Part shown: one piece after another, positions 1-64,000 of the stretch
How positions within the stretch are numbered: the first letter of the stretch is position 1
Layout of the letters: each line of letters begins with the position of its first letter
IMG/VR virus record: IMGVR_UViG_3300010158_000027
Coordinates: 186,001 to 250,000 of that record
Direction: 5' to 3' (one strand)
Length of the DNA: 64,000 bases
Notes under the pieces: model-generated
The model's database searches: none
Told to the model about the DNA's origin: nothing
The model's input: only the letters and a program-made list of their open reading frames with translations
Position numbers and translations under genes: made by a program

Positions 1-915
1 AGCGGTATACCGTCGTTAGGATTAAATGTTTCTCCACCTTTGGGGGTATGGACAGTGGATGGTAGTCCTCGAACTGTTAACGTAAGTGCTGGTAATTGTG
101 ATGATAAAATTGTTGTGAGACTACGAACGACTGACCCATCATGTAACGTAGCGTCTGACGGACTTATTCAGGTTGGTGGGGTTATTGGTGGAACGGCACC
201 ATATACGTATTCATTGGATAACATTGTGTACCAAACATCGATTATGTTTAATAATTTACCAGTTGGGAGTTATACTGTTTATGTGAAGGATATTATTGGC
301 AATATCGGAACGGCGATAGCGGTATTGACGGGAATAAGTACAATAACAACATATCAGATAAATTTATCTCTTATTAGTACTCAAACGTTAAACACAACAA
401 ACTACGCTCAAAAAATATATAATTGGGGTATTAACGTGACACCACCATTACCAGCAAACCGATCGGTGTCGTTTACGTTATATGATACTACATCAATGTC
501 TGCGGGTACCGCATCTAACGGATCACCCGTTTTGACATATTCTAACACAACTGGTACGACAGGGACAAGTCAGTTTGTTACGTCAACATTGACAACAACA
601 ACAAATAGTTATACGAACATACTTTGTCACCCTAATTATTATACAACAGGCATCACTCGAACGTATAATGTTAGTATATCGGGTACAGGTGTTGTTGGTG
701 GTCAGATATTACAAAAAGTACAAGTCGTTAATAATGGGGTAAAGTGTACGACTACTGGATCAATAAAGGATACGTTATCTATTGGTAATGTCGTTTTAAA
801 TAATCAACAAGTGTGTGAACAAATAAGTCCTTCAGTAACGCCAATTACCGTTGTTGTTGGAATGTCCGGAACCATAGCTTCCATAACCATAGGCACAGGT
901 AGTGCATCGATGTAA
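1..915 (+). CDS. Virion structural/tail-associated protein with SprB-like repeat, 5'-truncated by the window
   Basis: Frame is open from base 1; GGTAPYTYSLD..F.NLPVGSYTVYVKD resembles Bacteroidota SprB repeats; T/S/G/V-rich beta-type composition. Confidence 0.6.
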   Translation, partial: SGIPSLGLNVSPPLGVWTVDGSPRTVNVSAGNCDDKIVVRLRTTDPSCNVASDGLIQVGGVIGGTAPYTYSLDNIVYQTSIMFNNLPVGSYTVYVKDIIGNIGTAIAVLTGISTITTYQINLSLISTQTLNTTNYAQKIYNWGINVTPPLPANRSVSFTLYDTTSMSAGTASNGSPVLTYSNTTGTTGTSQFVTSTLTTTTNSYTNILCHPNYYTTGITRTYNVSISGTGVVGGQILQKVQVVNNGVKCTTTGSIKDTLSIGNVVLNNQQVCEQISPSVTPITVVVGMSGTIASITIGTGSASM

Positions 916-927
916 TATTTATAAAAT

Positions 928-3117
928 ATGTCATATATAATAAAAAACACAAGCGGATTAATAAATACAATTTTAACCGACGCCGCTAGGAAAAAGATAT
1001 CACAAGGTAAGTTCGATATCGCATATTTCCAAGTCGGAGATAGTGAGGTTAGCTATAATTCAATTACTAATCAGAATTATAACGATCTTAATGTTTTGAT
1101 GCCGCAATATAACGCGGATAATAACACACCCATACCCGAATTTAACCGATTAAACGTTAAGTACCCACTATTTGTTGACTCAACATCTGGAAGCACTTTT
1201 GGTATACCATATGATTCATCTTTTGTTGATAATATTTATAATTCCGCAGCACCTAGAGGGTTTTTCACGGGTAATACGACATATACCACATCGGCATATA
1301 CGATAAACCCTAATTTTATTGTGGGTAATGGTAATCTAAATTCGGGTAATACTTTAGTTATTTCGGCTAATACAATTGACGCGTCAGTATCAGGAACCGT
1401 AACTCCAGGTATGTTTGTGAATATATTAACAAATAATCCGACAAGTCCTTTAACAGGAAACACACCTATGTTTACCTATTTGGTGACGGGAATAACGGGG
1501 GATACGTCATCCGCAAATACGGTAACGATATCTGTCGATAGACAATTACCCAATTTACAATCTATGGGGTACACCGGAAATTCGTTTGTTGTGTTTTACC
1601 CATCAGGAATGACTGGACTATATGATACGGTAACACCACAACCATATTGGGCAACAAACGTTTTCAACTTTGAAACAAACTGTGACGTTTCACAAACGGA
1701 TGTTAAAGTTTGGAATATGAACATTCCTTGGACGGAATCACCAGCAGGAACATTTAACTCCGTAAATCAAGATTATAATTATTTTTCAGCATCAACATAT
1801 GTTGGAACAAAAGAGTATTTAGGATACGGTAGTAACGCAGGACAAATAGACACGGGTAGTGTGTATTTCAATAACTCATTTAATGAGAGTATTATTCTAA
1901 GTCCATCGGATCAAAAATCAATCGCAATTGTACACTATACGAATCAATCTATTGATAACTTTTATGGTGAAAAATTCGCACAACAAGAGTATGATCCTGC
2001 AAATCCTGGAGATACTGGACAAGCAAGAAATTTTAAAGTTGGGTTGCCATGGTTAATGTGGCATAAAAATCCAAACGGCATTATGGGTGAATATTTTTAT
2101 ACCGACCCAAGTGGGTTCACTATCGATTTATTTCAAACACATTATATTAAGTCTAAAAGAAGTGCTGACTTTAATAAACCAGGTATTAGATACTACAATT
2201 TATGGGATACAAACATAACCTCTAGTGGATACCCTAATAGGGTTGGTAAAGTTTTTCCTGACTTGAAGATGGTAGTTTTTGATGATGATGAAATCGTGGC
2301 AGCATTAAATTATAAGAGTAATCGTTCTTGGACTTTACCGGCACCAAAAGTGGGGCAAATCGTACCTAATGTGTGTGACGGAGTTTTGGGTGATGATGAG
2401 GGATTGTTGAGTGCAAATACTGAGTCAGTTTTTGTTACATATAGATTTAATAATAGTGCGTTTACGAATTCATTACATTGTAATTATTATAGTAAAGTCA
2501 CACCACAATTAGTTGATACGACGCAATTAACCTATAATGTATTTTTAAAGTTTGGAAACGAATTTAAATTTTTAAATTCACAAAACACTACAACACCAAC
2601 AGGGTTCACTGCCAATGAAATGAAAGTGTTAATACAAAAGGTAAGTAGCGGAACCACCAGACCATTACCGAATCAATGGAGAGAAATCAATGTGATGTCA
2701 CAACTGTCAGCAAGTACTACAAATGGGTTTTTAACTACTAGTGGGTTAACGGGTACAACGTTTCAAATAACGAAAGATATGTACGACACGGCACCTACAT
2801 ATCATTTATATGATTATATTAATCTACCAACACTTAATCAAAGTGGGTTAACTTTAAATTTTGGAGGGGAGTATTATTTTTATGGTACTTTACAAACGGA
2901 TATCCAAGCGACGATATATGTAATGAACTATCTATGTAATTTAGGACAAACACAATTTTTAACATCGTCTAACCCTACATGGGATGGAGTAACCAAACCA
3001 CACATCACTGAAGTAGCTCTTTACAATGCAGATAAAGAACTTATGGTTGTTTCTAAGATACAGTCCCCACAAAAAAGACAGGGGATACAACAGTATCCAG
3101 TTAAACTAGATTTTTAA
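928..3117 (+). CDS. Virion structural protein (baseplate/tail-associated)
   Basis: 729 aa, N/T-rich; C-terminal ITEVALYNADKELMVVSKIQSP resembles tail-collar/baseplate motifs; preceded by the TATTTAT motif. Confidence 0.55.
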   Translation: MSYIIKNTSGLINTILTDAARKKISQGKFDIAYFQVGDSEVSYNSITNQNYNDLNVLMPQYNADNNTPIPEFNRLNVKYPLFVDSTSGSTFGIPYDSSFVDNIYNSAAPRGFFTGNTTYTTSAYTINPNFIVGNGNLNSGNTLVISANTIDASVSGTVTPGMFVNILTNNPTSPLTGNTPMFTYLVTGITGDTSSANTVTISVDRQLPNLQSMGYTGNSFVVFYPSGMTGLYDTVTPQPYWATNVFNFETNCDVSQTDVKVWNMNIPWTESPAGTFNSVNQDYNYFSASTYVGTKEYLGYGSNAGQIDTGSVYFNNSFNESIILSPSDQKSIAIVHYTNQSIDNFYGEKFAQQEYDPANPGDTGQARNFKVGLPWLMWHKNPNGIMGEYFYTDPSGFTIDLFQTHYIKSKRSADFNKPGIRYYNLWDTNITSSGYPNRVGKVFPDLKMVVFDDDEIVAALNYKSNRSWTLPAPKVGQIVPNVCDGVLGDDEGLLSANTESVFVTYRFNNSAFTNSLHCNYYSKVTPQLVDTTQLTYNVFLKFGNEFKFLNSQNTTTPTGFTANEMKVLIQKVSSGTTRPLPNQWREINVMSQLSASTTNGFLTTSGLTGTTFQITKDMYDTAPTYHLYDYINLPTLNQSGLTLNFGGEYYFYGTLQTDIQATIYVMNYLCNLGQTQFLTSSNPTWDGVTKPHITEVALYNADKELMVVSKIQSPQKRQGIQQYPVKLDF

Positions 3118-3124
3118 TTTTTTT

Positions 3125-3730
3125 ATGAGTCAAAAACCCGATTTTAAAAACACACCAAAAGTTCTTGGATTAGACGTGTCAACTCGAACAATAGGTGTTG
3201 CAATTTTTGATATTCAAACGAAAGATTTGTTAGAATTAACACATTTTTCACCGGTAATTAAACCGAAACCTGAAGATAAAATCGAGGAGCTATTAATGAA
3301 AGTTGATGGGTTTGAAGAAAAATTAAAAGAGTATAAGAATTTAGGTATAACTAAAGTTGTGATAGAAGAACCACTTTTAAATTCAAATAATGTATGGACG
3401 GTGGGAATATTATTGAGATACAATTCAATGATAACTAAATCTATTTACGATATTTTAGGTATTGTACCAAATTACATATCTACATACAATTCAAGAAAAT
3501 TTGCTTGGCCCGATTTGGTACAACAAAACGATAAAGGGAAACATGTTTTATTTGGAGGACTACCAAAAGATATTGATAAAAAAGAGTTAATTTGGAAACA
3601 GGTTTCTGACAAAGAACCTCAAATCACATGGCTTTATACTAAAAACAATACACTTAAAAAGGAATGTTTTGATATGTCTGATTCCTACACCTGTGTTTTA
3701 GGATACATGAAACAAAATAAAATTTGGTAG
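3125..3730 (+). CDS. RuvC-like Holliday junction resolvase
   Basis: VLGLDVSTRTIGVAIFD, VVIEEP and C-terminal DMSDSY acidic residues fit the RNase H/RuvC pattern. Confidence 0.75.
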   Translation: MSQKPDFKNTPKVLGLDVSTRTIGVAIFDIQTKDLLELTHFSPVIKPKPEDKIEELLMKVDGFEEKLKEYKNLGITKVVIEEPLLNSNNVWTVGILLRYNSMITKSIYDILGIVPNYISTYNSRKFAWPDLVQQNDKGKHVLFGGLPKDIDKKELIWKQVSDKEPQITWLYTKNNTLKKECFDMSDSYTCVLGYMKQNKIW

Positions 3731-3792
3731 ATTTAGTTAATTAACCATCATTTTATTATTTTGTAATGTATTTATATATAAATTAAAATATT

Positions 3793-4194
3793 ATGAAAAG
3801 AATAATTAAATTAACAGAATCGGATTTAACAAGAATTGTTAGACGAGTAATTAAAGAACAAGAAAAGGGAGGTAATGATGAGGGAGGTAATGATGAGGGA
3901 GGTAATGATAGAGATTGGTGGTCTTTAGATCTTGCTCCGAAATTAAAACTCGCTGGATTTGTTTCAAAAACAGCCCCTAAATCTAATGTTCCATGTATTA
4001 ATAAGTGTTGTACTTATATGTATAAGGGAAACCATGACACAGGAACTAACGTACTTTTGAATTGTGGTAAAGGAAATACAGGTGGTGTTTGGACAATTGA
4101 AGTTTATAACCAAGGGGGGAAAAATTTGAAAAAATTCTCTGCGGGTCAAGATGGTGCAAGACAAGCGGTTAAATACGCACTTAGTTTAGGATAG
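3793..4194 (+). CDS. Late protein with 'LTESDL..IV.RVIKE' N-terminal leader
   Basis: Leader shared with 43365, 47772 and 49172; TATTTAT at 3769-3775. Confidence 0.7.
   Translation: MKRIIKLTESDLTRIVRRVIKEQEKGGNDEGGNDEGGNDRDWWSLDLAPKLKLAGFVSKTAPKSNVPCINKCCTYMYKGNHDTGTNVLLNCGKGNTGGVWTIEVYNQGGKNLKKFSAGQDGARQAVKYALSLG
3868..3909 (+). repeat. 15-bp tandem repeat (GGAGGTAATGATGAG x2.8) encoding GGNDE
   Basis: Directly visible, immediately after the leader peptide. Confidence 0.9.
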
Positions 4195-4214
4195 TAAATT
4201 TATTTAAAAATTAA

Positions 4215-4248
4215 AAAACCCCTCATCTCTAATACAGGTGGGGGTTTT
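4215..4248 (+). terminator. Intrinsic terminator (AATACAGG family)
   Basis: AAAACCCCTCA...TGGGGGTTTT hairpin with U-tract; near-copy at 49501. Confidence 0.8.
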
Positions 4249-4253
4249 ATTAT

Positions 4254-4282
4254 TTGACAAAACCACTCCATATGTTTATCTT
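4254..4282 (+). promoter_or_regulatory. TTGACA-N17-TATCTT promoter, 6 nt before the primase ATG
   Basis: Exact -35 hexamer with 17-nt spacer. Confidence 0.7.
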
Positions 4283-4288
4283 ATATGT

Positions 4289-5209
4289 ATGGATGATGAA
4301 TCACTATTAATCGATTTAATACTAACAATTTTTGGGGAACCAAAAAGTGTTAATGAATATTCTGGACAAATTTCAGTTGACTGTCCTGTATGTTCATACG
4401 ATATTAAAGGTTTATCGAAAACCGACGGAAAGGGAAATTTAGAAATAAATTACCAAAATCATATTTATAAATGTTGGTCGTGTAGTGAAACTCACGAAAC
4501 TCATGGACATCTAGGGAAGTTGATAGATAAGTTCGGGTCAAAGAAAGATAAAAAAACCTACAAGCTAATCCGACCGGACAAGTTTGAAAAAAAGGAAAAA
4601 GTATTTAAAGAGTTAGAACTACCAAAAGAGTATAAAAAGTTTGACGAAATACATCCCCTTCACATACCAAGAAAAGAGGCATTTAACTACCTTAAAAAAC
4701 GAGGAATAACCCAAGAGATTATTGATAAATATCAAATTGGGATTTGTATTGAAGGTGACTACGCTGGACGAATAATCGTGCCGTCATTTAATAAAAATGG
4801 GGAATTAAACTTTTTTGTTTCAAGATCATGGAATCCCAAATCGAGACTTAAATACAAAAACCCAGAAGCAGCTAAAGACTTTCTTATCTTTAATGAAAGC
4901 TTAATTGATTTTAAAAAGGATATCTACATTGTTGAGGGTGTGTTTGATTCGTTTTTCTTGGAGAATTCGATAGCGCTACTAGGTAAATACATCAATGACA
5001 ATATGTGGGAAAAACTCTACACTAAGGCAAAAAAAGATATTATCATTTGTCTCGATGGGGACGCATATGACGACGCCAAAAAACTATACGATAAACTAAA
5101 CGGGGGTGACTTATATAATCGAGTAAAACTCGTCAAACTACCAAAAGATAAGGATGTTTGTGATTTAAGAGGGGATATCACACCTTACTATATACAAGAA
5201 AAAGATTAA
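4289..5209 (+). CDS. dnaG: DNA primase (zinc finger + TOPRIM)
   Basis: CPVC...CWSC zinc finger; IYIVEGVFD and ICLDGDA TOPRIM motifs; start moved to ATG 4289. Confidence 0.85.
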   Translation: MDDESLLIDLILTIFGEPKSVNEYSGQISVDCPVCSYDIKGLSKTDGKGNLEINYQNHIYKCWSCSETHETHGHLGKLIDKFGSKKDKKTYKLIRPDKFEKKEKVFKELELPKEYKKFDEIHPLHIPRKEAFNYLKKRGITQEIIDKYQIGICIEGDYAGRIIVPSFNKNGELNFFVSRSWNPKSRLKYKNPEAAKDFLIFNESLIDFKKDIYIVEGVFDSFFLENSIALLGKYINDNMWEKLYTKAKKDIIICLDGDAYDDAKKLYDKLNGGDLYNRVKLVKLPKDKDVCDLRGDITPYYIQEKD

Positions 5210-5210
5210 C

Positions 5211-6038
5211 ATGATAGATTTAAAAATTATTGCAACTGAAATATTAGATATTTTAGAAAAAAGACGACAAGAGCTTGAACTTACATTTGTGGAGGACACA
5301 CATACCTATACGATGAAAAACTCCGAAGGTGAGTTAAAGAGTGATTGGCCGTCGGTTAGTAAAGTTATGACTTTATTTTACCCTAAGTTTGATTCAAAAG
5401 GGATTTCATTTAAGAAAGCAAAAGGTGACCCAATCGTACAGGAACAATTATTAGCTGAATGGAAAGCGGCTGCCGACTACTCAATAAACGTGGGGAGTCG
5501 AACTCACTATTTATTGGAGAAGATATCACTCGAACTATTTGGGATTGATAAAGAGGTTAGACAACCAATTTTTGACTGTGATTTTGATCAGATTTTACGT
5601 AGTGATTCTATGGTTTCAGCCGGGACTGACTTTTTAGAAACCATGAAAAAAAGGGGGGCAATATTATTAGATACGGAGTTAATTCTGGGGGATGATGAGT
5701 ATGGTTATACGGGGGCTCCCGATAAGGTGTGGATCATAATGAATAAGGAACAAACCGAGTTTGGGTTGGTTATAACGGATTATAAAACAAATAAACCAAA
5801 AAACTTCGAGGCAAGTTACTTCACCAAAAAAATGAAATATCCTTTCGAAAAGTTGGACGACACGGCTCTTGGACATTATTCAACACAATTACCGTTTTAT
5901 TGTAAATTATTGTTGAAGATGTTACAGGGATCTAAATATGAGAACATTAAAGTTTATGGGTGTATTATTGTGTTAGTTAAAGATAATGGAACATTCGAAG
6001 AATTCAGAATACCAAACAGATTCAACAAACCATATTAG
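5211..6038 (+). CDS. PD-(D/E)XK family exonuclease
   Basis: DTE...GAPDKVW...ITDYKT...HYSTQLPFY motif order. Confidence 0.75.
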   Translation: MIDLKIIATEILDILEKRRQELELTFVEDTHTYTMKNSEGELKSDWPSVSKVMTLFYPKFDSKGISFKKAKGDPIVQEQLLAEWKAAADYSINVGSRTHYLLEKISLELFGIDKEVRQPIFDCDFDQILRSDSMVSAGTDFLETMKKRGAILLDTELILGDDEYGYTGAPDKVWIIMNKEQTEFGLVITDYKTNKPKNFEASYFTKKMKYPFEKLDDTALGHYSTQLPFYCKLLLKMLQGSKYENIKVYGCIIVLVKDNGTFEEFRIPNRFNKPY

Positions 6039-6100
6039 ATATGGATATAACAAAATATCTAAAACATTTAACTTTTGTCGATATAAAGTGAAAAAAACGT

Positions 6101-6129
6101 TTGACAAAAAAAAACCAAATGATTATATT
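6101..6129 (+). promoter_or_regulatory. TTGACA-N17-TATATT promoter
   Basis: Exact -35 hexamer, 17-nt spacer, ATG 5 nt downstream. Confidence 0.7.
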
Positions 6130-6134
6130 TTAGT

Positions 6135-6224
6135 ATGACAAATGATTTAACAATTAATTGGTGGTATAATACCACCTTGGATAGTGGTACGGTAAAAATA
6201 AACGTTAATTATAATATATTATGA
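6135..6224 (+). CDS. 29-aa small ORF (MTNDLTINWWYNTT...)
   Basis: Starts right after the promoter; stop overlaps the next ATG (ATGA). Confidence 0.45.
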   Translation: MTNDLTINWWYNTTLDSGTVKINVNYNIL

Positions 6225-6475
6225 AACTAAGAATGGTTAAAACTTATAGTGTTTACCAACTTTATGACACGATGGAAATCAATAAAGAGGATTATCCTGA
6301 ACTTCAAGGGATGTCGGATGAAGATGCGATTTCATATTTGGATGAAAACATGTATGAATTTGAAATTAAAGGTAGTCAGGAAGGTTCGTTGGTAAATGAA
6401 TTTGAATTCAATCAAGAAATGCTTGAGGATGAAATTTTTGATGAAGAGTATGAACTAAAATTAATTAAAGAGTAA
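6221..6475 (+). CDS. Acidic hypothetical protein
   Basis: In operon, coupled start/stop. Confidence 0.6.
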   Translation: MKLRMVKTYSVYQLYDTMEINKEDYPELQGMSDEDAISYLDENMYEFEIKGSQEGSLVNEFEFNQEMLEDEIFDEEYELKLIKE

Positions 6476-6685
6476 ATGGACGATATTATTAAACCAAAAA
6501 TTAACATTAAGGAACAACCAACCGTTAGTTGTGAAAAATGTGAGTCTAAATTTTTTAAAGAAGTCGTGATGTTAAAAATAGTATCAAAAATTTTAACAGG
6601 TAGTCATGAAGATACTATAATACCATTCCCAACTTATATGTGTAACGAATGTGGACACGTTAATGTTGAATTTGAATTATTCTAA
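6476..6685 (+). CDS. Small zinc-ribbon protein
   Basis: CEKC...CNECG. Confidence 0.65.
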   Translation: MDDIIKPKINIKEQPTVSCEKCESKFFKEVVMLKIVSKILTGSHEDTIIPFPTYMCNECGHVNVEFELF

Positions 6686-6693
6686 ATTCCGAT

Positions 6694-6840
6694 ATGGAAA
6701 TTGGCAAAATGAAAATAACTGAAGCATTACCACACTTAAATGATGTGGCTCGAGCTTATGGTTTAAGGTTGAATAGAGTTAAGGAATTTAAAATGGCTAG
6801 ATTGATTTTAGTGAACTTATACGGTAGAGAATTATGTTAA
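6694..6840 (+). CDS. 48-aa small ORF
   Basis: Fills the gap between neighbours and overlaps the next start. Confidence 0.5.
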   Translation: MEIGKMKITEALPHLNDVARAYGLRLNRVKEFKMARLILVNLYGRELC

Positions 6841-7067
6841 CACACAAAGAATTTTACGTTTGGTTAGATGGGTATCTAACAGGTAAACTTGAGAATAAAC
6901 ACATCGATATTGTCCCGATAGTTGAAAAAATGGGGGAGGTAAGAGATGAGTTAGAAATTGATTGGGCTTCATTAAGAAGCAATAAAAAAACACCCCCATT
7001 TAACCCGGTAACAATGCCGTTTGGGGATAAGGATGATTTAGGTCATCCACCAAAAATTGTAATGTAA
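6834..7067 (+). CDS. Hypothetical protein
   Basis: In operon. Confidence 0.6.
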   Translation: MLTHKEFYVWLDGYLTGKLENKHIDIVPIVEKMGEVRDELEIDWASLRSNKKTPPFNPVTMPFGDKDDLGHPPKIVM

Positions 7068-7068
7068 T

Positions 7069-8070
7069 ATGAAATTAAAAGAATTTTTAGAAGTCGCCTT
7101 ATTAGGTAAAAAGGATAATCCAAATCAATATAATGAATCATTTGTTGATGAAACTTGTCTTTATGGTAATGAATTGGATAAATACAAAAACATCATTAAA
7201 GAATGTGATGAATTTGCTAAATGTGATTCGTTAGATATTTTAACAATGCCGTTGGTTAAGGGTAATGATGATAAAAGATACGCAGCTAACACTGTTAAAT
7301 TATCTGATTTAATGGAATTTAAAGGTAGATGTTATCTATTATCATTGGGGTTAACTCCTGAAATGTATGACCCAAGTCGATTGATTAAACCCGTTAAGAA
7401 TGGAGCGGCTATAGGACCTACTATATATGACCCAACTGATTTTACACCAAGAAAACATATCTTATTAACTTGGTCACCTGAAATGTCTCAAGATACCTCA
7501 AACGATAATGACGAGTTAACGTTAAGAGATGGTATGCATAAGCTATTAGATGATGTTTTAAACAATCCTGACGAATATAAAACTAAAGGACTTAGAAATG
7601 TTTTAGTGAGAGGTTTATTTGAAGTTATTGAAAATGATGATGACGTCGTAAGAAATGAATATGATGTTGATCTGACTAAAAATAAACCGGAGGAAGTGGG
7701 ATATACGGTTTTTTATTTAGAAACAAATGTTGTTAAACAAGGTGAGGTTAATTTAGAGATAAAAAGTAAAATTATACCACCCCATTTAAGACGACAATTT
7801 ATTGATGAGTACGGTGACAACCCAAGACTCATTACTTTAGAAATCATTGATGAGTTTTTAAGAGCACAAGAAGAAATCTCAATTAAAGGTAAACAATTAA
7901 TTAGTGAGACATTACGTGATGTGGATGAACCTATTAGTGAAACGTCATTGGATAGATTACGTCGTATATTAACAAAAAATAAAGAAGTTGAGGATCGGAT
8001 AAGTAAGTTTGAGAACTACGGCAGAAAAGTGAATTCGGATATGAAAAAATACAAACAAACTAAAAAATGA
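7069..8070 (+). CDS. Hypothetical protein, 333 aa
   Basis: Long ORF with tight coupling; no recognised motif. Confidence 0.7.
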   Translation: MKLKEFLEVALLGKKDNPNQYNESFVDETCLYGNELDKYKNIIKECDEFAKCDSLDILTMPLVKGNDDKRYAANTVKLSDLMEFKGRCYLLSLGLTPEMYDPSRLIKPVKNGAAIGPTIYDPTDFTPRKHILLTWSPEMSQDTSNDNDELTLRDGMHKLLDDVLNNPDEYKTKGLRNVLVRGLFEVIENDDDVVRNEYDVDLTKNKPEEVGYTVFYLETNVVKQGEVNLEIKSKIIPPHLRRQFIDEYGDNPRLITLEIIDEFLRAQEEISIKGKQLISETLRDVDEPISETSLDRLRRILTKNKEVEDRISKFENYGRKVNSDMKKYKQTKK

Positions 8071-8846
8071 TTAAAAAAATAGTACATTTTTCTGATTTAC
8101 ATATCAGACTATATAAGGATCACGACTTATATCGATCAATTTTGGAGTCCGCAATCGAACAATGGAAAGTATTATCACCTGACCGTATTGTCTTTACTGG
8201 TGATTTGGTACATTCCAAAAATCAGATGACACCAGAGTTAATTGAGTTTGTTGCTTGGATTTTAACTGAATGTGCTAATATCTCAAAAACTATCATTATA
8301 CCTGGAAATCACGACTTTTTGACCAATAATATTGAAAGATTGGACGCATTAACGCCAATTATTAATTCATTAAATAACTCAAATATTGTTTATTACAAAG
8401 ATAGAGGTGTTTATGAGGACGATAACGTTAGTTGGTGCGTTTACTCACAATATCAAGGAAATATCCCCCCCGACATTAGTGAAGCGAGGGGGATTAAAGT
8501 TGGTTTATTTCATGGTCCAATCGTTGGGTTAAAAACCGATCTTGGGTTTGAGTTCGGAGAAGAGGCATATGATATTGAAAAGTTTGATGGACTCGAAACC
8601 GTATTGTGTGGTGATATTCATAAACGAGCTGAGTTCCAAATTAAAGGGGGTAAAGGATATATGATAGGATCGACGATCCAGAACAACATTGGGGAAAGTG
8701 TCGGTAGACACGGTTATGGTGTGTACGATGTTGAAACTAAAGAGTATGGATATGTTGATTTGGACAACCCAAAACCATTTTTAAAGTTTGAAATAAAATC
8801 ATTTGAAGATATTGAACATGGAACCGAATTACTCAAAAATCTTTAA
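8067..8846 (+). CDS. sbcD: Mre11/SbcD-like metallophosphoesterase nuclease (nuclease domain only)
   Basis: HFSDLH, TGDLVH, PGNHD, LFHG and GDIHK motifs; SbcC-like gene nearby. Confidence 0.85.
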   Translation: MIKKIVHFSDLHIRLYKDHDLYRSILESAIEQWKVLSPDRIVFTGDLVHSKNQMTPELIEFVAWILTECANISKTIIIPGNHDFLTNNIERLDALTPIINSLNNSNIVYYKDRGVYEDDNVSWCVYSQYQGNIPPDISEARGIKVGLFHGPIVGLKTDLGFEFGEEAYDIEKFDGLETVLCGDIHKRAEFQIKGGKGYMIGSTIQNNIGESVGRHGYGVYDVETKEYGYVDLDNPKPFLKFEIKSFEDIEHGTELLKNL

Positions 8847-9612
8847 TAAAGTGACCCTCGATAGTGTCGATAGTTTTTGTAAACTAAACGGTATTGATGA
8901 TATTGAGAATTTCATTAAGGGGACGTTCAATGATGGGTTCAACATAAAAAAGTATGGACTATTAGGTAAAACACTTAATGATGGTGAAAAAGACTTAAAA
9001 ACGGGTGAAGTTGAAGAAAAACAAGTAATAAAGGAGGTGATTGTCGAAAAACGGGTGGAAGTTCCTGTTGAAGTGATTAAGGAAGTTGAAAAAATTGTTG
9101 AGGTTATTAAAGAGGTTACAGTTGATCGTATTGTTGAGGTAATTAAAGAGGTTCCGGTTGAAAAGGTGGTTATTAAAGAGATTATTAAAGAAGTGCCCAT
9201 TGAGAAAGTTGTCACAAAAATAGAATACATTAGTGACAAAGAATCTGAAAACGAGTTGTTGTTTAAAATACAACAACTTGAACAAACTGTTTTCCAGTTA
9301 AATGATGATTTGGAGTCAGAAAGGCAAGAATTTTCCACTAAAACCCAAGAAATGGCAAATCTTTTCCAGGATGACATATCTAAAAAGGATGAAAGTTTAG
9401 ACGAACTTAGACGGAGTTTAGATGTTAAACAAGACGACAACAAGTTAAAAATGTTACAAGACACCATCCAAACCCTTTCTTCGGAGGTTAGGGGACTTAA
9501 AAAGAAAAACGAAGATTTAGAGAATAAACTGTTAGATTTACCAAACCAACGTGGCGGGATTCCCGCCAAGTTTCATGGTGGTTCTAACCTAAACAATAAT
9601 TTATACAAATAA
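8818..9612 (+). CDS. Coiled-coil protein with V/I-K-E repeats
   Basis: EVIKEVEKIVEV-type repeats followed by a heptad region. Confidence 0.7.
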   Translation: MEPNYSKIFNKVTLDSVDSFCKLNGIDDIENFIKGTFNDGFNIKKYGLLGKTLNDGEKDLKTGEVEEKQVIKEVIVEKRVEVPVEVIKEVEKIVEVIKEVTVDRIVEVIKEVPVEKVVIKEIIKEVPIEKVVTKIEYISDKESENELLFKIQQLEQTVFQLNDDLESERQEFSTKTQEMANLFQDDISKKDESLDELRRSLDVKQDDNKLKMLQDTIQTLSSEVRGLKKKNEDLENKLLDLPNQRGGIPAKFHGGSNLNNNLYK

Positions 9613-9613
9613 C

Positions 9614-9964
9614 ATGAGTTTAATAATTTGGGCGGTAGTTGCCTATGGGATGACAAATATAATGGTTTACGGATCAATATTTAACGGATTAAGAGATAAA
9701 ATCCATAACTGGGGAGAAAATGATAACTCATTTTTTCAACCGATGGGACATTTTTTATCGGGATTAATTTCTTGTGTTTTATGCATGTCCACGTGGATTG
9801 GATTTTTTCTATCGATGTGTTATTTTTCACCAAATGCGGATATTATTGGACTTAATAAAGGATTATCCGTATTTTTTGATGGTATGTTATCTGCAGGTTT
9901 CGTATGGGGAATAAATGCTGTGATTGAATGGTTTGAGGAGAATAGACCGAGTAATAATAAATAA
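9614..9964 (+). CDS. Membrane protein (DUF1360-like)
   Basis: Three hydrophobic segments; SCVLCMSTWIG resembles the CxxCxxxW motif. Confidence 0.55.
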   Translation: MSLIIWAVVAYGMTNIMVYGSIFNGLRDKIHNWGENDNSFFQPMGHFLSGLISCVLCMSTWIGFFLSMCYFSPNADIIGLNKGLSVFFDGMLSAGFVWGINAVIEWFEENRPSNNK

Positions 9965-9976
9965 AATAAAAATAGA

Positions 9977-10231
9977 ATGGGAAAGGCATCAAAGGCTCAT
10001 AGAGCGAAAGTAGCAAAAAGAAACACCGACTTGAAAGTGAAAGAAAAAAGAACGCAAAAGATTTGGCAAGAGGCGTTCGAGGAACAAATGAATGTGATGA
10101 GAGAGAAATATGCATCAATGTCAGGAGAAACAATGATGGGGTTATTAGATGATGTGGAAACCTCAGAAGAACAAACAACCCAAGAAGATAACGAATCAGT
10201 TGAACCTACTCAAGAAGATCAAACCGTTTAA
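9977..10231 (+). CDS. Hypothetical protein (basic N-terminus, acidic C-terminus)
   Basis: In operon. Confidence 0.6.
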   Translation: MGKASKAHRAKVAKRNTDLKVKEKRTQKIWQEAFEEQMNVMREKYASMSGETMMGLLDDVETSEEQTTQEDNESVEPTQEDQTV

Positions 10232-10241
10232 TTAGTTTAAA

Positions 10242-12575
10242 ATGACAAAAGAAATCGATACTTCAAAGTTTGAAAACCCTTATATCCAAGTGGTTTGGGA
10301 AGATGTAAATGAGAATTTCACGCAAGACAGAATTAAAGGTGTAAAACATTATTTCCAAAAAAAATATAACACAACTAATGTTAATGTTATAACTAAGGTA
10401 AAAACTACACAGGGAGAGACTGAACAAACTATTGACGTATCGGTTAATATTATGGACACTAACTACCAAGTTGAGTTGTTAAAACAATACTTGAATGGTA
10501 AGGGGTATGATGACTATTTGGATTCCATTTTATCACATAATAACATGGTTGAGAATAAGATGCGAGAAAACGAAACGGAAACGACTATATTTAAAAAATG
10601 GTATATTAAAAATATTGAGTTTTCTAATTTCTTATCGTATGGTGAAAACCAAAAAATTGATTTTGAAAAGTGTAATGGGTTGACTGTTATTGAGTCCTCT
10701 CCCCCGAATTTTGGCGGAAAAACGGTCCTTTCGGTTGATCTTCTAATGTTTTTATTTTTTAATGAAACCACTAAGACGACTAAAGCTGAAGAAATCTTTA
10801 ATCGGTTTACTAACTTAGATACGGTATCTGTAAAGGGTGAAGTCACTATCGATGGGGAGGATTACATTATTGTTAGAAACATCGAAAGAAAGATGTCCAA
10901 AAAGGGTGAATGGAATGTGAAAACGGAATTGGACTTTTTCAAAAAAATGTCTGATGGTAGTTTACAAAATTTTACTGGGGAACAAAGAAGAGAAACCGAA
11001 AAATTCATTAAAGAGTCGATTGGAACTAAGGAAGATTTTTTAATGACGATACTAACAACATCAACAAATCTCGAAGACTTAATCGATGCAAAACCAACTG
11101 CAAGAGGACAAGTCTTATCGAGGTTTATGGGTCTTGAATTTTTAAAAAGAAAAGAGGAAGTTGCCAAGGCGATATACTCCGACTACTCAAAATCAATGTT
11201 ATCGAACATCTATAACACCGAACAGTTAAAAACGGATAACGAAAACAATGAATTAAAAATAACGGAATTAAAGGGTAATGTTGAAACCTTTAAGGTGGAA
11301 CTTCAAACTATCGAAGGTAACCTTATAAAGGGTAAAGAGTATCGTGACGATATGTTAGGAAAAAAACATACAGACATCGATGTTGAATTGAGTAGACTGG
11401 TACCTAGTGACGTTCAAAATGAGATATCAGGGTATGAATACCAGATTGAGCAAACCAATATCAAATCATCCGAATTAAAGGTTGTTGAACCAAAAGAATT
11501 TTATACTGAAGAGAATCACGATAAAGTAAAAGAAGAGTATAATATTGTCTTTAAAGATAAGATTCAGTTGGATACCATCATATCTGAAATTGAGAAATTA
11601 AAAAGTTCCGTTGATGGTGGGATTAAATGTGAGCACTGCGGAATTGATCTTATGAATGCGTCGATTACCCAATCTAAAATTTCTGAACTTGATGGTTATA
11701 ACAATCAAAGAGACCAAATTTCGGGGGTAATTACCAATTTAATGGTTAAAGAGCAAGGGTTCACGCAACTTAAAAAGGATTTCGATGAGTATGAAAAAAA
11801 CAAACTTATTAAAGAGAAATACGAAGCAACCATTGAAAATTATAACTTAAAAATTAATACCCTTAAAGGTAAGTTAACCGAGTACGATAAGATGTTGGAT
11901 AAAATTAAATCTAACGAACAAATCGATGGGCAGTTAATAAAGGCGGGAATGAGACTTGAGGAATTAGAAAGACAAAAGACACAAAAACAGAATCAAATAA
12001 GTAGTGATGAATACTCGGTTAAAACTTTAGAGGAAAAAATTAAAACCAATTTAGGTAACATTATTAAAATATCTGAAGAGCAAGAAAAAGAGAGAATACA
12101 TAAAATTTATTTGGAGGCTTACGGTAAAAATGGGATATCCAAAACCATCATGAAAACAATGATGCCATTAATCAATTCTGAACTTCAAAGACTTATGGAG
12201 GATAGTTCCTATTTTAAATTGGAAATAAGGATTTCAGATAAAAATGAGGTCGAATTCTTAATGATAGATAATGGTACGGGTGTTGAAAAATTAATGGTAT
12301 CTGGGTCGGGGTATGAAAGAACAATAGCGTCTTTAGCTTTAAGGTCGGTATTAAGTAAAGTATGTTCACTACCAAAACCTAACATCGTGGTGTTTGACGA
12401 AATATTCGGTAAAATATCTAATGATAATTTGGAAATGGTGTCCGAGTTTTTCATTAAGATTAAAGAGTATTTTGATAACATATTTTTGATTTCACATAAC
12501 CCGATGATTAACCAATGGGCGGATACGATAGTTAAAATCAAAAAAGAAGATAATATTTCACGAGTATATCAATAA
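10242..12575 (+). CDS. sbcC: Rad50/SbcC-like ABC ATPase with ~119-aa N-terminal extension
   Basis: NFLSYG, NFGGKT (Walker A), long coiled coil, CEHC zinc hook, SGSGYE signature variant, VVFDE, ISH. Confidence 0.9.
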   Translation: MTKEIDTSKFENPYIQVVWEDVNENFTQDRIKGVKHYFQKKYNTTNVNVITKVKTTQGETEQTIDVSVNIMDTNYQVELLKQYLNGKGYDDYLDSILSHNNMVENKMRENETETTIFKKWYIKNIEFSNFLSYGENQKIDFEKCNGLTVIESSPPNFGGKTVLSVDLLMFLFFNETTKTTKAEEIFNRFTNLDTVSVKGEVTIDGEDYIIVRNIERKMSKKGEWNVKTELDFFKKMSDGSLQNFTGEQRRETEKFIKESIGTKEDFLMTILTTSTNLEDLIDAKPTARGQVLSRFMGLEFLKRKEEVAKAIYSDYSKSMLSNIYNTEQLKTDNENNELKITELKGNVETFKVELQTIEGNLIKGKEYRDDMLGKKHTDIDVELSRLVPSDVQNEISGYEYQIEQTNIKSSELKVVEPKEFYTEENHDKVKEEYNIVFKDKIQLDTIISEIEKLKSSVDGGIKCEHCGIDLMNASITQSKISELDGYNNQRDQISGVITNLMVKEQGFTQLKKDFDEYEKNKLIKEKYEATIENYNLKINTLKGKLTEYDKMLDKIKSNEQIDGQLIKAGMRLEELERQKTQKQNQISSDEYSVKTLEEKIKTNLGNIIKISEEQEKERIHKIYLEAYGKNGISKTIMKTMMPLINSELQRLMEDSSYFKLEIRISDKNEVEFLMIDNGTGVEKLMVSGSGYERTIASLALRSVLSKVCSLPKPNIVVFDEIFGKISNDNLEMVSEFFIKIKEYFDNIFLISHNPMINQWADTIVKIKKEDNISRVYQ

Positions 12576-12614
12576 AGTCGTTATATTTGTAAAGCAATTA
12601 ATACTTAAAATGAT

Positions 12615-14120
12615 ATGGCAACAGTAACAGGACAAACAATAACTCAATTAACTTTATCGGTTAACGAAAAGGATGTTGAGAATAGTTACAGACAATATTT
12701 CACAAGAAAATTCTCAGATATGATTTTTACATCACCATTTTCCTGTGATGGATTAGGTGAATCAAAAAGTCAGAAAATTAGAGTATTGACAGAATTTAAA
12801 GATGAATTAAATCTTTTAAGTAAATCCAACCAAATAAAAGTTTTGGCTCAAACAGTTTATTATATAAAAAAGTTTGAACTTGCAGGGATAATGTTACCAA
12901 CAACCGTTTTTGTTGGTGATAGAAACGAATGTTTTGTTATTCACGCAAATGATTTATTTAAATACCTATCTATGGATTTGGATTGGAGTACTGCTCCGTC
13001 AAATGCTCACAAAAACTTGGTATTGGTGAATGAAATGATGTTGGACGAAAATATTAATCCACACATATTCTCAATTCATAATATTGACAAATGTATTGTA
13101 AAACTTAAAGATTTAACTGATGGTGTCACTAGATTAATACCGATTACACCGATTAATATTACTGAAGTATTTTCTTACTTTGAAAAAAATGTATTGGGTA
13201 AACATAGTTTGAATACAAACCAACTCGCTAATCTTTTTGTTCAGATTTTAATTAATCCTGACGATAATTACCTACATCCCGTTAAAAAAAGAAAAACTAT
13301 TGTAACAAAATCGTTTAATGAGGTACCGGTAAAAACGAAAGAATCGTTTAGTTCGTTTTTTAGTCACTTTTCCAATGAGTATAGTCCTACACAAAAAGAG
13401 GATCTTACCGCGGTTGTTGATAGGTTAATCGAAGATATTACAAGACGTAAACAAGGTGAATTTTTTACACCAGCATTATGGGCCAATAAAGCTCACGAAT
13501 ACATCGCTTCCGTATATGGTGAAGATTGGAAGGAGAAGTACGTTGTGTGGGATCCGGCTTGGGGTACGGGGAACTTAACACGTGGATATAAATTTAAGGA
13601 GTTGTATGTGTCCACGTTGAATTATTCGGATATTCAAACGGCCAATCAGATGGGGTATAATCCTGAAGCGGTTAAGTTTCAGTTTGATTTTTTAAATGAT
13701 GATTATGATTTTTTACCGAAGGGTTTGAGAGATGCGATTGAGGGTGGGAAGGGGATTATCGTCTTGATGAATCCACCTTATGGGTCTGTAAATGATTTCC
13801 AAAACATTAAACAAGACGGAGGACAATCTAAAAATAAAATTGAAGATACGGTAATTAAAACCCAAATGAATCAGGATCAAATGGGTCTTTGTGTTAAAAA
13901 TTTATATACCCAATTTATTTATCGTTTGAGTAAAATTGGGAATATTAATATATGTGTTTTTTCGCCACCTTTAATGTATTCTGGTATTGACTTCAAAATA
14001 TTTCGTGAAAAGGTTTTAAATAAATACGAATTTAAAGGTGGGTTCATTATGAATTCATCCCAATTTGCGGATGTAAAAAGTTGGGGATTAACATTTTCTG
14101 TTTTAAAAGTAAAGAAATAA
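12615..14120 (+). CDS. Fused restriction endonuclease / N6-adenine methyltransferase (Type IIG/IIB-like)
   Basis: N-terminal CDGL...LTEFK (D..ExK); GEFFTP, WDPAWGTGNL and NPPY methyltransferase motifs. Confidence 0.75.
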   Translation: MATVTGQTITQLTLSVNEKDVENSYRQYFTRKFSDMIFTSPFSCDGLGESKSQKIRVLTEFKDELNLLSKSNQIKVLAQTVYYIKKFELAGIMLPTTVFVGDRNECFVIHANDLFKYLSMDLDWSTAPSNAHKNLVLVNEMMLDENINPHIFSIHNIDKCIVKLKDLTDGVTRLIPITPINITEVFSYFEKNVLGKHSLNTNQLANLFVQILINPDDNYLHPVKKRKTIVTKSFNEVPVKTKESFSSFFSHFSNEYSPTQKEDLTAVVDRLIEDITRRKQGEFFTPALWANKAHEYIASVYGEDWKEKYVVWDPAWGTGNLTRGYKFKELYVSTLNYSDIQTANQMGYNPEAVKFQFDFLNDDYDFLPKGLRDAIEGGKGIIVLMNPPYGSVNDFQNIKQDGGQSKNKIEDTVIKTQMNQDQMGLCVKNLYTQFIYRLSKIGNINICVFSPPLMYSGIDFKIFREKVLNKYEFKGGFIMNSSQFADVKSWGLTFSVLKVKK

Positions 14121-14122
14121 TT

Positions 14123-15049
14123 ATGGAATATAAATTTGACATATTAGAATCAAAACCAATCACTAATGAGATTATAAAAAATGGTGATAAAAAAATATAT
14201 AATGTTGATGGGAATATTACCGCATCAACATGGGTTAGACAAGAAATAAAAGGTAAAAAGTGTAACCTTGACCACCCAAAGTTAAGTTCTGCGCTATCAG
14301 TTAAACAAAGTGGGTATAGTAAACTATGTGAAGGGTCATTTGGGTATTTTTATAATAACGGAAATAATGTTTATTATAACGGAACAAATGTTAGTATGTT
14401 TACGTCTTGTTTTAGTGGGAAATCGGGGTTACCGATAATACCTGAAAATTTTATTAAAGTTAGTTCTATGTTTTCGGCTCGTAAATTAATTGAGACTAAC
14501 TGGATTAACTGTAAAGACGAATACTTAGCACCAAACGAAGAACACGAACAATACCACCAATTCACGAATGACAGTGTTGTATATTCATTATTTAATAACT
14601 CAAGTCAACAATCCAGCCTTCGTCAAATCACATATAAAGGACAACTATGGGACATTAAAAACGAATTTTTTTGGATGTCAAAAGAAGAAATGACGGAACT
14701 CGCAAATAACAACAACTATAATGAGTTATATGGTGACGCAAGAACTGACAAAAATAGATACGTTCACACCCTACTATTCGGTGAACAAAACATATACGAA
14801 CGACTATCACCTGACGCTAAAATAGTGTTAGATAAGGCGACAGAACTTGTTAGAATGTCAATGACAATGAGAAGTCACTTCGCTGACGATCATAACCACC
14901 TTAATAGTTGGGATGCTGGTTACGCACAACTTAAATTGGTATGGAAAGAGTATTTCCCAGAAGAATTTAAAGAATTTAGACAATTATATAAAAATTTGGA
15001 AAATAGAATGAGACCTTTAGTTTATGAACTTGGATTTTTATTAAAATAA
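14123..15049 (+). CDS. Probable specificity/target-recognition subunit of the adjacent R-M protein
   Basis: Starts 2 nt after the MTase stop; position matches the C-terminal TRD of IIG enzymes. Confidence 0.45.
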   Translation: MEYKFDILESKPITNEIIKNGDKKIYNVDGNITASTWVRQEIKGKKCNLDHPKLSSALSVKQSGYSKLCEGSFGYFYNNGNNVYYNGTNVSMFTSCFSGKSGLPIIPENFIKVSSMFSARKLIETNWINCKDEYLAPNEEHEQYHQFTNDSVVYSLFNNSSQQSSLRQITYKGQLWDIKNEFFWMSKEEMTELANNNNYNELYGDARTDKNRYVHTLLFGEQNIYERLSPDAKIVLDKATELVRMSMTMRSHFADDHNHLNSWDAGYAQLKLVWKEYFPEEFKEFRQLYKNLENRMRPLVYELGFLLK

Positions 15050-15198
15050 TACGTGGGAAATACTAAAAAAGTGTATATATTTGTGTCACACTTTTAAAAC
15101 GAAAAAACAATAAAAAGGATTAATAAAATATTTATTTATAGAATATGTTTGGGATTGGGGAAAAAATATATAACTTTGTAGTATATCTAAAAAACAAA

Positions 15199-15792
15199 AT
15201 GGCGAGAAGCAGAAAACCAAAAAAGAATCCATCATATATGTTATTCATATATGGAGATTTTAGTGAATCTGAGAACTTAATACAAGAATTGTCAGGTCAG
15301 ATGTTAACGTTAGTTAGTTCACCATTTTTAAAGTACACGTATGGTGAGTTCGGTGTAGTATTTCACTTTAGGAGTGACGAATTATTTTCAGAGTTAAAGG
15401 AATATGTTGACATGGTATTAAATGATATTACTGATCAGTATTTCTTAATAGAAACCACCCCAAGTGGTGTAGATATTAAAATGACGAAAAAATTAAAAAA
15501 AGATTTTTTAAACGTTGATGATGACGCAAAAAAAGAAGAAACAAAAACAGGAGAAATAAATATAGAATTAAAATTAAACGAAAGAAGAGAAGAATTGAGA
15601 AATTTTACGTTTGAGTTCCTAAATCCAGAGGACTTTGGGATTATAGATCAAACGGATAAAATGATTAAAATTGTGGAACCCACAGTAGACGAGATATTAG
15701 AGAAAATTACAGAGGAAGGAATAGAATCATTAACAGAAACAGAAAAAGAAATACTAGACAATTATGGGAAGAGAAAAAATGGAGGGAATTAA
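15199..15792 (+). CDS. Hypothetical protein with DUF6576-like C-terminal motif
   Basis: VDEILEKITEEGIESLTETEKEIL resembles the Bacteroidota DUF6576 helix pair. Confidence 0.55.
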   Translation: MARSRKPKKNPSYMLFIYGDFSESENLIQELSGQMLTLVSSPFLKYTYGEFGVVFHFRSDELFSELKEYVDMVLNDITDQYFLIETTPSGVDIKMTKKLKKDFLNVDDDAKKEETKTGEINIELKLNERREELRNFTFEFLNPEDFGIIDQTDKMIKIVEPTVDEILEKITEEGIESLTETEKEILDNYGKRKNGGN

Positions 15793-15793
15793 A

Positions 15794-16582
15794 ATGTCAA
15801 ATCCTTTAAACCAAGACGAGATTCAAATTTACTTAAAAGACATCAGAAAATTAAAAGTTATGACACCTGAAAGAGAAAAGGTGTTAGCCGTTAAGATGAT
15901 GGGTGAAGATTGTTCAGAAAGAGAAAAGGAACTTGTCCATAAGGAACTATTGGAAGGTAATCTAAGATTTGTTATCACTGTGGCGAAGCAATATCAGAAT
16001 CAAGGGGTGGATTTATCTGATTTGATTGCTGAGGGGAACTTTGGACTTATGAAGGCGATTAAAAATTTTGATTGGAGTAAAAATAACAGGTTCATATCAT
16101 ACGCGGTTTGGTGGATTAAACAATCGATTCTACAGTCTCTGAACGATAATTCAAGAACAATAAGATTACCGGTGAACGTAATACAAGAAATGCAAAAAGA
16201 AAAAAAGGCAAACGAGAAAACTCATAATGATCTTTCAGACAAATTTGCAACACTACCAAAAATAATTGATTTGGATATGCACATAAACGAAGATGGGGAC
16301 ACATTGGTTGACATAATAAAAAACGAAAATGTGGAATCACCCGACGAGATATTCTCAACCAAAGACGCCCTGAAACAAAAGATGATTAATATAATGTCAG
16401 TTTTGGATGAAAGAGAACGAGCAATAGTTGAAGACTACTACGGCATCACTGGAACACCAAGAACATTGGAGGACATTGGAACTGATTTTTCTTTAACAAA
16501 AGAACGTGTAAGACAGATTAAAGAAAAAGCACTTCGTAAGTTAAGAAACGAATGTTCAGATTTATTTGAATATTTAGGATAA
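15794..16582 (+). CDS. Sigma70-family factor, Bacteroidota RpoD-like, with shortened region 3
   Basis: Region 1.2 YLKDI; region 2 NLRFVITVAKQY..DLIAEGNFGL..RFISYAVWWIKQSI; region 4 TLEDIG..FSLTKERVRQIKEKAL. Confidence 0.92.
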   Translation: MSNPLNQDEIQIYLKDIRKLKVMTPEREKVLAVKMMGEDCSEREKELVHKELLEGNLRFVITVAKQYQNQGVDLSDLIAEGNFGLMKAIKNFDWSKNNRFISYAVWWIKQSILQSLNDNSRTIRLPVNVIQEMQKEKKANEKTHNDLSDKFATLPKIIDLDMHINEDGDTLVDIIKNENVESPDEIFSTKDALKQKMINIMSVLDERERAIVEDYYGITGTPRTLEDIGTDFSLTKERVRQIKEKALRKLRNECSDLFEYLG

Positions 16583-16586
16583 AATG

Positions 16587-16618
16587 TTTGGTGGATTAAT
16601 ATATTCGCCATATATTTG
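16587..16618 (+). promoter_or_regulatory. Bacteroidota-type promoter TTTG-N20-TATATTTG
   Basis: Matches the -33/-7 consensus. Confidence 0.75.
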
Positions 16619-16619
16619 T

Positions 16620-16760
16620 AAGACAAACAAAAAGGGTTGAACCGAGATTACCCTTATAACTCGGCGGGATGGGACACGAAGAGCCCTGGGTGAAAATCCT
16701 CAATCTTACTCGAGCGGTAAGATGAAACTACACTCCCCCATTGGTACCAGTGGGGGTTTT
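16620..16760 (+). ncRNA. Candidate stand-alone small RNA with H-type pseudoknot
   Basis: Own promoter and terminator, no convincing ORF; AAGGGT/ACCCTT crossed by CCGAG/CTCGG; GGGT-GAAA-ATCC; ATCTTAC/GTAAGAT. Confidence 0.6.
16735..16760 (+). terminator. Intrinsic terminator
   Basis: CCCCCATTGG-TA-CCAGTGGGGG followed by TTTT. Confidence 0.8.
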
Positions 16761-16764
16761 ATTT

Positions 16765-17172
16765 TTATACCGAAATTACTATCTGATCACGACCAACAAA
16801 AAAGTCATCCGATTTCATAACCGTTTTAACGAAAATGTTAAACTCATATGGTGATACCTCCTCCAAAATTACGGGGATATTAAGTGACGTGGATTTTTCT
16901 TTAATGATAAATTCAACACCATCATAAAGTTCACCAATAACTATATATTGGACGATAGTGTCTTTTGATTTCTCAACTGCACTTAAAATATCATAATCCC
17001 TAATAGGATCACCCTGGTGTCTATTTTTTCTATGTTCGGCATGTGATTTCATACCTTGAACTGCACCACGTTTATACCCCAAATTAAAAATTATGGTAAG
17101 GTTCGCCCTTATCTGTGCAATCTTTTTTTCTAGTAATAAATTTTTCAGTATACTCTCTCTTAATGATGTCAT
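16765..17172 (-). CDS. Hypothetical protein (leader ending LLLE)
   Basis: 135-aa ORF filling the gap; divergent from 17221. Confidence 0.65.
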   Translation of the reverse strand: MTSLRESILKNLLLEKKIAQIRANLTIIFNLGYKRGAVQGMKSHAEHRKNRHQGDPIRDYDILSAVEKSKDTIVQYIVIGELYDGVEFIIKEKSTSLNIPVILEEVSPYEFNIFVKTVMKSDDFFVGRDQIVISV

Positions 17173-17220
17173 TGTTACATTACCTTTATTATAAGTATTT
17201 ATTAATTATAGTTTAATATT

Positions 17221-18417
17221 ATGAAAGAGAAATTTTTACCTTGGTTTTTATTGTTTTGTGCTTTAGGACTGTCAGGAACTGCCGCGTATTATAGTGTTGT
17301 CGGGTTGTCTATAGTGTTTGTTGGGGTGGCGTTACCCGTAATAATAATGGGATCATTCCTTGAAATATCCAAGATTGCAATTGCCACGTATCTCCACGAT
17401 AAGTGGAAAGACACGTACGGAGCGTTAAAGATATATCTAACACTTGCCCTTGTGACGTTATCACTTATCACCTCATTTGGGATTTATGGGTTATTGAGTA
17501 CGGGATTCCAAGGGAATATCGCAAAACTCGAAATCAATGAAAAGAAAGTTAAAAATGTTGAGGTTAAAAAGAAACGTTTTGAGGAGGTAAAGGTGGAACT
17601 AACTGGTGAGAAAAACACATTAGATAGCGACATTACCAAATTAAGAGATGGGTTATCTAATAACACCACCACACAATCTGTTGATAGAAAAACGGGACAG
17701 ATTGTAACAAAGGCAAATAAAGATAATAGACGTTCATTTGAAACCCAACTATTACAAGCCCAAGTAAGACGAGACACATTAGCCAAAAGAATTGATAACA
17801 TGAATGATAGTATCACTAATCTTGATGTTAGTATTTTAAATATGGAATCTGAAGAAATCTCTGGTAGTGAATTGGGAGCATTGAAATATGTTAGTGAATT
17901 ACTTGGTTGGGACATTAAAAAAACTGCAAATCTCTTTATAATGATTCTAATATTTGTGTTTGATCCATTGGCGATAACGTTAGTGATTGCCACAAATCAG
18001 GCGTTTAAGAAAAAAAAGAATCGAGATAATACCGACCAAGTTACCGAGCAAGTTGAACCAATCATCATTGAAAAAATAGTTGAGGTACCTGTTGAAGTTA
18101 TTAAGGAGGTTGAAAAAATTGTTGAGGTTGAAAAAATAGTTGAAGTTGAAAAGATAGTCGAAGTTGAAAAGATTGTTGAAGTTGAAAAGATTGTTGAAGT
18201 AATTAAAGAAATTGAAAAGATTGTTGAAGTACCAGTAAAAAAAGATGTCCTACCGATAGAGGAATATTTTGAAAGAGATGATTACCACAAAACGGATAAT
18301 ATCGAAAAGAACCCAATTGAAGACAATATCAACGAAGTGATAATACAACCGAAGAGGTTATCTTATTCAAATAGAAATAGTAATGACGGAAAATCTATAC
18401 GTATTAACAGATTTTAA
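17221..18417 (+). CDS. Membrane protein with coiled coil and VEKIVE repeats
   Basis: N-terminal TM helices, coiled coil, a further TM, then repeats. Confidence 0.75.
   Translation: MKEKFLPWFLLFCALGLSGTAAYYSVVGLSIVFVGVALPVIIMGSFLEISKIAIATYLHDKWKDTYGALKIYLTLALVTLSLITSFGIYGLLSTGFQGNIAKLEINEKKVKNVEVKKKRFEEVKVELTGEKNTLDSDITKLRDGLSNNTTTQSVDRKTGQIVTKANKDNRRSFETQLLQAQVRRDTLAKRIDNMNDSITNLDVSILNMESEEISGSELGALKYVSELLGWDIKKTANLFIMILIFVFDPLAITLVIATNQAFKKKKNRDNTDQVTEQVEPIIIEKIVEVPVEVIKEVEKIVEVEKIVEVEKIVEVEKIVEVEKIVEVIKEIEKIVEVPVKKDVLPIEEYFERDDYHKTDNIEKNPIEDNINEVIIQPKRLSYSNRNSNDGKSIRINRF
18068..18232 (+). repeat. Degenerate 18-bp tandem repeat (GTTGAAAA(A/G)AT(T/A)GTTGA(A/G)) encoding VEKIVE
   Basis: Directly visible, at least 5 consecutive units. 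Confidence 0.85.
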
Positions 18418-18982
18418 CCCAATCGGGACATCTGATAAAAAAACAAGAATAATCCTTACCGAAACAAAAAGGGACTATAGAAATTATATCCGATCGTTAA
18501 AGTATCGGTATAATAAAAAAAACCCATATTTACCAAATTATGTTATAACTAAAGAGGGTGGGATTTACAACATCATGCCCCCTGACAATTATTCAAACTA
18601 TATGGATGATGAGGAGATAAATAAAACGTCGATTATTATTTCTTTGGAGAATTTAGGGTGGTTAAAAAAAAATGCACTTTCAGATACGTATGTTAACTGG
18701 ATTGGTGATATTTATAAGGGAAAGGTGTTTGAGAAAAAATGGAGAGACTATTTTTTTTGGGAACCCTATAATGAAGAACAGATTATTGCTTTATCAAAAT
18801 TAATAATTGAACTTTGTGATAAATTTAATATCCCTAAAAAAACTTTAGGGAACAATGTCAAGTATGACGGAGTTGAAAATTTTAAAGGAGTGGTTACCAA
18901 AAGTAACTTCGATTTTATTTATAAAGATACGAACCCATCATTTGACTTTAAACTTTTAAATGAATTATTAGAAAATGACTAA
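18383..18982 (+). CDS. Amidase_2-fold protein lacking the usual Zn-binding histidines
   Basis: Overall pattern (NYVITKEGGIY, SIIISLEN, YNEEQIIAL..LI..LC, KDTNPSFDF), but IILTET and VVTKSN stand where His motifs are expected. Confidence 0.6.
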   Translation: MTENLYVLTDFNPIGTSDKKTRIILTETKRDYRNYIRSLKYRYNKKNPYLPNYVITKEGGIYNIMPPDNYSNYMDDEEINKTSIIISLENLGWLKKNALSDTYVNWIGDIYKGKVFEKKWRDYFFWEPYNEEQIIALSKLIIELCDKFNIPKKTLGNNVKYDGVENFKGVVTKSNFDFIYKDTNPSFDFKLLNELLEND

Positions 18983-19517
18983 CGAATACGACGAATTAAA
19001 ATCTCTTTTAAAGAAAACGAGAATATTAATGGAACAATCCACCATTAATAATATGGCTAAAAGTATTGAGAACAATATAGACTCAGACGTGGAGAAAGCT
19101 GAAATTGATACTGATGACGTTAAAAAAGATAAATCTAAAACGTATCGTATATCTGGTGGACTCTTAACTCTTCATGGTAAAGATAAAAGTGATTTAGAAT
19201 TAACAACAGAGGAAAAAACATGTTATCAGGAAACGATGGATGAGTTCGTTTCCGATGTATCTGATTTATCTGATTTTGGGGTTCTAAAGGTATACCATAA
19301 CGAAGTACAATGGAGTGGTAAGGTTATTGATTTTGATTTGGAGTTTTTCTTTTCTATAGGAGAAAACAATGGGGTGTACGTTAATGGAGACATGATTAAA
19401 TTGGACGATAAATTAACTGAGTTGATTACCAAACTAACCTCTTTTTATGAAAAATTTAAAACAAAGTGGGCTAAAGTGATATCACTAAGAAGAAAATCAA
19501 TAACTACAGAAAACTAG
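18975..19517 (+). CDS. Hypothetical protein
   Basis: In operon. Confidence 0.65.
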   Translation: MTNEYDELKSLLKKTRILMEQSTINNMAKSIENNIDSDVEKAEIDTDDVKKDKSKTYRISGGLLTLHGKDKSDLELTTEEKTCYQETMDEFVSDVSDLSDFGVLKVYHNEVQWSGKVIDFDLEFFFSIGENNGVYVNGDMIKLDDKLTELITKLTSFYEKFKTKWAKVISLRRKSITTEN

Positions 19518-19518
19518 A

Positions 19519-19872
19519 ATGAAAGATTTTATAACATATAATTTTAAAAATATATTAATAGTTATTGGGTTTCTGTTACTATTATTTTTTTTAGTTAGAA
19601 TTTTTAGTAAAACGAATGATAATTCAGAGTTAGTAAAATACAAATTAGAAAAATTAGACGAGGAAATTGGTAAGGTTAAAGAACTGCAAAAAGAATTTAG
19701 GGATTCGATTAGTAGTTACAAAAAGGATATCAAAAAAATTGACGAGAATATAACTAACATTAAAATGCAAAGAAACGTAACAAATAATTATTACGATAAA
19801 AAAATAGACGAACTTAAAATGTTGGACGCTAAAAAAGTTGATAGTCTATTAAGAAAACGATACAACTATTAA
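19519..19872 (+). CDS. N-terminally anchored coiled-coil membrane protein (spanin-like)
   Basis: One TM helix then heptads. Confidence 0.5.
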   Translation: MKDFITYNFKNILIVIGFLLLLFFLVRIFSKTNDNSELVKYKLEKLDEEIGKVKELQKEFRDSISSYKKDIKKIDENITNIKMQRNVTNNYYDKKIDELKMLDAKKVDSLLRKRYNY

Positions 19873-19873
19873 T

Positions 19874-20278
19874 ATGAACAAAACTATACTATTATTTTTT
19901 TTATTGATTAGTACTAACTTTTTTTCACAAAAAATAGACAGTACCCAAATATACTTCCCATATACTGTGGGGAGACAAGTCCTATTAGATTTAAATGAAC
20001 TTGATAGGACTAAAGAGTTACTTATATCATCAAAAAATGAAATAATAGAATTAGAAAAGAAAGTACTGAAACAGGATAATGAAATAAAATCTTTAGAATT
20101 GATTGATAGTACAAGTCAAATTTTAATCATTAAAAGTGATGAAAAATTTAAAATAGTTGAAAAAGAAAATAAGAAATTAAATGACGACATGGGCAAATTA
20201 AAAACTAAAAACACCATTATTGAAGTAATATCGGGAGCGTTAGTTGTAGCCATAACCTATTTATCAATATTCAAGTAA
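19874..20278 (+). CDS. Signal-peptide coiled-coil protein with C-terminal hydrophobic segment (spanin-like partner)
   Basis: Signal-like N-terminus; C-terminal IIEVISGALVVAITYLSIF. Confidence 0.45.
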   Translation: MNKTILLFFLLISTNFFSQKIDSTQIYFPYTVGRQVLLDLNELDRTKELLISSKNEIIELEKKVLKQDNEIKSLELIDSTSQILIIKSDEKFKIVEKENKKLNDDMGKLKTKNTIIEVISGALVVAITYLSIFK

Positions 20279-20529
20279 TGGCATTTACACAAAGTGAAAA
20301 AGGCGAAATAGAATCTTTAGTTAGAAAAGAGATAAAAGACTTTTTGGGTTCTAACACATTGAAGCAATTTGAAAAAAGTATGATTGATAATGTGAAAAAA
20401 GAAATACAAAAAGGGACACTAAGAGGGGATATTACCGAATTCATATCTAAAGCATTTTATGAGTTTTATTATTTAATGTGGAGACAAAAGGCGACATGGG
20501 AAAGTTCAATTAAAAACATAAAGATATGA
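20278..20529 (+). CDS. Hypothetical protein
   Basis: Coupled start/stop. Confidence 0.6.
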   Translation: MAFTQSEKGEIESLVRKEIKDFLGSNTLKQFEKSMIDNVKKEIQKGTLRGDITEFISKAFYEFYYLMWRQKATWESSIKNIKI

Positions 20530-21044
20530 ATAAGAAGGTATTAGATAAATTAATTGAGCAGGCTTTCAAAGAAACTACAGAAGCAACAGGGTCAGGTTCT
20601 GCTGGTGGGTTTAGTGGACCAGCGTTTAGTATGTGGTCTGAGGATGATGAAGCTAAGTCTGAATATAAGAAAAAAGAGGAGGTTGAGGGTGAGTTTAAAG
20701 AGGCGACGTCGTCTTCGTCTGTTGGGGCTTACGACGCACCAGGATTCCAAGACGTTAATATGAGAGGTAATACTTTAAAAGGTAAAGGTACTTCTTGGAG
20801 AAAATCACAAATACCGGGAGGATCATTTGTTAATATTGACCCAAAATGTAAAAAGTTCCCATATTGTAGTCAAGGCGACAGTAAAGATAAACCGGTTAAA
20901 TTGAGTAAATCAGAACCAAAAAGGGTAAAAAAACGTAAAAATTCACCAATGAATGAAGCGATTTATAATGTATCATTAAGGACTGGTTTATCTGAAGAAC
21001 AAATAAAAAAAATAATATTATCGGTAATCGATAATACTTTATGA
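20526..21044 (+). CDS. Probable virion-associated protein (repeated xEAT.S.S.G motifs; CKKFPYC)
   Basis: Leader ending AFKE; two EAT-S/G-rich motifs. Confidence 0.55.
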   Translation: MNKKVLDKLIEQAFKETTEATGSGSAGGFSGPAFSMWSEDDEAKSEYKKKEEVEGEFKEATSSSSVGAYDAPGFQDVNMRGNTLKGKGTSWRKSQIPGGSFVNIDPKCKKFPYCSQGDSKDKPVKLSKSEPKRVKKRKNSPMNEAIYNVSLRTGLSEEQIKKIILSVIDNTL

Positions 21045-21065
21045 TTTTAAAGATATTTATTAAGT

Positions 21066-22118
21066 ATGGATAGAGAAATATTAAATATAGTAAATAGAGT
21101 GTTATCTGAGGAGATAACGGGTAGAATTAAAAACGTTAATAATAAAATTTTTGAATCTGATGTTATGAAAAAACAAATGTGTTCTGAGTGTGGTAGTAAA
21201 ATGATTGAAGGTGAATGTAATGAGTGTGGATATGGATCCACAGAAATGGGAGAAACGTTACACGGAAAGCAATATAGAATAGATAAAAATAAAAATAATA
21301 GAATAGATAGAGAAGACTTAAAAATGTTGAGATCTAAAAAAACGACTAATAAACATAGTGATGAGTTAGATGAGAACGATTGTGTCGAATGTGATAAGGG
21401 AGCTATGTATGAATTAGATATGAATGAATCCACTGGAGACAAACTTTATTTTTATGAGTCTGAAATGATTGATATGATTGAAACTATCGTCTTAGAAGAG
21501 AAGAAAAAATCAAAAAACAAACCAAAAGGTAAATCTAAAAACCCAATAAAATTAACAAAAGACAATCAAGATAAGTCTAAAAAACAAAATGACGATTATA
21601 TTGAAAGTGTTGTTAAAAAAATGAAAGGATACCTTAAAGATGGTTCTAAAGGTAAGTATGAAATGAATCCTAAACATTTTCCTAAAGGAAACGGAGAATT
21701 GGAAGTGATGGATAAAATGGCTTACATACCATCAAACGCAGTTAAAGATTACACGGATAATTACACCGCAGCCGGGTTGGAGAACATAGATTTTAAAGAT
21801 GGTATAAAACCAGATGAAGAATGGATGGATGACTTGGTGGTTGGTTCTTCTAGAACAGGTAATAATCCTGATTGGGCAAATGCTGTCGAAACCCCGGTTA
21901 ACCAGAAACGAAACCAAATTAGAAAAGATAATTTACTATCAAAATTAAAGGCTAAAGCGTATAATAAAGCTCCACAACCTGTTACTGACGTTACTGGAAG
22001 TAAAACAGATAAAGCATCTAAAGTATTGATTAATTTAGAATCTATTGAAGATAAAAAAATTATTAGTGATATTGAAAAAATGAAAAATTTATTTCAAAAT
22101 ATTAAAAAAACACAATAA
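21066..22118 (+). CDS. Late protein with CxxC ribbons
   Basis: TATTTAT 5 nt before ATG; leader ending VLSEE; CSECG, CNECG, CVEC. Confidence 0.65.
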   Translation: MDREILNIVNRVLSEEITGRIKNVNNKIFESDVMKKQMCSECGSKMIEGECNECGYGSTEMGETLHGKQYRIDKNKNNRIDREDLKMLRSKKTTNKHSDELDENDCVECDKGAMYELDMNESTGDKLYFYESEMIDMIETIVLEEKKKSKNKPKGKSKNPIKLTKDNQDKSKKQNDDYIESVVKKMKGYLKDGSKGKYEMNPKHFPKGNGELEVMDKMAYIPSNAVKDYTDNYTAAGLENIDFKDGIKPDEEWMDDLVVGSSRTGNNPDWANAVETPVNQKRNQIRKDNLLSKLKAKAYNKAPQPVTDVTGSKTDKASKVLINLESIEDKKIISDIEKMKNLFQNIKKTQ

Positions 22119-22159
22119 TTAATACTTTCATTTTATTCAATACGCATTACTATTAGATT

Positions 22160-22648
22160 ATGAAATCCGATAATAATATGGGACGTTTTTTTGATTGGTT
22201 GGCAAAACCAATGAGCCAAGAAGATATTACTGCTTGGTATTTAGCAAATAACATAACGCCCGAACTAACAGAACTCTTTAGAGACTTTTGTTTATCTTTT
22301 TTAAGCCTACTTAACGATACGTATTTAGGTGATGATTTTTCTGAAAATCAGGAAACTAAAATAGGTATGACTACAGAACAAAAGCAAGAACACTTTAAGT
22401 GGTGTTGGAAAAAAACTGCAGAAAATTTTAGTAAAGAAAATATCGACTTTAAATTTGGGGAACAAGACTCTGAGGTTTTTGAGGGTTTCTTCTTTGAGAT
22501 ATTTTATAATCAAAAAGATTTTGAAATTAAAGGGGCGATAAATGACTTCTTTAAACAAATATTTGATTATAAGTTTAAAAAAACTAAGTCCGACATTGAG
22601 ATTTTTACAGACATATATAAAGTTTTGGAAAGATCACTTAAAAAGTGA
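22160..22648 (+). CDS. Hypothetical protein
   Basis: 162-aa ORF. Confidence 0.65.
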   Translation: MKSDNNMGRFFDWLAKPMSQEDITAWYLANNITPELTELFRDFCLSFLSLLNDTYLGDDFSENQETKIGMTTEQKQEHFKWCWKKTAENFSKENIDFKFGEQDSEVFEGFFFEIFYNQKDFEIKGAINDFFKQIFDYKFKKTKSDIEIFTDIYKVLERSLKK

Positions 22649-22713
22649 AAAATACATTTACAAAGATAAATAAATGAATATTATATATAATAAAATTAAA
22701 TTTTAACAAAAAT

Positions 22714-22899
22714 ATGGAAACTTTAGAACAGATTAAAACATTGGTAGATACACTAACAGCTGAGACTACTAAATTTTACGAAAAGAAAAATAAATCTGCA
22801 GGTACGAGAGCTAGAAAAGCGGCACAACAACTTAAAGATTTAATGCAAGTATTGAGAAAAGAGATATTAGCAGACACAAAAGAAAATGAAAATGATTAA
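22714..22899 (+). CDS. Histone H1-like Hc1-family small DNA-binding protein
   Basis: NKSAGTRARKA..QLK.L...LRK motif of the Bacteroidota Hc1-like family. Confidence 0.75.
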   Translation: METLEQIKTLVDTLTAETTKFYEKKNKSAGTRARKAAQQLKDLMQVLRKEILADTKENEND

Positions 22900-23083
22900 T
22901 ATAGTAGACACGGTTTTAACGTTCTTATTTATATTCTCAACCATATCTTTGGTTAGGTTAGGTGTTAATTTTTTAAAGGCATTACTGTCCAACCCACCAA
23001 AACCGTTTGAGTTTGAAAAATACGAAACAATGATGTATGGTTTATTCGTGTCTTACATAATCACTTACTTAATTAATTTTTAA
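22886..23083 (+). CDS. Small two-TM membrane protein
   Basis: Two hydrophobic segments. Confidence 0.6.
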   Translation: MKMINIVDTVLTFLFIFSTISLVRLGVNFLKALLSNPPKPFEFEKYETMMYGLFVSYIITYLINF

Positions 23084-23084
23084 T

Positions 23085-23519
23085 ATGATTTTTAGCCAAT
23101 TTATAAATAAAACAAATAAATACCTTAAATCGGTTAGGGTATTAAAAAACTACGTGAGTTTTGACATGATATTTCCGAGTAGTTGGTTATTACCTAAGAA
23201 ATTTCCAGAAGGGGTTGAAGTTCTACAAAACGAGAGTCAAGAAAGTATTTTAATAACTTCGTTTGTTTGTGAAAATAAACAAACCCTTATAGACGTTTTA
23301 GAATCGACTATGGATAATATTATAAAGAGTAATATCGAAAGAGAAGAAAAGGAAAGATTATTTAAAACTAAGGTACAGGAGTTAAAAGGTATATTTGAAA
23401 ATCAAAACCTTGAAAACTTAAAAGGTTTAAAATTTGACATCGAGGAACTAACTAAATTTATGAAAGATGAGGAATCAGAAATCAATAGCGGAGTTGCAGA
23501 AGCAACTGAAAATGTTTAA
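23085..23519 (+). CDS. Hypothetical protein
   Basis: In operon. Confidence 0.65.
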   Translation: MIFSQFINKTNKYLKSVRVLKNYVSFDMIFPSSWLLPKKFPEGVEVLQNESQESILITSFVCENKQTLIDVLESTMDNIIKSNIEREEKERLFKTKVQELKGIFENQNLENLKGLKFDIEELTKFMKDEESEINSGVAEATENV

Positions 23520-23679
23520 AGACGAGGAACAAATAACTAAAAAATTCTCAGAGGATTATAAAAATAAAGTCTCTGAAGAAATAAAAAAGTTCAACCCGAA
23601 GGATATTAAAAATACACTGAGCGTCGAGGAAAAATTTACAACATGGCAAAGAATATTGAGGACTTTAGGGGTGAGTTAA
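23467..23679 (+). CDS. Small coiled-coil protein
   Basis: Overlapping operon ORF. Confidence 0.5.
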   Translation: MRNQKSIAELQKQLKMFKDEEQITKKFSEDYKNKVSEEIKKFNPKDIKNTLSVEEKFTTWQRILRTLGVS

Positions 23680-23864
23680 GTAAAATTGCTCAATCTATCG
23701 AAATATTAGAAAATACATTCATTAAACAAGGTTTAGACGAAATAAGGGTATCTTTGAAAGAGGATACCTTTAATGATTTAATGATTGAGCTAAACAATAA
23801 TATCAAAGACGATAAATGTATTGTTTCAATTGGAAATACTAATATTATCTTTTCGAAAAAGTAG
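23643..23864 (+). CDS. Hypothetical protein
   Basis: Overlapping operon ORF. Confidence 0.55.
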   Translation: MAKNIEDFRGELSKIAQSIEILENTFIKQGLDEIRVSLKEDTFNDLMIELNNNIKDDKCIVSIGNTNIIFSKK

Positions 23865-24489
23865 TTTTTAATCTATATAATCTTTTTTTCTCAAACCCCT
23901 TCTCCTCTAATACACCATATATCCATTTTCTTTGTGCTGTAGACACGTCTCTAACAAAAATACCATCACTTCTACCGACACTAATAAAATAATCCTGTAG
24001 AGACTCTAAAAATCTTATAGACTCGTCTTTGTCCTTCAAAGAAAAAACACTAACATCTGAATTGATTTGTATACAAATTTTATTATTTAATGTGAATATG
24101 CTTTTTAAATCTTTTGTTTTACAATAGGTTTTAACAAGACTTAGTAATGTGATTTTAGATTTATTCTGCCAGTCGTATATGAGTTCCTCAGTATAATACT
24201 TTTCTATTTTTAAAAAAACGTACTCTGGGTTTTCTAAATTTACCGGGACATTCCTACCTAAATCATCCGTTAAAAATAAACTATTTTGAATTTTAGTCTT
24301 ATTTGTTAAAATTGCCAACTCATAGTTTGATTCTTCCGCATTTTCTATTAACTTTGGAAATAAAACCGAACTACTTTGTTTAACAAGTTCATTGAATTTA
24401 TCTAACGAACGTTTTTCTGTACGGTAACGTTTGATAATTTTTCTTTTTTTCCTATTTTTAAATAAAACTATTAAGAAATCCAATTGCAT
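23845..24489 (-). CDS. Hypothetical protein
   Basis: 214-aa ORF with no competing long + strand ORF. Confidence 0.65.
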   Translation of the reverse strand: MQLDFLIVLFKNRKKRKIIKRYRTEKRSLDKFNELVKQSSSVLFPKLIENAEESNYELAILTNKTKIQNSLFLTDDLGRNVPVNLENPEYVFLKIEKYYTEELIYDWQNKSKITLLSLVKTYCKTKDLKSIFTLNNKICIQINSDVSVFSLKDKDESIRFLESLQDYFISVGRSDGIFVRDVSTAQRKWIYGVLEEKGFEKKRLYRLKTTFSKR

Positions 24490-25477
24490 GAAAAATTACT
24501 ATGAAATTTTAGGTGTTGACGAAAAAGCAACACAAGCCGAAATAAAAAAAGCATATAGAAAATTAAGTAAACAATATCATCCAGATGTAAACCCTGACGG
24601 TGAAGAAAAGTTTAAAGATATTTCTGCGGCGTATGACAATATTGGAGATCCCAATAAGAGAAAAAATTACGATAATCAAAAAAGCAATCCATTTGCTGGT
24701 ATGGGTGGGGGATTTGATGTTAATTCTATGTTCGAACAAATGGTGAACGGTAATAGACAGAGACAACCAAAGGCTCCTGATAAAATTTTAGAGATAGTAT
24801 TAACTCCAGTTGATAGTTTTTTTGGCGTTAAAAAAGACATAGACTACGACGTATATTTAAAGTGTGATCCATGTGATGGGACTGGTGGGGAAAAGACTGG
24901 TTGCGCCACCTGTAAAGGTAGAGGGGTAGTCATCCAAATTTTTGGTACTGGTATGTTTAGACAACAGGTCCAAATGAATTGTAATTCCTGTAATGGGCAA
25001 GGATCAATACTTAAACGTAGATGTGAATCATGTATTGGTAACGGGGTAATACCAAGCAAAGAAAAATTAAATGTGGATATACCAAAAAATGTTGATAACG
25101 GTGATCATATGAGAGTTAGACTTAGAGGCGATTATTACCAACAATCCAAAATGAGAGGAGACTTAATTTTAAAGGTTACCATCAACAATACCGATAAATT
25201 TGAAAAAATGGGTCTAGATCTTATTTTAAAGATGAAGTTAGATGTATTAGATTTAATTGTTATGGATGATTTAGAAGTCGAACATCCTGAAGGTAATTTA
25301 AAAATAAAAATGCCACTTAATTTTGATTCTGATAAACCATTAAGGATGCCGAATAAAGGGTATACTATTGATGGTAATAGAGGACATTTTTATTTAAAAC
25401 TATCCGTTAAAAAGGACGGGAATGTTGATGATACTATTAAAGATGAGATTAGAAATGTTTTAAAACAAACTAATTAG
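24488..25477 (+). CDS. dnaJ: DnaJ co-chaperone
   Basis: MKNYYEILGV J-domain with HPD; four CxxCxGxG repeats; C-terminal domain. Confidence 0.92.
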   Translation: MKNYYEILGVDEKATQAEIKKAYRKLSKQYHPDVNPDGEEKFKDISAAYDNIGDPNKRKNYDNQKSNPFAGMGGGFDVNSMFEQMVNGNRQRQPKAPDKILEIVLTPVDSFFGVKKDIDYDVYLKCDPCDGTGGEKTGCATCKGRGVVIQIFGTGMFRQQVQMNCNSCNGQGSILKRRCESCIGNGVIPSKEKLNVDIPKNVDNGDHMRVRLRGDYYQQSKMRGDLILKVTINNTDKFEKMGLDLILKMKLDVLDLIVMDDLEVEHPEGNLKIKMPLNFDSDKPLRMPNKGYTIDGNRGHFYLKLSVKKDGNVDDTIKDEIRNVLKQTN

Positions 25478-25633
25478 ATATTCAGCTATTTTAATTGTAC
25501 CGTATATCGATGTACCAAACATATATACTGATATTACTAAAATACCTTTTTGAGTTTTAGATAGTGGGTCCTTACATGTCTTACATCCGCTCACTTTAGT
25601 TGGTCCTTCATTTTCTTTTAATTCGTTTTCCAT
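25460..25633 (-). CDS. Small CxxC membrane protein
   Basis: GCKTCK followed by a TM helix; minus-strand TATTTAT upstream. Confidence 0.6.
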   Translation of the reverse strand: MENELKENEGPTKVSGCKTCKDPLSKTQKGILVISVYMFGTSIYGTIKIAEYLISLF

Positions 25634-25813
25634 GGCTTTTTTATAAACATAATTATTATAAGTTGACATATAAATAAAAAATAATTATTTTAAATAAATT
25701 TATTGGTTGGGGGATAGAAATTTAAAGGGGGGGACATACTACTGATAACTTGTTTTTAAAAGGAAAAAGATTATACTTAATAAGATTAATAAATAAGAAA
25801 TAAAATAAATAAC

Positions 25814-26656
25814 ATGGCATTGAGTTATATTGGTGGTAAGAGTAAGATTGGAAAGTGGATTGTACCTTTCTACGATAAAGATATGGAAACGTATGTGGAA
25901 ACGTTCGGGGGGATGTATTGGTGTTTCTTTAATATGGACTTGAAACAGTTCCCCAACCTAAAGAAAGTCGTTTACAATGACTTTAATCCACTTAATTATA
26001 ACTTGTTCAAATGTATTCAAAACCCCACAAGGTTGTTAGAGGAAATAAACTCGATTCCTTGTCAGAAGTTCGGGGAGGAACCAACACCACCAATATATAA
26101 AGAACAGTTTGTAAGGTTTCAGGCTGAAATTTTTAATGAAGGTTTCAGCTTAGAACCTGGCGATTATGAAGTTGCCGCTAAATACGTATATGTGCTAACA
26201 CAAGTATTTAGTGGTTCTAAACCTGAAACAAGTTCGTTTATTGATTTGAAAGGGAAGTATAAGTCAAAATACTTAACGTTTAGAGATAAACTTTCTAAAC
26301 CTGATTGGATTGAACACTTTTTAAAAATCACCCACGTTGAGAATATGGATTTTGCTGACGTGATTAAAAAGTATGATTCACCAACGACATACATTTATTT
26401 GGATCCACCATATTGGAAGACAGAAAACTACTATTCGAACCACGATTTTGATAGAGAGGATCACGAAAGATTGGCTATTTGTTTAAAAGATGTGAAGGGT
26501 AAGTTTTCCTTATCGTATTATGATTTCCCATTATTATCTGAATGGTTTCCCAAAGATCAATACTCTTGGGAGAAAAAAGAATTCGCAAAAGCGGCGGCAG
26601 CAAAAAAAGGAACAAAACAAAATATGGGAGAGGAATTATTAATAATGAACTATTAA
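25814..26656 (+). CDS. dam: Dam-like (D12 class) N6-adenine DNA methyltransferase
   Basis: LSYIGGKS, YVETFGG, VYNDFN, YLDPPY. Confidence 0.85.
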   Translation: MALSYIGGKSKIGKWIVPFYDKDMETYVETFGGMYWCFFNMDLKQFPNLKKVVYNDFNPLNYNLFKCIQNPTRLLEEINSIPCQKFGEEPTPPIYKEQFVRFQAEIFNEGFSLEPGDYEVAAKYVYVLTQVFSGSKPETSSFIDLKGKYKSKYLTFRDKLSKPDWIEHFLKITHVENMDFADVIKKYDSPTTYIYLDPPYWKTENYYSNHDFDREDHERLAICLKDVKGKFSLSYYDFPLLSEWFPKDQYSWEKKEFAKAAAAKKGTKQNMGEELLIMNY

Positions 26657-26704
26657 ATAACATTTTTCTTATATTTGTGATATTTATTAATAAAACTATT
26701 TAAA

Positions 26705-28018
26705 ATGGCTATTAGATTTACAGACATCCTAAGAGATTTGATAATTGAAAACGCGAGATTTCAAATCCTTTTAGACAAATACGCAAAACCTTCAAAGGAG
26801 AAAAAGGCGGCAATATCCTTCAAAACGTTGTTTAAGCTCATCGCGGCTGACCCAACGACAAGAGTACCGAATGGTATCGATCCTGATAATGTGAGTCAAA
26901 AAGACATGGACAAGGTAAAAATTGGAAAGTATGTTCAATGGATACTTAAAAATTATATACAACCTGATGTTGAGTTTGATCCTAATGGTCAGGCGATGGA
27001 GGATTTGTATACGGTTACTTCTGATTTAATGAAGTATGAAAGATTTAAAAATAGAATTCCAGAAGAGTTTAGAGATATTAATAAGTTAACACCGGCGACA
27101 TTATACGATCAAGTTAAAGATTTTTCATTAGAAAAAACTAAGGCAAGTAAAGAAGAAAAGGCTGAAGCGTCAGTTACATACCAATACCCTGGAGCTGAAA
27201 TCGTTTATCGTGGAAGTCAATGGACGGTTGCTAGAATCGAGGATAAAGGTGAGTTAGGTAAGAAGGCGGCGTGTTTTTATGGTGGAAACCATTTGGAGCC
27301 ATCTAAGGGTGAAACAAGATGGTGTACATCATCCCCTGGACTTACATGGTTCGAAAGATACATCGCTAAAGGACCTCTTTATGTGGTTATACCAAATTCT
27401 CCACAAGCGTTTACTAGTAGCATGGATGTTGGACAAAGTTCAGGACTTCCAGCTCTTAGATACCAATTCCATTTCCCTGATAATCAGTATATGGATCCTG
27501 CCGATCATCAAATTGACTTGGTTGAATTCTTAAACAAACAAGAGCCAGGACTTAAAGAGTATTTTAAACCTGAGTTCATGAGTGGACTGACATCTAAAAA
27601 CGGGAAAAAAGTTACAGTTAACTATCCTGGAGATTCAGCATCTAAATTCATCGCTCTATATGGTTTTGATGATTTCTTCGATACTTTACCTGAAAACATT
27701 GAAAGACTTGAGTTCACCAAAAAAGGTGGGGAACCGTTATCATTGGTGATTCCAGATACTATCGGTAAGTTTAAAAGCTTAACTGCGATACACTTAGTTG
27801 GATGTGTTAGTGAAATACCTGAATCGCTTTGTAGTCTTGAAAAATTACAATTCCTTTCATTACCTGAGAATCCAAATATGAAACCATTACCTGCTTGTTT
27901 GGTTAATTTACCAAGATTAACGGTACTTAATATGAAAGGTAGTAATCCTAGCACGTCGATACCTGATGATTTAAGAAAGAAAATGGATTCTGATGATAAT
28001 TTCCATTTATTTGCTTAA
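26705..28018 (+). CDS. Late protein with C-terminal leucine-rich repeats
   Basis: TATTTAT upstream; leader ending LIIE; ETRWCTS motif; LxxLxxLxL repeats (IPESLCSLEKLQFLSL, LPACLVNLPRLTVLNM). Confidence 0.75.
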   Translation: MAIRFTDILRDLIIENARFQILLDKYAKPSKEKKAAISFKTLFKLIAADPTTRVPNGIDPDNVSQKDMDKVKIGKYVQWILKNYIQPDVEFDPNGQAMEDLYTVTSDLMKYERFKNRIPEEFRDINKLTPATLYDQVKDFSLEKTKASKEEKAEASVTYQYPGAEIVYRGSQWTVARIEDKGELGKKAACFYGGNHLEPSKGETRWCTSSPGLTWFERYIAKGPLYVVIPNSPQAFTSSMDVGQSSGLPALRYQFHFPDNQYMDPADHQIDLVEFLNKQEPGLKEYFKPEFMSGLTSKNGKKVTVNYPGDSASKFIALYGFDDFFDTLPENIERLEFTKKGGEPLSLVIPDTIGKFKSLTAIHLVGCVSEIPESLCSLEKLQFLSLPENPNMKPLPACLVNLPRLTVLNMKGSNPSTSIPDDLRKKMDSDDNFHLFA

Positions 28019-28077
28019 GGTTATTTGTAATAACCAAAATGTTTAGTATTTTTGTTTAAAGTTTAAAAATTTTGGGA

Positions 28078-28362
28078 ATGAGTTTAGAAATTGAAATATA
28101 CATGAGTCAGTTTAAAGGGTTTTTTAGTAAAAATCCTGATCAATTGAAAATTCTAATAGGTGACGTTGAACCGGAATCTTTTTATGTTAAAATAAGAGAA
28201 ACCGTAGAAAAAAATGTCACAGAAGAAAAGTCCGTCGAACCAACAAGAAAACAAATTCTTGAAATTCTAGTTGAAATAAATAGTGGTGTACCTGTCGACG
28301 AAAAAAAGTTAATGAAATTGCCCTTTATGGAGCACCGTATGGGGTTAATCTGTTTGAATTAG
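28078..28362 (+). CDS. Hypothetical protein
   Basis: Follows a TTTG-N19-TATTTTTG promoter. Confidence 0.6.
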   Translation: MSLEIEIYMSQFKGFFSKNPDQLKILIGDVEPESFYVKIRETVEKNVTEEKSVEPTRKQILEILVEINSGVPVDEKKLMKLPFMEHRMGLICLN

Positions 28363-28384
28363 TAATCTTTTAATTATACGTTTT

Positions 28385-30055
28385 ATGTCAGATGTGACAA
28401 CACTTTTTAAAAAACAACAAGTTATTTATACAACTGAGGTTTTTGAGAATTACAACAAAATACCAACAGTAAAAAAAGATAGTGATCCGATGGATATCTT
28501 TACTCATGTTTCAGCAACCCCTATACGATCGTTCGGGACATTCACATTGAAGTATACAACTCATGACGAAAACCTTTTTTTAGAAAACTACGGAACACCA
28601 TTGGCTAGTGTACATATGAGAAGAAAAACCTTAGTTATTGAGGAGACCGAAAATAAAATCGCACTTAAAATTTATAGTTATAATAATATTAGAGACGTAT
28701 CAAAAAGATTTTTTAGAGTTAGACGTGAAATTAGTTATCTGACATTCAACATTAAAAGAAAAACATTTTATTCGGGAATACTTAGACTTAAAAAACGAGC
28801 TAAAGTTGGATCTAAAATGTCCATGTATAGAACCGACTTAAATACTATGGAGGTTATTAACAGTTTACGTTATTTTAATATGGACCCCAACCCTAACTAT
28901 AGTACTAATCCCCTCTATGATGAGGTGACTAAAATATTTTTAGATAGGGTTGCTGAGAGAATGGACGTTAAGTTTGATAATGAAGATATGTTGCCAGAGG
29001 ATAAATTCTATCAGTTGTATTTGAAATTCTCAGGAATTAAATACCCAGACGCATTCTCTAAGTTCAAATCATACTACACACCAAAAAAAGAAATTAGGGA
29101 AAGTGGGAATAATCTGGTTACTTGGTTCATGACTAAAAATAAGTTTAAAGGAACAAAAATCAGAACGTTATTAAATAAATATAATAATGTTGACTTGCGA
29201 GGGGTTAATGAATTTTATAGTCTACTAGGACAAGACTTATTTAATAAAGTTAATAATGAGTGCTTTTTAAATGACACCGCCATAGGTGAGTACTTTAATG
29301 GGGTATACACTACACAAGTTTATGATTTAAGTAAAAAGGAACGTGAAAACATTGTTAAAATATTAAACACAACAACCACCAATACGTTATTAAACTCTTT
29401 ATATGATCACATCCGATATAAATCATCCTTAGCTCGATATGGTGAAAACGTTAAAATTTTAGCAACTAACTACGATGATTACGTTGTTGAACATACAGAA
29501 TGGTCGACGATTGTGCAATCTTATCGAACTGGTGTGGTTAATCGATTCTACGGTGATGATGCGTATTTGATTGAAAAACCAATTATTCATGATGGGGAAA
29601 CATATTACCCCGTACTACTAAAAACGACAGAACAATACGAGTGTGAGTCTATGATTCAAAATAACTGCGTTAGAACTTATAGTGAGAAACCTTATTGTTT
29701 TATTGTGTCTTTAAGAAAGGGGAATGTGAATGGTAATGACAGAGCTAGTGTTGAGCTACGATACTCGAAAGACGGACTTAAGGTTATGCAAAAACTAGGT
29801 AGATTCAATAAACCACTTACAGATGAGTGGATATCACCAATTAACGAATTGGAAGGGTTCGCCAAGTATCTTTATGGTAAAGACATCATAAAATTACCAT
29901 TAATGGAGAAAAGATTTCCAAATGGTAAGGTGGTTAAAACACTGTCTATATTTAAAAATGATGACATGATTAAAAATATGTACCCGGTTTGGAATAATGG
30001 TAATTGTGCTTTACAAGAGAATATGGTGGATTATAATCTATTAGACGATTTTTGA
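28385..30055 (+). CDS. PcfJ-like domain protein
   Basis: C-terminal ESMIQNNCVRTY..FIVSLR..RASVEL..QKLGRFN. Confidence 0.7.
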   Translation: MSDVTTLFKKQQVIYTTEVFENYNKIPTVKKDSDPMDIFTHVSATPIRSFGTFTLKYTTHDENLFLENYGTPLASVHMRRKTLVIEETENKIALKIYSYNNIRDVSKRFFRVRREISYLTFNIKRKTFYSGILRLKKRAKVGSKMSMYRTDLNTMEVINSLRYFNMDPNPNYSTNPLYDEVTKIFLDRVAERMDVKFDNEDMLPEDKFYQLYLKFSGIKYPDAFSKFKSYYTPKKEIRESGNNLVTWFMTKNKFKGTKIRTLLNKYNNVDLRGVNEFYSLLGQDLFNKVNNECFLNDTAIGEYFNGVYTTQVYDLSKKERENIVKILNTTTTNTLLNSLYDHIRYKSSLARYGENVKILATNYDDYVVEHTEWSTIVQSYRTGVVNRFYGDDAYLIEKPIIHDGETYYPVLLKTTEQYECESMIQNNCVRTYSEKPYCFIVSLRKGNVNGNDRASVELRYSKDGLKVMQKLGRFNKPLTDEWISPINELEGFAKYLYGKDIIKLPLMEKRFPNGKVVKTLSIFKNDDMIKNMYPVWNNGNCALQENMVDYNLLDDF

Positions 30056-30056
30056 T

Positions 30057-30401
30057 ATGGAAGAAAAAAAAGATTTTATACTACCTAACTACATAACGGA
30101 GATATATGAGTCGTCCTTTACTATTTTACCATCTATTATACAAACAAAAAATATAACAAAGGAAGGTATTGATGAATTGATAAAAAAAAATAAATTAGTT
30201 TGGTATCGAAAGTTTTTTGACGGCAACAAGTTATTTAATTTAGAGGGGTTATTAATGTATGGGACTAAGATGGATATGATTTATTATGAAAAAGTGGGGG
30301 GAGAAAGTGTCTATACTTTATATATTCTAACAAATGGGGAGAATGATGAGATGATTTCCTTTTTAATAAAAAGTCTAAATAAATTCAATACAATCGATTA
30401 A
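30057..30401 (+). CDS. Hypothetical protein
   Basis: In operon. Confidence 0.6.
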   Translation: MEEKKDFILPNYITEIYESSFTILPSIIQTKNITKEGIDELIKKNKLVWYRKFFDGNKLFNLEGLLMYGTKMDMIYYEKVGGESVYTLYILTNGENDEMISFLIKSLNKFNTID

Positions 30402-30402
30402 T

Positions 30403-30687
30403 ATGAAAGTTGTTATTTTATACACAATGAAGGGATGTCCTTATTGTACCATGATTAAAGAAGAGTTAGAAAAATCAAACATTGATTTTTTAGAAAGAGA
30501 CATTGACGAATATGAACAGGAATATGATGAATACTCAAAACTAATAGAGAATGAATATATACCCGCGTTTTTACTTCTCACTCTTGATAATGAAGATAAT
30601 CCAAACAATATTAAATTATACGCCCCCGAAAGAGATTTCCAGGATATCCACGAGGGCGTTGAAATGGTTAAGGGGTATTTAAAATAA
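30403..30687 (+). CDS. Glutaredoxin-like protein
   Basis: ILYTMKGCPYC thioredoxin-fold motif. Confidence 0.85.
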   Translation: MKVVILYTMKGCPYCTMIKEELEKSNIDFLERDIDEYEQEYDEYSKLIENEYIPAFLLLTLDNEDNPNNIKLYAPERDFQDIHEGVEMVKGYLK

Positions 30688-31560
30688 AATTAAATCGCCA
30701 ACCATATTTAATTTTTTCCAAGGCGCATTGTCATCGTCATTAATTACATCATCGACGTGGTTAATTTCTGATGACAGATACAATTCCGTTAGTTCACTAA
30801 CTGTAAATGGAAACACATCCAATATTAATGACGTTAGCCACGGGGTTTTAACTATGTGGTTGTCGTTATAAATGAATAAATTAATATTCTCGTTATCTAT
30901 TGAAGATATTTTGTTTTCGGACGTTAATTTAACGTTCAGTTCTTTAGTTATACCAACCATTGATATATTATGAAAAATATGTTTTAAAGCCATGTGGTAT
31001 AACTTTTCGTTATTGTTTGATAAACCATAGAATTTTTCTGAAATGTAAGTCTCTTGGGAAAAATCAGATTTAAATAATTTATAATCACTAAACTTTGATT
31101 TTAAAATATGAACCACATCATCATTTTTTTCTGATAAACAATCGTAATAAATAGAGAGATTTGATTTATCTAATTTTAAATTAAAATATATGTTTTTATC
31201 AACAAATGAGTTAACGAATTTTTGTATGTTAAAATCGTTATAATCTTTTTTTAGTTGGTAGTCGATATCTATCGAATCATATTCGGGATCGGTAGTGTAG
31301 TTAATGATGTCAATAACTCTAATAGTCTTAGATAAATCTTCACTATATTTAGATGTAAACTCTTGAAAAATGTCAGCAACCATCAATGGTTTATCCGAAG
31401 ACGTTTTACCCTTTACGATAAAAAAATTCCTAACGTTTATTACTGAGATTTCAGTTTTGGCGTTAGGAACGGACTCATTTATTTTTTTCACTATAAGACT
31501 TGCAAAAATATTACAAAGGTTTTTGCCGTCTAAAAAGTTATAGTATTCTGTTGTATTCAT
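30679..31560 (-). CDS. Degenerate S-adenosylmethionine synthetase (MetK)-like protein
   Basis: N-terminal DGKNLCNIFASLIV...PNAKTEI..FFIVKGKT and C-terminal APWKKLN resemble MetK termini, but the GHPDK, GAGDQG and GGGAFSGKD motifs are absent. Confidence 0.55.
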   Translation of the reverse strand: MNTTEYYNFLDGKNLCNIFASLIVKKINESVPNAKTEISVINVRNFFIVKGKTSSDKPLMVADIFQEFTSKYSEDLSKTIRVIDIINYTTDPEYDSIDIDYQLKKDYNDFNIQKFVNSFVDKNIYFNLKLDKSNLSIYYDCLSEKNDDVVHILKSKFSDYKLFKSDFSQETYISEKFYGLSNNNEKLYHMALKHIFHNISMVGITKELNVKLTSENKISSIDNENINLFIYNDNHIVKTPWLTSLILDVFPFTVSELTELYLSSEINHVDDVINDDDNAPWKKLNMVGDLILF

Positions 31561-31624
31561 TTTTTTTTAATTGAACATTTATTTTAACAATGTTATGTAA
31601 AAAAAAATATAGGTTAAATACTAA

Positions 31625-31771
31625 TTATTTTTTATTGTAATATTTTTCAACAATCTTAGTTACAGCCACCTTAACAGACTCGTTATTTTGTTGTTGTTGT
31701 GTTTGTGTTTGTTGTTGTTGTGTTTGAACTTGTGTTTGTTCGTTAGTTTTGTTTTTGCATCCGCACCCCAT
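31625..31771 (-). CDS. 48-aa MGCGCK-type small protein with Q/T tract
   Basis: Translated by eye; minus-strand TATTTAT upstream. Confidence 0.7.
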   Translation of the reverse strand: MGCGCKNKTNEQTQVQTQQQQTQTQQQQNNESVKVAVTKIVEKYYNKK

Positions 31772-31861
31772 GATTAAATTTTTTAGTAAGTTTATCGTTA
31801 TGTATATAAATATTTGATAACTATAAAAGAATCATTTGTAAATAGAAACTATTTATAGATT

Positions 31862-33058
31862 ATGGGATTAAAAAATAACGTCAGAATGGTTTTAAGAGAG
31901 CAAGATGAGGAATGGGTGAGCGTTTCACCTGAAGAGTATATGGACTTGTTAAAGTACGTTAACGGTGATGGATCGATTATAAACCGACTACCAGACTATA
32001 AGGGTAAAAAAATTAAAATTGATGGTGATTTAAATTTAAGTTATAATGGTGACATAACAAATATTGATAGTATTGATTACGTTGATGGAAATTTAGATAT
32101 ATCCAAAACGAATATAACTTATTTCGATAAAAATAAAGTTAAAGGTTGGTTCAGATATTATAGTAGTAGAATGGAGCAAATCGAAAATAAAAAGATTTTA
32201 GATAAAAAACTTAAAGTCCTTAATGGGTATCGAGAGAATGGTGAATGGAATGTGGAAGATAATGACGACGAGGTATCAAATGAAACGGAAGCTCTCTTTT
32301 TACATCTTATGGATATCGGATCTGTGGGTGAATATGAAAACGAAGAAGGGGAAACTGTACCTGAGGATAAATATTTTATTTGGACTGATAGTAATCATAA
32401 ATATTATGAATGGCTTGGAGATGAAAATGGCGAAAGCGAATGGTTGGTGATACCGGATGATAAGATAGATGATGTTGCTAGAGAATATCTGCAGGATAGG
32501 ATTGATGAGTCAGGTTATGAAACGTTCAGATCGTATGTTTGGGAAAATAATTTAGACACAGATCGAGTTGACAAATGGTTATATGACTATTATTCGGATG
32601 ATATAACAAATAATCCAGAGGAATTCGACATCCCAAAAACCCTTTCACATCAACAAAAAAACTACGTTAATATTTATACACAAAAAATAGAAAAACTAAA
32701 AATCAGATTAAACGACGAGGAGTTAGACGAAAATCAAGTTGAAGAAATTGAAGATGAAATAACCGACATCGAAGAAATTATTGAGGACATAAACGATTCT
32801 CCAGAGGGGGATTACGACGAGGCGGCTATTGAGGATGAAATAAATGGGCGAGTTAATGATGTTGGTTCTGATTTTTTAAGACACCTGAAGGATATGGGTT
32901 ATGATGATGATTATTTTTTAGAATTCGTTGACATCGATGGTGTTATTACCGATATAATTAATGATGACGGTTATGGTAATATTTTTAATGGTTATGATGG
33001 TAGAGATGATGAATATAAGGTAAACAATAAGTGGTACCACGTAATGAGACAAAATTAA
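31862..33058 (+). CDS. Acidic late protein with short GDLNLS/GNLDIS repeats
   Basis: TATTTAT 5 nt before ATG; leader ending VLRE. Confidence 0.7.
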   Translation: MGLKNNVRMVLREQDEEWVSVSPEEYMDLLKYVNGDGSIINRLPDYKGKKIKIDGDLNLSYNGDITNIDSIDYVDGNLDISKTNITYFDKNKVKGWFRYYSSRMEQIENKKILDKKLKVLNGYRENGEWNVEDNDDEVSNETEALFLHLMDIGSVGEYENEEGETVPEDKYFIWTDSNHKYYEWLGDENGESEWLVIPDDKIDDVAREYLQDRIDESGYETFRSYVWENNLDTDRVDKWLYDYYSDDITNNPEEFDIPKTLSHQQKNYVNIYTQKIEKLKIRLNDEELDENQVEEIEDEITDIEEIIEDINDSPEGDYDEAAIEDEINGRVNDVGSDFLRHLKDMGYDDDYFLEFVDIDGVITDIINDDGYGNIFNGYDGRDDEYKVNNKWYHVMRQN

Positions 33059-33062
33059 TTTT

Positions 33063-33491
33063 ATGAAGCAATTAATTAAAAAAATATTAAAAGAGGAATC
33101 GTTAAAGCATAATCTTAAACAACAGATTAAAGATTATGGTTGGGTAGATACTTCGCAAATGGTTAATGGATCAAAAGAGTTGGCAAAATTGGCATTCAAT
33201 AATGATCCAATGGGGTTTCTACATATGTTTGATGATTTGGATATGGTTCAGCGTAAGTTATCAGCAAACTGGACTTTATTTAAACAAGAAAACGGAAATA
33301 ATTTAATGTTGTTGGATAAAAAAATTATTTATATATCTTATGGTGATATTTGGTCATTTTTGACATATGGTTTTGGACTTAGAGATTCCCAAGTTAGGGA
33401 CGTTATAAAGGTATGGTTGGGTGACGTGTACCATTTAAGGGGAATTACTATAGAGGCGGGATTTGATGAATTATTCAGCCATATGCGTTAG
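33063..33491 (+). CDS. Late-type protein, paralogue of 48691-49125
   Basis: MKQLIKKILKEES leader; shared FNNDPM.FLHMF.DLD. Confidence 0.7.
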   Translation: MKQLIKKILKEESLKHNLKQQIKDYGWVDTSQMVNGSKELAKLAFNNDPMGFLHMFDDLDMVQRKLSANWTLFKQENGNNLMLLDKKIIYISYGDIWSFLTYGFGLRDSQVRDVIKVWLGDVYHLRGITIEAGFDELFSHMR

Positions 33492-33520
33492 TTGTGTAAT
33501 TTAAAAGATTTATAATTTAC

Positions 33521-33544
33521 ACCCACAAATAGTTTTACTATAAT
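33521..33544 (+). promoter_or_regulatory. TTTACA-N17-TATAAT promoter region, 6 nt before ATG 33551
   Basis: Exact -10 hexamer with 17-nt spacer; boundaries approximate. Confidence 0.6.
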
Positions 33545-33550
33545 TTATTA

Positions 33551-34297
33551 ATGAAAACAGATTGGTTATTCCAGGAACCTATTGATTTAGAACATAAACA
33601 ATATGTGCTTTTAGATTATCTACAAAAAATAGATAAAAATTTAAATAATTTAAAACTATATCCACAGTTCCAAGAGATATCGTTACATCTTGCCAGCATC
33701 AATTTATTAATCGAAAAGGGTCAATATCTAACAATGAATAGAGTATTGAAGGATCCCGACGATGAAATATTATTATCAGATTTAGTTCCCGTCGATTGTC
33801 CACAACTAACCCAAGAAGAAATCATCGAAGTGTATCAGGTATGTAAGTACTCAACAGAAAACTTATCCGACTATTTTAATCACGCAAAAGCAATCTGGGA
33901 TATCGTTAATGATGCGGTAGCAATAGACGCAGCTCAAAACCCAAAAAACATTGAACCAAAACAGGGAATTTTCTTTTTAACATATAAAAATAAAACGTAC
34001 TTCTACGAGTTTATCATTAAATCAATTAAAAGAGGTAGTTTAGAAACCAAGTGTCACATAAAAAGAATATGTGAATGTGATAAAGAAACGTTCAGACAAA
34101 AGATAAAAACGGTTAAAAACTCATTAATTAAAGATTTAAATGAAGAGTCCGTACACAAGCATTTAATAGTATTTGCTGTGAACCATAATAACGGTTATCC
34201 CCTAAAAGAAACCCTACTACCTATAGTTAAACGAAAAATCATGAATTATATGATACAATCAAAAAATATTAGACATCGGAAATTGACAAGTAAGTGA
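33551..34297 (+). CDS. Hypothetical protein (resembles a conserved Bacteroidota protein, IDxExKxYxLLxYLQ)
   Basis: Motif recollection only. Confidence 0.6.
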   Translation: MKTDWLFQEPIDLEHKQYVLLDYLQKIDKNLNNLKLYPQFQEISLHLASINLLIEKGQYLTMNRVLKDPDDEILLSDLVPVDCPQLTQEEIIEVYQVCKYSTENLSDYFNHAKAIWDIVNDAVAIDAAQNPKNIEPKQGIFFLTYKNKTYFYEFIIKSIKRGSLETKCHIKRICECDKETFRQKIKTVKNSLIKDLNEESVHKHLIVFAVNHNNGYPLKETLLPIVKRKIMNYMIQSKNIRHRKLTSK

Positions 34298-34325
34298 TAA
34301 TTTAGTATCATTAAATTAAAAAATT

Positions 34326-34463
34326 ATGGAAAAAATTGATGTATTAGTTTTAGAGCAAATGATTAAAGAAATCCCCAACGATATGGATTTAGGTAGACAA
34401 ATCAGAAAGATGGTTTTAAGTATTAAAAATGGGAGTACCGATATTAATAACACACCAAAATAA
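34326..34463 (+). CDS. 45-aa small ORF
   Basis: Follows a TTGACA-N17-TATCAT promoter. Confidence 0.55.
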   Translation: MEKIDVLVLEQMIKEIPNDMDLGRQIRKMVLSIKNGSTDINNTPK

Positions 34464-34472
34464 ATAAAAGAT

Positions 34473-34691
34473 ATGGAACAAGTAAATCACCCTGACCATT
34501 ACCGATTTGGTAAGGATAATGAATATGAAGCGATTAAAGTGATTGATGCTTGGGGATTGGGATTCTCACTGGGTAATACGGTGAAGTATATCTCAAGAGC
34601 TGGTAAGAAAGACCCCACTAAAGAGTTAGAAGATTTAAAGAAAGCTAAATTTTATTTAGAACATCACATAAACACATTAGAAAACAAATAA
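34473..34691 (+). CDS. DUF3310-family protein
   Basis: VNHPDHY..EAIKVI..FSLGNTVKYISRAGKK..EDLKKAKFYL. Confidence 0.85.
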   Translation: MEQVNHPDHYRFGKDNEYEAIKVIDAWGLGFSLGNTVKYISRAGKKDPTKELEDLKKAKFYLEHHINTLENK

Positions 34692-34693
34692 AG

Positions 34694-34900
34694 ATGACAC
34701 TAACGGAGGAACAAAAAAATCAGATACTTAATCTGTATGAAGGATTAAAAAATGACGAACAAACACTTGGCGAGGTACATGAAATCATTGTGGACTTTTG
34801 TCTCGACCAAGACATCGTTGATTTATCAGATGATGAAAACGGGGATATGTACGAGGAGTTTTCAAATAACACGTGGGATTATTTAGAGAGCATTAAATAA
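34694..34900 (+). CDS. Acidic hypothetical protein
   Basis: In operon. Confidence 0.6.
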   Translation: MTLTEEQKNQILNLYEGLKNDEQTLGEVHEIIVDFCLDQDIVDLSDDENGDMYEEFSNNTWDYLESIK

Positions 34901-34912
34901 AAAAATAAAATT

Positions 34913-35275
34913 ATGAGAAAAGATGTAGATAAAACATTAACAGAAATTTCACAAGATATTGTTGAATTGGTTTTAGGTAATAACAATGATAATAGTTTGG
35001 AAGTAGAAAAAGTTAGGGGATATTTGATGGATATTTTTGGTTATGATGCTAATTATAAACTTCACATACACACAGAAATTCCATTTGAATATGAAGAAAA
35101 TTATACATTATTAAGAGATTTGAATGAAGGTGATGTATTCATTACTAAAGCAAATACGGTTTCAATGTATTTAAAATGTGTTGGTGACGATAAACATATA
35201 TTGAGAAATATAAATAGTTGTGATGAATATGAAGTACCACATGGTAAATTTCCAGTGTTTAAAAAAATTAATTAA
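34913..35275 (+). CDS. Hypothetical protein
   Basis: AT-rich accessory ORF. Confidence 0.6.
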   Translation: MRKDVDKTLTEISQDIVELVLGNNNDNSLEVEKVRGYLMDIFGYDANYKLHIHTEIPFEYEENYTLLRDLNEGDVFITKANTVSMYLKCVGDDKHILRNINSCDEYEVPHGKFPVFKKIN

Positions 35276-35277
35276 TT

Positions 35278-35475
35278 ATGAAACATTTTGATGATTTAAA
35301 ATATATTGATTATGTGATTAGATTCACGAATCAACTTGATAGAACAAATGAATTAATGTTAGTTTGTTTGAACGTTATGAAAGATGAACCAACATTGACA
35401 ATACGTGAAGTGATTGAAAAATCATTATTTGGTTTAGATATAGAATTGAATGATTTATTAGTTGAAAAATCTTAA
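35278..35475 (+). CDS. Hypothetical protein
   Basis: AT-rich accessory ORF ending just before an attC-like site. Confidence 0.55.
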   Translation: MKHFDDLKYIDYVIRFTNQLDRTNELMLVCLNVMKDEPTLTIREVIEKSLFGLDIELNDLLVEKS

Positions 35476-35499
35476 TTTGGAACACAAAAGTAGTATTGC

Positions 35500-35593
35500 T
35501 CCTAACAGCTGGGTGTATGAGAAGGTTTGCTTAGATGAACTTTAAAATTACCACTAAACTTGATAGCAAACTTTCTTATACACCTTGTTAGCA
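35500..35593 (+). repeat. attC-like site A (TCCTAAC...GTTAGCA, 94 bp)
   Basis: 20-bp inverted arms; near-identical to 62681-62774. Confidence 0.8.
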
Positions 35594-35664
35594 CCAGTAC
35601 GGTGATTTTAATATAAAACTTGATTAATTGGAAAATAAGTAGTATATTTGTAAAAAATAGAATT

Positions 35665-35817
35665 ATGGAAAATAAAATGGAGATTATTATTACAGATAAA
35701 GAAGGTGTTAGACAAGTATCTTCTTTTTCAGAAAACAAAATTAAACATATAACTGAAACCAATCAATGGGTAGATGTTATTAAAGAAATACTAAAACATA
35801 TAAATAATAATGACTGA
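35665..35817 (+). CDS. Small hypothetical protein
   Basis: First ORF after the site-A promoter. Confidence 0.5.
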   Translation: MENKMEIIITDKEGVRQVSSFSENKIKHITETNQWVDVIKEILKHINNND

Positions 35818-36022
35818 TATTAATACTTTCATACCATCATTTGGTAATTTTATGAGTTATTGTAGTGAAAGTGATATTGAAAAAGATTTATTTAAAGAAA
35901 TTTTTTTTGAGTTTTTGGATAACCCAAAAAAATACAATAATTCAGAAATAATAAAAAAATATTTATCTGAAAAATTACCTATTAACTCATATATTCAATT
36001 AATCAATAAAATAAATTTATAA
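35810..36022 (+). CDS. Hypothetical protein
   Basis: Coupled ORF. Confidence 0.55.
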   Translation: MTDINTFIPSFGNFMSYCSESDIEKDLFKEIFFEFLDNPKKYNNSEIIKKYLSEKLPINSYIQLINKINL

Positions 36023-36025
36023 AAT

Positions 36026-36640
36026 ATGGAAAAAAAATTTAAAATACCAGAAAATGGGTTAATACCGTTTGCTGAACGTGGTCAAACTAAAATAAATACT
36101 GATGATTCTTTTGAGGCAGAACTTATTGATATCGATATTAAATGGATTGAAGATTGTTCAGATGAAGAAGTTGAAGAATTTAAAAATAAAGGGTTTGTTG
36201 AGAAAACAAACACCAATTACGATAAAAAGTTAGAAAAACTTAAATTAAAACTTCGTGATTCATTAAATAAATGTGATGTCAATTATGAAAAAAAACCTTA
36301 TTTTATTAAAAGTTTAAATTTACCATATAAAACGAAAAATGGTGATTATGAACCTAATATTTACAATCACCATTTTAATGATTTATCCTTTTGTAAGGAA
36401 ATAGTGGATGAGACTGATAGTAGAAATCCAGATGATTGGGTTTATTACCCCATTGGGATGTTTTTAAACCATAGAATATTTATGGATATTGAAAGTGAAT
36501 ATTCATACCAAGATATTATTAATTTTTTAGATTGGTTTGAAAATTACCTTAAATCTAACTACAAATTTGTTGGTGATAAAATTTTATTTGGTAATAAAAT
36601 AGTTAAAATTGAAGAAGTTTTTAAAGTATGTGTAAACTGA
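36026..36640 (+). CDS. Hypothetical protein
   Basis: 204-aa AT-rich ORF. Confidence 0.6.
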   Translation: MEKKFKIPENGLIPFAERGQTKINTDDSFEAELIDIDIKWIEDCSDEEVEEFKNKGFVEKTNTNYDKKLEKLKLKLRDSLNKCDVNYEKKPYFIKSLNLPYKTKNGDYEPNIYNHHFNDLSFCKEIVDETDSRNPDDWVYYPIGMFLNHRIFMDIESEYSYQDIINFLDWFENYLKSNYKFVGDKILFGNKIVKIEEVFKVCVN

Positions 36641-36644
36641 AATT

Positions 36645-37118
36645 ATGGAAAATATATTAAAAAGACTTGAATATAAAATATTTAAGGAATATGGAAAAAT
36701 AGTTGGTGTTGTAACCGATTATGTGTGGGATTACAAATCGTATCAGAAAGGTATTACTCAACTTGAACATAATGAAACACTCAATAAATTTGTCTTATAT
36801 TATATGAAAGAATTTAACTTAGATGTGGTTATAACATCTGGAGAAATTTGTACAATATTTGAAAATTTTGATAATTTTTATTTTATAGGTGAAAACGATG
36901 TATATAATTATCAAAGATATAAATCTGATATTAGTAAAGATTTTGAACCATTTTTTTTAATAAAAGAGGATGGTAATAATATTGGAGTTGTGATTAAAAC
37001 CAATTTTAGAATCAAATCACATCATATTATATTAACAAATACTGATGGTTCGAATTATAAAATAATTGATGTTTGGAAATTACCAAACATTAAACTAATT
37101 GAATGTTTTAAAAACTAA
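36645..37118 (+). CDS. Hypothetical protein
   Basis: 157-aa AT-rich ORF. Confidence 0.6.
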   Translation: MENILKRLEYKIFKEYGKIVGVVTDYVWDYKSYQKGITQLEHNETLNKFVLYYMKEFNLDVVITSGEICTIFENFDNFYFIGENDVYNYQRYKSDISKDFEPFFLIKEDGNNIGVVIKTNFRIKSHHIILTNTDGSNYKIIDVWKLPNIKLIECFKN

Positions 37119-37123
37119 AAAAA

Positions 37124-37459
37124 ATGGAAAAAGAAAATTTAAAAAATGGGGTGTACCTCATAAAAGCGGATAGTAAAGATTATAAATTAACAGAAGAACG
37201 TGAAAGTAAAATAAATTCACTTGAAATTAGTGGTGAACATAAAGAGTTTTTCAAAAACATCTTCAAAGAAGAACCAACACCAAAACCATCTGATTTATTA
37301 GTTGAACTTGTTGGTCAAAATCCATTTTTAAAAATAAAATCTGTAAAGAATGTTGACACTGGTGAAGATATAACTGAAAGATTTACTAGTAAAGATGTTG
37401 ATGATGTTAATTGTTTATGGACATTAACTAAAAATTTAAAATGGGTTGACAATTTATGA
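37124..37459 (+). CDS. Hypothetical protein
   Basis: 111-aa AT-rich ORF. Confidence 0.6.
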   Translation: MEKENLKNGVYLIKADSKDYKLTEERESKINSLEISGEHKEFFKNIFKEEPTPKPSDLLVELVGQNPFLKIKSVKNVDTGEDITERFTSKDVDDVNCLWTLTKNLKWVDNL

Positions 37460-37544
37460 GAACGGAAACAGAAATTAGAGAAAAATCGTTGTTTGGTTTA
37501 GATATACAATTAGATAATTCATTACTAAATTAAAAAAAAAAGAA

Positions 37545-38396
37545 ATGATAGAAACAGGAAAAATAATAAATGGGGATTGTGTTGAAGTGATGAAAACATT
37601 ACCTGAGGGGTCGGTTGATCTAGTTGTGACATCGCCCCCATACGGTGTTGGTATCGCTTACGACACTCATGATGATGATGTTGAGTTTGAAGAGTATAAA
37701 GTATTTGCAAGAAACTGGTTAACAGAAGCATACAACGTACTAAAAGATGATGGGCGTATTGCATTGAACATTCCGTATGAAACCAATCGTCAGAAAAAGG
37801 GGGGACGTATCTTTTTTGTTTCTGAGATGTATCAGATCATGAAAGAGATTGGTTTTGGGTTTTTTGGTATCGTTGATTTGGAGGAACAATCACCACATAG
37901 ATCTAAAACGACAGCTTGGGGATCGTGGATGAGTCCTAGCTCGCCCTATATTTATAACCCGAAGGAGTGTGTAATATTGGCATACAAAAAACTACACATT
38001 AAAAAGGTTAAAGGGGAACCACAATGGAAGGGTACACCAACTGACATTGAGCAGGAGGACGGAACCATAAAAAAGAAAGTTGTGTATGAAGAAACGGATA
38101 AGAAAGAATTTATGGAACTTGTTTTTGGTCAGTGGAATTACTTTGCTGATACTAAATCACTCACCAAGGCGACATTCTCGATGGACATACCGACGAAAGC
38201 AATCAAAATATTGTCCTACAAAAACGATATAATTTTGGACCCATTTGCTGGAAGCGGAACTAGTTTGGTGGCTGCCGAAATCTTAGGGAGACGATGGTTG
38301 GGCATTGAGTTATCACCAAATTATGCTGAAGTGGCAAAAACTCGAGTTGAGTATTTTAAAAATTTACAAACAGTAGTTGAAGAAATCCAAGAGTAA
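37545..38396 (+). CDS. Beta-class amino-methyltransferase (probably N4-cytosine)
   Basis: DLVVTSPPY precedes ILDPFAGSGTS. Confidence 0.88.
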   Translation: MIETGKIINGDCVEVMKTLPEGSVDLVVTSPPYGVGIAYDTHDDDVEFEEYKVFARNWLTEAYNVLKDDGRIALNIPYETNRQKKGGRIFFVSEMYQIMKEIGFGFFGIVDLEEQSPHRSKTTAWGSWMSPSSPYIYNPKECVILAYKKLHIKKVKGEPQWKGTPTDIEQEDGTIKKKVVYEETDKKEFMELVFGQWNYFADTKSLTKATFSMDIPTKAIKILSYKNDIILDPFAGSGTSLVAAEILGRRWLGIELSPNYAEVAKTRVEYFKNLQTVVEEIQE

Positions 38397-38432
38397 TCTT
38401 GGTTTTTTTGTTTTTAATGGTATTTATATGGT

Positions 38433-39851
38433 ATGAAGATAATTATAACTGAAAGCCAATACAAACAACTTATCAAAGAGTCTGGAATAAGAGACATAGG
38501 TAAGATTAGAGATAGATATAAAAAAGCTAAAATATATTTCCATCAAGATTTGGATGGTGTTACAACAGCTATCGCTATGAAAGCTTATTTGGAGAATCAA
38601 GGTATCAAAGTTGTTGATGCTGAAATTATCCAATACGGAGATAAGGAATGGTCGATAAAGAAACCGGACGCTAGTGGTGATGTAATGCCTGTATTGGTGG
38701 ATTTTGCTCACGGTAAACCAATGTTTGTTATTCATACTGATCACCACGATAGCCAAGCTGGTGTTGAATCAGGAACGTCAACAAGTTTTAAAAGTTCAAG
38801 ATCAAACGTTGAAACAATTTCGCAAAGTATATCACCAAAAGAATTATTTCCGAATGATGATATTATATTAATTTCAACTGTGGATTCTGCAAACTACGCA
38901 GTTCAAAACATTAGCCCTGAACAGGTAATGTCTTACTTATTTAAATTTGATAAAGATTCATCATTAAAAAGAAATAAAATGTTAATGGGGTTAGTAACAA
39001 ACAAATTGTTATTAGCATTTAAAAACAAACCAGGGTTCTTAGAAACGTTGGTATTGGATTGTACCCCATCATTATTAAACATATTGTTAAGAATCAAACA
39101 GATTGTCCAAGAAAAAGGATATGCTGACATTCCACAATTAGAAAAGAACAAAGAAGATTATGTATCTTCAATGAAGAGTCATAAAAACGTTGAAATGGTT
39201 GGAAATATTATCAAACAATATGGAGGGGGTTCTATGTTCAAACCGGGTTCATACGACAGATATACCCCATTCAGAAACAATCCTGAAGCTGACTTTATAG
39301 TTCTTGCTTGGCCGATGGGATTGGTACAAGCGTCTTGTAATCCATTTAAAGAAAGTAGAGCATTGAAAGGTGTTAACTTAGGTGAGATTAAAGATGAGGT
39401 ATTAAGTAGATGGGAATCACAATTAAAATCGAAAGAAATCCCCTTATCAACAATTAAATGGGTGTCTGAAAGTGGTATGAATTCTGAGTCAGTTGGATTT
39501 ACATTTAAAGACTTTGTTGCGTTATATGGTGAAAAATTTAAACAAATGGGTAATGGACAGAAATTACTTGATATATTAGGTAATATAATGACTAAACCAT
39601 TTAAATCATTATCACCAAAACAAATAGAGTTAATGGATAAAATAACTATTAATGCTTGGGATTTGATACAATCTAACAGTGGGGGACACAAATGTATTAC
39701 AAACATTTCAGGACTTAATTATTTAGGTCGACCGTCAAGACCTGGTAAAAATGATAAAGCGGAAGGTGAGGATTCTGCATCGGTTAAGTTTACTAAGATG
39801 ATACAAGATCAATTTGTTAAAGTATTACAAGATAAAATAAATAACCAATAA
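38433..39851 (+). CDS. DHH-family phosphoesterase with late leader peptide
   Basis: FHQDLDG, VLVDFA and HTDHH motifs; MKIIITESQYKQLIKE leader; TATTTAT 5 nt upstream. Confidence 0.75.
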   Translation: MKIIITESQYKQLIKESGIRDIGKIRDRYKKAKIYFHQDLDGVTTAIAMKAYLENQGIKVVDAEIIQYGDKEWSIKKPDASGDVMPVLVDFAHGKPMFVIHTDHHDSQAGVESGTSTSFKSSRSNVETISQSISPKELFPNDDIILISTVDSANYAVQNISPEQVMSYLFKFDKDSSLKRNKMLMGLVTNKLLLAFKNKPGFLETLVLDCTPSLLNILLRIKQIVQEKGYADIPQLEKNKEDYVSSMKSHKNVEMVGNIIKQYGGGSMFKPGSYDRYTPFRNNPEADFIVLAWPMGLVQASCNPFKESRALKGVNLGEIKDEVLSRWESQLKSKEIPLSTIKWVSESGMNSESVGFTFKDFVALYGEKFKQMGNGQKLLDILGNIMTKPFKSLSPKQIELMDKITINAWDLIQSNSGGHKCITNISGLNYLGRPSRPGKNDKAEGEDSASVKFTKMIQDQFVKVLQDKINNQ

Positions 39852-39902
39852 TTTGGTGGACATAAATGAATGGTTTACTATATTTATAGTAAACCATTTT
39901 TT

Positions 39903-41357
39903 ATGCTTTTAACTAACGAGATTAAGATTAGGATCACTGGTAATGTGGGTGATTATTATAGAAAAAATAACATTGATGTTAAGTTTAATGAATATAATGA
40001 TTTGCCAATTGAGTTGGTTAATCCCCAAAGTCATTTAATTGTTGATGCGGTTTGTGATGTGTGTGGTAAAGAAGTAAAAATTCAATATAGAAGATATAAT
40101 CAATCGGTTAATAAAGGTGGGTATTACACTTGTTCTGCTAAGTGTGGTAAAAACAAAATGGAGGAAACTTTTTTAAAGAAATACGGTTCTAAAAGTATAT
40201 TTAAAACGGATGACTTTAAAGAGAAAAGTAAACAAAGTAATTTATTGAAATGGGGTTCTGAGCATTTTAGACAAAGTGAAAAATGGAAAAATGAAAGAGG
40301 GTTAGTTGAACAACAAAAAAGAAAAGACACTGTGTTTAATCAATTTTTAGTTGAAAACCCAAAAGTTATTGGTCAAGATGAAAACCATTTTATTATTAAA
40401 TGTGGTGTTCATGGGGAATCTAAAATACCTAAAAATTTATATTCTAATAGAAAGATTTGTAAAACTGAGTTTTGTTGTGAATGTAATCCAATTGATGGTA
40501 ATATATCAGGGAAAGAGATTTTGTTATACAAATTAATCGGTGAATTATATGATGGAGAGATTATTCAATCGTATAAAATAAATCGTAAAGAAATTGATGT
40601 TTATTTACCTGAATTAAAGATAGGGTTTGAATTTAATGGTTTAAGATGGCATTCTGAATTATTTGTTGATAATGATTATCATATTAAAAAGACCACATTG
40701 TGCCGTGAGAATAATGTTAGATTAATACATGTTTTTGAAGATGACTTTGATTTTAAAATTGATATTGTAAAATCGATTATTGGTAACATTTTAAAAACAT
40801 CTAACAAAATTTATGGTAGGAAAACAAATATTAGGGTAATCAAGGATAAAGAAATTGTTAAAGATTTTTTAAATAAAAATCACTTACAGGGGTTTGTTAA
40901 TACGAATATGAATTATGGGTTATATTATAATGATGAACTGATATCATTAATGACTTTTATGAAAACAAGAAAGGTATTGAACAAATCACATAAAGATGGT
41001 GAATATGAATTAGTTAGATTTTGTAATAAAATTGGTACCTCAGTTGTGGGTGGAGCTTCTAAATTGTTTAAACAATTCATTAAAGATTATAACCCAAGTA
41101 GCGTTTTATCTTATTGTGATATATCTTGGGCTAATGGTGATTTATATAAAAATCTTGGTTTTGAATTAATTGGGGTAAGTAAACCAAATTATTATTATGT
41201 TATTAATGGTAAGCGGGAAAATAGGATTAATTACCAAAAACATAAATTGGTTAAAAAGGGACATGATGTGAATTTGACTGAAGTGGAAATTATGTATGGG
41301 TTGGGTTATTATAGAATATTTAATTGCGGAAATGAGAAATATCTATATCTGAACTAA
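39903..41357 (+). CDS. Hef-like free-standing homing endonuclease (Zn fingers + PD-(D/E)XK + GNAT-like C-terminal domain)
   Basis: CDVC, CSAKC, CCEC; EIDVYLPELKIGFEFNGLRWHSE; NHLQG..YELVRFC..VVGGASKLF..SYCD. Confidence 0.75.
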   Translation: MLLTNEIKIRITGNVGDYYRKNNIDVKFNEYNDLPIELVNPQSHLIVDAVCDVCGKEVKIQYRRYNQSVNKGGYYTCSAKCGKNKMEETFLKKYGSKSIFKTDDFKEKSKQSNLLKWGSEHFRQSEKWKNERGLVEQQKRKDTVFNQFLVENPKVIGQDENHFIIKCGVHGESKIPKNLYSNRKICKTEFCCECNPIDGNISGKEILLYKLIGELYDGEIIQSYKINRKEIDVYLPELKIGFEFNGLRWHSELFVDNDYHIKKTTLCRENNVRLIHVFEDDFDFKIDIVKSIIGNILKTSNKIYGRKTNIRVIKDKEIVKDFLNKNHLQGFVNTNMNYGLYYNDELISLMTFMKTRKVLNKSHKDGEYELVRFCNKIGTSVVGGASKLFKQFIKDYNPSSVLSYCDISWANGDLYKNLGFELIGVSKPNYYYVINGKRENRINYQKHKLVKKGHDVNLTEVEIMYGLGYYRIFNCGNEKYLYLN

Positions 41358-41371
41358 ATCCCCAATTTTAA

Positions 41372-41443
41372 ATCCATACTTTTTACTTGTACTATAACCT
41401 CAAGGACGAATTCGTTAGAGTATTAAATTCTAAAATTGATTAA
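41372..41443 (+). pseudogene. Remnant of the original 3' end of the DHH gene
   Basis: Reads LKDEFVRVLNSKID* versus IQDQFVKVLQDKINNQ* at the end of 38433-39851. Confidence 0.6.
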
Positions 41444-41796
41444 TATAGGGACGTCTTTACACTGTCCCCCACTTTAATTCCTAGTGAATCACAGGTACCA
41501 CCAACAACCTCCAACACTTGATCACCAACTCCAGCGTAGGATTCACATGACGATTCATCATGACATGGTGGACAGTCACTATGAATGGATGTAATGGTAT
41601 CACCATTTATGAATATAATATCTAATGGAGTTATACAATCGTACATCCAAAAACTTTGATCACCATTGTTTGGTAACATAAAAAACATGCCGTTAAAATT
41701 CATATCGAAGGTTTTGTTTTGCATCCCTTCACGTATTGTTTTTGGTGTTGCACAAAGCCTACATTTGAATGTGTTTTCATTTATAATAATATTCAT
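41440..41796 (-). CDS. DUF192 (UPF0127) family protein
   Basis: GMFF..SFWMYDCITPLDIIFI..CPPC..VLEV.GG..LGIKVGD. Confidence 0.85.
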   Translation of the reverse strand: MNIIINENTFKCRLCATPKTIREGMQNKTFDMNFNGMFFMLPNNGDQSFWMYDCITPLDIIFINGDTITSIHSDCPPCHDESSCESYAGVGDQVLEVVGGTCDSLGIKVGDSVKTSLY

Positions 41797-41947
41797 ATAA
41801 TATAAATACCATTAAATCAGGTAATGGGTACTAAATTTAGGATATCTGATGGAAATATTGAAGTTTTTATAAGAAACTTTGGCTTTTGGTGTTTTTAGAC
41901 GTATTTATTATTACTTCCGTAAAATATTCATTTTTTTTATTTAAACG

Positions 41948-42004
41948 TTTGACAAAACAATTTAATAGCGTTAGATTTGTAAAACAATTAGGAAACGTCC
42001 TAAT
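41948..42004 (+). promoter_or_regulatory. Promoter P1 (TTTGACA-N17-TAGATTTG) plus ATTAGG-AAACGT-CCTAAT hairpin
   Basis: Consensus match; hairpin repeated with covariation after P2. Confidence 0.7.
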
Positions 42005-42040
42005 AAATAAATCGAATTATTAAATTTAAACGATTAAAAT

Positions 42041-42187
42041 ATGAGTGAAGAAATTGAAGTTGTTGAGAGCAAAATGTTCTACTACTACGGACCTAACGGA
42101 GAAAAACTTTACACACCTAACAGCGAGTTCGCCGCTGCTCAGGCTAGTAAATACGAGACTCACGATGTCTACGCAGAAAAAGCTTAA
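42041..42187 (+). CDS. 48-aa small ORF (MSEEIEVVESKMFYYYGPNG...)
   Basis: Translated by eye; lies between P1 and P2; strongly biased codons. Confidence 0.65.
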   Translation: MSEEIEVVESKMFYYYGPNGEKLYTPNSEFAAAQASKYETHDVYAEKA

Positions 42188-42203
42188 AAATGTCCACAAG
42201 GAC

Positions 42204-42272
42204 TTGTCTAATTGAAAAAAAAGACTTAACATTGTAAAACAAATCGGAAACGTCCGATAACGTTCTTTGAAA
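42204..42272 (+). promoter_or_regulatory. Promoter P2 (TTGTCT-N17-TAACAT), ATCGG-AAACGT-CCGAT hairpin and boxA-like GTTCTTTGAAA
   Basis: Directly visible motifs. Confidence 0.6.
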
Positions 42273-42279
42273 TTCTAAA

Positions 42280-43155
42280 ACCGACCGAAACAGTCACCAC
42301 AGTTAAAAAAAGTGAATATAACACCTCCCTTTCTTTAAACGTGAAACTAAATTAAGTCATTGGGCCGTGTATGGTCCATTAAAATAAACCACGAAAGTGG
42401 GATAAAGTGAATTTGCGAGTGTTAGTAGATTTGCGTCTTGGGAAACTGAGGTCGAGTACACAAGTGGGATATCATCCGACCTTTAGTATTGAGGGCGACG
42501 CTTTAGGGAAAGTGGTTGGATGGAACGGCAATGTGGATTGTCAGTCTGAGGAGGGAACTCCAATAAGAATAACCCATAGGTATCAAGCGAAAAATATAAA
42601 TTCCAAATATATAATTGCGGATACCATTATAAAAGGGGACTTAAAACCGAAAGGTAAGATAAAGAACGAGTGGTGTCGCTATTATCCCTATCAAAGATCT
42701 ACCAAGATCTTGATATGAAGTAATCTTAAAATATGGAAATGGGGACATTTCACGAGGTAGTCAGGTATTCTGTTTTTCAAAAGAAAATGGATCCTAAACG
42801 GACCGCTACTTTGATTCATCCACAACACACAACTTATTACTAAATTAAGTAAAATTAACTAAAAATAAGCAAAAGTGTTCGTTACGATATGACGGAAGTT
42901 ACCCACCTATTCACTGGCTGTCAGTGGAACGTGATAACCGCAAGTTTGACCGTATTTTTATGAAAAATCTCTAGGACGTCGAAATCCGAATCAGGACGCA
43001 ATCTTGATGAGACAGGAGTAGTAAGAGAGTAGTTGTATCGTCAAGGAGTGATTGGTCTAACCAATCGGTAATGAGTGTTACAGGACAAAATCCTGTGGAT
43101 AAGAGTAGAATACATAATGACTCAAAAGACACTTAATAAAAACTATAATCTCAGG
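42280..43155 (+). ncRNA. Large ornate structured RNA, GOLLD-like candidate
   Basis: ~880 nt without a credible ORF, GC-richer than its flanks; many GNRA-capped stems; long-range GAGAGTAGTT/AACTATAATCTC closing stem; followed by a tRNA. 5' boundary approximate. Confidence 0.7.
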
Positions 43156-43176
43156 TTTTTTTTAATATTCAAATAT

Positions 43177-43249
43177 AGCAGGGGGGAGGTAAGGTATTTC
43201 ATTGGTCTCATAAGCCAACTCAAGCTGGTTCGATTCCGGTCCGATGCTA
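43177..43249 (+). tRNA. tRNA with CAT anticodon (Met or Ile2), imperfect acceptor stem
   Basis: D, anticodon (TTGGT-CTCATAA-GCCAA) and T (GCTGG-TTCGATT-CCGGT) arms intact; acceptor has a mismatch/bulge and G at position 8. Confidence 0.6.
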
Positions 43250-43260
43250 CAATATAATTA

Positions 43261-43289
43261 AACTCTACCCCAAAAAGGTGGGGTTTTTT
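43261..43289 (+). terminator. Intrinsic terminator closing the RNA operon
   Basis: AACTCTACC/GGTGGGGTT stem plus U-tract. Confidence 0.75.
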
Positions 43290-43364
43290 CGTTTATAATC
43301 CTTACTTTTTCAATTAACTATATATTTATATTGGAAGATAAAAAAATTATAAACAAAAAGTATT

Positions 43365-43877
43365 ATGAAAAAAATAGTTAGACTAACAGAATCGGATTTA
43401 ACTGATCTTATTAAAAGAATCGTTGAAGAGTCTGAAAACGATATGAAATCAACAGATGAAGATGGTGATAATGAAATGTCCAAACAAGATGCGATAGATT
43501 TAATTGCCAAATTCCTTGATAAAAAAGTTTTACCAAAACTAGACGACGAGGAAATACGTGATTTGAAACGAAAATCAGCACCAAAACGATCAAGAGGTAT
43601 TCAAGAAGAAGAAATGGATTCTAAAAGTAGAATGTCAAACTTCAAAGAAAAAATGATGATTAGAGGTGGTTTAGGTACTGCGGCCGCTGGGGTAATCGCA
43701 ACACTTAGCGAATTCACAGGTTGGTCTGAATCTGCGATGTTATCAAAAATACATTCATTTATTGAACAGGCAGGAGCTGGTAATTATGCTGGACCTATTT
43801 CAGTAGCTATGGTTGCTGCAGGATTGGCGTTAGCTCTTAAAGGTAAAGACGTACAATACAGAAGAACAAACAAATAA
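43365..43877 (+). CDS. LTESDL-leader late protein with C-terminal hydrophobic segments
   Basis: Leader family; TATTTAT at 43323; two Ala/Gly-rich hydrophobic stretches. Confidence 0.7.
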   Translation: MKKIVRLTESDLTDLIKRIVEESENDMKSTDEDGDNEMSKQDAIDLIAKFLDKKVLPKLDDEEIRDLKRKSAPKRSRGIQEEEMDSKSRMSNFKEKMMIRGGLGTAAAGVIATLSEFTGWSESAMLSKIHSFIEQAGAGNYAGPISVAMVAAGLALALKGKDVQYRRTNK

Positions 43878-43898
43878 TTAAAAAAAATCATATAAAAG

Positions 43899-43926
43899 AA
43901 ATCCCCCCAATACAGGGGGATTTTTT
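43899..43926 (+). terminator. Intrinsic terminator (AATACAGG family)
   Basis: AAATCCCCC/GGGGGATTT stem. Confidence 0.8.
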
Positions 43927-43930
43927 GGTT

Positions 43931-44263
43931 TCATCTATTTTTTAAATAACCCTCCAAGATCACAATAACCGCATCGATTTCATCCTTGTCCTCGTCACTA
44001 ACTAAATTTGAATTTTTATTTAGGTACATGTATTTCCATAAAACGAAGTAGTGAAAAAGAAACACCAGGGACAATGTGAATAACGTCACATTAACGAATA
44101 TTAAATACGGGATAAAAATTGAAAGAAATGATAAAATAAAATTATAATTTCTTGAATTAGAAAGTGATAAAAACTTATAAGTTAATATCGTTCTTCTCAA
44201 TTTTAAAGTTGACACATTTTTATACAATTCAGCTTCTTTTTGGATTTTATCTCTGTCTACCAT
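43931..44263 (-). CDS. Two-TM membrane protein
   Basis: Hydrophobic core. Confidence 0.6.
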   Translation of the reverse strand: MVDRDKIQKEAELYKNVSTLKLRRTILTYKFLSLSNSRNYNFILSFLSIFIPYLIFVNVTLFTLSLVFLFHYFVLWKYMYLNKNSNLVSDEDKDEIDAVIVILEGYLKNR

Positions 44264-44396
44264 GTCTTAAATTTTTATAAAACAAATATATGAATAATTC
44301 ACTAACCGGCAATTAATAAATGATATTTTTATAATATTCAAGTGAAATTAATTATTTATTTTTTTGTCATTGAATTAAAAAGCGTATATTTGTTGT

Positions 44397-44807
44397 ATGA
44401 AAAACGGATATAAAGTAGGACGAGCAATATCGGATAACCACATTAAGTCGGTTAAAAAATTAATTAAAGACAAAGTTTACGTCGTGGAATCGAACGGAAA
44501 CCCTGAAGGTTGGATATTTGATTATTATATAAATAACTCGATAATCAAAATCACATCGATTAGAAAGTATCGACACGCCAATGAAAGGTACCGAGACGAC
44601 CTAAAATATGCATATGAAATTGACGTTATTATTGATATGACAAATGCTCGTCACAACTCTGATAGGTATAGCGCTAGACGAATGGGTAGTATGTTGAGGG
44701 GTCCGTTATTACGAAGAATTGATGATGAGTTAAAATATTTCGGAATCGACGCATGTAGATATGCAACAATTTCAAAAATTAATTTCCAAACGGGTAGTTT
44801 AATATAA
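44397..44807 (+). CDS. Hypothetical early-type protein
   Basis: TATATTTG 4 nt before ATG. Confidence 0.65.
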   Translation: MKNGYKVGRAISDNHIKSVKKLIKDKVYVVESNGNPEGWIFDYYINNSIIKITSIRKYRHANERYRDDLKYAYEIDVIIDMTNARHNSDRYSARRMGSMLRGPLLRRIDDELKYFGIDACRYATISKINFQTGSLI

Positions 44808-44839
44808 AAAAAAGTATTACATTTGTTTAAATCAAAGAT

Positions 44840-45106
44840 ATGGCGACACTAAAACACATAACGATTATTCATCCTAAATATGGGGAAATATTGAATGAGA
44901 CATTCATCGATGAGGTACAATTCAAATTGTTTTTAAAAATGATACACTCGTCTATTGAGTTGAAACAATCACTATCTACGTTCAACGGGAAGGACTTTTT
45001 GATTCACGTACCAACTGAAATCTTAAAAGAGTGTGTGGTTATAGGTGTAGCAAAAGAGGTGTCGATGGTTGATGTTATGGTTGCAAAATCTAAGTTGGAA
45101 GGGTAG
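44840..45106 (+). CDS. Hypothetical protein
   Basis: Follows a TACATTTG motif. Confidence 0.65.
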   Translation: MATLKHITIIHPKYGEILNETFIDEVQFKLFLKMIHSSIELKQSLSTFNGKDFLIHVPTEILKECVVIGVAKEVSMVDVMVAKSKLEG

Positions 45107-45169
45107 TTTCTTTGTTTCTCTTTAAAACAAAGTGGTGGTTGCTCGAATCACAATCCGTGATCGACCCTG

Positions 45170-45198
45170 AAAGGTGAGAGAAATCTCACCTTTTTTTT
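45170..45198 (+). terminator. Intrinsic terminator
   Basis: AAAGGTGAGA-GAAA-TCTCACCTTT plus T8. Confidence 0.85.
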
Positions 45199-45219
45199 GT
45201 TTGTGTGATATTTATTATT

Positions 45220-45591
45220 ATGAATATTAATGAAATCATAAAAAAGGTATTGAAAGAAGAGTTTCTAACGAATTCCTTAATATATGAGGATGAGTTTGGA
45301 TCGGTCGAAGAGGTTAACATTCTAACTGAAGCGGAGTATCAAGGTAGAAATGTGAGTCTTGGTAAAGTCATGCAGGGGGATATTAAAAAGTTTAAGGTTT
45401 ATGTTAAAAACGATAAAGGAAAAGTCGTTAAGGTGAATTTTGGATTTGGTGGTAAATCTGCACATGGGAAACGAATGGTTATTAAAAAAAATAATCCTGA
45501 ACGTAGAAAATCGTTTAGAGCGAGAATGAATTGTGACAGTCCAGGTCCCAGATGGAAACCTAGATATTGGAGCTGTCGGACTTGGAATTAA
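45220..45591 (+). CDS. Late basic protein (VKVNFG..RRKSFRARMNCD..YWSC)
   Basis: TATTTAT 4 nt upstream; leader ending VLKEE. Confidence 0.7.
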   Translation: MNINEIIKKVLKEEFLTNSLIYEDEFGSVEEVNILTEAEYQGRNVSLGKVMQGDIKKFKVYVKNDKGKVVKVNFGFGGKSAHGKRMVIKKNNPERRKSFRARMNCDSPGPRWKPRYWSCRTWN

Positions 45592-45602
45592 AATAAAAAA
45601 TT

Positions 45603-45902
45603 ATGGGAAAAATTATAGTAACAGAAAAACAACTAGAACGGATGGTTAGAATTCTAAAAGAAAATGATCATGATGGTTCTTATATGGCAAAACAACAATT
45701 GTTTACCATAGCCACATTGGCATATAAGATGTGGGAAATGATGGAAGAGGGTGAGGAACTTGAAGATTGGATGGAAACCAAAATCGCTCAAGCCGAACAA
45801 TCAATAACCGCAGTTGTTAAGTCTCATATGTATGATGACATTGAAGATAGAGCAAAAGGTAGTGGTGGAATCGATCTGGATGGATTGATTATTGGTAATT
45901 AA
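45603..45902 (+). CDS. Late protein with leader ending ILKE
   Basis: MGKIIVTEKQLERMVRILKE. Confidence 0.65.
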   Translation: MGKIIVTEKQLERMVRILKENDHDGSYMAKQQLFTIATLAYKMWEMMEEGEELEDWMETKIAQAEQSITAVVKSHMYDDIEDRAKGSGGIDLDGLIIGN

Positions 45903-45960
45903 CCACACAGTACTAAAATATTATCATTCCCCCCTTCTTTATTGACTGGGGGTTTTTTAT

Positions 45961-47289
45961 GTCACTCCACCGAAAAACCCAACCATCTTTAGTGGTTGGG
46001 ATGTAAGGTGTGAAATAATTTAATATTTTTTTAATAAAATTCTTCTTTTTGTTAAAACCAAGATATTTATATAATATGAAGGTTATTAACAAATCATACA
46101 AAGTTAGAATTTACCCTAATAAAGAACAAAAAGTTCTTTTGGAAAAACATTTTGGTTGTATTAGATTCGTATATAATCATTTTTTAAATGTTAGAAATCT
46201 GGAATATAAAGAGAATAAAATCAATCTGAATTATGTTGTAACGGCAAATAAACTATCAGAAATGAAAAATTTAGAAAATTTTAACTTTCTTAATGAGGTT
46301 AATTCACAATCATTACAATGGAGTTTAAAATATTTAGATAACTCATTTAGAAACTTCTTCAGAGGACAAACAAAATTCCCTAATTTTAAGAAAAAATCAA
46401 ATAACCAATCATTTAAAGTACCGGTTAATTCTACATTTAAAATAGAAAAAAATAAAATTATTATCCCTAAATTTAGAGAAGGTATCCATTTTAGAGGTAA
46501 ATTAGAATTAAAAAATTTAATTAAATTTAATTCAATTAATATATCCAAAACCGCATCAGGTAAATATTATGCTTCATTACAAGGGGAATTTAATTATACA
46601 CCTAAAGTTCAAAATGATAATAAAGTAGGTATTGACTTAGGTTTAAAAAAGTTTTTAATAACCGATACTGGTGTTAAATTTGACAATCCTAAATTCCTTA
46701 AAAAACAATTAAAAAAATTAAAATACAAACAAAAACAATTAAGTAAAAAAAATAAAGGTTCTAATAATAGACAAAAACAAAGAATTTTAGTATCTTTAAT
46801 TCATGAAAAAATAAGTAATAAAAGAAATGATTTTTTACATAAGTTAAGTCAAAAAATAGTTAATGAAAATCAAATTATCTGTTTAGAAAACTTATCTGTT
46901 AAAAATATGATAAAAAACCATAAATTAGCTCAATCAATATCAGATGTTAGTTGGTCAAAATTTGTTGATATGTTAAAATATAAATCGGATTGGAATGATA
47001 GACAATTAGTTCAGATAGATAGGTTCTATCCTAGTTCTAAAAGTTGTTCCGCTTGTCATTATATAAACGAAGGATTAACATTAAAAGATGGAGAATGGAC
47101 TTGTCCTTCTTGTAATACACATCACGATAGAGATGTAAATGCTGCTAAAAATATCCTTATACAAGGAATAAACATATTGTCTGGTTCGGGAACCGAGTCG
47201 GACATTAAACAAAAACCTGTGGAGGCGTTGCGGTTACGCAAGTCTAAGAAACAGGAATCCCATTCATCTTTAGTGATTGGGTAGTTCAA
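45961..47289. mobile_element. tnpB-only IS200/IS605-family element
   Basis: Subterminal hairpins CCCAACCA-TCTTTAG-TGGTTGGG (45978-46000) and CCCATTCA-TCTTTAG-TGATTGGG (47259-47281); right end ...GTTCAA; left boundary approximate. Confidence 0.8.
46076..47284 (+). CDS. tnpB: TnpB RNA-guided endonuclease
   Basis: SYKVRIYP HTH; RuvC GIDLG, CLENL and DRDVNAA; CSAC/CPSC zinc finger. Confidence 0.93.
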   Translation: MKVINKSYKVRIYPNKEQKVLLEKHFGCIRFVYNHFLNVRNLEYKENKINLNYVVTANKLSEMKNLENFNFLNEVNSQSLQWSLKYLDNSFRNFFRGQTKFPNFKKKSNNQSFKVPVNSTFKIEKNKIIIPKFREGIHFRGKLELKNLIKFNSINISKTASGKYYASLQGEFNYTPKVQNDNKVGIDLGLKKFLITDTGVKFDNPKFLKKQLKKLKYKQKQLSKKNKGSNNRQKQRILVSLIHEKISNKRNDFLHKLSQKIVNENQIICLENLSVKNMIKNHKLAQSISDVSWSKFVDMLKYKSDWNDRQLVQIDRFYPSSKSCSACHYINEGLTLKDGEWTCPSCNTHHDRDVNAAKNILIQGINILSGSGTESDIKQKPVEALRLRKSKKQESHSSLVIG

Positions 47290-47305
47290 GAGGTAAAAAA
47301 GATTT
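47170..47305 (+). ncRNA. Probable omega/reRNA overlapping the tnpB 3' end, with flank-derived guide
   Basis: GC-richer structured tail in the last codons plus right-end hairpin; typical TnpB arrangement; boundaries approximate. Confidence 0.6.
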
Positions 47306-47311
47306 AATAAT

Positions 47312-47407
47312 ATGGAAGACACATTAGAATTAATGCACAATGAGTTTATAAACTCAGATGAGTATTATGTATTTTTACAAAAATTAGACGAAGAACCAAA
47401 ACTATGA
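47312..47407 (+). CDS. 31-aa small ORF
   Basis: Stop overlaps the next ATG. Confidence 0.45.
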   Translation: MEDTLELMHNEFINSDEYYVFLQKLDEEPKL

Positions 47408-47721
47408 GTTTAGAAAAATCCTTTTCAGATTATATTGATAAGTTTTATCCACAGCTAAATGATTTAAAGTTGGGACACCTTTTTGATGGGGACACCACAA
47501 CATTTTTTTTACAAGATAAAAGTAGAGTAAAATATTTTGTGTTTTTTTATTTTAATAATATTGGGTACGGCAGAGATTTGAATTGCCCAATGGGACTAGT
47601 AGATAATCTTGAAGGGTATTTTGATAATCAAACTGAAGGATTACTTCTTGATTGGTTCATTTCAAACTATGAAATACCTTTAAGACGGTTAGTTCCAACA
47701 GAATTAGTGAAACGTGTATAA
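47404..47721 (+). CDS. Hypothetical protein
   Basis: 105-aa ORF. Confidence 0.55.
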   Translation: MSLEKSFSDYIDKFYPQLNDLKLGHLFDGDTTTFFLQDKSRVKYFVFFYFNNIGYGRDLNCPMGLVDNLEGYFDNQTEGLLLDWFISNYEIPLRRLVPTELVKRV

Positions 47722-47771
47722 AAATATACGTTTTTTTTGTTTATTGGTATATTTATTAATAAAACGATAAT

Positions 47772-48551
47772 ATGAAAAAAATTATAAAACTTACAGAATC
47801 CGATTTAACACGTATTGTTAGACGAGTGATTAAAGAACGAGACGAACGTGACGAAGAGTGGGGACAAACAGATAAAGGTGAAGAGAGACTACAGGATTTA
47901 ATTGTTGCTGGTCGACGTTTCCTTATGTACACAGGAAATGTCGCTTCGACTTTAGATTTTGACACAGTTAACCAAATGAATGAATACGAAATAATGCGTC
48001 ATGTACGTAAAAGAGGAAACGATAAGTTGGCGTCTCGTATTGAAAAGTTATTAAAACAAGAGGGGTTTGAAGATACTACTATGGGTGTTGACAAGACTTA
48101 TCCGACTTTGACTTTACCTAAACATTTAGAAAACATGATCAATAATCTTGTTAGTGATAAAACCGAAGGGTTTAAAGTCAGTGAATATGATAATAAATCT
48201 ATGTGGGATTTAGATTATATTATTGAGGATATTTTGGCTGCTATTGAAGAAAAAATAGGGATAACAAAGTTAAACGAATTGTCTGATGTGGTTCTTGATT
48301 ATATTAACGATTTATTAGATAAATCTGACATTTATCACACAGATGGAGGTGAGTTAGAGGAGGGACACGATGATTTTACCACTCGAAATAGATATGACGA
48401 CTATAGTCAAAAAAATCATAGAAAACTCCCAAAAGGAGCTGTAAAACCAGGGAAATTTGATTTTGAAGGAACATCTTTAAAATTTAAAGGTAACGATGAT
48501 GATGATTTCGATCCGTGGAGTTTGGATGATAGCGATGAGGAATACGTATAA
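47772..48551 (+). CDS. LTESDL-leader acidic late protein
   Basis: Leader family; TATTTAT at 47750. Confidence 0.7.
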   Translation: MKKIIKLTESDLTRIVRRVIKERDERDEEWGQTDKGEERLQDLIVAGRRFLMYTGNVASTLDFDTVNQMNEYEIMRHVRKRGNDKLASRIEKLLKQEGFEDTTMGVDKTYPTLTLPKHLENMINNLVSDKTEGFKVSEYDNKSMWDLDYIIEDILAAIEEKIGITKLNELSDVVLDYINDLLDKSDIYHTDGGELEEGHDDFTTRNRYDDYSQKNHRKLPKGAVKPGKFDFEGTSLKFKGNDDDDFDPWSLDDSDEEYV

Positions 48552-48690
48552 TATGGATTGTTAGATGAGATATTAAAGAAGAGTCGGAACACGTTAAAAA
48601 TCTATATCGATCGTGGACTAATAAAAAAAGTGGAAATATGGTCGATGTTTTAAAATTACAAAAACAATTATCAAAAAAATTTTATACATT

Positions 48691-49125
48691 ATGAAACACA
48701 TTATTAAAAAAATATTAAAAGAGGAATCGTTTAAACAAAGTCTTAAACAAATGGTTAAAGAGTTTGGTTGGGAGACTACTGCAGAAATGGTTAACGGATC
48801 GGAAGAGTTGTCAAAATCCGGATTCAACAATGATCCAATGGAATTCCTACATATGTTTAATGATTTGGATGTCGCTCAAAGTGAGATTAAACCAGATTGG
48901 TATTTAGTTAAACAAGAAAACGGAAAAAATTTAATGGCTTACAATAAAAAAAGGGGACTTCTTTACGTAGTTTATGAAAGTGTTTTGTCATTTTTAACAA
49001 AAGGGTTTAAACTTGAATACGATGAAATACTGGCACTTATAAAGAAATGGGCGGATAAGTCATACAATTTAAAGGGGTTAGAAACACATGGGGTTTACCA
49101 ATATGCTATTGAGCAGTTGGGTTAA
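48691..49125 (+). CDS. Paralogue of 33063-33491
   Basis: DNA- and protein-level similarity over the N-terminal half. Confidence 0.7.
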   Translation: MKHIIKKILKEESFKQSLKQMVKEFGWETTAEMVNGSEELSKSGFNNDPMEFLHMFNDLDVAQSEIKPDWYLVKQENGKNLMAYNKKRGLLYVVYESVLSFLTKGFKLEYDEILALIKKWADKSYNLKGLETHGVYQYAIEQLG

Positions 49126-49171
49126 TCTTACAAAATTATAATTAATAATAAATAAAATAAAAAGTAAAATT

Positions 49172-49477
49172 ATGAAAAAGACAGTAAGACTAACAGAAAG
49201 CGATTTAACACGTATCGTTAAACGTGTTGTTATTGAACAAAACGAAGAGGATAGAATGGAAGGTGAAGGTATGTCCATCACAGTAGAAGATATATTTGAG
49301 GGGGTTAGAGATGCTCTTGACCAACTGGGAGGATATCGAGATTCGATGAAAACAGAAGCTATGAAATTGGCAAGAAATATTATGTCTAGTATGCAAGACG
49401 ACTTGGCTTACGTTACTGAAAATTATGAGGAACAACTTTATGATATACTTGGTGAAGAAGAAGAAGATGAGTATTAA
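49172..49477 (+). CDS. LTESDL-leader acidic protein
   Basis: Leader family. Confidence 0.7.
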   Translation: MKKTVRLTESDLTRIVKRVVIEQNEEDRMEGEGMSITVEDIFEGVRDALDQLGGYRDSMKTEAMKLARNIMSSMQDDLAYVTENYEEQLYDILGEEEEDEY

Positions 49478-49500
49478 ATAACTTAACACATAAAAACTTT

Positions 49501-49536
49501 AAAACCCCCACTTTCTAATACAGGTGGGGTTTTTTA
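49501..49536 (+). terminator. Intrinsic terminator (AATACAGG family)
   Basis: Near-copy of 4215-4248. Confidence 0.8.
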
Positions 49537-49559
49537 TTTTTAAAAAAGATTAAAAAAGG

Positions 49560-49591
49560 TTTGGCAAATCAAAGATGAATACATATCTTTG
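49560..49591 (+). promoter_or_regulatory. Bacteroidota-type promoter TTTG-N20-TATCTTTG
   Basis: Consensus match; followed by TAAGACA as at 16619 and 49965. Confidence 0.75.
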
Positions 49592-49618
49592 TAAGACACA
49601 TAAATAAAACGACATATT

Positions 49619-49945
49619 ATGAACAAAGTAGAGATGTTTGAAAACGTACACCAAGAGTTTAAAAAAAGAGGTTTCGTTACTGATCCAAGAGGTGAGGCGT
49701 ACGGAAGATGTTTATACAACCCTGAAACAAATGTTTCTATCCATGTTGGAAGTATCGGTAAATCTTCAGCGGGTATCTCAGTGTTTGATATGTCAAATAA
49801 CGGTATGAACTGGGGCGAAGCATACAAAAAACTAAAAAATGGTGTAATGGTTAGGTTTAACTTCAATACCAAAACTTTTGATAAATTTTATAATACAACA
49901 TACCAAAATAGAGTAAAAAAATTGAACGTGGCGTTGGTAGATTAA
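49619..49945 (+). CDS. Hypothetical early-type protein
   Basis: Downstream of a host-type promoter. Confidence 0.65.
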   Translation: MNKVEMFENVHQEFKKRGFVTDPRGEAYGRCLYNPETNVSIHVGSIGKSSAGISVFDMSNNGMNWGEAYKKLKNGVMVRFNFNTKTFDKFYNTTYQNRVKKLNVALVD

Positions 49946-49964
49946 AAATAAAAACATATCTTTG

Positions 49965-50140
49965 TAAGACAAACAACGGGGGTGGGAAAGTTAGAGATGA
50001 GTGTCCTACTCCCGTGATAAGAAAAGAAGTTAATTGAAATAAAAATATGTGGTAGTAAAAAACGGGAAACTCGTAAAGTGTATCAACCTGTTAACACAAG
50101 ATAGTGAAACGAGAGTGTGTGTTAACTACTAAACTACAAA
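49965..50140 (+). ncRNA. Structured leader or small RNA
   Basis: GTTG-N20-TATCTTTG promoter; 11-bp CGGGGGTGGGA/TCCTACTCCCG stem; 9-bp GTTAACACA/TGTGTTAAC stem; CTCGT/ACGAG cross-pairing. Confidence 0.55.
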
Positions 50141-50162
50141 AAATAAATTAAAAATAACCATT

Positions 50163-50435
50163 ATGAAAAAATTTGAAGATTTAGAGTTTAAAAAAATTGA
50201 AGATTCTCCGTATCAAACTGGGGTAACGTCTCGAATGGTGTTCGAAAATGGGTATGGTGTATCTGTTGTTTCTCATACATATTCGTATGGAGGTAAGGAT
50301 GGTTTATTTGAGGTTGCCGTTTTGGGTAAAGATGGTGATTTAACTTATGATACTCCAGTGACAAATGATGTTATTGGGTATTTGGAACCTGAGGGTGTTG
50401 CAGAAATTATGGAACAAGTTCAAGGGTTAAAATAA
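50163..50435 (+). CDS. Conserved phage hypothetical protein (FENGYGVSVV..SYGG..GLFEVAVL)
   Basis: Motif recognised from many phages; function unknown. Confidence 0.7.
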   Translation: MKKFEDLEFKKIEDSPYQTGVTSRMVFENGYGVSVVSHTYSYGGKDGLFEVAVLGKDGDLTYDTPVTNDVIGYLEPEGVAEIMEQVQGLK

Positions 50436-50441
50436 TATAAT

Positions 50442-50546
50442 AGTCAGGTGGCGGAATTGGTAGACGCTAAATTAATGAGTGGATAGCGTGCCATTGGGGA
50501 AGAACCAAGAAAGTTACGCGTGTTGGTTCGAGACCAGCCCTGGCCA
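50442..50546 (+). ncRNA. tRNA-like element 1 (Leu-type frame, no canonical anticodon arm)
   Basis: AGTCAGG acceptor, GCGGAATTGGTAGACGC D-arm, GTTGG-TTCGAGA-CCAGC T-arm, A73; 54-nt interior. Confidence 0.7.
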
Positions 50547-50549
50547 CTA

Positions 50550-50671
50550 AATTAACTGAGGAGCTGAACAAAAAGTAGGCAATAAGGAAAGTGAAAATAG
50601 GTACGAATGTTTCACTGTGGTAAATGGGACCGTAACTCAAGCGTAAATAGGTTACGATCGGTAGGTTAATT
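50550..50671 (+). ncRNA. Structured spacer RNA between tRNA-like elements
   Basis: AATTAAC/GTTAATT outer stem enclosing GTGAAA/TTTCAC and CGTAAC/GTTACG stems. Confidence 0.45.
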
Positions 50672-50679
50672 TTTTAAAT

Positions 50680-50829
50680 TGTCAGGTGGTGGAATTGGCA
50701 GACACAAATTGACGGTTATGGTACATACCGCTATCAAGAGAGCCGAATGTCCGTAAACACTCTATGACTTCGGAAGGTGGATAGAAACGTTCAAATAGTA
50801 TCTTGTAGGTTCGATTCCTACTCTGACTA
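50680..50829 (+). ncRNA. tRNA-like element 2
   Basis: GTCAGG/TCTGAC acceptor, GTAGG-TTCGATT-CCTAC T-arm; 99-nt interior. Confidence 0.7.
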
Positions 50830-50899
50830 CAAAGGAAGTATATGAGAGTCCTGAATGTACACAAAAGATCCCTATTGACAGCTGGAAAGACAGCAACAT

Positions 50900-51019
50900 G
50901 GTCAGGTGGCGAAAACTGTTGGCGTCAGAGTATAAAACAAAGGGCAGAGCACAAAACACTGAACATGGGAGAGGCTGAGGAACTTCCATTACTTGCAGGT
51001 TCGAATCCTGTCCTGACTA
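50900..51019 (+). ncRNA. tRNA-like element 3
   Basis: GGTCAGG/CCTGACT acceptor, GCAGG-TTCGAAT-CCTGT T-arm; ~69-nt interior. Confidence 0.7.
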
Positions 51020-51041
51020 CAAAAAATTAAAACAAATAAAT

Positions 51042-51188
51042 ATGGAAGACACAAAACATGCATGCGAATGTGGTTCAACATCAGAAGACTTACATACATG
51101 TCCATTTGCAGAAGATATCAACGGCGATTATGAATCATTATGTAATTGCTGTTCTGAATGTACGCGTGAATGTATGATGGACATTTAA
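51042..51188 (+). CDS. 48-aa Cys-rich small protein (HTCPFAEDINGD..LCNCC.EC..EC.MDI)
   Basis: Translated by eye; 8 Cys. Confidence 0.7.
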   Translation: MEDTKHACECGSTSEDLHTCPFAEDINGDYESLCNCCSECTRECMMDI

Positions 51189-51193
51189 CATAT

Positions 51194-51303
51194 AGTCAGG
51201 TGGCAGAATGGTAGACGCAGAATAAAGAGGTAAAGGTCAATCCTCTATAAAAAATTGAGTAACCTACGGGGTTATATTACAGGTTCGAATCCTGTCCTGG
51301 CAA
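51194..51303 (+). ncRNA. tRNA-like element 4
   Basis: AGTCAGG/CCTGGCA acceptor, ACAGG-TTCGAAT-CCTGT T-arm; 60-nt interior with two hairpins. Confidence 0.7.
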
Positions 51304-51304
51304 C

Positions 51305-51565
51305 ATCGGTTATTTGATCTAGCACTAGGATAATAACAGCCATTAGATGAAGCTAGCGTCGTGAATGGAGGTGTAAGCTAAGACAGACTTACAAAGTTGG
51401 GGTACCAATAGATACAAACCCCCAACACAAACAGATTGACACAAAGGCATGAACAGTGGTGTTGTCGTAAAGTGTTATAAGATTAATGATAGCTAAAAAA
51501 TAAATCTTATAACTAGGCTCTCGGCAGTACGTTATACAATCTGAACAGGTGCTTCCTGTTTATTT
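51305..51565 (+). ncRNA. Hairpin-dense RNA segment ending in a terminator
   Basis: GTTATT/AATAAC, TGTAAG/CTTACA, GTTGGGG/CCCCAAC, CAGATTG/CAATCTG, GTTATAAGATT/AATCTTATAAC, AACAGG/CCTGTT plus U-tract. Confidence 0.5.
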
Positions 51566-51612
51566 TTTACATAATACTTGACAATCTAAAAGTGATGGTT
51601 TAATATTATGTA

Positions 51613-51684
51613 AGTCAGTTAGCTCAGTTGGTAGAGCAATCCCCTTAAAAGGACGTGTCATTGGTTCGAACCCTTTACTGGCTT
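51613..51684 (+). pseudogene. Degenerate tRNA behind its own TTGACA-N17-TAATAT promoter
   Basis: Perfect acceptor (AGTCAGT/ACTGGCT) and D-arm; anticodon and T stems poorly paired. Confidence 0.55.
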
Positions 51685-51690
51685 ATTTTT

Positions 51691-52284
51691 TTATTTAATA
51701 TCCGTTGACTTAATAAGCGTATAACTAAATGAGTTACCGTGAATATCTCTAGCCTTTCTACATATCTTCATGAATTCCTCAAAATCTGCCAATTTTTTAA
51801 ATACCTGACAACCCATCGACCAGTCATTAACATATGTTGAATCCGCACCAGCATGGTGGATATTAATACCAAACACCCCCTCCTCAATTTTTGTCTCATC
51901 ATATTTCATATCACGATTTGCGTCACGATAAACTTTAACGTTTTTAGCCTGACCCAACGCCTCGTATTTACCTTGATGTAATCTGATGGTATGAGATCCA
52001 CGATACTGACCCTCAACCAATCTTGCAATACCACTTTTATTGGTTGTCTCGAGAATACCTTTAGTACCTGGATCGGTAGTTGCCGGCCAAGAATGGTATT
52101 TCCAAACACCCCCCACTTTATAGGATAATGTGATCGTATCATCAAATGAGTTTGTAACTTTTTGACCTGGTACCATATTTCTAACCCCAATGATATTAAC
52201 ATCATAACCTTTATTGTTGGCATCCTCAAACCAAACGTACCCTTTTGATTTTACCGCTAATTCTACTTGTTCTTTTGTGTACAT
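51691..52284 (-). CDS. L,D-transpeptidase (YkuD)-like peptidoglycan hydrolase
   Basis: FGINIHHAG...WSMGCQV His/Cys motif; divergent from the lysis operon. Confidence 0.7.
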   Translation of the reverse strand: MYTKEQVELAVKSKGYVWFEDANNKGYDVNIIGVRNMVPGQKVTNSFDDTITLSYKVGGVWKYHSWPATTDPGTKGILETTNKSGIARLVEGQYRGSHTIRLHQGKYEALGQAKNVKVYRDANRDMKYDETKIEEGVFGINIHHAGADSTYVNDWSMGCQVFKKLADFEEFMKICRKARDIHGNSFSYTLIKSTDIK

Positions 52285-52396
52285 AATTTTAATTATAAAT
52301 ATCACCTAAACGCGTTTCTAATATATTTATATTGATAGGAATCACATGTGGTTGATACCCATTTGAACTAATAAAAATTTAAAATAAAGATACGTC

Positions 52397-52675
52397 ATGG
52401 ATGAAAAAACACCTCAAACCAATGGGTTTATTGATACGTTTTTATCTAAACTAAAAGAGCAGTCCTTTATTATTATACTCATGTTGGGGGTAATCTACTA
52501 TCAACACGGTTTGATGGAGGAGAGAGTCTCGTTTTGGCAATCACAATACGAAAAAAAGGATCAACTAATAGATAAGACAGCTAAAGAGGATAAGGATGTA
52601 CTTTTAGATAGAATTGAATATCTTCAAAATCAACGAGACAAATATGTTGAAGAGTCATTAAACGAATTAAAATAA
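52397..52675 (+). CDS. Single-TM coiled-coil protein in the lysis module
   Basis: SFIIILMLGVIYYQ TM segment. Confidence 0.6.
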   Translation: MDEKTPQTNGFIDTFLSKLKEQSFIIILMLGVIYYQHGLMEERVSFWQSQYEKKDQLIDKTAKEDKDVLLDRIEYLQNQRDKYVEESLNELK

Positions 52676-52681
52676 TAAATT

Positions 52682-53503
52682 ATGTTGTTAAAAATAGGAT
52701 CGAAAGGTGACGATGTTAAAAAACTCCAAGAAAAATTAAAATTAACATCTGATGGGACATTTGGGCCAAATACAGAAAAAAAGGTTAAAGAATGGCAAAC
52801 AGCCAATGGATTAAATTCTGATGGTGTCGTTGGTGATGCTACATGGGATAAAATGTTTGTCTCTGCGGTGGTTACTGAAGGGGGACATATTACACCAGTG
52901 GCGGGATTAAGTATTGAAAAATTAAAAGGAACGGTTCCTGATAGCGTTTTAGCTCAGATTCCAGATACCGCAATCAAATTCAACATTACAACAAATCTAA
53001 GACTTGCTCACTTTTTATCACAATGTGCTCACGAATCGGGAGGTTTTAAATCGGTATCAGAAAATTTAAATTATTCTGCTGATGGGTTAAAAAAAACGTT
53101 TGGTAAATACTTTCCTGGTAACTTGTCAGAATCTTATGCTAAAAACCCCGAAAAGATTGCTGCTCGAGTTTATGGTGGTAGAATGGGTAATGGTGATGAA
53201 TCATCAAAAGAAGGTTATAAATTTCGTGGGAGAGGTTATCTGCAAACCACAGGCAAAGAGAATTATACAAGATTTACAAACTTTATTGGTGAAGATTGTG
53301 TGAGTAATCCCGATCTTGTGGCAACAAAATATCCATTATCCTCCTCGGCGTTTTTCTTCACGTCAAATAAACTTTGGTCTATTTGTGACAAAGGGGCTGA
53401 CGTAGATACGATTACCGCAGTAACTAAAAGAGTAAATGGAGGGATTTTGGGGTTAGATGAGCGAATTAAAGAGTTCAACAAAATATACTCATTACTGTCG
53501 TAA
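52682..53503 (+). CDS. Endolysin: PG_binding_1 domain plus GH19 lysozyme/chitinase-like domain
   Basis: LKIGSKGDDVKKLQ..DGTFGP..DGVVG; LAHFLSQCAHESGGF..ENLNYS..FRGRGYLQTTGK.NY..TKRVNGG. Confidence 0.9.
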   Translation: MLLKIGSKGDDVKKLQEKLKLTSDGTFGPNTEKKVKEWQTANGLNSDGVVGDATWDKMFVSAVVTEGGHITPVAGLSIEKLKGTVPDSVLAQIPDTAIKFNITTNLRLAHFLSQCAHESGGFKSVSENLNYSADGLKKTFGKYFPGNLSESYAKNPEKIAARVYGGRMGNGDESSKEGYKFRGRGYLQTTGKENYTRFTNFIGEDCVSNPDLVATKYPLSSSAFFFTSNKLWSICDKGADVDTITAVTKRVNGGILGLDERIKEFNKIYSLLS

Positions 53504-53551
53504 TTTTTATACTTTTTTATACTTTTTTACATTTCCACGATATTTATAATT

Positions 53552-53689
53552 ATGGAAAGAAAAACTTTAATTATTACTAAAGAAACGCATCAAAAATTAA
53601 AAGAATATTGTAAAAATAATTCTATTAAATTAAATGATTGGGTTGATAAATTAATACTTAATGAAATAAAAAAGTATGATGGAAAATAA
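53552..53689 (+). CDS. 45-aa ribbon-helix-helix-like DNA-binding protein
   Basis: MERKTLIITKETHQKLKEYC..NSIKLNDWVDKLI; TATTTAT 4 nt upstream; overlaps the GIY-YIG start. Confidence 0.6.
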   Translation: MERKTLIITKETHQKLKEYCKNNSIKLNDWVDKLILNEIKKYDGK

Positions 53690-54332
53690 TTGGTATGTTT
53701 ATCGTCATATTAGAAAGGATAAGAACGAACCTTTTTATATCGGTATTGGTAATAAAAAAAATTATGCAAGAGCATATCAAACTAACCCTAATAGGCGTAA
53801 TGAGATTTGGGTAAAAATATTTATTAAAACTGATATTGAAATTGAAATTATTTTAGAAGGTTTAAGTAAAACTCAAGCTTCTGAAAAAGAAAAAGAATTT
53901 ATTAAGTTATATGGTAGAAAAAATTTAAATACTGGATCATTAACAAATATGACCGATGGGGGTGACGGTGTATGGAATTGTGCTAGATCGGAGGAAACCA
54001 AAGAAAAGATAAGACAACAAAAATTAGGGGATAAAAATCCAATGTTCGGTAAATTTCAATCGGATGAAACAAAATTAAAAAAAAGTAAAGCATTAACAGG
54101 ACAAAAAAGGTCGGAGGAAGTTAAGAAAAAACAATCAATAAGTTCAATTAAATCGGGTCAGGCAAAATCTGTTGATGTGTTTAAGTTTGATGATAATGAA
54201 TATATCGGAAGATTTTATGCGATTTCGGAAGCTTGTAGAGTTTTAGGTTTTTACCACGCAAACAGTAAAGCTAGTTTAGTTGCAAATGGTAAAAGAAATC
54301 ATACCCACGGATACGTGTTTAAATATGTGTAG
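53676..54332 (+). CDS. GIY-YIG homing endonuclease with NUMOD3/NUMOD1-like motifs
   Basis: WYVYRH..PFYIGIG; SEETKEKIR/SDETKLKKS/SEEVKKKQS repeats; C-terminal HTH. Confidence 0.85.
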   Translation: MMENNWYVYRHIRKDKNEPFYIGIGNKKNYARAYQTNPNRRNEIWVKIFIKTDIEIEIILEGLSKTQASEKEKEFIKLYGRKNLNTGSLTNMTDGGDGVWNCARSEETKEKIRQQKLGDKNPMFGKFQSDETKLKKSKALTGQKRSEEVKKKQSISSIKSGQAKSVDVFKFDDNEYIGRFYAISEACRVLGFYHANSKASLVANGKRNHTHGYVFKYV

Positions 54333-54340
54333 TTCCCTCG

Positions 54341-54400
54341 ATTAATGGGCTCTCTGATAGACTAAAATACTTCAAGGTATACCATAACTTACTTAAGTGA
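54341..54400 (+). pseudogene. Remnant of the original 3' end of the endolysin gene
   Basis: Reads INGLSDRL(K)YFKVYHNLLK* versus GLDERIKEFNKIYSLLS* (frame at the A-run should be re-checked). Confidence 0.65.
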
Positions 54401-54435
54401 TATTTATTATAAAATAAACTTTTAAATTTTAAATT

Positions 54436-54603
54436 ATGAAATTATCTAAAGAACAAATTATGGGAATTATTAGACACGCATTTACATTCGTAGGTGGTAT
54501 CTTCGTAATGAAGGGACTTGTGAGTGAAACAATGATCGTTGAGATCGTTGGTGCGGCAATGACATTCACAGGTGCGGTTTGGTCTATTATTGACAAAAAA
54601 TAA
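54436..54603 (+). CDS. 55-aa two-TM putative holin (Pam3-gp28-like)
   Basis: KEQIMGIIRHAFTFVGGIFVMKG..VGAAMTFTGAVWSII; translated by eye. Confidence 0.7.
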   Translation: MKLSKEQIMGIIRHAFTFVGGIFVMKGLVSETMIVEIVGAAMTFTGAVWSIIDKK

Positions 54604-54700
54604 TTTTAAAATTAAATTAACAATTAAAATCCCCATATAATGTGGGGGTTTTTAGTTTAACGATATATTTATATAACGGTACAAAAAATAATAATAACAA

Positions 54701-55309
54701 ATGGTAAATTACGTAAATATTATAATCGCATTTATAACGGGGGTATTAGGTCCAATTTTAATAGTCTATATTAAGAGTAAATTGGAAAAGAAAGAAAAAC
54801 CAGACATGGTTAAAGAAACGTTAAGAGTTGCTGAAATGGTAACAAACAAAATCGAACATATTAAAGAGGAGTTTAAGGCGGATAGGGTTTGGATAACACA
54901 ATTCCACAACGGAGGTAACTTTTATCCAACAGGTAAATCCATGGCTAAATTCTCAATCATGTACGAAACGGTACATCCAGGTGTTGCGTCAGTTCAAAGT
55001 AATTTCCATAACATACCAGTTAATCTGTTTTCAAAATCAATTAATCGATTATTAAGTGACGATTTTATTGAAATCCCTGATTTTAAAGATGAAACGGTAG
55101 CAACATACGGATTAAAGTATATTGCTGAAGATACTGGATCTAAATCTGGATATCTATTTGCTATTAAAACAATTGACGATAAGTTTATAGGGACACTAGG
55201 TCTTGATTTCACAAAAAGAAAAACCAAATTAGATATCGAAGCGATCAACCACCTATTGGTCCACGCAACATCACTCGGTGGTGTATTGATGACACACTTA
55301 CAACAATGA
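54701..55309 (+). CDS. N-terminal TM plus GAF-like domain protein (T4 holin T-like architecture)
   Basis: TM residues ~6-22; ADRVWITQFHNG..LFAIK..FIGTLGLDF GAF-like pattern. Confidence 0.5.
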   Translation: MVNYVNIIIAFITGVLGPILIVYIKSKLEKKEKPDMVKETLRVAEMVTNKIEHIKEEFKADRVWITQFHNGGNFYPTGKSMAKFSIMYETVHPGVASVQSNFHNIPVNLFSKSINRLLSDDFIEIPDFKDETVATYGLKYIAEDTGSKSGYLFAIKTIDDKFIGTLGLDFTKRKTKLDIEAINHLLVHATSLGGVLMTHLQQ

Positions 55310-55962
55310 GACAAGTATTAATTGAACAATTAGTAAAGAGAATCAAACAGACGTTAGTTACCGAAAGGAAGACTGATGAAATTTCATTGAAACTATCCAG
55401 AATGGTAATCAAACAGTTTAAAAAAAATGAGAATTTTGAACTGTATAATCTAAGTTTTGAAAGAGGTGACGAATATGCTGTCTTCGATTTTAAATGTTAT
55501 TTTTTAGAGGATGAAGAAATGGATGATCCGTTTTCGATACAGGCTGAAGCTGACATGGAGGAAATATTTATCGAGATTACGTTTAACCCTAATGCTTTTC
55601 CAGAAAACATGAACGACTTGGTTGCTGAAGTAAAAGAAACGATAGAGCACGAATTGGAACATGTTGAACAGCAAAATTTCCAAGACAAGGAAACATATAA
55701 CGATGAAGAGTATAGTCACAAAGACGAAGATTTTAATTTTAAATATTTAACATCAAAAATTGAAATACCAGCATATGTTAGGGGTCTCATTAAAAGATCA
55801 AAAACCAAAAGAATTTCTTTAGAAGACGCCATGGATGAATGGTTCGAAGAAAACAAAAGGAAATTTAAAGATCACAAAAAAGAATGGGCATTAATTAAAC
55901 AAACATGGTTGGATTATGCAAATCAAATGAGATCAAAAGGAAATATCAAAAAATTTAAGTAA
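55306..55962 (+). CDS. HExxH zinc metallopeptidase-like protein
   Basis: TIEHELEHVEQ plus downstream EIPAYVRG. Confidence 0.65.
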   Translation: MRQVLIEQLVKRIKQTLVTERKTDEISLKLSRMVIKQFKKNENFELYNLSFERGDEYAVFDFKCYFLEDEEMDDPFSIQAEADMEEIFIEITFNPNAFPENMNDLVAEVKETIEHELEHVEQQNFQDKETYNDEEYSHKDEDFNFKYLTSKIEIPAYVRGLIKRSKTKRISLEDAMDEWFEENKRKFKDHKKEWALIKQTWLDYANQMRSKGNIKKFK

Positions 55963-56005
55963 CCCATTGTCTTATCCTTATTTTATACTTAATTTTTATA
56001 AAAAT

Positions 56006-56443
56006 ATGGGTATGTTAAAAAATAAGATTAAAAGATTAGTAAAACGTTTTAGAGTAAAGTTTTATAGATGGGAAAAGGGGTCTAGTTGGTTTAAAACACC
56101 TGCGGAACCAACAGGGTATGAGAATATCTGTAAGGCTATTTGTCGAAAAATGATTAATCATCCAGATTCTAAATTTACAATCGCACCACTTTCACATAAG
56201 AGGTATATTATCAACAAACCGTTAGACATATTTATTATTATTGTTGATTCCAAAATTGAGATAACAAACCACGTTTATCACTACGTTATTAATTTAGGTG
56301 AAAGGGACGTTAATAAAATTATTGAGCATTTTGACAATAAAGTTGATAATATCCGAGTTCAATACGAGGGAGAAATTAAATCACAAATCGAAAACACATT
56401 ACATAGCATTTATGACAAAATCACCAACAGTCAAAACCCCTAA
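56006..56443 (+). CDS. Hypothetical protein
   Basis: ORF after a promoter-like motif. Confidence 0.6.
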   Translation: MGMLKNKIKRLVKRFRVKFYRWEKGSSWFKTPAEPTGYENICKAICRKMINHPDSKFTIAPLSHKRYIINKPLDIFIIIVDSKIEITNHVYHYVINLGERDVNKIIEHFDNKVDNIRVQYEGEIKSQIENTLHSIYDKITNSQNP

Positions 56444-56609
56444 AGGTATTGGGGAGTTAGATAATATTTATATCTCCGAATTAGGATTCTTAATGGTTAA
56501 AATCTATTTTAAAAATGGGACATATATAACTTACAATTTAGGCAAACACGATGAAAACAATAATGTATTCACCGATAAAATAAACAATTTCAATATAGTT
56601 GATTTATGA
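56412..56609 (+). CDS. Small hypothetical protein (MTKSPTVKTPKG...)
   Basis: Internal ATG of the tracked ORF. Confidence 0.55.
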   Translation: MTKSPTVKTPKGIGELDNIYISELGFLMVKIYFKNGTYITYNLGKHDENNNVFTDKINNFNIVDL

Positions 56610-56704
56610 GAAAAATTTATATATTTTTTTGGTGGTTATGGAATTATCCTGAAATTGTATGGATGAAATTTAAATCATATTTTAAAAAATGACAATCCAA
56701 CAGA

Positions 56705-56941
56705 ATGAAAAAATTAATTAGTATATTTGGGGTATTAATTTTGTTATCATGTAAGTCTAAGACTTATAAATACCAGATTAATGGTGAGGTATACATACCA
56801 TCGGCAGAATCAAATCGAAGGTATCCGGCAACATGGTATACCGATACGATATCCTTCGATAGTGAAACTGCTTATTATTTTAATAGTGACGGTAGTGAGG
56901 TTAGAATTGAACCACCTTATATTTTAAAATATAATAAATAA
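56705..56941 (+). CDS. Putative lipoprotein
   Basis: MKKLISIFGVLILLS-C lipobox-like signal. Confidence 0.65.
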   Translation: MKKLISIFGVLILLSCKSKTYKYQINGEVYIPSAESNRRYPATWYTDTISFDSETAYYFNSDGSEVRIEPPYILKYNK

Positions 56942-56952
56942 AAATAAGTGAT

Positions 56953-57210
56953 ATGACGGAAAGAGAATTAATACTTTTAGGGTTTAAAAGTGAAGAAATG
57001 GGAGAGCACGAAGATGATGAAACGTATTACTACGTTTTAGATATTGTCGATGGTATTACCTTTATTACACGAACCAATGATGAGATTAAAGATGATGAAT
57101 GGTATGTTGAATTTTTTAATACAGACCCCTCAGTTAGGTTCCACGATTTTAAGGAAGTACAATTATTAATCAATCAATTAACAAACGCCATTGTCAAAAA
57201 TGAAATTTAA
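56953..57210 (+). CDS. Hypothetical protein
   Basis: In operon. Confidence 0.6.
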   Translation: MTERELILLGFKSEEMGEHEDDETYYYVLDIVDGITFITRTNDEIKDDEWYVEFFNTDPSVRFHDFKEVQLLINQLTNAIVKNEI

Positions 57211-57580
57211 GATACCAACACATGATCCATACACTGGTGAATTAAATCCCCATTACGAGGAACTCACCGGAGAAAAACATCCACATTTAATTGAATATAA
57301 TGAGGATGAAACCAGTCATTGTTTTAATCTACAATCACTTATCGGTAAAGAATTTAGATACGATGGTAAGTATGGGATTTCTAATTGGACGGACAAGGTT
57401 AAAAATATCGAACCAAATTCAAACATCTATCCCAATCCGTTAGAATCGATAAGGGCAACCAAAAGTGGAAACGTAACCAAACCATATAAAATGGTTGGAT
57501 ACACCTATAATTTACATGTTAGATCAACAAGGGGTGAACAACTTTACGAGTTTGAGAAGTGTATATTTTTAGATAATTAA
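57200..57580 (+). CDS. Hypothetical protein
   Basis: In operon. Confidence 0.6.
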   Translation: MKFKIPTHDPYTGELNPHYEELTGEKHPHLIEYNEDETSHCFNLQSLIGKEFRYDGKYGISNWTDKVKNIEPNSNIYPNPLESIRATKSGNVTKPYKMVGYTYNLHVRSTRGEQLYEFEKCIFLDN

Positions 57581-57596
57581 AAAACATATTAGACTA

Positions 57597-58211
57597 ATGG
57601 ATATTTTTAACACAAAAATAGATTTGACCAAAATAACGTGCCATTCTGGAGGGGCGGTGGGATCAGATACCGTTTGGGACGAGATTGGTGAAGAGTTTGG
57701 TGTCAAAACCAATGCTTATTCCTATAGAACAAAGTCGCACGTATCTCAGAATAAGGTGGAGATTTCCGACCAAGATTATGAAGAAGGTGTTATTCAAATA
57801 ACCAAAGCAAACGAAATTTTGGGTAGGTTTGGTATTCATAAATATATGAATCTATTGGCTAGAAACTGGTCGCAGGTTAAATATTCAAAACAAGTTTTTG
57901 CGATTGGTACTATAATCGAAGCTGGCGGGAAATCCGTTAAAGGATACAAAAACAAGTCTAAAAATGACGTAGTTGATGGTGGTACAGGATATGCCGTTAT
58001 GATGGCAATCAATCAAAAAAACGATGCTTATGTTTTCGACCAAATTAAAGATAAGTGGTTTAAATGGGATTATGACTCTCTTAGGTTTGCGGAGTTAAAA
58101 GATGTTCCTTCGATTACAGAACAGGATTTTGCGGGTATAGGAACAAGAGAGATTCGACCGAACGGAATACAAGCAATCAGAGATGTTTATACAAAAACAT
58201 TTATTAAATAA
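57597..58211 (+). CDS. SLOG/DprA-like Rossmann-fold protein
   Basis: CHSGGAVGSD, GGTGYAV and FAGIGTR motifs. Confidence 0.65.
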   Translation: MDIFNTKIDLTKITCHSGGAVGSDTVWDEIGEEFGVKTNAYSYRTKSHVSQNKVEISDQDYEEGVIQITKANEILGRFGIHKYMNLLARNWSQVKYSKQVFAIGTIIEAGGKSVKGYKNKSKNDVVDGGTGYAVMMAINQKNDAYVFDQIKDKWFKWDYDSLRFAELKDVPSITEQDFAGIGTREIRPNGIQAIRDVYTKTFIK

Positions 58212-58285
58212 AAAAAACAACAATTAAATCCTCATCTGACAAGTTGGGGATTGTTTTTTTAAAATAAAATTTCTATATTTACAAT

Positions 58286-58690
58286 ATGGAAAAGCGAAGT
58301 AAACACTACGGAGACGTGGTAAAGTGGATAGAAAAGGTAATTGACTCTTGCGAGACATATCGGCAATCAATTACCGTACTTAAATTAATCAGAAATTTTC
58401 GTCAACAATTAATTAATAAATCTCCAGAGACGTATTGGGGAAGTTACCATTACGACATTATTAGTCCACTCGAAAGTAGATTAAGGAGTCGACAATATAC
58501 TATCACATCGACACTAAATGATGGGGAGGATATCGACAAATTAAAAAAAAAACTTGAGGATTTAACAGATAAGTACTCAAGGGTTGTAACCATCCAATCT
58601 GATCCAAAATATCTTGGAACGTTTGAGGATGACAGGAACCAAATTGCGAAGGAAATAAAACTGGTAAAACGTAAAATTAACAATAAATAA
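58286..58690 (+). CDS. Hypothetical protein
   Basis: TTGTTT-N17-TATATT promoter 6 nt before ATG. Confidence 0.6.
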   Translation: MEKRSKHYGDVVKWIEKVIDSCETYRQSITVLKLIRNFRQQLINKSPETYWGSYHYDIISPLESRLRSRQYTITSTLNDGEDIDKLKKKLEDLTDKYSRVVTIQSDPKYLGTFEDDRNQIAKEIKLVKRKINNK

Positions 58691-58966
58691 ATGATTGGTA
58701 TGTTGAAAAATTTTGTAAAATGGTTTGAAATAAACTGTGGATGGTTTTTTACACATGGTAGAAAACAAGCTGCGTGGGCGGAATACTTAAGAAAAAAATA
58801 TGGTAAAGAGGAAACTAAAAAACCAACTCGTATCACGTTTAGTCCAACACCTAAATGTTTAATTTGTGAAACTGACATGGAAACAATAAAATTAAACCAA
58901 CCATTTTGTGGTGGATGTCTATCTGTTTTGACGGGATTAGTTAAAAATAAGAAAGATGAAATTTAA
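58691..58966 (+). CDS. Small zinc-ribbon protein
   Basis: CLIC...CGGC. Confidence 0.55.
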   Translation: MIGMLKNFVKWFEINCGWFFTHGRKQAAWAEYLRKKYGKEETKKPTRITFSPTPKCLICETDMETIKLNQPFCGGCLSVLTGLVKNKKDEI

Positions 58967-58975
58967 ATATAAGTT

Positions 58976-60268
58976 ATGAATACATTAGATAAAAAATACA
59001 CAGATTTACTCCGAGATATATTAGATAATGGAGTCCGCAAGGAGGATCGTACTGGGACAGGCACACTTTCAGTATTCGGAAGACAGATTCGTCATAATAT
59101 GTCTGAAGGATTTCCATTGATTACATCAAAGAAGATGTATTTTAAGGGTATTGTAACCGAACTATTATGGTTTTTAAGAGGTGATACAAACATTAAATTC
59201 CTAATTGATAATAGTTGTCATATTTGGGATGGAGACGCTTATCAAGCTTATTGTGAGCGATATTGGGAATTAGATGAGATAGATAAAATAAAATATGGTA
59301 GTTCATATTATAATAACGAAACTAATGAGTATGAGTTCGAAACATATTCAAAAGAAGAATTCGTTGACTATATCAAAACAAATGATGAGTTTGCTAAGAA
59401 GTACGGAGATTTAGGCCCAGTTTACGGGAAGCAGTGGAGAGATTGGAAGCATATTAAAGAAGGCGGTTACTTACTTAAAAATGGAAATGAAGGTACAGGA
59501 ACAACAACTAAACATATTGACCAAATCGCAAACCTAATCAACGACCTTAAAACAAACCCAGACTCACGTAGGTTAATGGTTTCAGCGTGGCATGTTGGTG
59601 ATATAGATGAAATGACATTGCCGCCATGCCATTTCGGATTTCAAGTTTATACAAGAGAGTTTAGTTTGGACGAGAGAAAACAAATATTTGAAGATAGAGG
59701 ATACGTTTGCGATCTATGGCCATTTAATGGTGACTGGCATGGTGAATATGATGGATTTGGAATACCACGCAGAGCAATCTCATTAATGTGGTCGCAAAGA
59801 TCGTGTGATATTTTTTTGGGAATCCCATTCAACATCGCTTCTTATGGGTTGTTATTAGAAATCATTGCTAAAACAGTTAATATGGTTCCTGATGAATTGA
59901 TTGGAAACTTGGGTGATACTCATTTATATTCAAATCACATTGAACAAGCAAAGGAACAAATAGGTAGAGAATTAACATATAAAGAACGTTATGATATTTG
60001 GTTTGAGAATAATTACCAAACTGGTATGGAATATAATTTAGATGTCGAACAAGACTTTAATAATAATGTTGGTGAAGATTACATGACTGTACCACCTTAT
60101 AGGTCGAGAGAACCTTTTCCATTACCAACATTAAAAATAAATTCAGGAAATGATAATTGGCATTTATTAGGTATCAACGAAATCATTAATAGTTTAGATC
60201 CAGATATTACTTTTAAAATAGAGAACTATCAATCACATCCGACAATTAAAGCACCACTATCAAATTAA
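58976..60268 (+). CDS. thyA: Thymidylate synthase with large insertions
   Basis: DRTGTGT, ELLWFLRG, LGPVYGKQWR, PDSRR, LPPCH, QRSCD.FLG.PFNIASY, GDTHLY.NH. Confidence 0.95.
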   Translation: MNTLDKKYTDLLRDILDNGVRKEDRTGTGTLSVFGRQIRHNMSEGFPLITSKKMYFKGIVTELLWFLRGDTNIKFLIDNSCHIWDGDAYQAYCERYWELDEIDKIKYGSSYYNNETNEYEFETYSKEEFVDYIKTNDEFAKKYGDLGPVYGKQWRDWKHIKEGGYLLKNGNEGTGTTTKHIDQIANLINDLKTNPDSRRLMVSAWHVGDIDEMTLPPCHFGFQVYTREFSLDERKQIFEDRGYVCDLWPFNGDWHGEYDGFGIPRRAISLMWSQRSCDIFLGIPFNIASYGLLLEIIAKTVNMVPDELIGNLGDTHLYSNHIEQAKEQIGRELTYKERYDIWFENNYQTGMEYNLDVEQDFNNNVGEDYMTVPPYRSREPFPLPTLKINSGNDNWHLLGINEIINSLDPDITFKIENYQSHPTIKAPLSN

Positions 60269-60274
60269 TCGATT

Positions 60275-60511
60275 ATGAAAACAGGAACCATTAGACATAA
60301 AGACAATATCGGGGTTTATATTGAATATGAACCAAGAAAAGTTTACGGATATTATAAGAACGAAGAGATCTGTAAAATATATTATAGTGAAATAATATTG
60401 AACCCAGACATATTTGCACCTGAGGTTAGTGTTGGAGATAAGGTGTCGTTTATTATTAAAACATATGGAACTGGTGATGGTTCATTTTATGTTGCAGAAA
60501 TAGTTGATTAA
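60275..60511 (+). CDS. Hypothetical protein
   Basis: In operon. Confidence 0.55.
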   Translation: MKTGTIRHKDNIGVYIEYEPRKVYGYYKNEEICKIYYSEIILNPDIFAPEVSVGDKVSFIIKTYGTGDGSFYVAEIVD

Positions 60512-60557
60512 CATTAATCGGATAACTATATTTGTATAGGTAAACAAAATTGAAATT

Positions 60558-60764
60558 ATGGAGAAAGAAAATAACAAATGGACAAGAGATCAAGGAGAAT
60601 TGGATAAGCAAAGACTCCTCGAAGCATTAAAGGAAATTTCCGTCTCAGAAGAGGATTTGGAATGGGTTAGTGATAAATTAGATGGGATAATCGACGAGAA
60701 AGAAAAAAATGAAACAAAAGGTAATATTAGTGATAATAACTTTAATAATCGTTTACACTTATAG
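60558..60764 (+). CDS. Hypothetical protein
   Basis: Follows a TATATTTG motif. Confidence 0.55.
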   Translation: MEKENNKWTRDQGELDKQRLLEALKEISVSEEDLEWVSDKLDGIIDEKEKNETKGNISDNNFNNRLHL

Positions 60765-60815
60765 TTATACCCAATCAAAGTACTATACCCCTTTTTAAAA
60801 ATTAAACCACATAAT

Positions 60816-61136
60816 ATGGAACCAATAGTTAATAAATTAAATTTTGATTTACCAGAAACACCAGACTTTAATCTGGACAATATTGTAAACGAATTCATTC
60901 AGGAGCAACTAAAAAGGGAAGATGAAATTTTTACATCAGCTTTAAGAAAAATGGCTGAACCACCAATAAAGGGTGAGATTACAAAAGGTAAGGTAAAGTG
61001 GAGAGGAATACGGATTGTTCAACATAATGATGGATTTAAATATACAAAATGGTTAGAGCAAAGAGGTAAACAGATTAGTCCAAAAATTATATTTGACGGT
61101 ATTATTAATAATGATTTAAATTATGAAAGCGAGTGA
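60816..61136 (+). CDS. Hypothetical protein
   Basis: 106-aa ORF. Confidence 0.55.
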   Translation: MEPIVNKLNFDLPETPDFNLDNIVNEFIQEQLKREDEIFTSALRKMAEPPIKGEITKGKVKWRGIRIVQHNDGFKYTKWLEQRGKQISPKIIFDGIINNDLNYESE

Positions 61137-61599
61137 TTTAAGGATTGGGAATTGGGTAAAAATAAAAGAAGAGTTTTCAGAAAGAGACATTCCTTTAGAA
61201 ACATTAGAATTTCAAATTGAAGGGTTTAATGATGGAAGTAACAGATACGAAGAAGGAGCAAAACAAATTTTATTTTGGAGTATAAAAAATAAAGTTTTTG
61301 GGACTACAACTAGTGGGTCTTATGATATAGAATGTGAACCTATTTTATTAACAGAAGAGTGGTTGTTGAAGTTTGGTTTTAAAAAAGAAAACAATACCAC
61401 ATATTCAATAAGTGACAAATTAAGTTCTAGTGAAGTGGGAAAATGGTATTTTTTTAAAAATGAAAACAATTCGTTTACACCACATATAAAAAGAGAAAAT
61501 AAGTTTAGCTGGATTGGAAAAGAAATTAAATACGTACACCAACTACAAAACCTATACTTTGCTCTTACTGGAGAAGAACTTTTATTAAAAGAAATATGA
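61123..61599 (+). CDS. Common Bacteroidota-phage hypothetical protein (LRIGN..LTEEWLLKFGF..YVHQLQNLYFALTGEEL)
   Basis: Recognised motif family. Confidence 0.75.
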   Translation: MKASDLRIGNWVKIKEEFSERDIPLETLEFQIEGFNDGSNRYEEGAKQILFWSIKNKVFGTTTSGSYDIECEPILLTEEWLLKFGFKKENNTTYSISDKLSSSEVGKWYFFKNENNSFTPHIKRENKFSWIGKEIKYVHQLQNLYFALTGEELLLKEI

Positions 61600-61689
61600 A
61601 TAAAGAAAGAATTAGGATGGACTGAACAAACGAGGACAGAAGGACATAGGCAATTTGTTTCTTTGGTTAAACCACAAATGTAGCCTTGT

Positions 61690-61820
61690 TGCTAACGGTT
61701 GAGGGTTTATTTAGTGGCGACTTTACGCACAAAACTTAATTAGAAATACAAAACTTGATAATATGAAAACTGATAATTTGAAACACGAAACTAAGCCATT
61801 GAATAAACCCTTTGTTATGC
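61690..61820 (+). repeat. attC-like site B (TGCTAAC...GTTATGC, 131 bp)
   Basis: Arms AGGGTTTATTTAGTGGC / GCCATTGAATAAACCCT. Confidence 0.8.
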
Positions 61821-62056
61821 GAAGTTTTTTTAAGAAACCAAGTAAGATTATAGAGGTGGAAATCCCAAAAGGTTTTTTCAATTGTGGCGTAAGTGTATGC
61901 AACCACTTTTTTGCAGATACAAATAATAGCGTAGATTGGAAAACGCTTAAATTTCCATTACCAAAACCATTAGGTAAAAAATGGGAGATATTAAGATATG
62001 ATATTGTGAATGAAGAAAAAACCATTGTAGAATTAGTTTCTCGTGGGTGGTTCTAA
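61763..62056 (+). CDS. Cassette 1 ORF (start lies inside site B)
   Basis: ATG within the attC-like loop; GTT crossover is an in-frame Val codon. Confidence 0.6.
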   Translation: MKTDNLKHETKPLNKPFVMRSFFKKPSKIIEVEIPKGFFNCGVSVCNHFFADTNNSVDWKTLKFPLPKPLGKKWEILRYDIVNEEKTIVELVSRGWF

Positions 62057-62062
62057 AATTTC

Positions 62063-62193
62063 GCATAACGATACTCAGATATATGGAGTTTTTTCTTAAA
62101 TTGAAATAATAAACTTAAATAATATGAATAAAGATAATAAGAACACAGAAGTTAATGACACAGATAAAAAATTACATATATCTGATGTTAGAA
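62063..62193 (+). repeat. attC-like site C (GCATAAC...GTTAGAA, 131 bp)
   Basis: Arms TCAGATATATG / CATATATCTGA. Confidence 0.8.
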
Positions 62194-62363
62194 ATAGTAT
62201 TCAAGAACGGATTAAAGGACATAAAAACAACATCAGTAGTTGTTTAGAGTTAATACAGACTAAAGGTAGAGAAACTGATGTTGTTATTAACTTATCAGTT
62301 AGTATTAGGAACTCAGAAATTAGAATATCTGAACTGGAATTAGTTCTTGAATATTGTTTCTAA
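62124..62363 (+). CDS. Cassette 2 ORF (start inside site C, stop inside site D)
   Basis: In-frame GTT; the TAA stop is the TAA of TTCTAAC. Confidence 0.6.
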   Translation: MNKDNKNTEVNDTDKKLHISDVRNSIQERIKGHKNNISSCLELIQTKGRETDVVINLSVSIRNSEIRISELELVLEYCF

Positions 62364-62434
62364 CGTTTTGCAACTACGCTTAACGGCTATCGGAAGCGAA
62401 CGTTTCAAGCCGTTGAGTGTAGATGCTGTTAGGT
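62358..62434 (+). repeat. attC-like site D (TTCTAAC...GTTAGGT, 77 bp)
   Basis: Arms CTACGCTTAACGGCT / AGCCGTTGAGTGTAG. Confidence 0.8.
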
Positions 62435-62464
62435 GCAGTATTTTTAACAAGTAAATTTAAAATT

Positions 62465-62686
62465 ATGATAATTGATTACAATAAAATAATAGAAAAGCAT
62501 TTAGGTGTTAATACTCCTCAATGGATAAAAGACAATGTATATAGTTGCATTAAAGAAATAGAAGAGCAAAATAAAAAAGAATGCAGTTATATCTCAGATG
62601 GAAGGTTTACATCAGGCAATTGTCTTTATTGCGGAAAATCCAAATACACTCACGGTTTATCGGTAGGTTCGTGCTATTGCAGCTAA
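62465..62686 (+). CDS. Cassette 3 ORF with CLYC motif (stop inside site E)
   Basis: Own AAAATT-ATG start; TAA within AGCTAAC. Confidence 0.6.
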   Translation: MIIDYNKIIEKHLGVNTPQWIKDNVYSCIKEIEEQNKKECSYISDGRFTSGNCLYCGKSKYTHGLSVGSCYCS

Positions 62687-62774
62687 CGATTGGGTGTATG
62701 AGAAGGTTTGCTTAGATGAACTTTCAAATTACCACGAATACTCATAGCAAACTTTCTTATACACCTTGTTACAA
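62681..62774 (+). repeat. attC-like site E (AGCTAAC...GTTACAA, 94 bp)
   Basis: 20-bp arms; sister of site A. Confidence 0.8.
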
Positions 62775-62835
62775 CCAGTACGGTTAATTTAAGATAAAAC
62801 TTGACTAATTGGAAAATAAGTAGTATATTTGTATT

Positions 62836-63030
62836 ATGGAAGAAGAAAAACACATTATTGAAACTTTAGCTAATATTGGCGTAGAAAAAGAAACAACGCT
62901 TGAAATAATGCACGAACTCTTATTTAATTCAAGTAACTACGCTGATAATCAAGATGCGATTGACACTATGTTACAAGAAAAATTGGGGATTGATTTATAC
63001 ATAACATTAACACAATATAAAAAAATATGA
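62836..63030 (+). CDS. Cassette 4 ORF a
   Basis: TTGACT-N17-TATATTTG promoter 4-6 nt upstream. Confidence 0.55.
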   Translation: MEEEKHIIETLANIGVEKETTLEIMHELLFNSSNYADNQDAIDTMLQEKLGIDLYITLTQYKKI

Positions 63031-63392
63031 AAAACAGATTTTACATAAAAAACTTTGAAGAAGCCGCTTCATTGAGGAAAAAAGAATTAGACGATGCTTT
63101 GGTTGAAAAATACGAAAAACTCTTATTTCTAGAGAATATCCCAACTGAAGATAAATTAGAATTATCTCAATTGTATGAAGATTTTACTAAGTTTTTAATA
63201 AATGTTGATAATTGTGAAGAAAATTTTCAAACTCTCTTCATTCCGATAACTAAAAAACTATATACTGAGTTTAAAGAAACTGATTTTATTAAAATATTTG
63301 AAATGTATTCAGAGTGGTGTGTTAATTCTAAACTAGAGAATGACGATGAAATATTTAAAGGGTTTATGACGTACTATAAATCGAAGCGATAA
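63027..63392 (+). CDS. Cassette 4 ORF b
   Basis: ATGA-coupled; ends just before TATTGGTTATAAC. Confidence 0.6.
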   Translation: MKNRFYIKNFEEAASLRKKELDDALVEKYEKLLFLENIPTEDKLELSQLYEDFTKFLINVDNCEENFQTLFIPITKKLYTEFKETDFIKIFEMYSEWCVNSKLENDDEIFKGFMTYYKSKR

Positions 63393-63397
63393 TGTAG

Positions 63398-63430
63398 TAT
63401 TGGTTATAACTAGTGGCTATACGAACTTTA
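63398..63430 (+). repeat. Partial attC-like site F (left arm only)
   Basis: TATTGGTTATAAC complements GTTACAACCAGTA of site E; no clear right arm. Confidence 0.55.
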
Positions 63431-63559
63431 AATTGTATAAAAAATGAAAGTTATTGAAAAACAGTTAGATAACCATACAATCAAAATTATGATTATTTCT
63501 CATAGATTTAATAACTTTCCTAATCTTGACTCAGAAGGATGTTTAATACTTAAAAGAAT

Positions 63560-63919
63560 ATGAAAAATAAAATGCTTATAGTGGACGATGAGGAGGATAT
63601 CTTAATATTCTTATCATATCACTTTAATAAAAATGGTTTCGATGTTACAACAGCATTAGATGGAGCCATAGGGTTATCTGAATTTGAAAAGAAAAAATTC
63701 GATATTGTTATAACGGATATACGTATGCCAAATATGGATGGTATAGAAATGTGTGGTGAGATAAAAAAACAAGATGATACAACCCCAATCATATTTTTAA
63801 CTGCGGTTACAGATGATTATAAAATATTGCACGCAATGCGAACAGGTGCGTCCCAGTTTGTTGATAAACCAATCAAACTAGATGAACTAACAGATATCGT
63901 TAACGGTTTAATTAATTAA
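63560..63919 (+). CDS. Stand-alone response-regulator receiver domain (CheY-like)
   Basis: LIVDDE, VITDIRMPNMDG, IIFLTA, FVDKP. Confidence 0.92.
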   Translation: MKNKMLIVDDEEDILIFLSYHFNKNGFDVTTALDGAIGLSEFEKKKFDIVITDIRMPNMDGIEMCGEIKKQDDTTPIIFLTAVTDDYKILHAMRTGASQFVDKPIKLDELTDIVNGLIN

Positions 63920-63920
63920 A

Positions 63921-64000
63921 ATGACAAAAGAGCAAATTTTAAAATACGGAGAAATACAATACCTAAAAGGTAGATTGGATGAACTAGATAAGGCGTTCCC
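63921..64000 (+). CDS. Hypothetical protein, 3'-truncated by the window
   Basis: MTKEQILKYGEIQYLKGRLDELDKAF, open to the end. Confidence 0.5.
   Translation, partial: MTKEQILKYGEIQYLKGRLDELDKAF

What the first reader, a model, noticed from the sequence alone, without database searches (positions are those of the whole stretch)
61690..63410. Integron-like cassette array with attC-like hairpins inside a phage genome
SEEN: five sites begin ..TAAC, and four of them end GTTA.. with 11-20 bp inverted arms (61690-61820, 62063-62193, 62358-62434, 62681-62774; partial site at 63404). The GTT.. end of each site pairs with the ..AAC start of the NEXT site, not with its own: GTTATGCGAA/TTCGCATAAC, GTTAGAAATAGT/ATTGTTTCTAAC, GTTAGGTGCAGTA/TATTGCAGCTAAC and GTTACAACCAGTA/TATTGGTTATAAC. 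Two ORF stops are the TAA of the TAAC box. ESTABLISHED: this offset complementarity is the signature of integron cassettes integrated by crossover at G|TT, because the excised circle restores its own paired R''/R' box. INFERENCE: units of 373, 241, 340 and more than 640 bp are individually mobile cassettes, giving the phage (or its host's recombinase) a gene-capture and shuffling platform. No integrase is present in this window.
Basis: partly seen in the sequence, partly recalled or inferred. Interest (0 to 1): 0.9.

Follow-up and report, generated by a model that had tools for sequence, protein, structure and literature searches.

The report
Orphan integron-like cassette array in phage
The hairpin-bounded mini-genes at 61.6-63.5 kb are real. 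They belong to a large, apparently undescribed family of integron-like gene-cassette arrays that related uncultured big phages carry next to their own small tyrosine recombinase, although this phage's copy has no recombinase beside it.

Summary
Four imperfect hairpin sites lie on the + strand, S1 to S4, each built TAAC, 5 nt, stem, loop, stem, 1-2 nt, GTTA. A hairpin-less junction, S5, follows them. The bases after each GTTA pair with the bases before the next TAAC and not with their own.

The same architecture recurs in hundreds of IMG/VR contigs. In 97 non-redundant relatives the arrays sit just upstream of a 260-265 aa XerA/IntI-like tyrosine recombinase gene. They end at a conserved attI-like junction, N6-TAAC-TATnATATATA.

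Homology between relatives breaks exactly at the TAAC box, and less often at the GTTA box. Stems covary. Next-site complementarity holds in 78% of 297 site pairs, against 5-6% in controls.

- The sites are inverted relative to the genes when compared with bacterial arrays.
- TAAC, not GTTA, is the main crossover box.
- Long sites carry the start codon of the next gene in their loop.

The window has no recombinase. The whole block replaced two genes that a 98%-identical relative still has, and its borders do not fall at the boxes. I read it as an orphan, CALIN-like fragment of a new integron variant.

The parts
61612..61692 (+). Left edge of the block. About 81 nt that are absent from the close relative L002. 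It ends in GTAGCCTTGTTGC just before the S1 TAAC, which reads like the truncated 3' end of an upstream cassette.
   Evidence: Homology to L002 stops at window 61611. The end resembles the family's GTAGTATTG-N4-TAAC consensus.
61693..61817 (+). Site S1, of the 125-nt class. The loop holds the ATG at 61763 of ORF 61763-62056, and the GTT at 61814 is an in-frame Val codon.
61763..62056 (+). Cassette gene 1, 97 aa, with no family match. The unit from TAA|C to TAA| is 61696-62068.
62066..62190 (+). Site S2, of the 125-nt class. Hairpins of the same type, 85-94% identical, occur in recombinase-linked arrays such as L197, L150 and L133.
62124..62363 (+). Cassette gene 2, 79 aa. It starts in the S2 loop, and its stop is the TAA of the S3 TAAC. 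Residues 1-22, encoded by the site, are shared with unrelated genes in other arrays.
62361..62431 (+). Site S3, 71 nt. The + strand folds at -16.6 kcal/mol (z = -3.5) and the - strand at -10.7 kcal/mol.
62465..62686 (+). Cassette gene 3, about 73 aa and Cys-rich. Its stop is the TAA of the S4 TAAC.
62684..62771 (+). Site S4, of the 88-nt class. This type is widespread in related phage arrays at 82-92% identity.
62800..62830 (+). Bacteroidota-type promoter-like element, TTG-N20-TATATTTG, 5 nt upstream of the ATG at 62836. It is conserved with the copy next to X35.
   Evidence: The promoter reading is an inference from the known TTG/TAnnTTTG consensus.
62836..63392 (+). Cassette 4 genes, ORFs 62836-63030 and 63027-63392. 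The second has an 84.5%-identical (aa) homologue that is the last cassette before the recombinase gene in L169 and L206.
63398..63415 (+). S5, a hairpin-less junction TATTGGTTATAAC-TAG... . It closes cassette 4 and resembles the recombinase-proximal attI-like junction of relatives, TAAC-TAGATTATAT.
63411..63563 (+). Right edge of the block. About 105 nt are unique sequence. The rest is the 3' remnant (...LDSEGCLILKRI) of the gene pair that L002 still has intact.
35494..35650 (+). X35, a solitary site of the S4 type (35503-35590) plus a promoter-like element (35620-35650). It lies among small genes whose homologues sit in the recombinase-linked array of L189/L237.

Best explanation
Window 61612-63515 is a recombinase-less fragment of an integron-like gene-cassette array. 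The array type is common in large uncultured phages whose hosts are probably Bacteroidota.

**The full system in relatives.** It has three parts:
- a 260-265 aa tyrosine recombinase close to XerA and IntI;
- a conserved attI-like junction, N6'-TAAC-TATnATATATA, about 55-65 nt upstream of the recombinase start codon;
- up to 13 or more small cassettes upstream on the same strand, with a median unit of about 400 nt.

**One cassette.** It consists of an attC-like imperfect hairpin of about 48, 88 or 125 nt, bounded by TAAC and GTTA, followed by a gene. The cassette's two ends, GTTA-N6 and N6'-TAA, are complementary.

**Inferred mechanism, by analogy with integrons.** The sense strand folds. The recombinase exchanges strands at TAA|C, and more rarely at G|TTA on the other strand. 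This excises a circle whose hairpin gains a perfect extended basal stem, and the circle re-inserts at the attI-like site.

**How it differs from bacterial arrays.** The genes lie on the strand that folds. Each cassette therefore brings its own expression signals: a promoter after the short sites, or a start codon plus a 16-27-codon leader inside the loop of the long sites, with GTT read as Val.

**In this phage.** The block arrived by non-site-specific replacement of two genes. It has no recombinase next to it, so it is now either inert or depends on a recombinase supplied in trans.

**Shown:** the anatomy, the covariation, the linkage to the recombinase and the positions of the breakpoints. 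**Inferred:** the single-strand chemistry, the circular intermediates and any present activity.
For: **Anatomy and statistics in the window:**

**Family-wide scans.**
- A pattern scan gave a bimodal set of true sites with differing stems.
- Next-site complementarity of at least 5 of 6 holds in 233 of 297 pairs, against 5% for a site's own end and 6% for other sites. For the last hairpin against the recombinase-proximal junction it holds in 36 of 45.

**The recombinase.**
- Pfam finds Phage_integrase plus SAM_4. The best NCBIfam families are XerA_Arch 'tyrosine recombinase/integron integrase' and integrase_gron. The best PDB matches are XerA (4a8e) and IntI4 (2a3v).
- There are 202 relatives in viral contigs.

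**Linkage of arrays to the recombinase gene.**
- Site density is 1.26-1.40 per kb in the 3 kb upstream of the gene, 0-0.07 per kb downstream, and close to zero on the other strand.
- The junction next to the gene is conserved.

**Breakpoints.** They fall exactly at TAAC and at GTTA, including between different hairpin types.

**Structure.**
- In the 48-nt class, 98.3% of cells are paired and 10 of 12 stem pairs show double changes. The covariation score is 0.474 against 0.129 in shuffles, reached by 0 of 500.
- Non-Watson-Crick stem pairs are G.T on the + strand 599 times and A.C 77 times.

**Orientation.** Gene orientation relative to the sites is inverted compared with bacterial arrays.

**Loop-encoded starts.** In the >100-nt class, 124 of 200 sites have an ORF that starts in the loop, and GTT is in frame in 90 of those 124.

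**Links from the window to such arrays.**
- The S2 and S4 hairpin types occur in them.
- The homologue of cassette 4 is the recombinase-proximal cassette in L169/L206.
- Syntenic relatives L208 and L237 carry the array plus recombinase in the region collinear with window 35-51 kb.
Against: - No recombinase was found in the window, in the 7.6 kb beyond it, or on this contig among the best 80 hits of two scans. Activity here is unproven.
- The indel against the 98%-identical relative L002 has borders 82 nt before the S1 TAAC and about 105 nt after the S5 TAAC, not at the boxes.
- The recombinase lacks the roughly 48-aa IntI-specific insertion and scores below the NCBIfam cutoffs.
- No attC covariance model could be run.
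- The G.T bias could reflect selection on RNA or strand composition. It is weaker in bacterial arrays, 66 against 39.
- Some gene moves between relatives, such as gene 35278-35475 in L189, are not at sites.
- No circles or recombination products were observed.
Confidence: 0.72

Rival explanations
1. These are PeSL-like regulatory cassettes. The hairpins are terminators or RNA-processing signals joined to promoters, and genes are shuffled only by ordinary homologous recombination between the conserved intergenic modules, as in T4-type phages.
For: - S4 and X35 are each a hairpin followed by a Bacteroidota-type promoter-like element, conserved as one 159-nt module.
- Hairpin modules are at least 90% identical across many phages with unrelated flanks in 1087 of 1103 pairs. 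That is enough identity for homologous exchange.
- PeSLs are described as composite terminator/promoter motifs that mediate such shuffling (PMC2839356, PMC4122927).
Against: - This does not explain the cassette-specific complementary ends, seen in 78% of pairs against 5-6% in controls.
- It does not explain breakpoints at TAAC or GTTA between different hairpin types that share only the 4-nt box.
- It does not explain the one-sided, one-stranded linkage to a tyrosine recombinase gene with a conserved junction.
- No T-run follows the stems.
Confidence: 0.1
2. This is a fragment of an ordinary bacterial integron, a CALIN, picked up from the host chromosome. If it moves at all, the host's IntI moves it, as proposed for the few CALINs reported in phages.
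For: - CALINs were reported in 17 of 10,705 phage genomes, including a Polaribacter phage, and their attC sites recombine with IntI1 (PMC9892861).
- Bacterial and archaeal MAGs carry related recombinases, 40-52% identical, next to arrays of sites with the same geometry.
Against: - The closest recombinases, 53-100% identical to each other, are on viral contigs of up to 362 kb.
- Gene orientation relative to the sites is the reverse of that in the bacterial arrays.
- The hairpin types, loop-encoded leaders and promoters are shared among phage contigs.
- The window's cassettes share the phage's 30% GC and + strand coding.
Confidence: 0.1
3. The sites are purely RNA-level elements, mRNA hairpins that control translation start, stability or processing of each small gene. 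The recombinase nearby is an unrelated lysogeny integrase.
For: - The folded strand is the sense strand.
- G.U-compatible wobbles are conserved.
- Start codons lie in the loops of the long sites.
Against: - Where the promoter follows the site (S4, X35), the gene's own transcript would lack the hairpin and its 5' partner.
- Homology breakpoints sit at the boxes.
- The N6' at the recombinase junction pairs with the last hairpin's N6 in 36 of 45 loci.
- The bacterial relatives have the same sites antisense to the genes.
Confidence: 0.06

Closest known systems
Integrons, and in particular clusters of attC sites lacking an integrase (CALINs) reported in phages (Qi et al. 2023, PMC9892861)
   Same: - Arrays of small cassettes are separated by imperfect hairpins of 48-125 nt with AAC/GTT cores.
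- Structure is conserved more than sequence.
- The R-box ends are cassette-specific and complementary.
- Stop codons often sit in the TAAC box.
- In relatives there is a tyrosine recombinase plus an adjacent attI-like junction.
- DNA methyltransferases are a frequent cargo.
   Different: - The recombinase is about 265 aa, lacks the IntI-specific insertion and is phage-encoded.
- It lies at the 3' end of the array and is co-oriented with the genes.
- The genes are on the folding strand, inverted relative to the attC sites.
- Cassettes carry their own promoter or a loop-encoded start codon and leader.
- Flank consensus extends to TATTG-N4-TAAC and GTTA-N4-CAGTA.
- Arrays are long and common in one group of large phages, not rare two-site clusters.
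Chromosomal arrays next to small XerA-like 'tyrosine recombinase/integron integrase' genes (NCBIfam NF040815) in bacterial and archaeal MAGs, for example Ignavibacteriota L336 and Desulfitobacterium L313
   Same: - The recombinases are related, 40-52% identical.
- Site geometry and length classes are the same.
- The array polarity points towards the recombinase-proximal end.
   Different: - In bacteria the genes are antisense to the orientation used here for the sites, and the recombinase gene faces the array.
- Bacterial loops do not hold the phage-type start region.
PeSLs (promoter-early stem-loops) of T4-type phages (PMC2839356, PMC4122927)
   Same: - Small accessory genes lie in a hypervariable region of a large phage.
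- Each is bounded by conserved hairpin/promoter modules at which relatives differ by gene swaps.
- Circular intermediates have been proposed.
   Different: - PeSL exchange is homologous recombination.
- PeSLs have no dedicated recombinase, no 4-nt crossover boxes and no cassette-specific complementary ends.
Vibrio superintegron VCR arrays
   Same: - A few highly conserved site types are attached to very diverse genes.
- Identity stops at the core boxes.
   Different: - The host, the enzyme and the gene orientation all differ.
- The phage arrays mix three length classes within one array.

Membership tests
Integron (IntegronFinder sense) | An IntI tyrosine recombinase with the IntI-specific additional domain, next to the array. 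| tested here: not met
   The window has none. In relatives the adjacent recombinase aligns to IntI4 in two stretches and lacks about 48 aa between them. TIGR02249 scores 156-164 bits against a cutoff of 265.
Integron (IntegronFinder sense) | attC sites: imperfect hairpins of about 50-150 nt with conserved ...AAC and GTT... cores, an unpaired spacer, an inner stem and a variable loop. Structure is conserved, sequence is not. | tested here: met
   The geometry TAAC, 4-6 nt, stem, loop, stem, 0-3 nt, GTTA was found in 348-458 distinct sites. Covariation supports the stems. Bacterial arrays next to related recombinases fit the same template.
Integron (IntegronFinder sense) | Detection by the curated attC covariance model (IntegronFinder or HattCI). 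| not testable with these tools
   The model is not in Rfam. The Rfam scan of the window found only GOLLD and a tRNA.
Integron (IntegronFinder sense) | The variable part of the box at a cassette's start is complementary to the box at that same cassette's end, so that in the array the complementarity is offset. | tested here: met
   In the window it is 8, 7, 7, 7 of 9 against 1, 2, 5, 4. Across the family it is 78% against 5-6%.
Integron (IntegronFinder sense) | An attI site between the recombinase gene and the first cassette. | tested here: inconclusive
   Relatives have a conserved TAAC-TATnATATATA junction 55-65 nt before the gene. In the window, S5 shares only TAAC-TAG with it and no gene follows.
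Integron (IntegronFinder sense) | Promoterless genes that precede their attC and are read from a common Pc promoter. | tested here: not met
   The genes are on the folding strand (69% against 8% ORF cover). They have promoter-like elements after the sites or start codons inside the sites.
Integron (IntegronFinder sense) | The crossover is at the conserved triplet of one box (G|TT, equal to AA|C on the folded strand). | tested here: met
   Homology switches exactly at TAAC in 12 of 13 pairs that share the upstream gene, and at GTTA in 13 of 30 pairs that share the downstream gene. This is comparative evidence only. No biochemistry was done.
CALIN (cluster of attC sites lacking an integrase) | Two or more attC sites close together with no integrase nearby. 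| tested here: met
   Four hairpin sites lie within 1.1 kb. There is no tyrosine recombinase in the 64-kb window or in 7.6 kb beyond it. The sites were called with my own template, not with IntegronFinder.
PeSL regulatory cassettes | A composite terminator-like stem-loop plus promoter, conserved between small genes, with exchange by homologous recombination. | tested here: inconclusive
   S4 and X35 fit the composite layout. S1-S3 do not. Breakpoints between different hairpin types and the complementary ends are not PeSL properties.

The most novel reading that the evidence does not exclude
A previously undescribed class of phage-borne integrons has four features. A minimal XerA/IntI-like recombinase lacks the IntI-specific domain. 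An attI-like site sits just upstream of its gene. Long arrays of very small cassettes follow, in which the attC hairpin lies on the sense strand. That hairpin doubles as the expression module, holding a promoter or a start codon plus an in-frame leader that ends at the GTT crossover codon. The class is spread over at least 150-200 contigs of large uncultured phages and carries methyltransferases and hundreds of unknown small genes. The window holds an orphan fragment of such an array.
Probability: 0.6. Interest if true: 0.9.

Novelty: new variant of a known kind. Interest (0 to 1): 0.8.

Why it matters
Integrons are regarded as bacterial devices. In phages, only a few short attC clusters and captured host integrons have been reported. 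A phage-encoded recombinase with its own long cassette arrays would be a dedicated mechanism for the rapid turnover of small accessory genes in large phages, which probably include anti-defence genes and methyltransferases.

It would also give two things to test:
- An enzyme of only 265 aa that may act on folded single strands without the IntI-specific domain.
- A natural design in which the recombination site also supplies the translation start, so that gene bodies are swapped in frame at a Val codon.

For this window, the result explains a 1.9-kb difference from a 98%-identical relative.

Tried and rejected
- **Rfam.** The scan of the window found no family at the sites.
- **Missing partners.** I looked for the partner of the S1 left box (GTTAGCAACAAG) and of the X35 right box (TGGTGCTAAC) in the window. 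No convincing match was found.
- **Other copies of the flank motifs.** Exact copies occur only at X35 and S3-S5.
- **Relaxed hairpin template.** At 10 of 12 arm pairs the hits are at the chance level, so no further sites are claimed.
- **Canonical reading.** I first assumed that each hairpin belongs to the upstream gene with the crossover only at G|TT. I rejected this because hairpins travel with the upstream gene in 1 of 13 informative pairs, and because bacterial arrays have the opposite gene orientation.
- **TAAC-only reading.** I then assumed that only TAAC is a crossover. I corrected this after finding 13 pairs that break at GTTA.
- **Clustering of cassettes.** Clustering 362 cassettes to trace reordering gave only 10 two-member clusters. 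The cargo is too diverse for that test.
- **Window cassette proteins.** There are no Pfam hits. Only cassette 4b and the site-encoded leader of cassette 2 have relatives in the fetched loci.
- **Edges of the block.** Neither edge has a homologue in any fetched locus.
- **Recombinase on this contig.** This contig is not among the best 80 hits of two scans. The whole 281-kb contig could not be read, so absence is likely but not proven.
- **Covariance model.** I did not build one of my own, because loop lengths differ too much between the classes.
Full report
**1. What is in the window**

The window is positions 186001-250000 of a 281-kb IMG/VR contig. It is about 31% GC and nearly all its genes are on the + strand. 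Its content is typical of a phage: primase, sigma factor, endolysins, SbcCD-like nuclease, homing endonucleases, methyltransferases and a GOLLD RNA. Only the thymidylate synthase gene shows DNA similarity to isolated phages, namely Flavobacterium phages.

At 61.7-63.4 kb there are four imperfect hairpin sites on the + strand:
- S1, 61693-61817
- S2, 62066-62190
- S3, 62361-62431
- S4, 62684-62771

All share one geometry: TAAC, 5 nt, stem, loop, stem, 1-2 nt, GTTA. A fifth element, S5 (63398-63415), is a hairpin-less junction, TATTGGTTATAAC-TAG.

The 9 nt after each GTTA pair with the 9 nt before the next TAAC at 8, 7, 7 and 7 positions. They pair with the site's own left flank at only 1, 2, 5 and 4 positions. 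The observed arrangement is the single best of 120 permutations. One long-range pair runs for 27 nt.

With a fixed template, 5 sites are found on the + strand and none on the - strand, against about 0.9 expected per strand. The fifth site, X35 (35503-35590), is 89% identical to S4 together with the promoter-like element TTG-N20-TATATTTG that follows it.

Two ORF stops are the TAA of a TAAC box. The ORFs at 61763 and 62124 start inside the loops of S1 and S2 and read through GTTA, with GTT as a Val codon.

**2. The family**

A scan of IMG/VR for the flank consensus TATTG-N4-TAAC...GTTA-N4-CAGTA gave a bimodal result. Twenty-four matches had the same hairpin geometry but different stem sequences. 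Several of those contigs hold arrays of 4-12 sites on one strand.

One array, in L123, is followed by a 265-aa tyrosine recombinase gene. Two searches with this protein and a relative found 202 and 152 viral loci.

In 97 non-redundant loci:
- Sites occur at 1.26-1.40 per kb in the 3 kb upstream of the gene.
- They occur at 0-0.07 per kb downstream of it.
- They are almost absent from the other strand.

Arrays end at a conserved junction, N6'-TAAC-TAT(T/C/A)ATATATA, 55-65 nt before the start codon.

Over the family, the 6 nt after a GTTA pair with the 6 nt before the next TAAC at 5 or more positions as follows:

| Comparison | Pairs with at least 5 of 6 |
|---|---|
| Next site | 233 of 297 (78%) |
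| Own site | 5% |
| Other sites in the locus | 6% |
| Last hairpin against the recombinase-proximal junction | 36 of 45 |

Site lengths fall into classes of about 48, 88 and 125 nt, and the median unit is 396 nt. In the 48-nt class, 10 of 12 stem pairs show compensatory double changes around an invariant loop, and the covariation score is reached by 0 of 500 shuffles.

**3. Where exchange happens**

Among 458 distinct site contexts I compared pairs that share only one flank.

- Thirteen pairs share only the upstream gene. Identity ends exactly at TAAC, or TAACG, in 12 of them. Most of these 12 are followed by hairpins of unlike sequence, which rules out homologous exchange inside the hairpin.
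- Thirty pairs share only the downstream gene. The hairpin is shared too in 17, and identity then begins exactly at TAAC. In the other 13, identity begins exactly at GTTA behind a different hairpin.

Both boxes are therefore exchange points. TAAC is the commoner one, and it is also the box at the recombinase-proximal junction.

A clear single case is L067 7077-7453 against L094 4051-4427. The two are 98.4% identical and sit between unrelated neighbours.

Hairpin types themselves are few and conserved. Of 1103 pairs at least 90% identical, 1087 share neither flank.

**4. Orientation**

Bacterial and archaeal genomes hold homologues of the recombinase at 40-52% identity. These score at or near the cutoff of NCBIfam NF040815, 'tyrosine recombinase/integron integrase'. 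Next to them are arrays of sites that fit the same template. In those arrays the genes are antisense to the site orientation: ORF cover is 13% on the site strand and 75% on the opposite strand. In the phage arrays the figures are 69% and 8%.

So in the phages the strand that corresponds to the recombinogenic 'bottom' strand of a bacterial attC is the coding strand. Two results are consistent with this:
- The + strand folds better than the - strand in all five window sites.
- Non-Watson-Crick stem pairs are G.T on the + strand 599 times and A.C 77 times. This bias is weaker in the bacterial arrays (66 against 39), so it may partly reflect RNA or strand composition.

A consequence is that the sites carry the expression signals. 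In 124 of 200 long sites an ORF of at least 40 aa starts in the loop, and GTT is in frame in 90 of these. The leader of the window's cassette 2, residues 1-22, is found on unrelated genes elsewhere, and the homology stops at the Val.

**5. The recombinase**

Pfam finds Phage_integrase plus SAM_4. The best NCBIfam hits are XerA_Arch (184-197 bits, cutoff 220) and integrase_gron (156-164 bits, cutoff 265). The best solved structures are Pyrococcus XerA (4a8e) and Vibrio IntI4 (2a3v). The IntI4 alignment skips about 48 residues of IntI4 (180-258), a stretch that from my own knowledge covers the IntI-specific domain.

No isolated phage in GenBank has a homologue above 41% identity.

The enzyme is close to both Xer and IntI, but it is not a member of the curated integron-integrase family.

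**6. This phage**

No recombinase homologue is found in the window or in the 7.6 kb beyond it. The contig is not among the best 80 hits of either scan.

Syntenic relatives carry the array plus recombinase inside the region collinear with window 35-51 kb. In L208 it lies between the homologues of the genes at 38.4 and 44.8 kb. In L237 the homologues of window genes 35264-37147 are themselves cassettes of the array. X35 and its small neighbours may therefore be what remains of this phage's own array.

The 61.6-63.5 kb block is absent from L002, whose flanks are 95-98% identical. L002 has two paralogous genes in its place. The window keeps only their first 8 codons and their last 15 or so.

The borders of the block lie 82 nt before the S1 TAAC and about 105 nt after the S5 TAAC. 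The block therefore came in, or replaced the genes, by a non-site-specific event.

The left end of the block looks like a truncated cassette end. Its last cassette has its homologue at the recombinase-proximal position in L169/L206. This suggests that the donor was the proximal end of a recombinase-linked array.

**7. Comparison with what is known**

Qi et al. 2023 (PMC9892861) reported 3 complete integrons and 17 CALINs in 10,705 phage genomes, and showed that five phage attC sites recombine with IntI1. I found no paper in the held library that describes phage-encoded recombinase-linked arrays of this kind.

PeSLs of T4-type phages (PMC2839356, PMC4122927) are the nearest phage analogue for modular shuffling. 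They work by homologous recombination and have neither crossover boxes, nor complementary cassette ends, nor an enzyme of their own.

**8. Verdict**

The integron-like reading is right in kind. It needs correcting on orientation, on the main crossover box and on the status of this copy, which is an orphan.

The mechanism rests on analogy and on comparative breakpoints. No recombination product has been seen.

Noticed in passing
window 42753-43157 (+): A full-length GOLLD RNA (RF02032, 277 bits). Relative L214/L135 has a 71%-identical copy about 4.4 kb downstream of its recombinase gene.
   Followed up: partly
window 50803-51305 and 51612-51685 (+): Three copies of a 29-nt tRNA-3'-end-like repeat containing GGTTCGAATCC are not called as tRNAs. 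One tRNA call has an odd two-base anticodon according to ARAGORN. Parts of this stretch recur in L002 and L004.
   Followed up: no
window 46049-47281 (+): An IS605-type OrfB/TnpB gene (HTH_OrfB_IS605, OrfB_IS605 and Cas12f1-like TNB domains) lies inside the phage genome.
   Followed up: no
window 3768, 43340, 47747, 49147 (+): Four paralogous genes share a conserved 96-nt start region (MKK..LTESDLTRIV...). A 264-nt repeat at 33061 and 48689 is 79% identical.
   Followed up: no
L002 10475-11836: The close relative has two paralogous genes that end ...PYLD(S/K)(D/T)GCLILKR(I/L) where the window has the array. The window's ORF 63444-63563 is their 3' remnant.
   Followed up: yes
array-bearing loci L019-L123 (65 ORFs of 170 aa or more): DNA methyltransferases are strikingly common near and within the arrays: N6_N4_Mtase in 8, C5 in 3 and D12 in 2 of the 65 large ORFs. 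GIY-YIG and LAGLIDADG homing endonucleases are also present.
   Followed up: partly
L054 (- strand) 4205-4222; L189 2423-2450; window 63398-63415: Hairpin-less or nearly hairpin-less versions of the site exist, TATTG-GTTATAAC-CAGTACGG and TAAC-ATTT-GTTA. They form an 18-20 bp near-palindrome, as if the hairpin had been precisely deleted.
   Followed up: partly
L336 (Ignavibacteriota MAG), L313 (Desulfitobacterium sp. Sab5 chromosome), L332 (Altarchaeum MAG): Bacterial and archaeal chromosomes carry arrays of 4-9 sites of the same geometry next to small recombinases, 316 aa in L336, that seem to lack the IntI-specific insertion; insertion not checked directly. Standard integron definitions may miss these arrays.
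   Followed up: partly
window 18091-18230 (+): An 18-nt tandem repeat inside ORF 17221-18417, encoding VEKIVE-like units. A related 126-nt copy lies at 9046-9171.
   Followed up: no
window 35264-35482 versus L189 3489-3704 and L054: The small gene 35278-35475 sits at different places relative to its neighbours in three phages, and no site flanks it in L189. Not every gene move in this region uses the boxes.
   Followed up: partly

Follow-up and report, generated by a model that had tools for sequence, protein, structure and literature searches.

Integrons consist of a tyrosine recombinase of the Xer/IntI clade (IntI), a primary site (attI) and arrays of compact, promoterless and co-oriented gene cassettes bounded by attC sites, structured sites of variable sequence that lie between AAC and GTT boxes. 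In these arrays the R' of one site is complementary to the R'' of the next, a stop codon is often inside R'', and the cassette boundary and the attI junction lie at G|TT of R'. Classical attC sites are recombined as bottom-strand hairpins, and in 263 canonical attC sites the bottom strand is 2.12 kcal/mol more stable than the top strand, with G:T pairs at 1.24 per site on the bottom against 0.39 on the top (Nivina 2016, PMC5027507). Recombinase-less clusters (CALINs) exist as well, and they have been reported in virulent phages, where some of them are recombined by IntI1 (Qi et al. 2023, PMC9892861). Single-strand hairpin recombination of gene cassettes is regarded as the defining innovation of integron integrases and it is tied to their I2 insertion. 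In T4-type phages, small orphan genes in plastic genome regions are bounded by PeSL promoter/stem-loop motifs, near-identical sequences thought to shuffle by homologous recombination (PMC2839356, PMC4122927). Moreover, the IS200/IS605 and REP/RAYT systems rely on strand-specific recognition of hairpins with a short conserved motif next to them. Here, we describe hairpin sites between small genes of a freshwater jumbo phage which belong to a large and apparently undescribed family of phage gene-cassette boundaries. These sites resemble integron attC sites but appear to work on the opposite DNA strand, and in related phages they sit beside a compact Xer-like recombinase; we found no published description of them.

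The window analyzed is a stretch of 64,000 nucleotides, positions 186,001 to 250,000 of the IMG/VR record IMGVR_UViG_3300010158_000027. A geometry scan of the whole 281,269-bp genome finds exactly five sites of one design, namely TAAC, a 5-nt bulge, a 17-20 bp stem, a loop, the return stem, 1-2 T, and then GTTA. All five sites lie on the + strand, and a reversed-sequence control gives 0 hits in this genome. The features are as follows, in coordinates of the window:

35490..35601 (+), site E (scanned core 35504-35589), a solitary copy of the hairpin termed X, about 90% identical to site D, with a GTAG-type R'', bulge AGCTG, right spacer TT and R' GTTAGCACCAGTACG; no matching R'' partner lies within 6 kb downstream.
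61682..61828 (+), site A (scanned core 61694-61816), the start of the array, with an outer-left R'' of the GTAG type 61682-61696 (TAAC 61693-61696), bulge GGTTG 61697-61701, left arm 61702-61718, a 76-nt loop 61719-61794 that holds the ATG at 61763, right arm 61795-61811, TT, and R' from 61814 (GTTATGCGAAG).
61697..62069 (+), cassette 1 (hairpin A, its ORF and R''); ORF 61763-62056 (97 aa, orphan) starts in loop A and stops 13 nt before the AAC of site B; its ends, GTTATGCGAAGTTTT and AAAATTTCGCATAAC, pair at 14 WC + 1 G.T of 15.
62055..62201 (+), site B (scanned core 62067-62189), with R'' 62055-62069, bulge GATAC 62070-62074, left arm 62075-62094, a 71-nt loop 62095-62165 that holds the ATG at 62124, right arm 62166-62185, T, and R' from 62187.
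62070..62364 (+), cassette 2; ORF 62124-62363 (79 aa, orphan) starts in loop B and its stop is the TAA of the TAAC of site C; the ends pair at 13 WC + 2 G.T of 15 (27 nt at 85% in a separate comparison).
62350..62442 (+), site C (scanned core 62362-62430), of a short class (69 nt), with R'' 62350-62364, bulge GTTTT 62365-62369, arms 62370-62388 and 62408-62426, a 19-nt loop, T, and R' from 62428.
62365..62687 (+), cassette 3; ORF 62465-62686 (73 aa, orphan), whose stop is the TAA of the TAAC of site D; the ends pair at 11 WC + 2 G.T of 15.
62673..62782 (+), site D (scanned core 62685-62770), the X hairpin, with R'' 62673-62687, bulge GATTG 62688-62692, arms 62693-62712 and 62746-62765, a 33-nt loop, TT, and R' from 62768.
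62688..63410 (+), cassette 4; hairpin X and R' are followed by a leader shared with site E that holds a promoter-like TTG (62801-62803), a 20-nt spacer and TATATTTG (62824-62831), and then by ORFs 62836-63030 (64 aa) and 63027-63392 (121 aa).
63394..63410 (+), terminal half-site, a GTAG-type R'' (GTAGTATTGGTTATAAC) with no bulge or hairpin after it; it pairs with the R' of site D at 12 WC + 1 G.T of 15, which closes the fourth cassette.

The initial annotation had noted 4-5 unpaired nucleotides on the left arm against only 1-2 T on the right, and this asymmetry is confirmed, with a left bulge of always 5 nt in these five sites. For the arms it compared, it had also claimed two G.T pairs per site on the top strand, which is slightly off for site B. 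Read on the + strand, the inner stems contain two G.T pairs in site A, one G.T and one G.A in site B, two G.T and one A.A in site C, and two G.T in sites D and E, which have the same stem; no site has an A.C pair on +. The A.A mismatch, previously assigned to a site D, is in the GTTTT-bulge site, which is C in our lettering. [quoted passage not shown] Folding energies calculated with DNA parameters show that the + strand is more stable than the - strand in all five sites, with -17.2 against -16.4 kcal/mol for E, -10.7 against -9.5 for A, -9.9 against -8.4 for B, -16.6 against -10.6 for C, and -16.7 against -13.8 for D. As D and E are about 90% identical copies, there are only four independent sites in this genome and the significance therefore comes from the wider family.

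The same design occurs in hundreds of sites in IMG/VR phage contigs, in arrays of about 400-nt promoterless cassettes. In 1.34 Mb of related phage DNA around X sites, the stricter version of the geometry scan gives 404 hits against 0 in the reversed-sequence control, which rejects chance palindromes in AT-rich DNA, and 315 unique stems were obtained, 223 of them high-scoring. These loci were gathered by searching for the X hairpin, and hence the counts of X and of its neighbors are biased. The 223 distinct stems share the asymmetric junction, with a left spacer of 5 nt (4-6) and a right spacer of 1-2 nt, and they have no extrahelical bases. In an alignment of 33 distinct stems, 16 of 23 consensus pairs show compensatory changes and one G.T at stem position 13 is invariant; by alignment columns, G.T is invariant at 30/86 (33 of 33) and near-invariant at 12/100 (32 of 33). 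Across the 223 stems, G.T pairs number 403 on the sense strand against 53 on the other, that is 1.81 against 0.24 per site, and the sense strand is more stable in 212 of 223 sites, by 3.23 kcal/mol on average. Strand composition was rejected as the cause of this excess, since the GC and AT skews predict a ratio of only about 1.15 against 7.6 observed. The initial annotation had inferred a distinct site family that folds on the sense strand, as ssDNA or RNA, possibly served by a different recombinase or an HUH-type enzyme, and three of these four suggestions are supported while the HUH enzyme is not; the strand bias is compatible with folding of RNA as well as of top-strand ssDNA.

The units between the sites have the signature of cassettes. 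Over the 11 nt beyond GTTA/TAAC, the R' of site n-1 pairs with the R'' of site n at 7.23 WC + 1.30 G.T of 11, while the same-site comparison gives 3.88 and a random pairing 3.94, and in the window the scores for cassettes 1 to 4 are 14.5, 14, 12, and 12.5 of 15. The cassettes are compact and promoterless, with the ORF starting about 18 nt after GTT and the stop lying within TAAC. The cassette ORFs of the window have no Pfam or PHROG family. The 26 kb between sites E and A were considered as a giant cassette, but this was rejected because only 3 of 8 positions match beyond the common GTTAGCA, and because E has no partner within 6 kb.

Two independent anatomical signs put the crossover at R'' (TAAC|), which is the 5'-AAC-3' of the top strand. 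Firstly, 162 of 164 upstream ORFs stop at or before TAAC, while 75 of 127 long-loop sites hold an ORF start in the loop that reads through GTT. Shared flanks were mostly uninformative on whether a hairpin travels with its upstream or its downstream ORF, since both flanks usually differ, although the X hairpin is shared with its downstream flank but never with its upstream flank alone. Secondly, in about 20 related contigs the array ends at a half-site, TAAC|TATnATATAT, next to a recombinase gene. The most recurrent neighboring protein is a Xer/IntI-like tyrosine recombinase of about 266 aa that carries PF00589 + PF13495 (for example the genes at 1835-2632 of locus L037 and 6189-6992 of locus L005, both from the collected phage contigs), and it lies 257-941 nt downstream of the last site, co-oriented, in 19 loci. 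The half-site, in the form TAAC|TA(T/A)nATATAT, lies about 52-56 nt before its ATG in 15 of 20 distinct loci, and the recombinase is present in 20 of 50 whole records. Its best matches are XerA and then IntI, both below the NCBIfam cut-offs, with 150 bits on TIGR02249 against a cut-off of 265. It aligns to VchIntIA 18-181 and 259-316, with 29 aa where VchIntIA has 77, and the I2 insertion is thus absent. In the genome under study, by contrast, PF00589, PF01797, PF00239 and the array-end recombinase protein all gave no match, and hence the array of the window has no recombinase in this genome.

Taken together, we interpret the five sites, with moderate confidence, as cassette-boundary recombination sites of a phage-borne, integron-like system with mirrored polarity. 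Each mobile unit runs from a 5-nt bulge through a hairpin, T(T), GTTA plus about 11 nt and one or a few ORFs to about 11 nt plus TAAC. The two outer segments are complementary, and in a circular or looped-out single strand they would extend the hairpin into one long stem, broken only by the asymmetric bulge. We propose, as an inference, that a compact Xer/IntI-clade tyrosine recombinase, presumably the neighboring one, cuts at or just after the 5'-TAAC-3' of the folded sense strand and exchanges that strand with a primary site, TAAC|TATnATATAT, just upstream of its own gene (TAAC|TATTATATAT would be such a target). New cassettes would therefore enter at the recombinase-proximal, downstream end of a co-oriented array. 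No recombination event was observed, and the reaction itself, the strand used, and the exact cleavage point are inferred. The only joint at site boundaries is 62190 to 62684, GTTA|TAAC, which skips cassettes 2 and 3 in one contig of a public metagenome run, but it rests on 24 nt, may come from another phage and is not reliable; holes in contig coverage prove nothing. The four-cassette array (61682-63410) and the solitary site E are a recombinase-less cluster, presumably acquired from or mobilized by a co-infecting relative. In related phages the recombinase gene follows at the position of the terminal half-site, whereas here none does, and the right-hand side of this half-site (TAGTGGCTATACG) matches the consensus primary site only loosely. 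Similarly, 5 of 9 near-complete records with X sites lack a recombinase. It should also be considered that the conserved G.T pairs are equally conserved A.C mismatches on the bottom strand, which could in principle be the recognition marks. Also, all sites are transcribed in the sense direction, so selection on mRNA hairpins could produce or add to the G.U bias.

Compared with integrons, the recombinase lies downstream of the array and is co-oriented with it, and the cassette boundary and the primary-site junction are at R'' rather than at G|TT of R', so that the hairpin belongs to the downstream ORF, which may start in its loop. A more far-reaching possibility, which we regard as about as likely as not, is that this is a previously undescribed class of phage-borne cassette platform, in which a compact Xer-like tyrosine recombinase without the I2 insertion captures gene cassettes by recombining sense-strand DNA hairpins at TAAC. 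This would be either an independent invention of single-strand cassette recombination or a relic of the Xer-to-IntI transition. It would shuttle orphan genes, methyltransferases and other accessory genes among freshwater and marine phages ranging from 35 kb to more than 400 kb, and it would give a concrete mechanism for the turnover of orphan and anti-defense-type genes in virulent and jumbo phages. The simple rules of the sites make them easy to annotate in viromes, while existing integron finders would probably mislabel or miss them.

Among the alternatives, the one that survives best, although we consider it unlikely, is that the hairpins act only in RNA as intercistronic structures of the sense transcript, in 3'-end protection, processing or termination, and that together with promoters they resemble PeSLs, with the mosaicism arising from homologous recombination between shared copies and without a site-specific enzyme. 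The G.U pairs lie on the transcribed strand and 211 of 223 sites are co-oriented with genes. Sites D and E share the hairpin plus a promoter-like leader, and X is nearly identical across more than 100 contigs and could support homologous exchange. However, no U tract follows the stems. In the window only D and E are alike while A, B, and C have unrelated stems, and more than 130 unrelated stem sequences of the family share only about 10 nt, so neighboring sites cannot recombine homologously. Moreover, an RNA role does not explain the half-site next to a recombinase gene at the array ends, the sharp ORF boundary at TAAC or the 15-nt terminal inverted repeats of every cassette, although it could coexist with recombination.

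It is very unlikely that these are ordinary attC sites of a CALIN picked up from a host integron and recombined by a host IntI as bottom-strand hairpins with crossover at G|TT of R'. The AAC/GTT boxes, the hairpins of variable sequence, the promoterless single-ORF cassettes and the end complementarity resemble integrons, the extra unpaired bases lie on the AAC arm of the sense strand as canonical extrahelical bases do (PMC5027507), and CALINs of virulent phages are a published precedent (PMC9892861). Nevertheless, the G:T and energy polarity is reversed relative to the 263 canonical sites, and the spacers are 5 / 1-2 nt in gapless stems, where canonical sites would have about 5 / 5-6 nt and extrahelical bases near L''. 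In addition, ORFs cross R' but, with few exceptions, not R'', the primary-site junction is at R'', and the associated recombinase lacks the I2 insertion. The X hits in genome collections lie in MAG contigs of scattered taxonomy, none of them an isolate, though these were not inspected for a neighboring intI. Notably, the one clearly family-like site tested by Qi et al., P12002L_attC1 of Polaribacter phage P12002L, was the only one of six that IntI1 failed to recombine (PMC9892861). Least likely are ends or targets of a single-strand HUH (Y1) transposase system of the IS200/IS605 or REP/RAYT kind, since, despite the top-strand folding bias, a GTAG motif in many outer-left flanks and TnpB (OrfB_IS605) genes in 6 loci near arrays that look like cargo or separate insertions, PF01797 (Y1_Tnp) gives no match in this genome at E<=1 and is not among the recurrent neighbors, the recurrent array-end gene is a tyrosine recombinase, and each cassette is flanked by two different hairpins rather than by matched left and right ends.

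With respect to distribution, neither the X unit nor the C unit gives a match in 50,697 GenBank phage records, and stem A has no exact copy in IMG/VR. The sites have no hit at gathering score to Rfam 15 families, with only chance-level hits (E 0.47 and 0.72) at a permissive threshold. The relative L070/G051, one of the collected contigs, is only a 57-kb fragment and does not cover the A-D array. The public data sets that hold this phage are all freshwater DNA metagenomes kept as contigs and none is RNA. The stem type of site C occurs in arrays in three IMG/VR contigs, and the X left arm occurs in 109 IMG/VR stretches and 21 MAG contigs.

The jumbo phage analysed here originates from freshwater metagenomes and is represented by a 281,269-bp IMG/VR virus record, which is estimated to be 96% complete, has about 31% G+C and carries nearly all of its genes on the + strand, the window comprising bases 186001-250000 of this record. 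It contains a full-length GOLLD RNA at window 42753-43157 on the + strand (Rfam RF02032, 277 bits, E 5e-78) and a tRNA at 51613-51684. We scanned both strands of the whole genome for the arrangement AAC, bulge, stem, loop, stem, spacer and GTT, and found five sites of one design, all located on the + strand, each with a 5-nt left bulge and 1-2 T on the right:

35504-35589, + strand: site E, left bulge AGCTG
61694-61816, + strand: site A, left bulge GGTTG
62067-62189, + strand: site B, left bulge GATAC
62362-62430, + strand: site C, left bulge GTTTT
62685-62770, + strand: site D, left bulge GATTG

A reversed-sequence control gave no hits. Sites D and E are about 90% identical over the site plus about 60 nt of downstream leader. 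Read on the + strand, the non-Watson-Crick pairs in the stems are two G.T in A, one G.T and one G.A in B, two G.T and one A.A in C, and two G.T in D and E, while no site has an A.C pair on this strand. Applying DNA parameters, the + strand folds better than the - strand in all five sites, by 0.8 to 6 kcal/mol. The initial annotation, which had described an asymmetric bulge and two top-strand G.T pairs per site in the arms compared, with one A.A in a single site, is therefore right apart from small details for site B and the lettering of the sites.

These sites belong to a wider family. The left arm of the stem shared by D and E (termed X) occurs in 109 stretches of IMG/VR contigs and in 21 MAG contigs of scattered taxonomy, and it always appears as the whole element of about 86 nt, with both G.T pairs kept and with mosaic flanks. 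The C-type stem occurs in three further contigs, again in arrays. Application of the geometry scan to these loci (1.34 Mb) yielded 315 unique stems, of which 223 are high-scoring and have TAAC/GTTA boxes. As the related loci were collected with the X hairpin as bait, the counts of X and of its neighbours are biased. The sites lie in dense arrays with up to 14 sites per locus and a median spacing of about 400 nt, 211 of the 223 are co-oriented with the ORFs, and site length is bimodal, at about 85 and about 120 nt. An alignment of 33 distinct 85-nt sites shows that the structure is selected: 16 of 23 consensus pairs show compensatory changes, TAAC-G and T-GTTA are invariant, and there is an invariant G.T at stem position 13.

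Notably, the strand bias of this family is the reverse of that of canonical attC sites. Across the 223 stems there are 1.81 G.T pairs per site on the sense strand and 0.24 on the other, and the sense strand is the more stable one in 212 of 223 sites, with a mean energy difference of 3.23 kcal/mol, while in 263 canonical attC sites there are 0.39 G.T pairs per site on the top strand and 1.24 on the other, and the bottom strand is the more stable one, with a mean difference of 2.12 kcal/mol (Nivina 2016, PMC5027507). In total, 403 G.T pairs on the sense strand stand against 53 on the other, and taking one stem per cluster (132 clusters) gives 241 against 34, whereas the strand composition of this phage would predict a ratio of only about 1.15. 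However, the bulge lies on the same arm as 5'-AAC-3' of the sense strand, which is where canonical extrahelical bases lie, so the polarity of the extra bases is canonical and only the pairing polarity is reversed.

The sequences between the sites carry a cassette signature. Beyond the shared GTTA/TAAC, the next 11 nt of R' of site n-1 pair with R'' of site n at 7.23 WC + 1.30 G.T of 11, while the two halves of one site pair no better than random (3.88 against 3.94). In the window, the corresponding 15-nt scores are 14.5 for A to B, 14 for B to C, 12 for C to D, and 12.5 for D to a hairpin-less R'' at 63394-63410. The GTAG-type R'' motif occurs only three times in the genome, at E, at A and at 63394-63410. 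Cassettes are compact and mostly promoterless, and the ORFs of the window's cassettes are orphans. A few classes of conserved leader, about 55 nt long, follow X hairpins (window 35587-35650 and 62768-62833; related loci L001-L109). A motif like T(T/G)A(A/T)TACGAAGCAC recurs both about 35 nt after R' and just before GTAG-type R'', so that it flanks the ORF plus its own promoter as a direct repeat, and this may be a second layer of insertion into an "empty" cassette. Other recurrent genes within or beside the arrays (loci L031, L095 and four others; L039, L066, L104; L061, L080, L116) encode TnpB (OrfB_IS605 + Cas12f-like TNB), GIY-YIG nucleases, N6/N4 DNA methyltransferases, a cREC receiver, and an unknown 178-aa protein that often follows X directly.

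Two independent observations place the inferred crossover at R'' (TAAC|) and not at G|TT of R' as in integrons. Firstly, 162 of 164 upstream ORFs stop at or before TAAC, of which 34 use the TAA of TAAC as the stop and 39 end 13 nt before, and in 75 of 127 long-loop sites an ORF starts inside the loop and reads through the right arm and GTT. The window follows this rule, as the ORFs at 61763 and 62124 start in loops A and B, and the stops lie 13 nt before the AAC of B and inside the TAAC of C and of D. Secondly, the most recurrent protein near arrays is a tyrosine recombinase of about 266 aa (PF00589 + PF13495), which in 19 loci lies 257-941 nt downstream of the last site, co-oriented and with no good site beyond it. 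About 52-56 nt before its ATG, in 15 of 20 distinct loci, the last cassette ends in a normal R'' that is followed by TA(T/A)nATATAT instead of a bulge and hairpin. The array end looks like an attI-type primary site, but it is joined to R''. As IntI cuts within 5'-AAC-3', which lies in R'' on the top strand, the junction implies by analogy that the top strand is exchanged, in agreement with the G.T bias and with the linkage of X to its downstream flank.

The recombinase is closest to archaeal XerA (PDB 4a8e; NF040815 at 181 bits, below the cut-off of 220), followed by IntI (TIGR02249 at 150 bits, below 265, in two stretches). Compared with VchIntIA it has 29 residues where IntI has 77, so the integron-specific insertion is missing, while the catalytic R, K, HxxRH and Y motifs are present. 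It occurs once in 20 of 50 whole records with X sites, and in 4 of 9 that are at least 90% complete. The window's genome has none and no remnant of one, and it also has no HUH Y1 or serine recombinase. Just downstream of the array end, where related phages carry the recombinase gene, a stand-alone CheY-like receiver domain protein (PF00072, E 1.7e-30) is encoded at window 63560-63919 on the + strand.

Taken together, we interpret the window as holding a four-cassette array (61682-63410) and a solitary X site (E) that belong to a phage-borne, integron-like system with mirrored polarity, in which the recombinase is here absent. We consider it more likely than not, although far from certain, that the mechanism is top-strand hairpin recombination at TAAC by the Xer-like enzyme. 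What weighs against this mechanism is that no recombination event was seen. The one suggestive joint, in a metagenome contig of run X1, connects the GTTA of site B directly to the TAAC of site D (window 62190 joined to 62684), skipping 493 nt, which is exactly cassettes 2 and 3, but only 24 nt lie on the shorter side and it may come from another phage. A contig of run X4 matches up to the start of the AAC box of site A (61694) and then continues with unrelated sequence, suggesting that a relative diverges exactly at the start of the array. Also against this mechanism, the conserved G.T pairs are conserved A.C mismatches on the other strand, and all sites are transcribed, so selection at the RNA level may contribute to the bias.

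An RNA-only, PeSL-like reading is unlikely, although it was judged without RNA data for this phage: PeSLs of T4-type phages are the nearest functional analogue for D and E, which pair a stem-loop with a promoter-like leader, but this reading does not explain the half-site, the sharp ORF boundary, or terminal inverted repeats around more than 130 unrelated stems. Ordinary attC sites served by a host IntI and, least of all, an HUH system are very improbable, and each fails several tests.

In the literature searched, which was incomplete and hence is no proof of novelty, no description of such a system was found. CALINs were reported in virulent phages (Qi et al. 2023, PMC9892861), and one of the sites of that study, P12002L_attC1 from Polaribacter phage P12002L, has the geometry of this family, with TAAC, a 6-nt bulge, a 10-bp stem, 2-3 nt and then GTTA, and lies on the sense strand of methyltransferase cassettes. 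Importantly, it was the one site of six that IntI1 did not recombine. This isolated phage (L136 among our loci) carries short-stem sites of the same geometry around three methyltransferase genes (29240-31330, minus strand) and two long-loop sites elsewhere (14503-14624 and 32798-32924), and it could serve as a culturable model. Assignment of the host to Bacteroidota is only suggested, by the promoter-like TTG-N20-TAnnTTTG after D and E, by a Cellulophaga-phage match of a neighbouring ORF, and by the P12002L sites. Outside the window, at G000:C1:116746-116965, there is a cluster of repeated perfect 18-nt palindromes (TCACATCAATTGATGTGA) with flanking repeats, which is unrelated to the cassette sites. 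Finally, in the last cassettes before the recombinase in the loci L019, L039, L043, L081, L089 and L125, ORFs in X-headed cassettes share an N-terminal motif (M..ELRKFI....REYLNE-like) although the rest of each protein differs.

Follow-up and report, generated by a model that had tools for sequence, protein, structure and literature searches.

Hairpin sites with loop start codons in frame with cassette genes in a phage that probably infects Flavobacteria

Anatomy of the hairpin array

The analysed window was a 64,000-nucleotide stretch (positions 186,001 to 250,000 of IMG/VR record IMGVR_UViG_3300010158_000027) of a 281-kb phage that probably infects Flavobacteria. It contained four hairpin sites (B to E) within 1.1 kb, three small ORFs located between them, and one lone hairpin site (A) elsewhere in the window (Table 1). 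All five sites had (C/A)TAAC...GTTA cores flanking 17-20-bp stems. Sites B, C and D shared no sequence apart from the cores. Only sites A and E carried a promoter-like motif, which lay downstream of the site. No Rfam hit was found in the region.

Table 1. Features of the hairpin array and of the lone site A; positions are those of the window.
Feature	Position	Strand	Structure	Further data
Site A	35500..35593	+	Lone short (94-bp) hairpin site, TCCTAAC...GTTAGCA; no loop start codon	90% identical to site E, including 60 nt downstream; RNA fold -35.2 kcal/mol, z -6.0
Site B	61690..61820	+	Long (131-bp) hairpin site; R'' TGCTAAC 61690-61696, 5-nt spacer, 17-nt arms 61702-61718 / 61795-61811, TT, R' GTTATGC 61814-61820; loop holds AAAACTTGATAAT-ATG	RNA fold -32.2 kcal/mol, z -4.1
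Site B loop start region and leader	61750..61816	+	A-rich context with AAAACTTGAT; ATG at 61763; 17 leader codons; GTT read as Val (61814-61816)	Start-context score in the 98.4th percentile of all ATGs in the genome; ATG in the unpaired loop
ORF1 as the fusion protein	61763..62056	+	97 aa, MKTDNLKHETKPLNKPF-V-MRSFF...; leader plus a beta-domain protein family of unknown function; own ATG directly after GTT (61817)	27 protein homologues and 68 loci; AlphaFold gives residues 1-20 as disordered and 27-94 as folded
ORF1 module	61815..62069	+	Exchangeable unit from TT of GTT to AAC, ending in 10-12-nt inverted repeats (GTTATGCGAAGT / ATTTCGCATAAC)	Compensatory changes at the two ends
Site C	62063..62193	+	Long (131-bp) hairpin site; R'' GCATAAC 62063-62069, 5-nt spacer, 20-nt arms 62075-62094 / 62166-62185, T, R' GTTAGAA 62187-62193	Same body in 31 copies with 23 different downstream ORFs and with different upstream ORFs in nearly every copy
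Site C loop start region and leader	62110..62189	+	TAAACTTAAATAAT; ATG at 62124; 21 leader codons; GTT read as Val (62187-62189)	Start-context score in the 99.3rd percentile of all ATGs; leader found on more than 60 unrelated proteins
ORF2	62124..62363	+	79 aa, MNKDNKNTEVNDTDKKLHISD-V-RNSIQ...; no Met after the Val; stop codon is the TAA inside TTCTAAC of site D	5' and 3' ends are 27 nt, 85% complementary
Site D	62358..62434	+	Short (77-bp) hairpin site, TTCTAAC...GTTAGGT; arms 62370-62388 / 62408-62426; no loop start; GTT frame closes after 8 codons	RNA fold -39.3 kcal/mol, z -5.8
ORF3	62465..62686	+	73 aa; own start; stop codon is the TAA inside AGCTAAC of site E	Start context in the 98.7th percentile
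Site E	62681..62774	+	Short (94-bp) hairpin site, AGCTAAC...GTTACAA; arms 62693-62712 / 62746-62765; last site of the array	RNA fold -35 kcal/mol, z -6.3

The first-pass annotation had stated that the loops of sites B and C encode short leaders that cross the GTT as a Val codon and continue into the downstream ORF, and this was confirmed directly from the sequence. Beyond the junction, the reading frames of B and C run on for 80 and 58 codons. ORF2 can only start at the loop ATG of site C. The functions of ORF1, ORF2 and ORF3 were not revealed by profile searches, since there was no significant Pfam hit (only matches with E > 0.02, below cut-off) and no PHROG family. The ORF1 fold had no PDB match at E <= 0.001.

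To check whether such sites could arise by chance, 970 kb of this and related phage DNA was scanned for hairpins. A first, looser scan was too noisy (991 hits against 304 in shuffles). A strict scan gave 185 sites against 0.33 in shuffled sequence. The stems paired without gaps, and in nearly all sites the spacer was 5 (4-6) nt after AAC but only 1-2 (0-3) nt before GTT. Stem imperfections were mostly G.T on the top (sense) strand (G.T 274 against A.C 46), and for sites B, C, D and E the top strand folded better as ssDNA.

Junction frame and start context of the loop ATGs

The first-pass annotation had proposed to check whether the frame of GTT is biased and whether homologues carry different leaders at the same Val codon. 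Both checks came out in favour. To examine the frame, 93 distinct long sites in about 1 Mb of related phage DNA were analysed for a loop ATG joined to an ORF of at least 30 codons. Because one-codon "leaders" caused by ...GATGTT inflated the count in frame 1, leaders of at least 8 codons were required. Fusions in the GTT frame and the other two frames numbered 63, 6 and 1 (chi-square p about 1e-16), whereas for short sites the numbers were 1, 0 and 0. Among 55 site clusters that played no part in how the loci were collected, the counts were 29, 8 and 1. It should be noted that 23 of the 93 long sites showed no fusion across the junction and that site clusters may share ancestry, so they are not fully independent samples. 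Overall, about 60 site families in dozens of phages showed this design.

The frame was also examined at the DNA level, independently of gene calls. The 3' arm of site C plus GTT was found 46 times, and all 46 copies were followed by an open frame, with about 25 unrelated ORFs. The codon after GTT was M, I, S or R. Leader lengths of 19-23 codons occurred, and all stayed in frame; the frame was kept across loop indels of 1-4 codons. In bacterial and archaeal genomes, the site C arm was found in only 5 contigs, in bins of inconsistent taxonomy, so no link to a host integron was found. A search of viral contigs with the site B arm gave no further copy.

Homologues of ORF1 carried at least 9 unrelated leaders joined at the same GTT codon, and distant homologues lacked the leader. 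ORF2 homologues always carried a leader. Of 61 fused ORF modules, 47 had no usable ATG of their own, that is, none within 10 codons of the junction; 18 of these had no ATG at all, and 29 had their first one after codon 10. ORF1 and 13 of the 61 modules had an ATG right after GTT. The leader of ORF1 is therefore not strictly needed.

The start contexts were compared next. The genome lacks Shine-Dalgarno motifs (6 of 205 genes), and the loop ATGs have the start context typical of this phage. In contrast, the ATG after GTT scored in the 2nd percentile of gene starts and sits at the foot of the stem. The same A-rich context recurred in 31 independent site clusters, and the loop was unpaired in RNA folds. 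The motif AAAACTTRAT was rejected as a general promoter, since it had 3 matches against 2.4 expected, and all three lay at the sites.

Exchange at two junctions and the linked recombinase

Homology among five contigs carrying ORF1 started at GTT or after the upstream AAC and always stopped after CATAAC. Of the informative homology blocks, 10 were GTT..AAC, 5 were AAC..AAC and none was GTT..GTT. Every informative right end fell at AAC, and the classical integron unit, an ORF plus its downstream site, was seen at 0 of 21 informative right ends. Close ORF1 copies had unrelated downstream hairpins. Polaribacter phages Freya_1 and Freya_10 differed by a 4.9-kb block bounded by AAC. In 85 consecutive pairs, the bases after GTT matched the complement of the bases before the next AAC at 5.47 of 8 positions, against 2.8 for same-site and random pairs, and compensatory changes occurred across the ORF1 family.

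No tyrosine recombinase was found in this genome, either with the PF00589 profile or with the recombinase of related phages, although the record is 96% complete and a 299-kb contig of the same phage could not be searched whole. In related phages, a Xer-like tyrosine recombinase of 266-270 aa is encoded just downstream of the arrays. Most of the 33 loci that encode it, and nearly all with enough upstream sequence to judge, have a co-oriented array, which in most of them ends 86-900 nt upstream of the gene. In one record the recombinase gene lay 48 kb from one array and looked unlinked, but it has its own array directly upstream. The protein scored 146-152 bits on TIGR02249 (cut-off 265), matched in two stretches, and had 41 residues where IntI4 (2a3v) has 89, that is, it lacks about 48 residues at the position of the extra domain of IntI4.

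Interpretation and comparison with known systems

These findings indicate that the window holds a small array of a cassette system found in phages whose nearest cultured relatives infect Flavobacteriia. Two kinds of module alternate: the hairpin body, bounded by TAAC and GTTA, and the ORF module, bounded by GTT and AAC, whose two ends are complementary to each other. Long hairpins (about 130 bp) carry in their unpaired loop an A-rich, G-poor initiation region of the Shine-Dalgarno-free kind used by this phage, together with an ATG. It is inferred from sequence statistics, and not from measured translation, that the ribosome loads in the loop, translates a leader of 14-45 codons (median 21) through the 3' arm, reads the junction GTT as Val and continues into the ORF module. 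Most ORF modules have no start codon of their own and are built in the matching frame, and the ORF often ends at the TAA inside the TAAC of the next site. Short hairpins (about 77-96 bp) have no start, and the genes behind them bring their own. Hairpin bodies and ORF modules have been recombined at both junctions. The Xer-like recombinase is the likely enzyme, and the array of this phage is either a remnant or depends on an enzyme supplied in trans. This explanation is considered likely.

The suggestion of the first-pass annotation that these sites donate a translation start and an N-terminal leader was thus supported, with two further corrections. The elements, which it had called cassettes, are not classical integron cassettes, because AAC is a second breakpoint and is always the right-hand one, so that a hairpin often travels with the ORF it starts. 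In addition, expression was said to be coupled to array position, whereas it depends on which kind of hairpin lies upstream (long with a start, or short without).

Alternatively, each hairpin with its leader could simply be the 5' end of the gene behind it, the mobile cassette being hairpin plus ORF (AAC to AAC), so that nothing is donated. In agreement with this, three of the sequences compared share exactly the body of site B plus ORF1, bounded by AAC on both sides; all 4 ORF modules seen in two or more contexts keep their upstream body and change the downstream one; the Freya_10 insertion starts with a hairpin body right after AAC; and 5 AAC..AAC blocks were found. However, 10 blocks, plus 2 more left ends, break exactly at GTT at 85% DNA identity or more, ORF1 copies about equally diverged from the window's copy (85-95% aa identity) sit behind unrelated leaders, and the site C leader precedes about 25 unrelated ORFs. 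Both kinds of event therefore occur, and this view, unlikely as a replacement, describes part of the truth.

It is less likely that the leader ORF works only by translational coupling, as ORF-11 does in attI1, melting the hairpin and handing ribosomes to a downstream start. Eleven long sites do have a leader ORF that stops 2-18 codons after GTT, and 7 of them are followed by an own-start ORF 27-127 nt downstream. Short ORFs in attC are reported to relieve the hairpin block (PMC8876359), and the leaders are poorly conserved, A-rich and predicted to be disordered. Nevertheless, in B, C and 61 other modules there is no stop, so the product is a fusion and not a coupled pair, and coupling explains a minority class only.

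It is also doubtful that the hairpins are RNA elements (for processing, stability or termination) and that the genes start at or after the junction. The G.T bias on the sense strand and the very stable RNA folds (-18 to -39 kcal/mol) point to selection at the RNA level, which would make the hairpins more than recombination sites, and some modules have an ATG right after GTT. However, the start-less modules, the frame kept across loop indels and the poor context of the ATG after GTT speak against this, and the frame counts are unexplained by an RNA role alone.

An ordinary integron cassette cluster without an integrase (a CALIN), with incidental loop ORFs and crossover only at G|TT on the bottom strand by a host IntI, is very unlikely: although the cores fit RYYYAAC/GTTRRRY, the cassette ends are complementary as in integrons, and CALINs recombined by IntI1 are known in virulent phages, including a Polaribacter phage (Qi et al. 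2023, PMC9892861), the missing ORF-plus-downstream-site unit, the ungapped stems, the better folding of the top strand (although the strand used in recombination is unknown), the IntI-unlike linked recombinase and the few, taxonomically inconsistent genome-bin contigs with the site C arm speak against it, and the frame bias rules out incidental ORFs.

Integron attC sites and gene cassettes, including CALINs, share with this system imperfect AAC...GTT hairpins between short, mostly promoter-less ORFs in one orientation, complementary cassette ends, and a Xer/IntI-clade tyrosine recombinase, here linked to the arrays in related phages. They differ in that here a constant asymmetric 5 x 1-2 nt internal loop replaces extrahelical bases, homology breaks at both AAC and GTT, the sense strand appears to be the better folder, the recombinase lacks the IntI insert and lies downstream of the array and co-oriented with it rather than divergent at an attI end, and the sites carry a start codon and leader matched in frame to start-less ORFs. 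In ORF-11 / ORF-18 of attI1 in class 1 integrons, and in short ORFs in attC sites (Hanau-Bercot 2002 and Jacquier 2009, as reviewed in PMC8876359), a small ORF with its own initiation region likewise spans the crossover point, helps express cassettes lacking initiation signals and counters the hairpin block to ribosomes. There, however, the ORF ends at a stop supplied by the cassette and works by coupling or re-initiation, fusion proteins being rare accidents; here, fusion is the rule (63 of 93 long sites). Fused cassettes and AAC(6')-Ib N-terminal variants in class 1 integrons (PMC8876359, PMC4670013) also show a gene without its own start translated from an upstream start codon, giving variable N-termini, but they are sporadic products of attC loss or of a particular insertion. 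PeSL motifs of T4-type phages (PMC2839356, PMC4122927) are repeated regulatory stem-loop elements that flank small variable ORFs in hyperplastic regions and mediate modular shuffling; they consist of a promoter plus a terminator and recombine by homology, whereas here neighbouring hairpins differ in sequence, the junctions are exact, a tyrosine recombinase is linked and a start codon is supplied rather than a promoter. Synthetic attC sites embedded in coding sequences (Nivina et al. 2020, PMC7439510) show that structure-specific hairpin recombination sites can be placed inside almost any sequence, which would include protein-coding sequence; the present case would be a natural and systematic use of the same freedom. 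No description of loop-encoded in-frame leaders or of this array and recombinase arrangement was found in the literature searched, which was incomplete.

A broader reading is about as likely as not. Many phages with flavobacterial affinities may carry an unrecognised relative of the integron, arranged partly as its mirror image, with a small Xer-like recombinase without the IntI domain at the 3' end of an array of sense-strand hairpins. The hairpins would then act as plug-in expression adaptors for any ORF module of matching frame. That would make it a natural system for shuffling small phage proteins, many of which are probably used against the host, with built-in translation.

Integron cassettes are usually thought to depend on an outside promoter and, where they lack initiation signals, on lucky coupling, and the hairpins themselves are known to block ribosomes. 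Here the recombination site appears to solve that problem itself by placing the start codon in its loop, and the cargo genes have adapted by giving up their own starts and fixing their frame to the junction. This shows how mobile ORFs can be expressed in hosts that do not use Shine-Dalgarno sequences. The finding points to a recombinase and site pair distinct from IntI/attC that could be tested in cultured Polaribacter and Cellulophaga phages, and it may offer a new structure-specific recombination tool that tolerates coding sequence. It also implies that many small metagenomic phage proteins carry an N-terminal segment derived from a recombination site, which will mislead homology searches and clustering.

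Genomic setting and anatomy of the hairpin sites

The window belongs to a virus record of 281,269 bp, which was estimated to be 96% complete. It has about 31% G+C, essentially all genes lie on the + strand, and it carries a full-length GOLLD RNA (RF02032, 277 bits) and a tRNA gene, both located between site A and the array. Its thymidylate synthase is closest to that of Flavobacterium phage immuto, at 54% identity. Its genes lack Shine-Dalgarno motifs (6 of 205), and the start codons sit in A/T-rich, G/C-poor contexts with A at -3. It may be inferred from these features that the host belongs to the Flavobacteriia.

Sites B and C were both found to be 131 bp long. Each consists of a core ending in AAC, a 5-nt spacer, a 17-20-nt arm, a long loop, the complementary arm, 1-2 nt and then GTTA. 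In both sites, the frame opened by the loop ATG runs through the 3' arm, reads GTT as Val and continues into the downstream ORF. The observation of the first-pass annotation that these sites contain a start codon and a leader in frame with the crossover was confirmed. ORF1 has an ATG right after GTT, ORF2 has no Met at all after the junction, and ORF3 starts on its own. An ATG inside the 3' arm of site D is also in frame with ORF3 and would add 14 codons; however, its start context is very poor (0.2nd percentile), so the ORF3 start listed in the table is preferred. The three remaining sites (A, D and E) are short and have no loop start.

Positions of the features discussed (window coordinates unless a locus is named)
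Feature	Sequence	Position	Strand	Description
Site A	window	35500-35593		short site without a loop start
Repeats including sites A and E	window	35494-35652 and 62675-62833		direct repeats 27 kb apart
GOLLD RNA	window	42753-43157	+	RF02032
tRNA gene	window	51613-51684	+
Site B	window	61690-61820		long site
Site B loop ATG	window	61763		17 codons before GTT
Site B GTT	window	61814		read as Val; frame continues for 80 codons
ATG of ORF1 after GTT	window	61817
Site C	window	62063-62193		long site
Site C loop ATG	window	62124		21 codons before GTT
Site C GTT	window	62187		read as Val; frame continues for 58 codons
Site D	window	62358-62434		short site without a loop start
ATG in the 3' arm of site D	window	62423-62425		in frame with ORF3
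ORF3 start	window	62465		own start
Site E	window	62681-62774		short site without a loop start
Promoter-like motif	window	62809-62831		Bacteroidota type
Receiver domain-like protein	window	63560-63919	+	119 aa, just after the array
Adjacent hairpins	L015	376-594		15 nt apart
Frame +1 fusion	L007	about 4286-4500		junction read as Leu
Xer-like recombinase downstream of an array	L145	10001-10777		example; also L143 and L147
Weak hairpin	L161	4094-4243		loop contains the start of the Freya recombinase ORF

To check whether such sites could arise by chance, a strict scan was performed that required TAAC...GTTA, 16-nt arms with a score of at least 14, and spacers of 4-6 and 0-3 nt. It found 185 sites in 970 kb of this genome and related loci, against 0.33 in shuffled sequence. 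The sites fall into two length classes, about 58-96 bp and about 112-196 bp. The spacer asymmetry (5 nt against 1-2 nt) is nearly constant and fixes the orientation of each site, and no site was detected on both strands.

It is noteworthy that sites A and E are 90% identical over 160 bp, including 60 nt downstream. The shared downstream part holds a promoter-like motif of the Bacteroidota type (TTG ... TAtaTTTG) ahead of an own-start gene. The bases after GTT in site A (GTTAGCAcCAg) also resemble the complement of the bases before AAC in site B, so the 26 kb between them is formally bracketed like one giant module. The protein encoded just after the array has the sequence hallmarks of a response-regulator receiver domain, as judged by eye from the translation.

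Leaders, junction frame and start codons

To determine whether homologous ORFs carry different leaders at the same codon, relatives of ORF1 were collected, which gave 27 protein homologues and 68 loci. The conserved part begins at V-M-R (GTT ATG CGA), and upstream of it there are at least 9 unrelated hairpins, each with a loop ATG that is in frame and open. Distant homologues outside any array start with their own Met just before the folded core. AlphaFold predicts residues 1-20 of the window protein as disordered and residues 27-94 as a confident beta domain; the leader is therefore an add-on to the fold. ORF2 gave the mirror result. Its true homologues all carry the leader, and more than 60 unrelated small proteins share only this leader, with V or L at one position, and then diverge right after the Val.

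To avoid bias from gene calling, viral contigs were searched for the bare 21-mer made of the 3' arm of site C plus GTT. It occurs 45 times in 39 phage contigs of 4.6-325 kb. Counting the window, all 46 copies are followed by an open frame of at least 30 codons in the GTT frame (one is cut at 18 by a contig end). About 25 unrelated ORFs are involved, and the codon after GTT encodes M, I, S or R. An in-frame loop ATG is present in 45 of the 46 copies, and leader lengths of 19, 20, 21, 22 and 23 codons occur, so loop indels have kept the frame. The site C arm also occurs on five contigs (L115-L119) binned as Methanolobus, Methanosarcinaceae (a 638-kb contig), Eubacteriales and Ignavibacteria, which are probably phage or prophage DNA in the bins.

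The frame of GTT was then examined over all 93 distinct combinations of a long site with its downstream sequence. A loop ATG at least 8 codons upstream joined to an ORF of at least 30 codons occurs 63, 6 and 1 times in frames 0, +1 and +2, whereas for 53 short-site combinations the counts are 1, 0 and 0. When the site C family and the sites upstream of ORF1, which were the two classes used to collect the loci, were left out, the remaining 55 independent long-site clusters still gave 29, 8 and 1, although site clusters may share ancestry. The six frame +1 cases are real fusions too, with the junction read as Leu. ORFs fused in this way (for example in loci L007, L095 and L107) include proteins with a DNA cytosine methyltransferase-like motif (LNLYAGIGG).

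Whether the loop starts are the real starts was assessed by indirect means only. Of 61 distinct ORF modules fused in frame 0, 13 have an ATG right after GTT, 18 have no in-frame ATG at all, and 29 have their first one beyond codon 10. A start-context matrix was built from 205 genes of this genome. On this matrix, the loop ATGs of sites B and C score in the 98.4th and 99.3rd percentiles of all ATGs, which is typical of true gene starts. In contrast, the ATG after GTT in ORF1 scores in the 47th percentile of all ATGs and the 2nd percentile of gene starts. The same context as that of the loop ATGs (A-rich, almost G-free from -20 to -1, A at -13/-12 and -3/-2, T at -1) recurs in 31 independent site clusters. 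In RNA folds, the stems are strong (-32, -18.5, -39 and -35 kcal/mol), and the loop ATG is unpaired, while the ATG after GTT lies at the foot of the stem.

Module boundaries and the linked recombinase

The cores and the array look like an integron, and clusters of attC sites have been reported in virulent phages, including a Polaribacter phage (PMC9892861). One integron hallmark is present: the bases after each GTT are complementary to the bases before the next AAC. This complementarity covers 10 bp for ORF1 and 27 nt for ORF2 in the window, and 5.5 of 8 positions in 85 pairs against 2.8 in controls. The ORF1 family shows clear compensatory changes between the two ends. In locus L015, two hairpins lie only 15 nt apart, joined by GTTATAAAA-N10-TTTTATAAC, which looks like an ORF module reduced to its two complementary ends (an "empty" cassette).

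However, other defining features fail. Close ORF1 copies share the ORF module exactly from GTT to ...CATAAC, but the hairpins downstream of it are unrelated. The sequences G000, L014 and L015 also share the upstream body of site B, starting right after AAC. Among informative blocks at 85% identity or more, 10 run from GTT to AAC and 5 from AAC to AAC, and none has the classical form of an ORF plus its downstream site. In all four ORF modules seen in two or more contexts, the upstream body is kept and the downstream one changes. The stems have no bulged bases.

Notably, the top strand folds better than the bottom strand as single-stranded DNA. Under symmetric scoring over the window array and loci L001-L113, stem imperfections are G.T on the top (sense) strand 274 times and A.C 46 times, whereas base composition alone predicts about 1:1. 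These wobbles include a conserved one in the extended core (AGT opposite ATT). This points to selection on the RNA or on the top DNA strand.

No recombinase was found in this genome, the record of which is estimated to be 96% complete. Of ten other site-bearing records searched, three encode a conserved tyrosine recombinase of 266-270 aa. It matches archaeal XerA end to end, but it scores below the cut-offs for XerA and IntI, and it has 41 residues where IntI4 has 89, so it lacks the IntI-specific domain. A search with this protein family found 33 viral loci (L128-L160). In most of them, and nearly all with enough upstream sequence to judge, an array of the same hairpins, with up to 14 sites, lies directly upstream and co-oriented. 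The last site ends 86-900 nt before the gene in most of these loci, and almost no sites lie downstream.

The closest cultured relatives of the recombinase are the "integrases" of Polaribacter phages Freya_1 to Freya_10 and of Cellulophaga phage Ingeline, at 38-39% identity. The isolation paper read this integrase only as a sign of possible lysogeny (PMC8776804). Over the region compared (loci L161/L164, MT732472.1, versus L162/L163, MT732463.1), Freya_1 and Freya_10 are near-identical (99.8-100%) except for a 4.9-kb block of 12 small genes, bounded by AAC, inserted just upstream of the integrase. The block begins right after ...TTTACAAC with a hairpin whose loop ATG is the annotated start of CDS Freya10_77, and it ends with ...TTGCTAAC. 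The Freya system is a distant relative, and its hairpins score weakly in the scan. Genome sizes across Freya_1 to Freya_10 (44.0-48.9 kb) track the position of the integrase, and the ORF of the Freya recombinase itself starts inside the loop of a weak hairpin.

Precedents and interpretation of the array

Known precedents are ORF-11 and ORF-18 in attI1, short ORFs in attC that relieve the hairpin block, and occasional fused cassettes (PMC8876359). Those work by coupling or arise by accident. In the literature searched, which was not complete, no description was found of a recombination site that systematically supplies an in-frame start and leader, nor of this arrangement of array and recombinase.

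The central idea of the first-pass annotation, that the sites donate a translation start and leader to the cassette behind them, is therefore supported and turns out to be general, although translation, the enzyme and the substrate strand are all inferred. The underlying model of a classical attC with a single crossover at GTT needs revision. A hairpin often moves together with the ORF it starts. The proposed coupling of expression to array position should likewise be read as dependence on the kind of hairpin upstream. The array is best seen as alternating hairpin modules and ORF modules that have been exchanged at two exact junctions. On this inferred reading, long hairpins act as translation adaptors for start-less ORF modules of matching frame, whereas short hairpins do not, and the genes behind them carry their own starts.
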